From IMG/VR virus record IMGVR_UViG_3300045988_102084, positions 1 through 15,726 of that record: a stretch of 15,726 nucleotides of DNA. The stretch is one strand, 5' to 3'. The notes under the pieces were generated by a model. That model was not told the DNA's origin and did no database searches. It saw only the letters and a list, made by a program, of their open reading frames with translations. The stretch comes from a virus. Below are positions 1 through 15,726 of this stretch, one piece after another (within the stretch, counting starts at the first letter, position 1; the number at the start of each line of letters is the position of its first letter). Position numbers and translations under genes: made by a program.

Positions 1-85
1 CAATATTTATATCGCTCCGCGATCCCCCGCCCGACCTAAACCAATAGTTCAAGCCTAGAATAGGCTGAGGTATCGGTTGAGGATA
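1..85. repeat. Left inverted terminal repeat (85 bp); genome terminus and presumed protein-primed replication origin
   Basis: Bases 1-85 are the exact reverse complement of 15642-15726, checked base by base. Identity breaks at 86 versus 15641. It contains a C-rich block (11-36) and an imperfect palindrome (39-78). Confidence 0.95.
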
Positions 86-102
86 AAAATTATAATTAGC
101 TA

Positions 103-131
103 TTGCATTATGTAATATATTGTGATAATAT
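103..131 (+). promoter_or_regulatory. Early sigma-A-type promoter (TTGCAT-17 nt-TAATAT with TGn extension)
   Basis: -35 TTGCAT at 103-108, a 17-nt spacer, and -10 TAATAT at 126-131 preceded by TG at 123-124. It lies 18 nt inside the ITR boundary and about 25 nt upstream of the first gene. Confidence 0.6.
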
Positions 132-156
132 AATAGTGTAAAGAGAGGTGAGAAAC

Positions 157-384
157 ATGGCAGTAAATAAAGATCTAGACTTAATGATAGAAATTATGAA
201 TGCTAAATTATCTGGAAGGTATGAACTGAATTATGATGGTATTTGTTTAAATTTGAAGAAAAAGTATAAAGAGTATTGTATTTATGTTTCTTCTGATGTA
301 CATGATGTATTTGAACGTTTACTTGCTATTGATTCATTTATTACTGGTTTGCATTATTTAAATAGAAAGGACAATGAATTATGA
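157..384 (+). CDS. Early hypothetical protein (75 aa), no recognisable family
   Basis: ORF track 148..384. ATG 157 is preferred because AGGTGA (146-151) sits 5 nt upstream. The stop overlaps the next start (ATGA at 381-384). Confidence 0.6.
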   Translation: MAVNKDLDLMIEIMNAKLSGRYELNYDGICLNLKKKYKEYCIYVSSDVHDVFERLLAIDSFITGLHYLNRKDNEL

Positions 385-662
385 AACACTTTACACATTA
401 TCAGATTGCAAAATTAACAAATGCACAGAGAAAAGCCGAGCTTTTCCAAATGACAGAAGATTGCATTTATATATCACAGAAAAATCACTGTGATATCAAT
501 GCACACGCACGTATTTATTTCGTTCGCGAAAGTTTGACAAATTATTATGATCATAACCCGGTGACGATTTATGATTTTCTACAGATGCAGACCAAACTGG
601 AAACATTGTTTGATCTTATGAGTTGTGGTCTAGTAAGGGAGCAGAAACATGAAGAAGAGTAA
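381..662 (+). CDS. Early hypothetical protein (93 aa), acidic C-terminus, no recognisable family
   Basis: ORF track 381..662. GAAAGGA lies 9 nt upstream of the ATG. ATGA overlap with the upstream gene and a 14-nt overlap with the downstream gene suggest translational coupling. Confidence 0.6.
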   Translation: MKHFTHYQIAKLTNAQRKAELFQMTEDCIYISQKNHCDINAHARIYFVRESLTNYYDHNPVTIYDFLQMQTKLETLFDLMSCGLVREQKHEEE

Positions 663-1077
663 ACCTACAATCAACCTTCGCAATTGCACCATGTTGTTTT
701 TGATCATCTATGCCATTTTGGTTAGTGTCTTGGCTGTTACACTTGGCATCCAGAACGATACGTTCCGGATCCAGTTAAAACATATGCAAGCGGATGTAAG
801 CTGGCTCAAATTTCAATTTGATTTACTTCAGTTTATAACAGACATGTGCATCTTTGTATTTGCCTATGCAATGGCTGTTATAATATATTCCATGAAAGAA
901 AACAGAAAGGAAGGTGAGAATATGAGAGAACCAAGACAAGTAGGCTATGTTGAACTCATCAACGGTAGACCGATTGCCTACACGAATGCAGAACGCATCG
1001 GGGACACGGTGATATTGACATTGCCAAGTGGAAGCACGATCACACTATTGGATGCAGAAATAGGAAGGTGGTTATAG
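649..1077 (+). CDS. Early membrane protein (142 aa) with two predicted transmembrane helices and a 51-aa soluble C-terminal domain
   Basis: ORF track 649..1077. AAGGGAG lies 7 nt upstream of the ATG. Hydrophobic stretches are CTMLFLIIYAILVSVLAVTLGI and ITDMCIFVFAYAMAVIIYSM. A strong in-frame internal SD plus ATG occurs at 922 (see findings). Confidence 0.65.
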   Translation: MKKSKPTINLRNCTMLFLIIYAILVSVLAVTLGIQNDTFRIQLKHMQADVSWLKFQFDLLQFITDMCIFVFAYAMAVIIYSMKENRKEGENMREPRQVGYVELINGRPIAYTNAERIGDTVILTLPSGSTITLLDAEIGRWL

Positions 1078-1078
1078 C

Positions 1079-1273
1079 ATGGATTTTATAGAAGTTTTAG
1101 AATCGCTAAAAACGATTAAAAAATACTGCCAGGAAACGCCGGATTGCAAACAATGTAGACTACATGCTCAAAATGATAATTCTACATGTGGAGTAAGTCC
1201 TACTGGTAGTCTCCCAGCCAGATGGGATTTTGATTTAGAATCGGAAACAATTGTACCAAGTATTTTCAAATAG
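1079..1273 (+). CDS. Small Cys-rich early protein (64 aa), possible zinc-binding (C-x5-C-x2-C-x10-C)
   Basis: ORF track 1079..1273. AAGGTGG lies 7 nt upstream of the ATG. The four cysteines fall in CQETPDCKQCRLHAQNDNSTC. Confidence 0.55.
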   Translation: MDFIEVLESLKTIKKYCQETPDCKQCRLHAQNDNSTCGVSPTGSLPARWDFDLESETIVPSIFK

Positions 1274-1290
1274 AAAGAAGAGGAAACAAG

Positions 1291-1641
1291 ATGAATAAAG
1301 TTATTTTAAGCGGAAGAATTGCAAATGATATCGAATTGATGAAAACAAAATCAGGAAAAAGCGTGATGCGCTTTGCTTTGGCGGTGTCAAAAGACAAGGA
1401 AAAAGCTATTTTTCCAACCATTATTTTGTGGGATAAACAAGCTGAATATGTCGGAAAATACGGGCAAAAAGGCATGCGTGCCATTGTTGAAGGGCATTAT
1501 GACATTCGCAACTCCGAAAGCAAAGGAAAAGTATATGTGAATCACGAGATCAATGCCGAACGAATCGAATTGATCTTTGACAAAAAAGAAGAGCCAAAAG
1601 AAGAAAAAATGTCATTGCAAAATGATGACTTGCCATTTTAA
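1291..1641 (+). CDS. ssb: Single-stranded DNA-binding protein, bacterial OB-fold type with an acidic C-terminal tip
   Basis: The N-terminus MNKVILSGRIANDIELMKTKSGKSVMRFALAV is typical of bacterial/phage SSB OB folds. The C-terminus ends in NDDLPF, resembling the canonical DDDIPF partner-binding tip. GAAGAGGA RBS lies 6 nt upstream. Confidence 0.8.
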   Translation: MNKVILSGRIANDIELMKTKSGKSVMRFALAVSKDKEKAIFPTIILWDKQAEYVGKYGQKGMRAIVEGHYDIRNSESKGKVYVNHEINAERIELIFDKKEEPKEEKMSLQNDDLPF

Positions 1642-1645
1642 AATT

Positions 1646-1671
1646 TAGGCAGAAACATTCTGCCTATTTTT
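1646..1671 (+). terminator. Intrinsic terminator or attenuator after ssb
   Basis: A 9-bp stem (TAGGCAGAA 1646-1654 with TTCTGCCTA 1658-1666), a 3-nt loop, then TTTTT at 1667-1671. No promoter is evident before the downstream terminal-protein gene. Confidence 0.6.
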
Positions 1672-1691
1672 AAAATCGGGAGGTGGTCCAT

Positions 1692-2474
1692 TTGGCTAAG
1701 AAAAAACCAAAATTCAGGAAAAGCTATGAAGATCGAAGAAAACTAGAAAACTATATCAAAAGTGCACGTAGAACCGCGACAATTGCCAGAAAACAAGGCC
1801 AGGAAGTCTATTTTACCGAAGTCAAAACATTATCGGATTTTTCTTCACGTGATGAATTTAATAAATATATCAACAGTATCAAGCGTTTCAACCGGGAAAA
1901 CCGTTATTATGTCAATCGACGAGGTGTAGCCTTTAAAGTGCAGGATATAAAAAAGGCCAATGAACTTATTAAGCAGGAAAACAAGATCCGAAGAAAACAG
2001 CGCAAGCAGATATCCAACTTAAAGCAGACCATAGGCGGGGAATATAACACCGTTAAATTAAACAAGGCGCTGCGCGTGGTAAAAGATGAACGTGAGCGTA
2101 TTTTTGAAGATTTAAGACCGGTGAACATTGAAAGCTACTCATCCGAACAGCAACTAAAAAAGCGCATTTCTAGCTTAAGAAGAAATGTAAGAAATCCGGA
2201 GCTAAAGAACAAGAGACTGCGTGATAATTATTTGAAGGCCTTGCGTAACCAGAGGAAACAGGGCGCTATGACTTCCAAACAATTTAGAGAGATGTCAAAA
2301 AGTATCAAAAGACTTTCTGTATCGGATTTTACAAAATGGTTTTATCAGGAAGAAAGCAGCGTGGATGCCTTCAATTTGTGTTATGTCAATTTCATGGAAA
2401 CCGAGATCAAACAATCCTTTCAAGAAGTAAATACAAGTCTTTCCAAATTTGTTAGAAGGACAGTTAAAAACTAG
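1692..2474 (+). CDS. Terminal protein (phi29 p3-like), the primer for DNA replication
   Basis: ORF track 1683..2474. TTG 1692 is preferred (GGGAGGTGG 5 nt upstream); GTG 1683 is the alternative. At about 260 aa it compares with about 266 aa for phi29 p3. The segment LSDFSSRDEFNKYINSIKRFNRENRYYVNRRGV resembles remembered phi29 p3 LDSFETRAQFNKWKEQASSFTNRANMRYQFEKNAYGV. The stop overlaps the polymerase start (TAGTG). Confidence 0.8.
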   Translation: MAKKKPKFRKSYEDRRKLENYIKSARRTATIARKQGQEVYFTEVKTLSDFSSRDEFNKYINSIKRFNRENRYYVNRRGVAFKVQDIKKANELIKQENKIRRKQRKQISNLKQTIGGEYNTVKLNKALRVVKDERERIFEDLRPVNIESYSSEQQLKKRISSLRRNVRNPELKNKRLRDNYLKALRNQRKQGAMTSKQFREMSKSIKRLSVSDFTKWFYQEESSVDAFNLCYVNFMETEIKQSFQEVNTSLSKFVRRTVKN

Positions 2475-4288
2475 TGAAAGTCTATTCATGTGATTTTGAA
2501 ACCACGACCGACCCTAACGATTGCCGAGTGTGGGCCTGGGGTGCCAGTGAAGTTGGAAAGATAGAACACAAGCTTTTTGGCAATTCAATTGAGACATTCA
2601 TGGAATGGATTGAGGGTAAAAACATAAAATGCTATTTTCACAATCTGGCATTTGACGGTGAGTTTATCATTAGTCATTTGTTGAAAAACGGCTGGAATTA
2701 TTCGAAACATCCAAAAGAAGGATGTTTTCACACGATCATTTCCAATCTGGGACAGTGGTATGCGATTGAAATATATTGGAAAGTCAGGAAAAAACACACG
2801 GTTAAAACGACCATCTGGGATAGTTTGAAGCTGATTCCTTTCAGCGTGCGACAGATCGCGCATGACTTCCATTTACCAATTCGAAAGTTACACCTAGACT
2901 ATGATGCAAACAGAGAACCCGGGCATCTTCTAACTCGGGAAGAAAAAGAATATCTATTTAATGATATTGACATTGTGGCCATGGCTTTGGAGCAGTTGTT
3001 TGATGAAGGCTTTAGCAAGATGACAGCGACAGGTGCCAGCTATAAAGCCTTTAAGGAAAGCCTTGGCGATTCTTTCAATAAACTATATCCGGGTCTAAGT
3101 TTGGAAAGCGATGCTGATATACGCCAGTCGTACAGTGGTGGCTTTGTTTGGGCCAATCCAAAGCACAAGGAAAAGCTGATTTTGAATGGGATGGTATTCG
3201 ATGTAAACAGCCTATATCCATCGCGTATGTATTTCGAATTATTGCCTTATGGATTGCCGACGATCTTTGAAGGCCAGCCAAACCCGGAGATCTTAAAAAC
3301 GCGCCCTTTATGGGTTGCCAATGTCAATTTTGCCTTTGACATCAAAGAAAATCATATACCTTGTATATCACTGGATAAGGTGACCATATACAATGGATCC
3401 AAAGAATACATTGATTCATCCCATGGGGAAGTTGTCAGCATGACACTGACCAGTGTGGACTGGGAACTCATACAACATCAATATGATGTGTATGATGTGT
3501 CTTTCAATGGTGGGTATTATTTTCGTGGCAATGTAGGCGTGGCACGACCCTTTATAGACGAGTGCATGGAAGTCAAGAAAAAAGAAAAAGGTGCCAAGCG
3601 TTTTATCGCAAAACGAAAAATGAACTCTGTGTATGGTAAGTTTGCAACGAATCCGGATGTGACACCAAAAATACCCTATCTTGATGAAGAAGGTGTGCTG
3701 CGGATGAAAGAGCCAAAAATCAAGGTGTGGAATCCGGAAACAGACGAAATCACAGAAGAAATTGATACGGAAATGCGCGATCCAATTTATTTGCCATATG
3801 CAACTTTTGTAACAGCCTACGCACGCAAGTATACGATATTAACCGCCCAGAAAGTAGGAATCGATCGCGTGGCCTATATTGACACTGATTCTATCCATCT
3901 GGTAGGAACGGATGTACCGGATGCGATCAAGGATGACATTGATGATAAAGAACTTGGCTATTGGGGACTGGAAAGCGTATTCAAACGTGCCTATTTTGTA
4001 GGCGCAAAAACCTATATCGAAGAAATTGAAATTTCTTACAATGAATATAATGACAGACAGCGTGCTTTTATCGAAGATCACGATAAGAAGGACAATCTTG
4101 TGTATCTGCTAGACGGTATCGCATACCGTTTGAATGTCAAGTGTGCAGGGATGACGGAAAGTGCCAAGCAGAACATTACATTTGAGACGTTCAAGGTTGG
4201 AACCAGCGTTCCGGGCTGTTTGAAAAAAAGTCATGTGCCGGGCGGTGTTGTATTATACGATGCACAATTCAAGATCAAGAGACGATAG
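2474..4288 (+). CDS. Protein-primed family-B DNA polymerase (phi29 p2-like)
   Basis: GTG start overlaps the terminal-protein stop. Motifs: ExoI YSCDFETTT, ExoII HNLAFDGEFI, ExoIII YLFNDIDIV, motif A DVNSLYPS, motif B KRKMNSVYGKF, motif C YIDTDSIH, and VKCAGM near the C-terminus. It aligns collinearly with the remembered phi29 polymerase. Confidence 0.95.
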   Translation: MKVYSCDFETTTDPNDCRVWAWGASEVGKIEHKLFGNSIETFMEWIEGKNIKCYFHNLAFDGEFIISHLLKNGWNYSKHPKEGCFHTIISNLGQWYAIEIYWKVRKKHTVKTTIWDSLKLIPFSVRQIAHDFHLPIRKLHLDYDANREPGHLLTREEKEYLFNDIDIVAMALEQLFDEGFSKMTATGASYKAFKESLGDSFNKLYPGLSLESDADIRQSYSGGFVWANPKHKEKLILNGMVFDVNSLYPSRMYFELLPYGLPTIFEGQPNPEILKTRPLWVANVNFAFDIKENHIPCISLDKVTIYNGSKEYIDSSHGEVVSMTLTSVDWELIQHQYDVYDVSFNGGYYFRGNVGVARPFIDECMEVKKKEKGAKRFIAKRKMNSVYGKFATNPDVTPKIPYLDEEGVLRMKEPKIKVWNPETDEITEEIDTEMRDPIYLPYATFVTAYARKYTILTAQKVGIDRVAYIDTDSIHLVGTDVPDAIKDDIDDKELGYWGLESVFKRAYFVGAKTYIEEIEISYNEYNDRQRAFIEDHDKKDNLVYLLDGIAYRLNVKCAGMTESAKQNITFETFKVGTSVPGCLKKSHVPGGVVLYDAQFKIKRR

Positions 4289-4303
4289 GAAAGAGGTGAC
4301 AGG

Positions 4304-4492
4304 ATGAAAAATAAAGCCTATGACTATATCAATCAATTTACCAGAGATCACTATAAGCGATATAATATCATCGTGCCAAAGGATGACACCGTTCTAATTG
4401 AAAAGCTGGAAGAATACAAGAAAAAGCATCAGCTTTCAAAATTTGTTCGTTTGTGCATCCGAAGGCAAATTGAAATTGACGAAATGAAATAA
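4304..4492 (+). CDS. Small ribbon-helix-helix (CopG/Arc-like) DNA-binding protein, putative transcription regulator
   Basis: AGGTGA-N4-ATG start. The pattern KRYNIIVPKDDTVLIEKLEEYKKKHQLSKFVRLCIRRQI fits a beta-strand, helix, helix layout (compare CopG KKRLTITLSESVLENLEKMAREMGLSKSAMISVAL). It is the last gene before the late region. Confidence 0.5.
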   Translation: MKNKAYDYINQFTRDHYKRYNIIVPKDDTVLIEKLEEYKKKHQLSKFVRLCIRRQIEIDEMK

Positions 4493-4504
4493 ACATAGTA
4501 TATT
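4476..4504 (+). promoter_or_regulatory. Near-consensus promoter (TTGACG-17 nt-TATATT) straddling the stop codon of the RHH gene
   Basis: -35 TTGACG at 4476-4481, an exact 17-nt spacer, and -10 TATATT at 4499-4504. The predicted transcription start is about 4510-4512. Confidence 0.55.
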
Positions 4505-4510
4505 TATCAC

Positions 4511-4690
4511 GAAGGGGAGCAATTTCAAAATGGTTGCTTGTTCCGGGGTGCATCATGGTGAAACATGCCGGGATAAAATTACACCTCATGCCGTGTCATT
4601 CATTTAATTGCATCCTTTTCAATCTCATCTTTCTTAGTTTTTTCTAAGATCAAAAGCAGAAAGGCGGAAAACGCCTTTTTGTTTTGCTTT
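4511..4690 (+). ncRNA. Candidate structured noncoding RNA (about 170-180 nt) bounded by promoter 4476-4504 and terminator 4652-4690; possible pRNA-like RNA or terminated leader
   Basis: No long + strand ORF; only a 25-codon micro-ORF at 4530-4607.
Helices visible by eye:
- GAAGGGGA 4511-4518 with TCCTTTTC 4613-4620
- GAGCAA 4517-4522 with TTGCTT 4534-4539
- TCCGG 4542-4546 with CCGGG 4568-4572
- GCAT..GGTG 4550-4560 with CACC..ATGC 4582-4591
- TCTTAG 4632-4637 with CTAAGA 4644-4649. Confidence 0.35.
4652..4690 (+). terminator. Intrinsic terminator closing the early region and noncoding unit
   Basis: GGCG 4663-4666 pairs with CGCC 4672-4675 around a GAAAA loop. The stem is extended by A/U pairs (AAAGCAGAAA with TTTTTGTTTTGCTTT), followed by T-runs at 4676-4690. 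Confidence 0.65.
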
Positions 4691-4710
4691 TATGGAAAAT
4701 GTGATATATT
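4684..4710 (+). promoter_or_regulatory. Putative late promoter for the scaffold/capsid genes: extended -10 (TGaTATATT) with a poor or mis-spaced -35
   Basis: TG at 4702-4703 and TATATT at 4705-4710. The only -35-like hexamer, TTGCTT 4684-4689, is 15 nt away and lies in the descending arm of the terminator. The scaffold RBS starts about 13 nt downstream of the -10. Confidence 0.45.
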
Positions 4711-4734
4711 ATTAAATTAAAGAGGTGATACTGA

Positions 4735-5013
4735 ATGACACAAGACGAGATGAACACTCTGATAGGCCAGGTCCTGGAACAGGACGACCGCGCCGAGCGC
4801 TCAACATTACTGGATACGTTACGCGGTGAAGTTGGATTATTGTTTGAAAGCAACGAAACATTGACAACAGAAAACACCGACATAAAAGCCAAGAATGAGC
4901 GACTGGTAGAAGCCAATTCCAGCTTATTCATGAAGGTTGGTTTTGATGCGGAAAAGGCAAAAGAAAAAGAGAAAAAGAACACGAGTGATTTTAACATCAA
5001 GAAAATGTTTTAA
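4735..5013 (+). CDS. Scaffolding protein (phi29 gp7-like)
   Basis: 92 aa, with AGGTGA-N6-ATG. ERSTLLDTLRGEVGLLFESNETLTTENTDIKAKNERLVEANSSLFMKVGF parallels remembered phi29 gp7 [50 protein letters not shown]. It sits immediately upstream of the capsid gene. Confidence 0.8.
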   Translation: MTQDEMNTLIGQVLEQDDRAERSTLLDTLRGEVGLLFESNETLTTENTDIKAKNERLVEANSSLFMKVGFDAEKAKEKEKKNTSDFNIKKMF

Positions 5014-5035
5014 AAAAGAATGGAGATGAAAGAAA

Positions 5036-6385
5036 ATGGCTAAAACAACAGCAAAAGACGTAGCGAAGGCGATTCAGACCAATCTGGGACTGGAAGCTGA
5101 ACCAACTGGACAGCAGGTAGCACATTCTATGTACATGGCCGCATCCGAAAATTTACGTGCCAGCGTGGGCGACCCTTTGGAAACCAATTCACTGGACTTC
5201 ATGAATGGGTTACTTGAATATCCAGAAACACTTGCGACCGAATGGGTGACTTTAGCAACACGCATCGGGCGCACCATTGCGCACAAAAATATTCTTTCCA
5301 ATCGTTTGGCACCATTTAAGATGCAGAACATGCCTTTAGGCTATACGATGGAAGAATACTTTGTCGAAGCAGCCAAAGAGCATGCGTACGATCAGGAAGC
5401 ATCGGAAACAAATGTATTCAAACGTGAATTACCAGACATCAAGACAGCGTTCTACATCGTAAACCGAAAAAGCTTTTATAAGAGTACGGTGACAGACGAT
5501 GACTTGCGTAGTTACTTCGTGACTTGGGATGGTGTCAACAGTTTGATCGCGAAGATCGTGGATAGCTTGTACAATGGTGACAACAGAGATGACTACAATT
5601 ATATGAAGTCCGCCCTTACAACGCATTATGAAAATGGCTTTATGAAGATCATTAACTTAGCAAACGCTGTGACGGACACAGCAAGCGCTAAGGATCTGGC
5701 AAGACAATTGACGATGTATGCATCCATTTTGACTGAACCTCATAATGAGTATAACGCTATGGGCGTAACAAAACAAAATGAATTGGATGATTTGTACATC
5801 ATTCTAACAGCTGAATCCAACAGCTTCTTAAACATTGACTGGTTATCACAGACTTTCCAGCTGGACGTGGCCAACTTCAAAACTCATGTTTTGGTGATTC
5901 CTACACTTCCAGAAACGGACAACGGAAAAGTGGAAGCCATGTTAGTGGATCGTGAGATCTACCGCGTATTTGATCAGAAATACAATGTCAATACACAGTA
6001 CAACGGTGAAGGATTGTACTGGAATTACTGGTTACATCACTGGGAAGGTATTGCCACAAGTCGTTTTGCCAATGCGATTGCCTTTGTAAGCGGCAGTGCT
6101 GAAAACAAGGTGTCAGGTATTACTGTCAATCCGGATGCCATTTCAATCAAAGCGAATGAAGCCAAAAAAGTAAAAATGAGCATCCAGAAAACGGGAATTG
6201 ATGCATCTGTTAATGTAACAGCACAGTCAAGCGATCCAAATATTACAGCTACGATCAATGATGATAAAACAGAAATCACGATCACAGCCAATGAAAGCGC
6301 AGAAGCAGGATTGAAAACAGTGACTGTCAAGGACACGGTGGAAACAAGTGTTCATACGGTGCTTCAAGTTGTCGTTGTAGCGTAA
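5036..6385 (+). CDS. Major capsid protein (phi29 gp8-like) with a C-terminal Ig-like (BIG2-type) domain
   Basis: 449 aa versus 448 aa for phi29 gp8. GLYWNYWLHHWEGIATSRFANAIAFVSG matches remembered gp8 [28 protein letters not shown]. The C-terminal roughly 95 aa (GITVNPDAISIKANEAKKVKMSI...TVTVKD) look like a bacterial Ig-like domain. Confidence 0.92.
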   Translation: MAKTTAKDVAKAIQTNLGLEAEPTGQQVAHSMYMAASENLRASVGDPLETNSLDFMNGLLEYPETLATEWVTLATRIGRTIAHKNILSNRLAPFKMQNMPLGYTMEEYFVEAAKEHAYDQEASETNVFKRELPDIKTAFYIVNRKSFYKSTVTDDDLRSYFVTWDGVNSLIAKIVDSLYNGDNRDDYNYMKSALTTHYENGFMKIINLANAVTDTASAKDLARQLTMYASILTEPHNEYNAMGVTKQNELDDLYIILTAESNSFLNIDWLSQTFQLDVANFKTHVLVIPTLPETDNGKVEAMLVDREIYRVFDQKYNVNTQYNGEGLYWNYWLHHWEGIATSRFANAIAFVSGSAENKVSGITVNPDAISIKANEAKKVKMSIQKTGIDASVNVTAQSSDPNITATINDDKTEITITANESAEAGLKTVTVKDTVETSVHTVLQVVVVA

Positions 6386-6390
6386 AAATA

Positions 6391-6420
6391 AAAAGGGCTT
6401 GCAAAAGCCTTTTTTCTTTT
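6391..6420 (+). terminator. Intrinsic terminator after the capsid gene
   Basis: AAAAGGGCTT 6391-6400 pairs with AAGCCTTTTT around a GCAA tetraloop (6401-6404), followed by a T-rich run to 6420. Confidence 0.75.
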
Positions 6421-6427
6421 CTATAAT
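6399..6427 (+). promoter_or_regulatory. Near-consensus promoter TTGCAA-17 nt-TATAAT, with its -35 built from the terminator loop
   Basis: -35 TTGCAA at 6399-6404, a 17-nt spacer at 6405-6421, and a perfect -10 TATAAT at 6422-6427. The predicted transcription start is about 6433-6435. Confidence 0.6.
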
Positions 6428-6433
6428 AAGGGT

Positions 6434-6560
6434 GTAAGGTATACCAGGCATAATAAGTACACTTACCTTACTTTTACCCCTTTTAAGATATTTGAGTCCT
6501 TTCTAATCGCTTTTGAACCATTGGAAAACAAGAGAGTCACTTGCCAAAAGTGGCTTTTTT
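6434..6560 (+). ncRNA. Candidate small noncoding RNA (about 125 nt) between promoter 6399-6427 and terminator 6533-6560
   Basis: The interval contains no ATG. A perfect 8-bp helix (GTAAGGTA 6434-6441 with TACCTTAC 6464-6471) starts at the predicted 5' end, and a terminator hairpin sits at the 3' end. An alternative pairing, TCGCTTTTG 6507-6515 with CAAAAGTGG 6545-6553, competes with the terminator stem. Confidence 0.35.
6533..6560 (+). terminator. Intrinsic terminator inside the capsid-holin intergenic region
   Basis: GTCACTT 6536-6542 pairs with AAGTGGC 6548-6554 around a GCCAA loop, followed by TTTTTT at 6555-6560. Confidence 0.6.
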
Positions 6561-6569
6561 GTTTATTAT
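6541..6569 (+). promoter_or_regulatory. Promoter for the holin/tail/lysis block (TTGCCA-17 nt-TATTAT), with its -35 inside the terminator hairpin
   Basis: -35 TTGCCA at 6541-6546, a 17-nt spacer, and -10 TATTAT at 6564-6569. The holin RBS follows at 6585-6590. Confidence 0.5.
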
Positions 6570-6594
6570 TAGAATAGAAAAAAGAGGTGATAGC

Positions 6595-6849
6595 ATGGAA
6601 ACAGCAAACGCAGTTGTTCAATTGATTTCTACCGTTGGTTTTCCAATTGTCATGTGTGGCGTCATGGGATATTATGTCAAGTATTTAAATGACGAGCACA
6701 AAGAGGAAATCAGCAAAATAAATGACCAGCATCTAGAAGAAGTCAAAAAATTAACAACGACCATTGAAAACAATACCATTGTCATGGAAAAGCTAAGCGC
6801 AAAAATTGACACCATTTTAGATTTAAAAGGAAGTGATGAAAATGTCTGA
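6595..6849 (+). CDS. Holin-like single-pass membrane protein (BhlA/UviB-like architecture)
   Basis: ATG 6595 has AGGTGA-N4 upstream; the TTG 6541 extension in the ORF track covers the terminator and promoter and is rejected. In 84 aa there is one N-terminal TM (VVQLISTVGFPIVMCGVMGYYV) followed by a charged coiled-coil tail, as in BhlA/UviB-type holins. Confidence 0.5.
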   Translation: METANAVVQLISTVGFPIVMCGVMGYYVKYLNDEHKEEISKINDQHLEEVKKLTTTIENNTIVMEKLSAKIDTILDLKGSDENV

Positions 6850-7993
6850 TCTTACTAAATTTGAACCACTACCAAATGTGGGAAATGTGGTATCAAACAA
6901 CGTAACCGCGTTCAATCAGGGGTATAATTTATATCAATGTATCAATTATCTACAAGGCTATGTTTCCATTGTCTATGAAAATATGGATGCCCTTTTAGAT
7001 GATTGGAATAATTTTCAACAGGTTATAAATGATAACATTTCAAGCATTGCCACAGAAGAAACACAGAGAATTTTAAATCAGTGGCTAGAAGATGGCACAT
7101 TAAACGATCTGATCGCAAAAAATCCTTTATGGAATCAGAAGCTGGACAAGTCAGGCGGAACGATGACAGGGAACATCAAATTTTCCGAAAATACAAAAAT
7201 TGTGGGCACGACACCGGGCGGAAATGATATTGACTTGATTCACAATACCAATGATGGAGCATCTGGAAATTATGTTCAGTTTGGTGACCCGGATGCAAAA
7301 ACAGTCATCAATTCAAGCCAGCAGCCTGTCTGGCATAACGGGGATGATGATTATTCGCTATTGACACAGAAACAGTTGGATGCAGGGCTTTCCGGTAAAG
7401 TCAACAAAGCTGGGGATACGATGACAGGAAACCTAAATTTAAATGCATCCTTGAATTTGAATGGTGCTATTACAAGGGATAATGCTTATAATATTATCAG
7501 TTTGGGTGATACATATACGTGTGTTGGTGATATAAAATATACAACTGTTTTAATTTCGAAAAATGAAGCTGCTTATATTAAATTAAGTTCAGGCGCATTA
7601 TATCCTATTTTATCAGGAAATCTTGTAATAAATAATTTGACTACCGCAAATAGTCAACTTCCTTTATCAGCCAATCAAGGAAAAGTTTTGAATGATAAAT
7701 TAAGTAATCTAATTAAGTTAGGTACTGTTATTGGCGTTGGTAATACGCAATGTTTATATCAAGATGGTAATACATTACGGGGAACACAATCTTTTTCAAG
7801 TCAAAGTTTAAACAATGAAGATTATTTATGCTTTTTAACTTTACAGGCAATTACCGGAACGCCATATAATCAAACGACAGGCATTGCTTATTCTTTTAGC
7901 GGTTCAACAATGAATATAGAAGTTAGAGGTACAGGTTTTGTGAGTGGTCACATTGTCAATGTAAATTATTTACTAGTTAAGGTAGGTGATTAA
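6842..7993 (+). CDS. Tail fibre / receptor-binding protein
   Basis: ATG 6842 lies 8 nt after GGAAG and overlaps the holin stop by 8 nt. Two classic phage fibre motifs are present: KSGGTMTGNIKF and KAGDTMTGNLNL. The distal half is compositionally distinct (about 29% GC). Confidence 0.75.
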   Translation: MSDLTKFEPLPNVGNVVSNNVTAFNQGYNLYQCINYLQGYVSIVYENMDALLDDWNNFQQVINDNISSIATEETQRILNQWLEDGTLNDLIAKNPLWNQKLDKSGGTMTGNIKFSENTKIVGTTPGGNDIDLIHNTNDGASGNYVQFGDPDAKTVINSSQQPVWHNGDDDYSLLTQKQLDAGLSGKVNKAGDTMTGNLNLNASLNLNGAITRDNAYNIISLGDTYTCVGDIKYTTVLISKNEAAYIKLSSGALYPILSGNLVINNLTTANSQLPLSANQGKVLNDKLSNLIKLGTVIGVGNTQCLYQDGNTLRGTQSFSSQSLNNEDYLCFLTLQAITGTPYNQTTGIAYSFSGSTMNIEVRGTGFVSGHIVNVNYLLVKVGD

Positions 7994-7994
7994 A

Positions 7995-8606
7995 ATGATC
8001 TGGTATTTAGATATTAAAGGTGAAAAAATAATGGGTGCGTATTCTGAAAAATTAAATGAATCCATGATTCAAATGGATTTAGAAGATACATTTGATCGAA
8101 CTCGAAATATTTATAAAGATGGTGAAATTGTGCCTATTGATGATAATCAAAGGCGTACAATTTACAATGAAGAAGTATATTTTGAAGAGGAAAACGCATT
8201 ACAAGCCATGATGACAGCCAGTGCTAGAGCTTCATTTTTAAACGAATTGGATGATACTGAAGCGGCTAAACTTTCTTTATGCTATGATTCTTGGACAACA
8301 GGCAAAGCGTATAAGGTGGGCGATCGTGTATTATGTGATGGGAAGTTGTGGAAATGTCGTCAAGCGCATACATCGCAGGAAAACTGGAAACCATCTATCA
8401 ACACAGCCAGTCTATGGGAAGTGATCAATGTAGAAAACGCCGGAACCTTGGAAGATCCAATTCCATACGATCAGACCATGACCGTTTACAATGGAAAATA
8501 TTATCTGGAAGAGGGAATCATCTATAAATGTATTCGTGATTCTGGCCAGCCTTTATATGCAACGTGTGCCAGTTTAGTTGGAAACTATTTTGAGGTTGTA
8601 GAATGA
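7995..8606 (+). CDS. Protein with a CBM5/12-like carbohydrate-binding motif; putative tail accessory or second receptor-binding protein
   Basis: ATG 7995 follows AGGTGA-N5. An alternative ATG at 8031 also follows AGGTGA, with N7. YKVGDRVLCDGKLWKCRQAHTSQENWKPSINTASLWEVI fits the chitin-binding type-3 pattern (Y.vGD.V.y.G..y.C.q.H.s...W.P.....LW). Confidence 0.55.
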   Translation: MIWYLDIKGEKIMGAYSEKLNESMIQMDLEDTFDRTRNIYKDGEIVPIDDNQRRTIYNEEVYFEEENALQAMMTASARASFLNELDDTEAAKLSLCYDSWTTGKAYKVGDRVLCDGKLWKCRQAHTSQENWKPSINTASLWEVINVENAGTLEDPIPYDQTMTVYNGKYYLEEGIIYKCIRDSGQPLYATCASLVGNYFEVVE

Positions 8607-8800
8607 CATGTCAATTTAAAGCCTTGGAAAATATGAACAAACCGGAAGATATTCCATACTCATTGCCGGAAGGACTGGAAAAAGAGTTTTATCAAGAATT
8701 TTACATGCGTTGCATCAAGATCTTTCATGCGCATGGGATGAAGGAACGCGCGGATGTATGCGAACAGAAACTAAAAGAGTTAGGGGACATGTTTTCCTAA
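8603..8800 (+). CDS. Hypothetical protein (65 aa)
   Basis: ORF track 8603..8800, with ATGA overlap onto the upstream stop. The alternative start is ATG 8633. No recognisable motif. Confidence 0.45.
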   Translation: MTCQFKALENMNKPEDIPYSLPEGLEKEFYQEFYMRCIKIFHAHGMKERADVCEQKLKELGDMFS

Positions 8801-8808
8801 CTCTTTTT
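8774..8808 (+). terminator. Hairpin plus T-run overlapping the stop codon of the 65-aa ORF (weak terminator or mRNA-stabilising hairpin)
   Basis: GAGTTAGG 8777-8784 pairs perfectly with CCTAACTC 8796-8803 around an 11-nt loop. The stem is extended by A:T pairs and followed by TTTTT at 8804-8808. No promoter follows before the essential downstream genes. Confidence 0.4.
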
Positions 8809-8827
8809 ATTAGAAAGAGGTGAAACA

Positions 8828-10048
8828 ATGCAGCCAGGACAAACCTTAGTTGCCAAAGATGGAACACAAGTTGTGTTGTGGCCTTTCCCTGTGATGAACA
8901 TCACACAGCTATCCGGCCCGGGATCCTTGAGCCATTGCTGTGGAAATCCGGTAGACTGTGTGGGGCCGACAAATAATTATGACGGGTATGCACCTTGCGA
9001 CTGTCATGAGGTATATAGAGATAATGTAGGTAATACACGTGGTTATACAAGTGATAATGAAGTGTATTATGCCAGTCCTTCAGGAACGGGTTGGGTAAAG
9101 GGATATGTGAGTTTTTCCTTTACGCATAACAACAATCCACCCGCACAGACAAGCTTTAAACAAGGGGAACGCATTACATCCACCGGAACCGCCGGCATGG
9201 TGACCGGGGATCATTGCCACTTAGACCAGGCACCGATTGCTAATGCACAATTAGTCAGCTATGGTGTGACTTGTGCCTTTGGAAACTTGTGTTATGCGCT
9301 TCAAGACAGTGTCAGTCCGGAAACGATCTTTTTTGTTAACGATACCAATATAATAAACAGTCAAGGCTTAAACTTTTCAACCTTTGTGGATGGAACAGAA
9401 CCACCTACACCAGAGCCAACCTATCACACTTTTTTATTGCCAATCGACCCGTTTGGCATCGAATTATTGCCTATTAAGATACAGGATGAAAAACCAACAC
9501 CACCAGAACCAACACCAATTGAATGGATCATACCGGGGGATATCAATAATACAAGACCATTGACCGAAGATGAAGCGTATAACAACTGTCGTGCCTTCTG
9601 GGCATATTTTAAGGCCAAAGGATGGAGCTTAAACGCTGTTTCTGGCATTTTAGGAAACTCATGGCATGAAAGTACAGTGAATCCAAACCGCTGGCAGGGT
9701 GATGATGCATGGCACCAACCGCCGGATTCTTGGGGATATGGACTTGTACAGTGGACACCATATACCAAGATCATTACATGGCTACAAGAGCAGGGTGTCT
9801 ATCCGGATGTTTCAAAATTTGGACAGAGCGAGTGCGACCGCATTCAGTGGGAAATGGAGAACAACCAACAATGGATCGCTACAAGTGCCTATCCGGAGAG
9901 CTTTCGAGCGTTCAGCACGTCAACACGTGACCCGTATGATCTAGCGATCGAATTTTTAGCCAATTATGAACGACCATTTGACCCGAATCAGCCAGAACGT
10001 GGTGATACAGCGTGTATGATTTACAATTATTTACTACAATATGAATGA
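8828..10048 (+). CDS. Tail-associated peptidoglycan hydrolase (phi29 gp13-like): N-terminal M23-like peptidase, Pro/Thr-rich linker, C-terminal phage tail lysozyme domain
   Basis: The C-terminal half matches the remembered gp13 N-terminal lysozyme domain:
- ILGNSWHESTVNPNRWQ versus MLGNMQSESTINPGLWQ
- GYGLVQWTP versus GFGLVQWTP
- FLANYERPFDPNQPERGD versus FLASYERPANPNQPERGD
The N-terminal half has M23-like TGTAGMVTGDHCHLD (HxH) and SHCCGNPVD. AGGTGA-N4-ATG start. Confidence 0.85.
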   Translation: MQPGQTLVAKDGTQVVLWPFPVMNITQLSGPGSLSHCCGNPVDCVGPTNNYDGYAPCDCHEVYRDNVGNTRGYTSDNEVYYASPSGTGWVKGYVSFSFTHNNNPPAQTSFKQGERITSTGTAGMVTGDHCHLDQAPIANAQLVSYGVTCAFGNLCYALQDSVSPETIFFVNDTNIINSQGLNFSTFVDGTEPPTPEPTYHTFLLPIDPFGIELLPIKIQDEKPTPPEPTPIEWIIPGDINNTRPLTEDEAYNNCRAFWAYFKAKGWSLNAVSGILGNSWHESTVNPNRWQGDDAWHQPPDSWGYGLVQWTPYTKIITWLQEQGVYPDVSKFGQSECDRIQWEMENNQQWIATSAYPESFRAFSTSTRDPYDLAIEFLANYERPFDPNQPERGDTACMIYNYLLQYE

Positions 10049-10078
10049 TGTGTTAGAATAAAAGAAAGAGGTGAGAAC

Positions 10079-12280
10079 ATGCCAATCTTAAACAGTCAAT
10101 TTACACCCGATACAAAGATCATATTATTAAAAGGTGTTGAGTGTGATGCTATGAACAATACGTACTGGGGATGTTTCAGCACACCGGAAGAACAGTATAA
10201 TTTTTATATGAACAATTTTGAAAATCAAAAGATAACCTATGATAATTATACATACCAGCGTGCCAATGGTGTCGTTTTGGTCGATGGTGCCTTTGATGAT
10301 CTTAGAACGTATAATTACATGATGTACAGAAATAAAAAGACGGGAAACGGAGCAAAATGGATCTATTGTTTTATCACATCCATTGCCTACGTGTCTGATA
10401 ATGTTACATCAATCCAATTTGAAACGGATGTCATGCAGACATGGCGTTTTGAGATCGAAAAGGATATCCTTCCTAGTTTTGTGGCCTATGAGCATCGTGA
10501 GTTGTGGTACTACAATGAGGAAGGAAAAAGACTACCATGCATCAATACGCAGCCGGAAAACATCGAAATTGGAGATAATTTGGTGTGCCGAAGAAATGCA
10601 AATATAGAAAGCGCACAAGCGGATATCAGTTATATCGTCGTCACGATGACCCAGCACTTTAATCAGGCGGATATCGCGACACTGGAACACGGTGTTCCAA
10701 CACAACTATATCATTACATCTTTCCGTTTGATCTAACGACCGGTGCTGGTATTCAAGATGGCTTTGCTGTATTAAAAGATGGAACGGAAAGCAGATTAAC
10801 CGCCTTCCAAACGATCTATAATCTAATTCGAAACGATGAAAATTTTGTCAATAAATGTTCAAGTATCATCGTAACCAATGCATTATATGGCTTGCATTCC
10901 GAATACGCCGGATCGTATAAACGAATCATAGCCAGACAAGGGTATGATGTTATAAAAGAAGGGGATTATACGTTCTTAATACCTTCCAGCCTTCCATTAA
11001 ATAGCGTGTATTATAATGACACAGCTGCCAGTGTGGAAAGAGAATATACCAACCCTTTCAACATCCTTGCGAATCTGTATTTTTTAAACGAAACAAAATT
11101 GATGTTCAGCCCTTTTAGTTTCAGCGTTTTGTCGAACATGAATGGGACATCGAAAGTGTATCAGCATGAACTATTTGATGATCTAACAAATATACGTTTT
11201 CTGATCGTGGGAAGTATTGACACAAGTAAGGTTGACTATATACCCGAAAATTACAAGGTTAAAAAACAAGAGATTTATGGAAACAATACCCTAAATGCCA
11301 TGAACGATGCGTTTGAAGATGGCTATGAACTATCCTTGCCGATCGTATCAGACTACACCGCGGTCTTGATGCAGACAAGCAAGAACAGCATGAATGTTGG
11401 TGTATCGAATACCATTCGAACGAATGAGACAAGCATGCGCATTGCCAGTGCAACCGGCCAAGCAATGAGCCAGCAAACAGGCATTCAAAATGCGATGCGA
11501 TCACAAATGACCGCCAACAATAATATGTTAAACAGTCAGCTAACGGGCATTCAAAATCAAGTGGCCAACGTTGGTATGTGGTCTGGTCTGGCCGGAAGTC
11601 TTGGAAGTGCAGCCGGAAATTTATTGACCGGAAACCTTGGTGGAGCGGTTGGCTCTCTGATTGGTGGTTTTGCCAATGTGTCAAACACAGCCGCCCAGAT
11701 GCAGGCCAACAATTTGACCATGCAGGCACAGAACGCCAATGCGATGAACAATGCAAGTTTACAGAACAATGCAAACAGCCAGATTACAGCGGTACAAAAT
11801 GCATTAAGAAACACCACGACAAAATACCAGGCCGAAACAAATATTCAAAATGCGATTGAAAGCTATCAGGCCAAAATTCACGATGCAAACGCGACAGCCG
11901 ACAGCATTGTAAGTGGTGGATCCAATATTTACAGGGTGATTTCCTTAGGCTTGCAGACGCCTATATTATTTATCTACACGCCAACCGATGAGTATATCCA
12001 AAGAGCCAGCCAAGTATTCAATGTGCGTGGATATTCAACCAACTTGACCAAGATGCCAAACTTACACACCCGACAATATTGGAACTATATTCAGACGGTA
12101 AAAGTCAATATGAAAGGTGGGGATATCGATCCGCAAGATCTAGAAAAAATCAAGCGTTGTCTGGATAATGGTGTTACCTTATGGCATACCAAAGATATTT
12201 GTGATTACACCAAGGAAAACAGACCATTGAATGACCCACACAACAACGATAAATTTGGAAACCGAAAGGGGGATATTTAA
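10079..12280 (+). CDS. Tail knob protein (phi29 gp9-like) with an expanded internal N/Q-rich and Gly/Ala-rich loop
   Basis: N-terminal WIYCFITSIAYVSDNVTSIQFETDVMQTWRFEI resembles gp9 [33 protein letters not shown]. C-terminal PNLHTRQYWNYIQT...LDNGVTLWHT resembles gp9 PNLRTRKAFNYVQT...FDNGITLWHT. It is 733 aa versus about 599 aa in phi29. Confidence 0.9.
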   Translation: MPILNSQFTPDTKIILLKGVECDAMNNTYWGCFSTPEEQYNFYMNNFENQKITYDNYTYQRANGVVLVDGAFDDLRTYNYMMYRNKKTGNGAKWIYCFITSIAYVSDNVTSIQFETDVMQTWRFEIEKDILPSFVAYEHRELWYYNEEGKRLPCINTQPENIEIGDNLVCRRNANIESAQADISYIVVTMTQHFNQADIATLEHGVPTQLYHYIFPFDLTTGAGIQDGFAVLKDGTESRLTAFQTIYNLIRNDENFVNKCSSIIVTNALYGLHSEYAGSYKRIIARQGYDVIKEGDYTFLIPSSLPLNSVYYNDTAASVEREYTNPFNILANLYFLNETKLMFSPFSFSVLSNMNGTSKVYQHELFDDLTNIRFLIVGSIDTSKVDYIPENYKVKKQEIYGNNTLNAMNDAFEDGYELSLPIVSDYTAVLMQTSKNSMNVGVSNTIRTNETSMRIASATGQAMSQQTGIQNAMRSQMTANNNMLNSQLTGIQNQVANVGMWSGLAGSLGSAAGNLLTGNLGGAVGSLIGGFANVSNTAAQMQANNLTMQAQNANAMNNASLQNNANSQITAVQNALRNTTTKYQAETNIQNAIESYQAKIHDANATADSIVSGGSNIYRVISLGLQTPILFIYTPTDEYIQRASQVFNVRGYSTNLTKMPNLHTRQYWNYIQTVKVNMKGGDIDPQDLEKIKRCLDNGVTLWHTKDICDYTKENRPLNDPHNNDKFGNRKGDI

Positions 12281-13168
12281 ATGTTACCAACCGATTTTAT
12301 ATGTGATGAAAAGACAAGCCTTGAACAACTATACCTAAGCTATCTTTTCAATATATCATTGAATATGTTTGAATATTCAGACATGCCGAAAAGCGTGGAC
12401 ACGTTTTATTTGGAATTTATCATGCAGACAAGAGGACTATGCATCATTATTGATGATGAACGTTTTGGCCCGACCGCCTTAGAATGTACCATAGGTGGAA
12501 AGATCAATCATTATTACATGCCGACCGCCTATCGTGGCGTGGATCCAACGGGTGAATTGACTGGTACATATAACGCGGAGGATGTGATTTTGTTTAAAAA
12601 CTCCCCTTTATATGCACCTTTACTACCTCAATTGCAATACTATGCCAAACAGCTGGCACTTGCTGCCGAGACCATCAATGTCAATCTGGATGCACAATGG
12701 ACACCCTACATCATCCAAGGGGATAAACGCATGTTAAACCAGTTCAATAATTTTATGAAAAAGGTGCGAGCTGGTGTACGTGCGATCTTCACCGCTAAAA
12801 ACCTGGATTTAATGAGCATGCTACAAGTGCTGCCGACACAGGCGCCATTCGTGGCCATGGATGTCAATGATGTCAAACAGACCATTCTAAGAGAGTGCAT
12901 GACATTCTTAGGCATTGACAATGCCAACCAAGACAAGAGAGAACGTGTACAGAGTGCTGAAGTCTATGCCAATAATACACAGATCATTGCATCGAGAAAT
13001 ATCTGGCTGGCCGAACGTCAAAAAGCGGTGGATGCGTTCAATCAGAAATTTGGAACCAATGTAAAAGTGAGTTTTCGAGCGTATAATGATATGCTGGACA
13101 TGATGGAAGTTAACGACATGAGCCTAGAAGAAATGGCCGGTCTGGAAGAAGGTGATGAAAATGTATAG
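12281..13168 (+). CDS. Portal / head-tail connector (phi29 gp10-like upper collar)
   Basis: ILRECMTFLGIDNANQDKRERVQSAEV...FGTNVKVSFR parallels remembered gp10 [27 protein letters not shown]...YGLNVKVKFR. The ATG directly abuts the tail-knob stop (TAAATG). Confidence 0.9.
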   Translation: MLPTDFICDEKTSLEQLYLSYLFNISLNMFEYSDMPKSVDTFYLEFIMQTRGLCIIIDDERFGPTALECTIGGKINHYYMPTAYRGVDPTGELTGTYNAEDVILFKNSPLYAPLLPQLQYYAKQLALAAETINVNLDAQWTPYIIQGDKRMLNQFNNFMKKVRAGVRAIFTAKNLDLMSMLQVLPTQAPFVAMDVNDVKQTILRECMTFLGIDNANQDKRERVQSAEVYANNTQIIASRNIWLAERQKAVDAFNQKFGTNVKVSFRAYNDMLDMMEVNDMSLEEMAGLEEGDENV

Positions 13169-13886
13169 ACCATTTAAACCGTGCCTTGTGTCTGTGACGG
13201 GCGCCAAATACACAGAAACGATACAAGGCGTATGCTATACGCTGTGTCATAAAGAGATCATTGAAAGCGGATATACATTGACGGATGATGAAATATTAGA
13301 GTTGGCCAGACCTAAAATTTTTGATTTTGACTACCAATTCTATACTGAAGATATGATCAATGAAAAAGGCTATGTATCGAAAAAAGATCTGGAAACGGGT
13401 ATCTTGAATCATTTTTTCTTTGATGAAATAGGGCAAGAGACCTATGCCTACTGGAAAAGAGAATTGAAACACTGGATGATCATAAACATGCCACGTTATT
13501 TCAGCTTATTCAAGACCATTCCTTTTCAGGACCAGGAAAACCCGACTTTCAATACCAGTTATGATGAAGAATATACACGTCAAAATACAGGCAGTTCTTC
13601 CAGTTCTGGAAAAGACAAGGCAACCAATTTGACAAGTTCCACGCCGCAAGGTCGATTGGATCTTGAAGGAACCAACTACGTGGACACTATCGTACAGCAA
13701 ATTAGTGAGCCTGGCAGCAAGAGCGAAAGCGATTCGAATGAAGATTATAAATTTCATCGTGAGGGAAACATTGGTGTACAGACCTTGGCCGAAGTGTTGC
13801 AAGGCTCAAGAGATGCGATCATAACGATTGAAACCAATCTATATGATGAAATGCTAGACTATGGTTTATTCTATAACATTTACTAG
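13161..13886 (+). CDS. Lower collar protein (phi29 gp11-like)
   Basis: ATG 13161 follows AGGTGA-N5 and overlaps the portal stop by 8 nt. It sits immediately after the portal. The core FDFDYQFYTED...LETGILNHFFFDEIGQETYAYWKRELKHWMIINMPRY is typical of picovirus lower-collar proteins. Confidence 0.7.
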   Translation: MYRPFKPCLVSVTGAKYTETIQGVCYTLCHKEIIESGYTLTDDEILELARPKIFDFDYQFYTEDMINEKGYVSKKDLETGILNHFFFDEIGQETYAYWKRELKHWMIINMPRYFSLFKTIPFQDQENPTFNTSYDEEYTRQNTGSSSSSGKDKATNLTSSTPQGRLDLEGTNYVDTIVQQISEPGSKSESDSNEDYKFHREGNIGVQTLAEVLQGSRDAIITIETNLYDEMLDYGLFYNIY

Positions 13887-13900
13887 AAGAAGGTGAGATA

Positions 13901-14653
13901 ATGACATATGAACAGTTTAAAAACATGGTATTAGGAAACGTGTATGACATTGACCATGCCTATGGTGGTCAGTGTTGGGATGGATATGCCAAATTTTGTA
14001 TTGAAAATGGCATACCTTTTGATCATTGCACAGTCAGCGGGTATGTAAAAGATATCTACAACAACCGCAATTCAAACAATCTTTTAAAATATTTCAATGC
14101 GATCTTTACGATGCAGCCGGGTGACTTGTGTTTCTTCAAAGAAACGCCGAACTGGACACCATACAACCATGTGGCGATCTTTGACCATGACAATGGTGAC
14201 GGGTATGGGTGGTTTTTAGGCCAGAACCAGGGCGGAAAAAATGGCGCGTTTAACCTGGCAAAACTACCCTATTCAGCAACATTCTATTATGCATTCAGAC
14301 TGAAAAACATTGACAACAGCAGTAATCAGATTTTACCAGTCAATGAATTGATTGATCAGATACTCCATGAAGGAAGTTATGTCACTTCTATTCCTATGAA
14401 AATAGGTAATCAGGGATTGCAGGTAAAAGAAGGTGCCTTGTGTTGCTATCTGGCCGAATTAGGCGGTTGGTATCCTATTTCATTGGTTGAAGAATATGAT
14501 CATTCGGATGGTGCATTGGATAATGTTTTGATGAATACAAATGCACGTGTGTATCTAACACGTTCACGTGTTGAAAAAGTAGATATTCCAACCAACCGTT
14601 GCAAGATAAATGGAATCTGGGTAAACTGTCAACCATTGATTGAGGTAGCCTAA
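13901..14653 (+). CDS. Endolysin: N-terminal CHAP amidase/peptidase plus a C-terminal putative cell-wall-binding domain
   Basis: CHAP signature YGGQCWDGYAKFC (catalytic Cys) with downstream QPGDLCFF and YNHVAIFD (catalytic His). The C-terminal roughly 110 aa have no clear motif; an SH3b-like role is only a guess. AGGTGA-N4-ATG start. Confidence 0.8.
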   Translation: MTYEQFKNMVLGNVYDIDHAYGGQCWDGYAKFCIENGIPFDHCTVSGYVKDIYNNRNSNNLLKYFNAIFTMQPGDLCFFKETPNWTPYNHVAIFDHDNGDGYGWFLGQNQGGKNGAFNLAKLPYSATFYYAFRLKNIDNSSNQILPVNELIDQILHEGSYVTSIPMKIGNQGLQVKEGALCCYLAELGGWYPISLVEEYDHSDGALDNVLMNTNARVYLTRSRVEKVDIPTNRCKINGIWVNCQPLIEVA

Positions 14654-15672
14654 TGCCTGAAAAGCGTTTTCATTTCTACGTTACTTCACGTGTGAAATCA
14701 TACAATAAATTTATCAATTTCATTGTGGGTGGACGTGGAATTGGTAAAACGTATGGTTTTAAAGTGGACAGTATCAAGCACTATAAAAAGACGGGAAAAC
14801 AGTTTTTCTATTTTAAACGTCACACGACCGACATGAGCACCATTGACACATTTTTCAATGATATTGCACATGAATTTCCAGAGGATGAACTAAGTGTCAA
14901 AGGTGGAAAAAAGTACAATAAATTTTATATCAATGATGAAATTTGCGGCTATGCAATGCCACTATCACGATATAAAACATTAAAATCATCGTCCTTCGTG
15001 AACGTGGACACCATTATTTTTGATGAGTTTTTACCGGAAAAAGGCGGATATAATTTATACATACCAAATGAAGTAGAATTATTTTTAAATGCCATTGATT
15101 CCATTTTCAGACAGCGTGAAGGCCATGTATATCTACTGGCCAATAAAACAAGTATATCTAACCCGTATTTTAATTATTTTAATATCAGTGTGAACCCGGC
15201 CAAAGAGTTCAACACCTTTAAAGGATCCATGATGAAAGAGCAGATACTAATACAGAACTGTGGTGATGATTATGATAAAGGCTCGCAGGAAAAATCATCC
15301 TTTCAAAAACTGATAAGCGGTACACGATATGGTGATTATAACTCCGGTGAATTTGCCTATGATACGAATGATTTTATCATGCGGATGACACCAAATGCGA
15401 AATATATTTGCACAATATACGCAGATGGTATTTACTTTGGATGTTATGTAGATTTTACCGAAGGGAAAATCTTTATCAATCGAAATGTAAACATGGACTA
15501 TCCAGCTGTATATTCCATTGGAAAAGACATGCGCGAAAATATGATTCTTTCCAAAGGCTGGCGATATGACAGAGTGCTATCTATGATCGTTCGAAATTAT
15601 AGGGTAGGAAATGTTTTCTATAATGATCATAGTACAAAGGATATCCTCAACCGATACCTCAGCCTATTCTAG
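14653..15672 (+). CDS. DNA packaging ATPase (phi29 gp16-like)
   Basis: Walker A NFIVGGRGIGKTYGFKV resembles remembered gp16 NFVIGARGIGKSYAMKV. Walker B is VDTIIFDEF. It is 339 aa versus 332 aa. The start overlaps the endolysin stop (TAATG). The last 31 nt lie in the right ITR. Confidence 0.9.
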   Translation: MPEKRFHFYVTSRVKSYNKFINFIVGGRGIGKTYGFKVDSIKHYKKTGKQFFYFKRHTTDMSTIDTFFNDIAHEFPEDELSVKGGKKYNKFYINDEICGYAMPLSRYKTLKSSSFVNVDTIIFDEFLPEKGGYNLYIPNEVELFLNAIDSIFRQREGHVYLLANKTSISNPYFNYFNISVNPAKEFNTFKGSMMKEQILIQNCGDDYDKGSQEKSSFQKLISGTRYGDYNSGEFAYDTNDFIMRMTPNAKYICTIYADGIYFGCYVDFTEGKIFINRNVNMDYPAVYSIGKDMRENMILSKGWRYDRVLSMIVRNYRVGNVFYNDHSTKDILNRYLSLF

Positions 15673-15726
15673 GCTTGAACTATTGGTTTAGGTCGGGCGG
15701 GGGATCGCGGAGCGATATAAATATTG
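15642..15726. repeat. Right inverted terminal repeat (85 bp); genome terminus and presumed protein-primed replication origin
   Basis: Exact reverse complement of 1-85. It overlaps the last 31 nt, including the TAG stop at 15670-15672, of the packaging ATPase ORF. Confidence 0.95.

What the first reader, a model, noticed from the sequence alone, without database searches (positions are those of the whole stretch)
4476..4710. Promoter-bounded, terminator-bounded noncoding unit of about 175 nt directly upstream of the scaffold/capsid genes: pRNA candidate or lambda-6S-like leader
A near-consensus promoter (TTGACG-17-TATATT, 4476-4504) fires into about 175 nt with no substantial ORF, ending at a clear intrinsic terminator (4652-4690). 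A separate promoter then drives the late genes, so the unit looks like a gene for an RNA.

The size matches the 174-nt phi29 prohead RNA, which is essential for the gp16 packaging motor. To my knowledge it has been securely identified only in Bacillus phi29 relatives.

Pairings seen by eye:
- a closing helix, 4511-4518 with 4613-4620;
- a hairpin, 4517-4522 with 4534-4539;
- an interrupted helix, 4550-4560 with 4582-4591, whose 21-nt loop carries CCGGG (4568-4572), complementary to the upstream TCCGG (4542-4546). This is a pseudoknot-type topology;
- a direct repeat CATGCCG at 4564 and 4587.

Alternative: a constitutive promoter, short RNA and terminator ahead of late genes is the lambda PR'-6S-tR' layout, which implies antitermination control.
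Basis: partly seen in the sequence, partly recalled or inferred. Interest (0 to 1): 0.78.

Follow-up and report, generated by a model that had tools for sequence, protein, structure and literature searches.

The report
Prohead-type packaging RNA gene, gut phage
This 180-base non-coding gene in an uncultured human-gut relative of phage phi29 folds like phi29's prohead (packaging) RNA, including two mutually complementary loops that change together, and the papers found here report that RNA class only from Bacillus phages.

Summary
A sigma-70-type promoter (4476-4504), about 180 nt without a conserved ORF, and an intrinsic terminator (4653-4685) lie between the DNA polymerase/62-aa gene and the scaffold gene of a phi29-like phage.

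The unit recurs at the same position in over 100 human-gut contigs that form four sequence clades. All share one fold: a closing helix made by the 5' and 3' ends, a three-way junction, a long arm with a 5'-side internal loop before a 4-bp hairpin with a conserved GUGAAA-type loop, and a short second hairpin.

Covariation is strong. In 73 relatives, 98% of cells pair and 16 pairs change on both sides, against 8.0 +/- 1.5 in shuffles. In 14 sequences of the window's own clade, 5 pairs do so against 1.1.

The internal loop is complementary to the second hairpin loop in every clade, and the two co-vary: GCAU/AUGC, GUAU/AUAC, UUCAUU/AAUGAA, UUUUC/GAAAA, UUACU/AGUAA. This matches the loop-loop pairing that defines phi29 prohead RNA, and helix order, element sizes and gene position also match.

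The Rfam pRNA model does not match, so this is a new sequence family. Function is inferred, not shown. The lambda-6S reading and the micro-ORF are rejected.

The parts
4476..4504 (+). Promoter of the RNA gene: -35 TTGACG (4476-4481), 17-nt spacer, -10 TATATT (4499-4504). It overlaps the stop codon (4490-4492) of the 62-aa ORF.
   Evidence: scores it 10 of 12. In all 82 distinct relatives a TTGnnn-16/18-TAnnnT pair ends 5-6 nt upstream of the first closing-helix base, although the hexamer sequences differ between clades.
4511..4620 (+). Domain I of the RNA (110 nt). It is the conserved, covarying core, and the predicted 5' end is at about 4511.
   Evidence: A covariance model built only from two other clades finds exactly 4511-4619 at full length (32.4 bits, E about 1e-4). 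The all-clade model gives 73.4 bits and no other real hit in the window.
4511..4536 (+). A helix, 5' strand. 4511-4524 pairs with 4606-4620 (A4612 bulged), 4528-4533 with 4600-4605, and 4535-4536 with 4597-4598.
   Evidence: predict it. Within the window clade three pairs swap on both sides (4517/4614, 4522/4608, 4523/4607 in L198), and 4519/4611 occurs as GC, GU and AU. G-U pairs at 4514/4617 and 4515/4616 fix the strand.
4597..4620 (+). A helix, 3' strand.
   Evidence: Same as for the 5' strand.
4538..4546 (+). C helix, 5' strand. It pairs with 4568-4576 (9 bp).
   Evidence: predicts it. G4545/4546-C4569 becomes U-A in L195 and L201. In the large clade four of the six inner C-helix pairs covary: AU/GC 43:30, CG/UA 39:34 and others.
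4547..4553 (+). CE loop (GGUGCAU), a 5'-side internal loop. Its last four bases, GCAU (4550-4553), lie flush against the E helix and are complementary to the D loop.
   Evidence: In phi29 the equivalent AACC (45-48) is also flush against the E helix, which starts at base 49.
4554..4567 (+). E hairpin: 4-bp helix CAUG/CAUG (4554-4557 with 4564-4567) and hexaloop GUGAAA (4558-4563).
   Evidence: The helix covaries in the large clade (CG/UA 65:8, GU/AU 57:16, CG/UA 61:12). The loop is GUGAAA, GUAAAA or GUGAUA in all four clades. G4560 is A in 5 of 14 window-clade sequences, which fits a loop position.
4568..4576 (+). C helix, 3' strand. It runs directly on from the E helix with no bulge on this side.
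4577..4580 (+). Junction linker AAUU between the C helix and the D hairpin. phi29 has UUU at this place.
4581..4596 (+). D hairpin: helix ACAC/GUGU (4581-4584 with 4593-4596) and loop CUCAUGCC (4585-4592). AUGC (4588-4591) is complementary to CE GCAU.
   Evidence: Pair C4551-G4590 is C-G in 11 and U-A in 3 of 14 distinct window-clade sequences, and is never broken. The other clades carry different but matching loop pairs.
4621..4649 (+). Linker (4621-4631) and a small hairpin (4632-4649) that is specific to the window clade.
   Evidence: The other clades have an A/U-rich unpaired linker here.
4653..4691 (+). Intrinsic terminator: stem-loop 4653-4685 and U-rich tail. It is the likely 3' end of the RNA and of the early (replication) operon.
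   Evidence: The position is kept in all clades with different stems: GGCG/CGCC, GACG/CGUC, CCAC/GUGG, CCCUC/GAGGG. In the predicted fold of the 174-nt phi29 pRNA, domain II is likewise a hairpin ending in UUUU.
4702..4710 (+). Late promoter candidate: an extended -10 (TG-A-TATATT) with no good -35, ahead of the scaffold Shine-Dalgarno sequence and ATG (4735).
   Evidence: Read from the sequence. In the largest clade a full TTGACT-17-TAGAAT sits at the same place. Function was not tested.
2474..4288 (+). Context: protein-primed family-B DNA polymerase, two genes upstream of the RNA.
   Evidence: Pfam DNA_pol_B_2, 1e-63. It is 43-45% identical to the phi29, Nf and Goe1 polymerases.
4304..4492 (+). 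Context: conserved 62-aa ORF of unknown function directly upstream of the RNA gene.
   Evidence: No Pfam or PHROGs hit.
12281..13168 (+). Presumed partner: head-tail connector (gp10 type).
   Evidence: Pfam Phage_connector, 4e-50. It is 29% identical to phi29 gp10 from residue 18 and lacks phi29's basic N-terminal segment.
14653..15672 (+). Presumed partner: DNA-encapsidation ATPase (gp16 type).
   Evidence: Pfam Podovirus_Gp16, 2.5e-63. It is 34% identical to phi29 gp16 over residues 8-331, including the C-terminal domain.

Best explanation
The interval encodes a prohead (packaging) RNA of the phi29 type, belonging to a lineage of uncultured human-gut phi29-like phages.

Proposed mechanism:
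1. Host RNA polymerase starts at about 4511 from the promoter at 4476-4504 and stops at the terminator 4653-4685. This gives an RNA of about 180 nt.
2. The first 110 nt fold into a long A helix formed by the two ends, and a three-way junction.
3. One arm of the junction is the C helix, then the CE internal loop, then the E hairpin. The other arm is the D hairpin.
4. The last four bases of the CE loop (GCAU, 4550-4553) pair with AUGC (4588-4591) in the D loop of a neighbouring copy.
5. Several copies thereby close into a ring on the portal vertex of the empty prohead.
6. The A helices point outward and dock the gp16-type ATPase, which pumps the terminal-protein-capped genome into the head.

Shown here: the unit exists, it is conserved, its helices and the loop-loop pairing are under selection on the + strand, and its architecture and gene position match phi29 pRNA.

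Inferred: transcription, that the loop pairing is between molecules, ring formation, prohead and ATPase binding, and the requirement for packaging.
For: 1. Phage context. The window encodes a phi29-type polymerase, scaffold, capsid protein, tail knob, connector and gp16 ATPase. The ATPase is 34% identical to phi29 gp16 over its full length.

2. Synteny. phi29 runs terminal protein, polymerase, small ORFs, promoter A1, pRNA, end of early transcription. The window runs 263-aa ORF at the terminal-protein position (no family hit), polymerase, 62-aa ORF, promoter, RNA, terminator.

3. Conservation. The unit is at the same place in over 100 gut contigs in four clades that do not align by BLAST. A covariance model built from two clades recovers the window's copy at full length, at 4511-4619.

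4. Covariation.
- On an unfitted alignment of 73 sequences, 98.2% of cells pair. 16 pairs change on both sides, against 8.0 +/- 1.5 in shuffles (0 of 500) and 2-5 in slid controls.
- RNAalifold independently predicts the same helices.
- In 14 distinct sequences of the window's own clade, 98.1% of cells pair. 5 pairs change on both sides, against 1.1 +/- 0.9 (0 of 500) and 0-1 in slid controls.

5. Loop-loop pairing.
- The CE and D loops are complementary in every lineage with different sequences.
- Three of the five loop pairs swap both bases between the two large clades.
- Inside the window clade, C4551-G4590 is replaced by U-A in three otherwise about 95% identical sequences and is never broken.
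- The pairing segment always abuts the E helix, as AACC 45-48 does in phi29.

6. Dimensions match the phi29 fold: C helix about 9 bp, a 5'-side CE loop of 7-9 nt, an E hairpin of 4 bp with a 6-nt loop, a 3-4 nt junction linker, a short D hairpin, an 11-13 nt linker, then a terminal hairpin ending in U's.

7. Not coding. The micro-ORF is frameshifted in all close relatives.

8. Strand. Many conserved G-U pairs would be C-A on the other strand.
Against: - Rfam RF00044 (Phage_pRNA) does not match the window even at E <= 10 on a 211-nt stretch, although it scores 145 bits on phi29.
- My models do not hit phi29. Common descent with the Bacillus pRNAs is therefore not shown.
- The connector lacks the basic N-terminal segment that a paper title cited in PMC9965433 (Xiao 2005) names as the pRNA-binding part of phi29 gp10.
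- For the window sequence alone, the thermodynamic optimum pairs part of the CE loop differently (-35.3 against -31.5 kcal/mol).
- Each lineage's loop complementarity is only modestly unlikely on its own (shuffle p = 0.006-0.13).
- The three swaps between the two large clades may be a single historical event.
- There is no expression or binding data, and the host is unknown.
Confidence: 0.8

Rival explanations
1. It is a structured non-coding RNA with a different job. For example, it could be a compact pseudoknotted RNA in which the CE and D loops pair within one molecule. Such an RNA might regulate the early-to-late switch, bind a phage or host protein, or act on replication, and resemble pRNA only by convergence.
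For: No sequence or model-level homology to Bacillus pRNAs. The connector lacks phi29's basic N-terminus. Sequence cannot tell pairing within a molecule from pairing between molecules. The gene sits exactly at the early/late boundary, next to a conserved 62-aa protein of unknown function.
Against: Every architectural element of pRNA is present in the same order, with similar sizes and the same loop register. The phage carries the pRNA-dependent type of ATPase at full length. The arm lengths are unequal: the C helix has 9-10 bp below the CE loop and the D helix has 4 bp. As in phi29, this makes pairing within one molecule geometrically awkward (inference). No Rfam riboswitch, ribozyme or sRNA family matches.
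Confidence: 0.12
2. It is a lambda PR'-6S-tR'-like leader. A constitutive promoter makes a short terminated transcript, and a phage antiterminator lets polymerase read through into the late genes.
For: Promoter, short RNA and terminator lie directly upstream of the scaffold and capsid genes. The late promoter after the terminator has no good -35 in the window.
Against: The selection acts on a 110-nt three-way-junction fold and a loop-loop pairing, not only on the terminator. The largest clade has a strong independent promoter (TTGACT-17-TAGAAT) after the terminator. No antiterminator-like protein was detected. The same layout in phi29 is the pRNA gene plus the early terminator.
Confidence: 0.03
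3. It is only the 3' untranslated end of the early operon: a stabilising structure plus terminator, with no function of its own in trans.
For: It follows the last early gene on the same strand, and its terminator would also end early transcripts.
Against: A promoter is conserved 5-6 nt upstream of the first paired base in all 82 distinct sequences. A 3' stabiliser does not need a junction, an invariant hexaloop or covarying loop-loop complementarity.
Confidence: 0.04
4. The 25-codon micro-ORF (4530-4607) encodes a small protein, and the RNA structure is incidental.
For: An ATG follows GGGGAG at 4514-4519, about 10 nt upstream.
Against: A 1-nt indel shifts the frame after codon 6 in all eight close relatives checked. 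L023 has a stop at codon 4. The other clades have no corresponding ORF.
Confidence: 0.01

Closest known systems
Prohead RNA (pRNA) of Bacillus phage phi29 and relatives (PZA, B103/Nf/M2, SF5, GA-1, Goe4 group); Rfam RF00044 Phage_pRNA
   Same: - Encoded by a phi29-like, protein-primed podophage with a gp16-type ATPase and a gp10-type connector.
- Own promoter, downstream of polymerase and small ORFs, at the end of early transcription.
- Length about 180 nt against 174 nt.
- Domain I has an A helix formed by the two ends, a three-way junction, a C helix, a 5'-side CE loop flush against a 4-bp E hairpin with a 6-nt loop, a 3-4 nt linker and a D hairpin.
- The CE and D loops are Watson-Crick complementary over 4-6 bp.
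- Domain II is a linker plus a terminal hairpin ending in U's.
   Different: - No detectable sequence or covariance-model similarity (RF00044 negative; my models negative on phi29).
- The gene is internal and points the same way as the late genes, instead of lying at the left genome end pointing outward. GA-1 and Karezi pRNAs are also non-terminal, according to PMC9965433.
- The D helix is shorter (4 bp against 6) and the D loop longer (8 nt against 5).
- The E loop is GUGAAA, not UUGAGU.
- The partner connector lacks the basic N-terminal tail.
- Hosts are uncultured gut bacteria rather than Bacillus; one contig is binned with a Clostridia genome, which is weak evidence.
- Function has not been tested.
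Syntenic structured RNA of Enterococcus faecium phages vB_EfaP_2/Chl-5, CUB-FM and Athos
   Same: Same slot: polymerase, small ORF, promoter, RNA, terminator, scaffold. The single-sequence fold has a closing helix, a three-way junction, an arm with a 5'-side bulge before a 4-bp hairpin, and a short second hairpin. One compensatory change occurs in the closing helix.
   Different: It is not detected by my models or by Rfam. The available sequences are nearly identical, so the fold and any loop-loop pairing are not tested.
Lambda PR'-6S RNA-tR' late leader
   Same: A promoter, a short transcript and a terminator lie just upstream of the structural genes.
   Different: The lambda unit acts in cis through Q antitermination and needs no conserved RNA fold. 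Here a 110-nt fold and a loop-loop pairing covary, and an independent promoter follows the terminator.

Membership tests
phi29-type prohead RNA (functional class) | Encoded by a phi29-like phage that has the gp16-type packaging ATPase and the gp10-type connector | tested here: met
   Pfam Podovirus_Gp16 2.5e-63, Phage_connector 3.9e-50, Phi29_MCP 4e-81 and the Phi29 scaffold family. BLASTP against phi29 gp16 gives 34% identity over the full length, and against gp10 gives 29%.
phi29-type prohead RNA (functional class) | Small non-coding gene with its own promoter, downstream of the polymerase at the end of the early operon | tested here: met
   Promoter and terminator by consensus scan. The promoter position is conserved in 82 of 82 distinct sequences. 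The micro-ORF is not conserved. The phi29 layout was read from its annotation. Transcription itself was not tested.
phi29-type prohead RNA (functional class) | Secondary structure: A helix formed by the 5' and 3' ends, a three-way junction, a C-E arm with a 5'-side CE loop, and a D hairpin | tested here: met
   Covariation results.
phi29-type prohead RNA (functional class) | CE (right-hand) loop complementary to D (left-hand) loop | tested here: met
   Five different complementary loop pairs across lineages. Three of five pairs swap on both sides between clades. C4551-G4590 is replaced by U-A within the window clade, 11:3, with none broken.
phi29-type prohead RNA (functional class) | The loop-loop pairing is between molecules and closes a ring on the prohead | not testable with these tools
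   This needs native gels or ultracentrifugation of transcripts, trans-complementation of loop mutants, or cryo-EM.
phi29-type prohead RNA (functional class) | Binds the portal vertex of proheads, docks the ATPase and is required for DNA packaging (RNase-sensitive packaging) | not testable with these tools
   There is no cultured phage. The best match to the capsid protein among the phage genome records searched is 35% identical or less.
phi29-type prohead RNA (functional class) | Partner connector carries the basic N-terminal segment that binds pRNA in phi29 (a feature of the partner, not of the RNA) | tested here: not met
   The window connector starts MLPTDFICDEKTSLEQL and aligns to phi29 gp10 only from residue 18 (gp10 residue 27). 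The binding role in phi29 rests on Xiao 2005, as cited in PMC9965433.
Rfam RF00044 Phage_pRNA (sequence/structure family) | Match to the curated covariance model at or near the gathering score (100 bits) | tested here: not met
   No hit at E <= 10 in the whole window or in 4490-4700 with lax filters. No hit in three other clade representatives. The positive control, phi29, scores 145.4 bits.
Lambda PR'-6S-tR' late leader / antitermination unit | The late genes depend on read-through of the leader terminator, there is no independent late promoter, and an antiterminator protein is encoded | tested here: not met
   A promoter follows the terminator (TTGACT-17-TAGAAT in the largest clade; extended -10 at 4702-4710 in the window). 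No antiterminator family was found among the 20 proteins scanned. Read-through itself was not tested.

The most novel reading that the evidence does not exclude
Prohead RNA is not a peculiarity of Bacillus phages. On this reading it is an ancient and widespread component of phi29-like packaging motors that sequence-based searches have missed. This gut lineage would be the first covariation-supported case outside Bacillus. The syntenic structured RNA of Enterococcus faecium phages (cultured and testable) would be another. The motor would then tolerate a connector without the basic N-terminal tail, which implies a different RNA-portal docking mode. The five or more naturally orthogonal loop pairs would also be ready-made specificity codes for RNA ring assembly.
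Probability: 0.55. Interest if true: 0.75.

Novelty: new member of a known kind. Interest (0 to 1): 0.62.

Why it matters
pRNA is the only RNA known to be an essential structural part of a viral DNA-packaging motor, and it is widely used as a building block in RNA nanotechnology. The reviews read here still describe it as unique to phi29 and related Bacillus phages (PMC11476376, PMC5066667). For a lactococcal relative, 'no evidence for a pRNA' was taken at face value (PMC7823558).

A second pRNA-type family that is unrelated in sequence but matches in structure, from abundant gut phages, would do several things:
- It would show that the RNA-dependent motor is broader and older than thought.
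- It gives over 100 natural variants with clear covariation. These define which features are essential: the loop register, the E hexaloop, and the unequal arm lengths.
- It supplies natural orthogonal kissing-loop pairs.
- It raises a concrete question about how the RNA docks on a connector that lacks the known RNA-binding tail.
- It warns that failure of RF00044 or BLAST to find a pRNA is not evidence of absence.

Tried and rejected
- Rfam scans of the whole window and of 4490-4700 at E <= 10. The only hits near the unit are terminator look-alikes such as ctRNA_p42d at 4658-4687, with no pRNA.
- Nucleotide searches against about 50,000 phage genome records, in near and distant modes. No match.
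- BLASTN of the unit against the first related loci. Only the clade about 95% identical matched, so I extracted the region by synteny instead.
- Models R1 and R2 against phi29, the Enterococcus phages and about 45 distant gut phi29-like loci. No hits, so the family as modelled is confined to relatives whose capsid protein is at least about 57% identical.
- Weak second hits of the models (L007 7088-7194; window 6383-6483, minus strand, 12 bits) were judged to be noise.
- The single-sequence optimum for the tip of the C/E arm (GUG/CAU plus UCA/UGA) is rejected in favour of the conserved E helix. The pairing is specific to the window clade, and G4560 varies to A in 5 of 14 sequences.
- The micro-ORF is rejected.
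- A scan of genome collections for a host gave only metagenome-binned contigs (Clostridia and others), which is not reliable.
- Per-lineage shuffle tests of loop complementarity are individually weak (p = 0.006-0.13). I therefore rely on the covariation and the fixed register instead.
Full report
WHAT THE WINDOW IS. All long ORFs lie on the + strand. They are an SSB (1291-1641), a 263-aa ORF at the terminal-protein position (1683-2474), a protein-primed family-B DNA polymerase (2474-4288) and a 62-aa ORF (4304-4492). A 242-nt gap follows. Then come a phi29-type scaffold (4735-5013), the major capsid protein (5036-6385), a holin, a fibre, a lysozyme-domain protein, the tail knob, the connector (12281-13168), the lower collar and a gp16-type encapsidation ATPase (14653-15672). 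The polymerase is 43-45% identical to those of phi29, Nf and Goe1. The ATPase is 34% identical to phi29 gp16 and the connector 29% identical to gp10. No phage genome record searched matches at the nucleotide level, and none has a capsid protein more than about 35% identical. Close relatives are 15-17 kb contigs, and the wider family 14-20 kb, mostly labelled human gut metagenome.

THE OBSERVATION. No ORF of 40 aa or more lies between 4493 and 4734 on the + strand. The + strand RNA folds far better than shuffles (z = -5.5) and the - strand does not (z = -2.3). Consensus promoter and terminator matches are frequent in this A+T-rich window, so on their own they prove little. The weight comes from comparison with relatives.

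RELATIVES. Searches with the polymerase and capsid protein retrieved over 170 loci, and an exact-protein look-up with the 62-aa ORF gave ten more. The gap between the small ORF and the scaffold gene is present in all relatives whose capsid protein is at least about 57% identical.
- These relatives fall into four clades: the window clade, the L006 clade, the L054 clade and the large L015 clade.
- Their RNAs do not align by BLAST, but they share a GGUGAAAC-like motif and the same layout.
- In all 82 distinct sequences a TTGnnn-16/18-TAnnnT promoter ends 5-6 nt before the first base of the closing helix, although the hexamers differ.
- Every clade has a terminator hairpin with a different stem sequence.

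STRUCTURE AND COVARIATION. On an ordinary MAFFT alignment of 73 L015- and L054-clade sequences (A2) I wrote down one structure from inspection.
- 98.2% of 2846 cells form standard pairs.
- 16 of 39 pairs change on both sides, against 8.0 +/- 1.5 in shuffles (0 of 500) and 2-5 when partners are slid by 1-3 columns.
- RNAalifold, given no structure, predicts the same helices, with 31 pairs of which 11 have compensatory changes.
- A covariance model built from these two clades only (R1) finds the window's RNA at 4511-4619, full length, at 32.4 bits and E about 1e-4. It also finds the L006 clade, so the four clades are one family.
- The all-clade model (R2) gives one real hit in the window, at 73 bits.
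- In the window's own clade (14 distinct sequences, about 95% identical) 98.1% of cells pair. 5 pairs change on both sides, against 1.1 +/- 0.9 in shuffles (0 of 500) and 0-1 in slid controls.
- The swaps in the window clade are three in the A helix (L198), one in the C helix (L195, L201) and one in the loop-loop pairing.

ANATOMY IN WINDOW COORDINATES.
- A helix: 4511-4524 with 4606-4620, 4528-4533 with 4600-4605, and 4535-4536 with 4597-4598.
- C helix: 4538-4546 with 4568-4576.
- CE loop: 4547-4553.
- E helix: 4554-4557 with 4564-4567, with hexaloop GUGAAA at 4558-4563.
- Junction linker: 4577-4580.
- D helix: 4581-4584 with 4593-4596, with loop 4585-4592.
- After domain I: linker 4621-4631, a clade-specific hairpin 4632-4649, and the terminator 4653-4685.
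- Conserved G-U pairs fix the strand as +.
- For the window sequence alone the energy model prefers a different pairing at the tip of the C/E arm (-35.3 against -31.5 kcal/mol). That pairing is not conserved, and G4560, which it would pair, is A in 5 of 14 clade members.

THE LOOP-LOOP PAIRING. In every lineage the 3' end of the CE loop, flush against the E helix, is complementary to the D loop. The pairs are:

| Lineage | CE loop / D loop |
|---|---|
| window | GCAU / AUGC |
| L003, L023, L194 | GUAU / AUAC |
| L008, L197, L199, L201 | UGCAU / AUGCA |
| L006 clade | UUCAUU / AAUGAA |
| L054 clade | UUUUC / GAAAA |
| L015 clade | UUACU / AGUAA |

- In A2 three of the five loop pairs swap both bases between the two clades.
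- In the window clade, C4551-G4590 is C-G in 11 sequences and U-A in 3, with no mixed combination.
- Per-lineage shuffle tests are only modest (p = 0.006-0.13).
- The case rests on the repeated co-change and the fixed register.

COMPARISON WITH phi29. The fold of the 174-nt phi29 pRNA has the same order of elements and similar sizes:

| Element | phi29 pRNA | Window RNA |
|---|---|---|
| A helix | formed by the two ends | formed by the two ends |
| C helix | about 9 bp | 9 bp |
| CE loop | 5'-side, last four bases AACC 45-48 abut the E helix | 5'-side, last four bases GCAU abut the E helix |
| E hairpin | 4 bp, 6-nt loop | 4 bp, 6-nt loop |
| Junction linker | 3 nt | 4 nt |
| D hairpin | loop 3' part is GGUU 82-85 | loop carries AUGC 4588-4591 |
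| Linker after domain I | 13 nt | 11 nt |
| 3' end | hairpin ending in UUUU | hairpin with U-rich tail |

The gene order in phi29 is terminal protein, polymerase, small ORFs, promoter A1, pRNA. The window has the corresponding order, with the block pointing the same way as the late genes instead of lying at the genome end.

Differences and negative results:
- Rfam RF00044 detects phi29 (145 bits) but neither the window nor three other clade representatives.
- My models do not detect phi29. Similarity is therefore architectural, and shared ancestry is unproven.
- The window's connector lacks the basic N-terminal segment of phi29 gp10. A paper title cited in PMC9965433 (Xiao 2005) names the N-terminal 14 residues as the pRNA-binding part.

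ALTERNATIVES.
- The micro-ORF (4530-4607) is frameshifted after codon 6 in all eight close relatives checked and stopped at codon 4 in one.
- A lambda-6S-type leader does not explain selection on a 110-nt junction fold. It is also contradicted by an independent promoter after the terminator: TTGACT-17-TAGAAT in the largest clade, and an extended -10 at 4702-4710 in the window.
- A mere 3'-UTR element does not explain the conserved promoter 5-6 nt upstream.
- A structured RNA with another function, using a pseudoknot within one molecule, cannot be excluded from sequence. I give it about 0.12.

LITERATURE. The reviews and genome papers read describe pRNA as experimentally known or predicted only in Bacillus phi29-like phages (PMC11476376, PMC5066667, PMC9965433). 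[quoted passage not shown] For the lactococcal phage asccphi28, 'no evidence for a pRNA' is stated (PMC7823558). Full-text searches found no report of a pRNA in gut or Enterococcus phi29-like phages. The library is incomplete, so earlier work cannot be ruled out.

VERDICT. The unit is a real, conserved, structured RNA gene (confidence about 0.95). It is most likely the prohead RNA of this phage lineage (about 0.8). It is a new sequence family of a known kind of RNA. Function remains inferred.

Noticed in passing
window 6386-6595: There is a second non-coding unit bounded by a promoter and a terminator, between the capsid gene stop (6385) and the holin gene (ATG 6595). It has a terminator at 6390-6415, a promoter-like TTGCAA-17-TATAAT at 6399-6427, about 110 nt with a hairpin, and a second strong terminator-like hairpin at about 6526-6563. 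The RNA 6430-6570 folds with z = -3.1. It is conserved only within the window clade; the other clades have shorter, different spacers.
   Followed up: partly
L001 4572-4838 (Enterococcus phage vB_EfaP_2/Chl-5); also L002 (CUB-FM), Athos, and metagenome loci L077, L080, L081, L084, L093: Cultured E. faecium phi29-like phages have the same slot: polymerase, small ORF, promoter TTTACA-17-TAAAAT, structured RNA, terminator, scaffold. The fold has a closing helix, a three-way junction, an arm with a 5'-side bulge (AAUGUA) before a 4-bp hairpin, and a short second hairpin (z = -3.2). One compensatory change occurs in the closing helix (GTTGAC/GTCAAC against GTTAAC/GTTAAC). My models and Rfam do not detect it. 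CUB-FM annotates a 45-aa CDS (4569-4706) across it.
   Followed up: partly
window 12281-13168: The connector aligns with phi29 gp10 only from residue 18 (gp10 residue 27).
   Followed up: partly
window 4304-4492: The same 62-aa protein, exact in sequence, is listed in 69 index blocks of public assemblies. In the loci inspected from all four clades a small ORF precedes the RNA gene. It has no Pfam or PHROGs match. By eye it resembles a ribbon-helix-helix regulator, which is unverified.
   Followed up: partly
window 4686-4716 and L015 2655-2690: The late promoter after the terminator has a good -35 (TTGACT) in the largest clade. In the window clade it has only an extended -10 (TGATATATT). From my own knowledge, phi29's late promoter A3 lacks a -35 and is activator-dependent, so this resembles it.
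   Followed up: no
window 8764-8816: A near-perfect 14-bp inverted repeat (AAAAGAGUUAGG...CCUAACUCUUUU) lies between the 65-aa ORF (8603-8800) and the lysozyme-domain gene (8828). Rfam scores it on both strands as a chance MIR405 look-alike. It is probably a bidirectional terminator.
   Followed up: no
L197 757-1191: One window-clade contig carries an extra 144-aa ORF inserted between the polymerase and the 62-aa ORF.
   Followed up: no
L016 2200-2700 and L073: Relatives whose capsid protein is about 49% identical have a leftward-transcribed gene directly upstream of the scaffold, as in the phi29 arrangement. The family model gives no hit in the 7 kb held. Their RNA, if any, must lie elsewhere.
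   Followed up: no

Follow-up and report, generated by a model that had tools for sequence, protein, structure and literature searches.

The intergenic region between the major capsid and holin genes of an uncultured phi29-like gut podophage appears to be a functional cassette, most plausibly a small RNA gene whose family is undescribed in Rfam. The best explanation for positions 6399–6562 of the window (the whole 15,726-nt stretch of DNA analysed here) is an independently transcribed, non-coding RNA of ~127 nt that would act by pairing with Shine-Dalgarno sequences, a reading towards which we lean, if by a modest degree. The comparisons establish how the cassette is built, where it lies, that it is conserved and that its RNA differs from the phi29 packaging RNA (pRNA); we infer its discrete transcription, its action by pairing and the identity of any target. 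The original prediction had proposed either a stand-alone small RNA, likened in size to the pRNA, or a regulated leader. Conserved promoter and terminator sequences, signs of purifying selection, the lack of coding capacity and the recurrence of the same design in 74 distant relatives all argue for a stand-alone small RNA.

Genomic Context

The window represents most of the phage genome, with genes all on the + strand (Table 1). Relatives are plentiful in IMG/VR and in human-gut metagenomes, and the capsid cluster numbers 363 members. Among GenBank phages we found no DNA match to this region of the window or to a distant unit of the same design, and the capsid proteins of those phages share only 30–35% identity with that of the window. 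The sole hint of a host comes from a single relative that was binned with a metagenome-assembled genome of Clostridia. No tRNA genes were found in the window.

Rfam scans likewise offered no known family for the region. Nothing overlapped 6386–6594 of the window at E <= 1, and four relatives (L003, L005, L007, and L008) gave zero matches at the same threshold. In four further loci scanned at E <= 5 (L053, L042, L002, and L073), the post-capsid unit was overlapped only by a sub-threshold SraG match on L042, at 25 bits against a gathering score of 50. Across the window and these eight related loci, matches were sub-threshold and at chance level (MIR405, ctRNA, caiA, SraG, snoR639). A description of the small RNA family was found neither in the Rfam scans nor in full-text literature searches. 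For annotation, this means a recognisable RNA family without an Rfam model.

Table 1. Genes and predicted elements of the window, in gene order.
Feature	Position	Strand	Remarks
Leader and ribosome-binding site of first early gene	133–159	+	GUGUAAAGAGAGGUGAGAAACAUG; counterpart of the target predicted in relatives
263-aa ORF	first in gene order	+	terminal-protein gene position; without family match
Protein-primed DNA polymerase gene	2474–4288	+	
62-aa ORF	between DNA polymerase and scaffold	+	
pRNA-like cassette	promoter 4476–4504; RNA core 4511–4620; terminator 4653–4685		
Scaffold gene	4735–5013	+	
Major capsid protein gene	5036–6385	+	Pfam Phi29_MCP, E 4e-81; PHROG major head protein; upstream neighbour of the unit
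T1, predicted intrinsic terminator of capsid transcript	6390–6420	+	11-bp stem, loop GCAA, T-run
P1, predicted promoter	6399–6427	+	TTGCAA-17-TATAAT; 10/12 consensus positions; -35 within T1 loop; predicted start ~6434
SL1, predicted 5'-terminal hairpin	6434–6472	+	6434–6441 pairs with 6465–6472, perfect 8 bp
C/U-rich linker	6473–6499	+	ACCCCUUUU...GAGUCC in the window; unpaired probability about 0.9
SL2, predicted hairpin	6500–6527	+	UUUCUAAU...AUUGGAAA; C6510 weakens the window copy
T2, predicted intrinsic terminator of small RNA	6528–6562	+	15-bp extended hairpin, -17.8 kcal/mol
P2, predicted promoter for holin and tail genes	6541–6569	+	TTGCCA-17-TATTAT; 10/12 consensus positions; predicted start ~6576
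Holin gene	6595–6849	+	PHROG holin, E 2e-12; downstream neighbour; ribosome-binding site AAGAGGTGAT at about 6581–6590
Tail fibre, carbohydrate-binding protein and tail lysozyme genes	3' of holin	+	
Tail knob, connector and further ORFs	after tail lysozyme	+	

Anatomy and Coding Potential of the Cassette

The cassette is framed by two composite elements, in each of which a promoter is embedded in a terminator. The T1 hairpin (6390–6415) was picked up by a terminator scan and folds at -11.9 kcal/mol, with no variation at 6401–6415 in nine relatives; the fold and the hexamer match of P1 agree with the proposal that the -35 box of a promoter lies in the loop of the capsid terminator. T2 has a core stem of 6535–6542 with 6547–6554, followed by U6-G-U3 (UUUUUUGUUU). 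It is missing from the output of a simple terminator scan, and its extended hairpin and U-run nevertheless bear out the second terminator that had been proposed, as well as the further promoter, P2, with its -35 box within the T2 loop. The T1/P1 and T2/P2 modules look alike.

By sequence and fold, both T1 and T2 fit the description of an intrinsic terminator, a G+C-containing stem-loop directly before a U-run. Both P1 and P2 fit the sigma-A/sigma-70 pattern (hexamers at 16–18-nt spacing), for which chance matches are common; the window holds 72 promoter-like hexamer pairs against 53 +/- 8 in shuffles. Because such matches are frequent in A+T-rich DNA, a scan alone is no proof, and the case rests on comparison with relatives.

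From the predicted P1 start to the end of T2 the small RNA would measure ~127 nt, and its whole fold is more stable than those of shuffles (z = -2.7). The perfect 8-bp helix at its 5' end, which had been noticed at the outset, is real, with its 3' strand at 6465–6472 and not at 6464–6471. SL2 has G at 6510 and a 12-bp stem in relatives, and its core occurs a single time in the window.

As originally noted, the interval holds no ATG on the + strand (6428–6594). A small + strand protein was considered for frame 0, which is open, and rejected: there is no start codon and indels among relatives break the frame. The missing start codon and the 125–130 nt length variation among relatives exclude a peptide. 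We also rejected a minus-strand reading (AAAGGAGG-N5/6-ATG), whose ORFs span only 4–9 codons and are unconserved and for which no convincing minus-strand promoter was seen. It is further contradicted by the terminator helix of distant units, which has eight G.U and zero A.C pairs when read on the + strand. On these grounds the predicted small RNA is non-coding.

Conservation Among Close Relatives

Nine sequences with 93–98% capsid identity, all with the whole cassette, were used for comparison within the close clade. Mean pairwise diversity in the intergenic region was 0.068, about one-fifth of the 0.33 at four-fold degenerate sites of the flanking genes, which serve as the neutral reference; within 300 nt of the region, third codon positions gave 0.24. 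Diversity was lowest towards the 3' half (0.041 at 6500–6529, 0.045 in T2, 0.04 over 6500–6560, and 0 at both 6521–6535 and 6551–6565), and the linker was the most variable segment (0.16–0.21, the upper value at 6476–6490). The -35 and -10 boxes of P1 and the -10 box of P2 are invariant in these nine relatives and both 17-nt spacers are retained, while the -35 box of P2 keeps TTGC, with variation limited to positions 5–6 in the nine and in clade variants added later. Judging by these comparisons, the cassette is under purifying selection.

The clade consensus fold consists of SL1, a long unpaired linker, SL2, and T2. Variable columns are concentrated outside the stems, at 8 of 70 paired versus 24 of 60 unpaired positions (p = 2e-4). 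None of the 35 predicted pairs showed a compensatory double change in the close clade, and the clade structure therefore rests on conservation and on the placement of changes. The single stem changes seen convert U.G to C-G or U-A: a U.G pair of T2 becomes C-G in L003 and L126, and L117, in which the top of SL2 is deleted, retains the base helix with U.G changed to U-A. In L118, AUAUUUGAGUCC is deleted. Added clade members bring the total to 14 distinct variants, over which SL1, the start of the linker, the base of SL2, GGAAAACAAGAGAG, and T2/P2 are constant. The G.U pairs in SL2 and T2 are consistent with a + strand RNA.

Conservation alone cannot tell a constraint on DNA from one on RNA, and the inverted repeats of SL2 and T2 might instead bind a phage or host regulator that times the holin/tail promoter, comparable to the p4 sites of the phi29 late promoter. 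Centred ~62 bp upstream of the P2 start, a distance typical of activator sites, SL2 forms an imperfect inverted repeat of 12 bp; the T2 stem spans the P2 -35 box, and in distant phages the -35 box of the downstream promoter lies inside a perfect 18-bp palindrome (TAGTTGAACATTCAACTA). Against this, the mismatches between arms are G.U-compatible and change from U.G to U-A or C-G, as expected for RNA, and the SL2 core occurs only once in the window. Control at the DNA level also gives no role to the promoter/terminator framing or to the single-stranded CCUCCUU of distant units (see below), and we regard it as improbable.

The comparison also bears on the proposal of a regulated leader, in which a bound factor or an alternative fold would decide whether transcripts from P1 stop at T2 or enter the holin gene. 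The layout of promoter, roughly 125-nt leader, terminator, and gene would suit such a device, the linker is able to form a duplex with the ribosome-binding site of holin (AAAAAGAGG) if one C is bulged, and the 9-bp pairing of 6507–6515 with 6545–6553, which had been taken to compete with the terminator stem, does exist in the window and includes two G.U pairs. Relatives have not retained it: position 6510, C in the window, is G in all eight relatives first compared and in every later variant retaining the segment, and 6545/6546 vary, which breaks the pairing in all relatives compared. The segment 6507–6515 instead lies inside SL2, a more stable and conserved hairpin. Moreover, P2 is conserved downstream of T2, so attenuation would be bypassed, and no Rfam family matches. 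Pairing in cis with the holin ribosome-binding site was rejected as well: besides the bulged C that it needs, linker and site do not covary in distant phages, and the motif is unchanged where the downstream gene is another one with a different ribosome-binding site. As far as these comparisons go, a switchable leader is not supported, and we consider it very unlikely.

Distant Units of the Same Design and Their Patchy Distribution

A capsid profile gathered 74 IMG/VR contigs with 63–67% capsid identity, all of which have a -10 box directly after the capsid stop codon, mostly as the extended TGnTATAAT. A 5' hairpin starts about six bases past this box and is followed by an unpaired CCUCCUUUCUAU, a small variable hairpin, a terminator, and a new promoter, a layout supported by single-sequence folds. 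The 5' hairpin is swapped wholesale between types, reading GGUGUCAUG-AGUAGGA-CAUGACACC in type I and GGAC-AUUGA-GUCC in type II (with GGAC/GUCC changed to GGAU/AUCC in L007), and L073 carries yet another sequence; across clades, four unrelated sequences form the 5' hairpin at the post-capsid site. The covariation absent from the close clade appears in the terminator helix of these distant units, which has four compensated pairs and in which the wobbles fit the + strand only.

CCUCCUU lies in a single strand of 69 of the 74 distant units, and the longer CCUCCUUUCU (CCTCCTTTCT as DNA) in 60 of them. There are 69 + strand copies of CCTCCTT in 937 kb, every one at the post-capsid site. This specificity belongs to the 7-mer only, as CCTCC showed no depletion elsewhere on the + strand (98 copies). 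CCUCCUUUCU is identical to the 3' tail of Firmicute 16S rRNA (GAUCACCUCCUUUCU), so that in most members the free strand copies the ribosomal sequence on which mRNA docks; it corresponds to the mature 16S tail of B. subtilis, and the same tail has been used for clostridia (PMC5732282, PMC3025663).

A covariance model built on type I units recovers those of type II (45 to 28 bits; E 7e-6 to 0.01) and gives no match to the window-clade cassette. Common descent is thus unproven, and the link between the window clade and the distant units is one of position and design, with agreement in position, framing, order of parts, and motif. From these shared features, we read the window RNA as the local, extended form of an accessory module present in most gut phi29-like phages of the group.

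The distribution of the cassette is patchy. L113, an 86% relative, lacks it and has one terminator-with-embedded-promoter module in a 66-nt intergenic region. The cassette is also absent from a clade at 70–72%, where T1 and a TGnTATAAT promoter are followed by a short hairpin leader that continues directly into holin. These absences mark the cassette as accessory and dispensable, and modules have probably been exchanged by recombination. A -10 box equivalent to that of P1, often TGnTATAAT, follows the capsid stop codon both in the 70–72% clade and in the distant type I and II units; as we read these arrangements, P1 is the ancestral promoter at the capsid–holin junction.

The same relatives raise the question of whether the cassette is transcriptional punctuation only, with tandem terminator-promoter modules insulating the lysis and tail genes from heavy capsid transcription and the transcript a by-product. 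A terminator hairpin with a -35 box in its loop is a general design in the group, and some phages dispense with the cassette altogether, making do with the single module of L113 or driving holin directly as in the 70–72% clade; the resemblance of T1/P1 to T2/P2 would fit as well. A spacer between such modules would not be expected to look like 6500–6535, where segments have a diversity of 0–0.08 versus 0.33 at neutral sites, nor would conservation be expected to favour hairpin columns or a 5' hairpin followed by CCUCCUU to recur in 69 distant contigs. We judge punctuation alone to be rather unlikely, while granting it some weight, and continue with the small RNA gene as the preferred reading.

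In the window's own clade, CCUCCUUUU opens the linker right after SL1 and is unpaired in 13 of the 14 variants, and the CCUCC of the linker is the sole + strand CCUCC in each of six clade genomes checked. The window itself has no CCUCC and reads CCUUAC instead, which lengthens SL1 to the perfect 8-bp helix. Its lineage comprises seven contigs with an identical capsid protein, and the intergenic region of the one retrieved (L116) is identical to that of the window. Seen against the rest of the clade, the 8-bp helix is a derived peculiarity of this lineage, and with its altered motif and longer SL1 the window's copy of the small RNA may be weakened or retargeted.

Relation to the Packaging RNA

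The pRNA is the one non-coding RNA for which phi29-like phages are known. One review treats it as peculiar to Bacillus relatives (PMC11476376). The post-capsid RNA resembles the phi29 pRNA in its phage group, its length close to ~120 nt, and its predicted layout, a non-coding unit transcribed on its own between a promoter and a terminator, and it could be imagined as the prohead (packaging) RNA or as a second RNA of that kind. None of the structural hallmarks tested is present in it. There is no helix joining the 5' and 3' ends and no three-way junction; three hairpins stand in a row and the 3' end is a terminator. By inspection, the SL1 and SL2 loops show no complementarity of the kind that would allow ring formation between molecules. 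Rfam, which presumably includes a pRNA model, gave no match.

The distribution of the unit points the same way. L113, L114, and L115 all lack it and encode the connector on the stretch compared, and it is likewise missing from L005 and L006, whose ORF maps show the same gene order through a ~338-aa last ORF, so that it appears dispensable where packaging genes are kept. Furthermore, a pRNA-like RNA already exists at 4511–4620. In this RNA, a long helix joins the 5' and 3' ends around a branched core, one hairpin has a GUGAAA loop and a 7-nt bulge, and the loop of a second hairpin is complementary to the bulge. Bulge and loop change together, from GCAU/AUGC in the window to GUAU/AUAC in L003, UGCAU/AUGCA in L002, UUCAUU/AAUGAA in L005, and AUUACU/AGUAAU or GUUUACU/AGUAAAC in distant phages. 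Over 33 sequences, 94% of cells pair, 10 pairs have compensatory changes, and none of 500 shuffles reaches the score. All relatives examined, L001–L007 and about 60 distant loci, have this RNA at an equivalent place upstream of the scaffold gene.

The post-capsid RNA is not pRNA, and we give the packaging reading hardly any credence. The large, uncultured gut branch of phi29-like phages instead points to two RNAs, a mid-genome pRNA-like RNA and an accessory post-capsid small RNA. A pairing between the SL1 loop (GGCAU) and the D-loop of the pRNA was considered and rejected, as it shows no covariation and L003 and L002 differ.

Candidate Targets and Proposed Mechanism

In the proposed mechanism, P1, with its -35 box in the loop of the capsid terminator, would start the small RNA near 6434 and T2 would end it near 6560, while P2 inside T2 would restart transcription for the holin/tail mRNA. 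The product would consist of SL1, a C/U-rich single strand of ~27–34 nt, SL2, and the terminator hairpin. Its exposed strand, an anti-Shine-Dalgarno sequence that reads CCUCCUUUCU in most phages and CCUCCUUUU in the window clade, would pair with purine-rich ribosome-binding regions and thereby block translation.

The best candidate target, offered as a lead from predicted duplexes, would be the first early gene, at its 5' leader and Shine-Dalgarno sequence. In L001, L003, and L004, a 12-bp complementarity with one G.U links the linker CCUCCUUUUUAC (CCUCCUUUUU(A/G)C) to the early leader GUAAAGAGGAGG, which is the extreme 5' end and Shine-Dalgarno site of that gene; L001-type phages have the leader GUGUAAAGAGGAGGACAC...AUG. 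The predicted duplexes reach -19 to -21 kcal/mol and rank first of 23–26 ribosome-binding sites, and by our estimate about 0.3 matches of 12 bp are expected per genome by chance before position is considered. In distant phages, the homologous leader GUGUAAAGA(A)GGAGGG is in the top three at 33 of 47 loci, these loci being related and their gene calls approximate. A second recurrent predicted partner is the scaffold gene site, with AUAGAAGGGA pairing with UCCUUUCUAU. Pairing with numerous ribosome-binding sites is a property of any anti-Shine-Dalgarno sequence.

In the window, both the first-gene leader (GAGAGGUGAG) and the seed differ, and their pairing is weak (-14.3 kcal/mol) and partly buried in SL1. 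A relative's RNA pairs better with the window's leader than does the window's own RNA, and a compensatory co-change of seed and leader is rejected for this reason.

The ribosome-binding sites of early and late genes differ in type. Early-type sites read AAGGAGGG, while late genes have GAGGUGAU-type sites that pair with an upstream part of the 16S tail that the small RNA lacks; pairing with 16S exceeds that with the small RNA by 3.1 kcal/mol at late and by 1.0 at early genes. Early genes are not preferred targets as such, since mean pairing is -9.7 for them versus -9.9 for late genes and only the margin over 16S pairing differs. The notion that the phage avoids GGAGG in its own genes proved false, as several phage genes use it.

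A bolder extension, which we regard as unlikely, is that this RNA family mimics a free 16S rRNA 3' tail (a hairpin plus CCUCCUUUCU) and that the lytic phage thereby reprogrammes translation initiation. It might do so by sequestering the strong Shine-Dalgarno sites of GGAGG type on host and early phage mRNAs, leaving late genes free, since their sites pair with a stretch of the 16S tail missing from the mimic. Alternatively, the mimic would divert, as a decoy, some host nuclease or factor by which the anti-Shine-Dalgarno tail is attacked or bound. If the RNA does act on Shine-Dalgarno sites, it would provide a 16-kb lytic phage with a compact, RNA-only switch of its translation programme.

Comparison With Known Small RNAs

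The closest parallels in design are the csRNAs (cia-dependent small RNAs) of Streptococcus, whose exposed C-rich strands pair with Shine-Dalgarno regions (PMC3091779). Common to both are a size within 87–151 nt, stem-loops flanking an unpaired stretch complementary to Shine-Dalgarno sequences, an own promoter, an intrinsic terminator, and a proposed block of translation initiation. An unpaired anti-Shine-Dalgarno sequence lies between stem-loops in 13 of the 14 clade variants and in 69 of the 74 distant units, and not in the window, whose copy is without CCUCC. The two differ in that Rfam scans detect no sequence or model similarity, the post-capsid RNA is phage-encoded, and its candidate targets are predicted only; in addition, the CAU "anti-start" of distant units is located in the stem or loop of SL1 and not in a free strand.

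In Firmicute small RNAs of the RsaE/RoxS type, unpaired C-rich motifs pair with G-rich ribosome-binding sites. The post-capsid RNA is alike in its C-rich unpaired motif, hairpin-rich architecture, and terminator end, but the RsaE/RoxS motif is CCCC/UCCC as opposed to a 10-nt copy of the 16S tail, the context differs, and there is no detectable homology. Among phages, the T4 endoribonuclease RegB aims at GGAG in the Shine-Dalgarno sequences of early mRNAs and so switches off early translation. This analogy is functional only, as RegB is a protein nuclease and the agent proposed here is an antisense-like RNA.

Small RNAs of the DapZ/MicL type lie in the 3' UTR of a gene and have their own promoter. 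The distant type I and II units are alike in this respect, with their own -10 box past the capsid stop codon and a terminator shared with the capsid gene. The window clade differs, since the extra terminator T1 separates the unit from the capsid mRNA and would make it fully independent.

Putative post-capsid small-RNA units in related phages

The post-capsid units of 74 distant gut phage contigs (L038-L111; 63-67% capsid identity) form one family, with a -10 box, mostly TGnTATAAT, followed by a 5' hairpin, an unpaired CCUCCUUUCUAU, a second hairpin and a terminator. The CCUCCUUUCUAU segment is identical to the 3' tail of 16S rRNA, and on the + strand of these loci CCTCCTT is confined to the post-capsid unit. 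We also observed that the -35 of the restart promoter beyond the small RNA lies within a perfect 18-bp palindrome, TAGTTGAACATTCAACTA, in L053 and other type I/II loci; this palindrome could serve as an operator.

The cassette between the capsid and holin genes is missing from relatives with capsid identities of 86% and 70-72%, namely L113 (7009-7074), L114 (6675-6746) and, 3' of the capsid gene, L005 and L006. The post-capsid region of L113 holds a single terminator with TTGAAA in its loop, followed by TATATT, and that of the 70-72% clade carries T1 and a TGnTATAAT promoter, with a short hairpin leader that runs into the holin gene.

Ribosome-binding sites in the window and in L038-L111 fell into two Shine-Dalgarno classes, with AGAGGUGAU as the main type of late genes (capsid, holin, tail knob) and AAGGAGGG or AAAGGGGG at early genes. 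Predicted pairing with the 16S tail was stronger for late than for early genes (-13.0 vs -10.7 kcal/mol).

A pRNA-like RNA upstream of the scaffold gene

The "first cassette" of the window is a pRNA-like RNA. A helix closes the ends of this RNA, which has a branched core and a GUGAAA hairpin bearing a bulge of 7 nt. The loop of a further hairpin is complementary to this bulge, and both partners co-vary from clade to clade. Compensatory changes were found at 10 pairs among 33 sequences, and Rfam models did not detect the RNA. A counterpart of the neighboring 62-aa ORF, 62-64 aa long, is called in the same place in the related loci L113-L118, L120, L122 and L126-L128, and a similar short reading frame lies upstream of the pRNA-like RNA in L005-L007.

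Positions of the features discussed in this section
Feature	Position	Strand	Setting
Promoter-like site (TTGCAA-18-TAAAAT) and hairpin	window 1615-1666
TCGCTnnGCGATC-like repeated motifs	window 1-147; L003:1-500		non-coding left end
62-aa ORF	window 4304-4492		directly 3' of polymerase gene, 5' of pRNA-like RNA
pRNA-like RNA	window 4476-4690 (RNA core 4511-4620)	+	between 62-aa ORF and scaffold gene
Strong terminator-like hairpin, AAAAGAGUUAGGGG...CCUAACUCUUUUU	window 8764-8816		between 65-aa ORF and tail lysozyme gene
85-110-nt units	L038-L111, e.g., L053:6460-6566		directly 3' of capsid stop codon
Restart promoter	L053:6567-6640 and equivalents in other type I/II loci		3' of small RNA

Other hairpins and repeats

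The terminator-like hairpin came to light solely through a spurious, sub-threshold Rfam match to MIR405, which we rejected. A hairpin and T-run (1646-1666) immediately follow the promoter-like site, just upstream of a 263-aa ORF (1683-2474), in a promoter/hairpin combination resembling that of the cassette promoter P1 and its 5'-terminal hairpin SL1. The TCGCTnnGCGATC-like motif occurs once in the window (about 11-26) and four times in the related contig L003, and could represent origin or terminal-protein priming-related sites; approximately 400 nt of left end present in L003 appear to be missing from the window.
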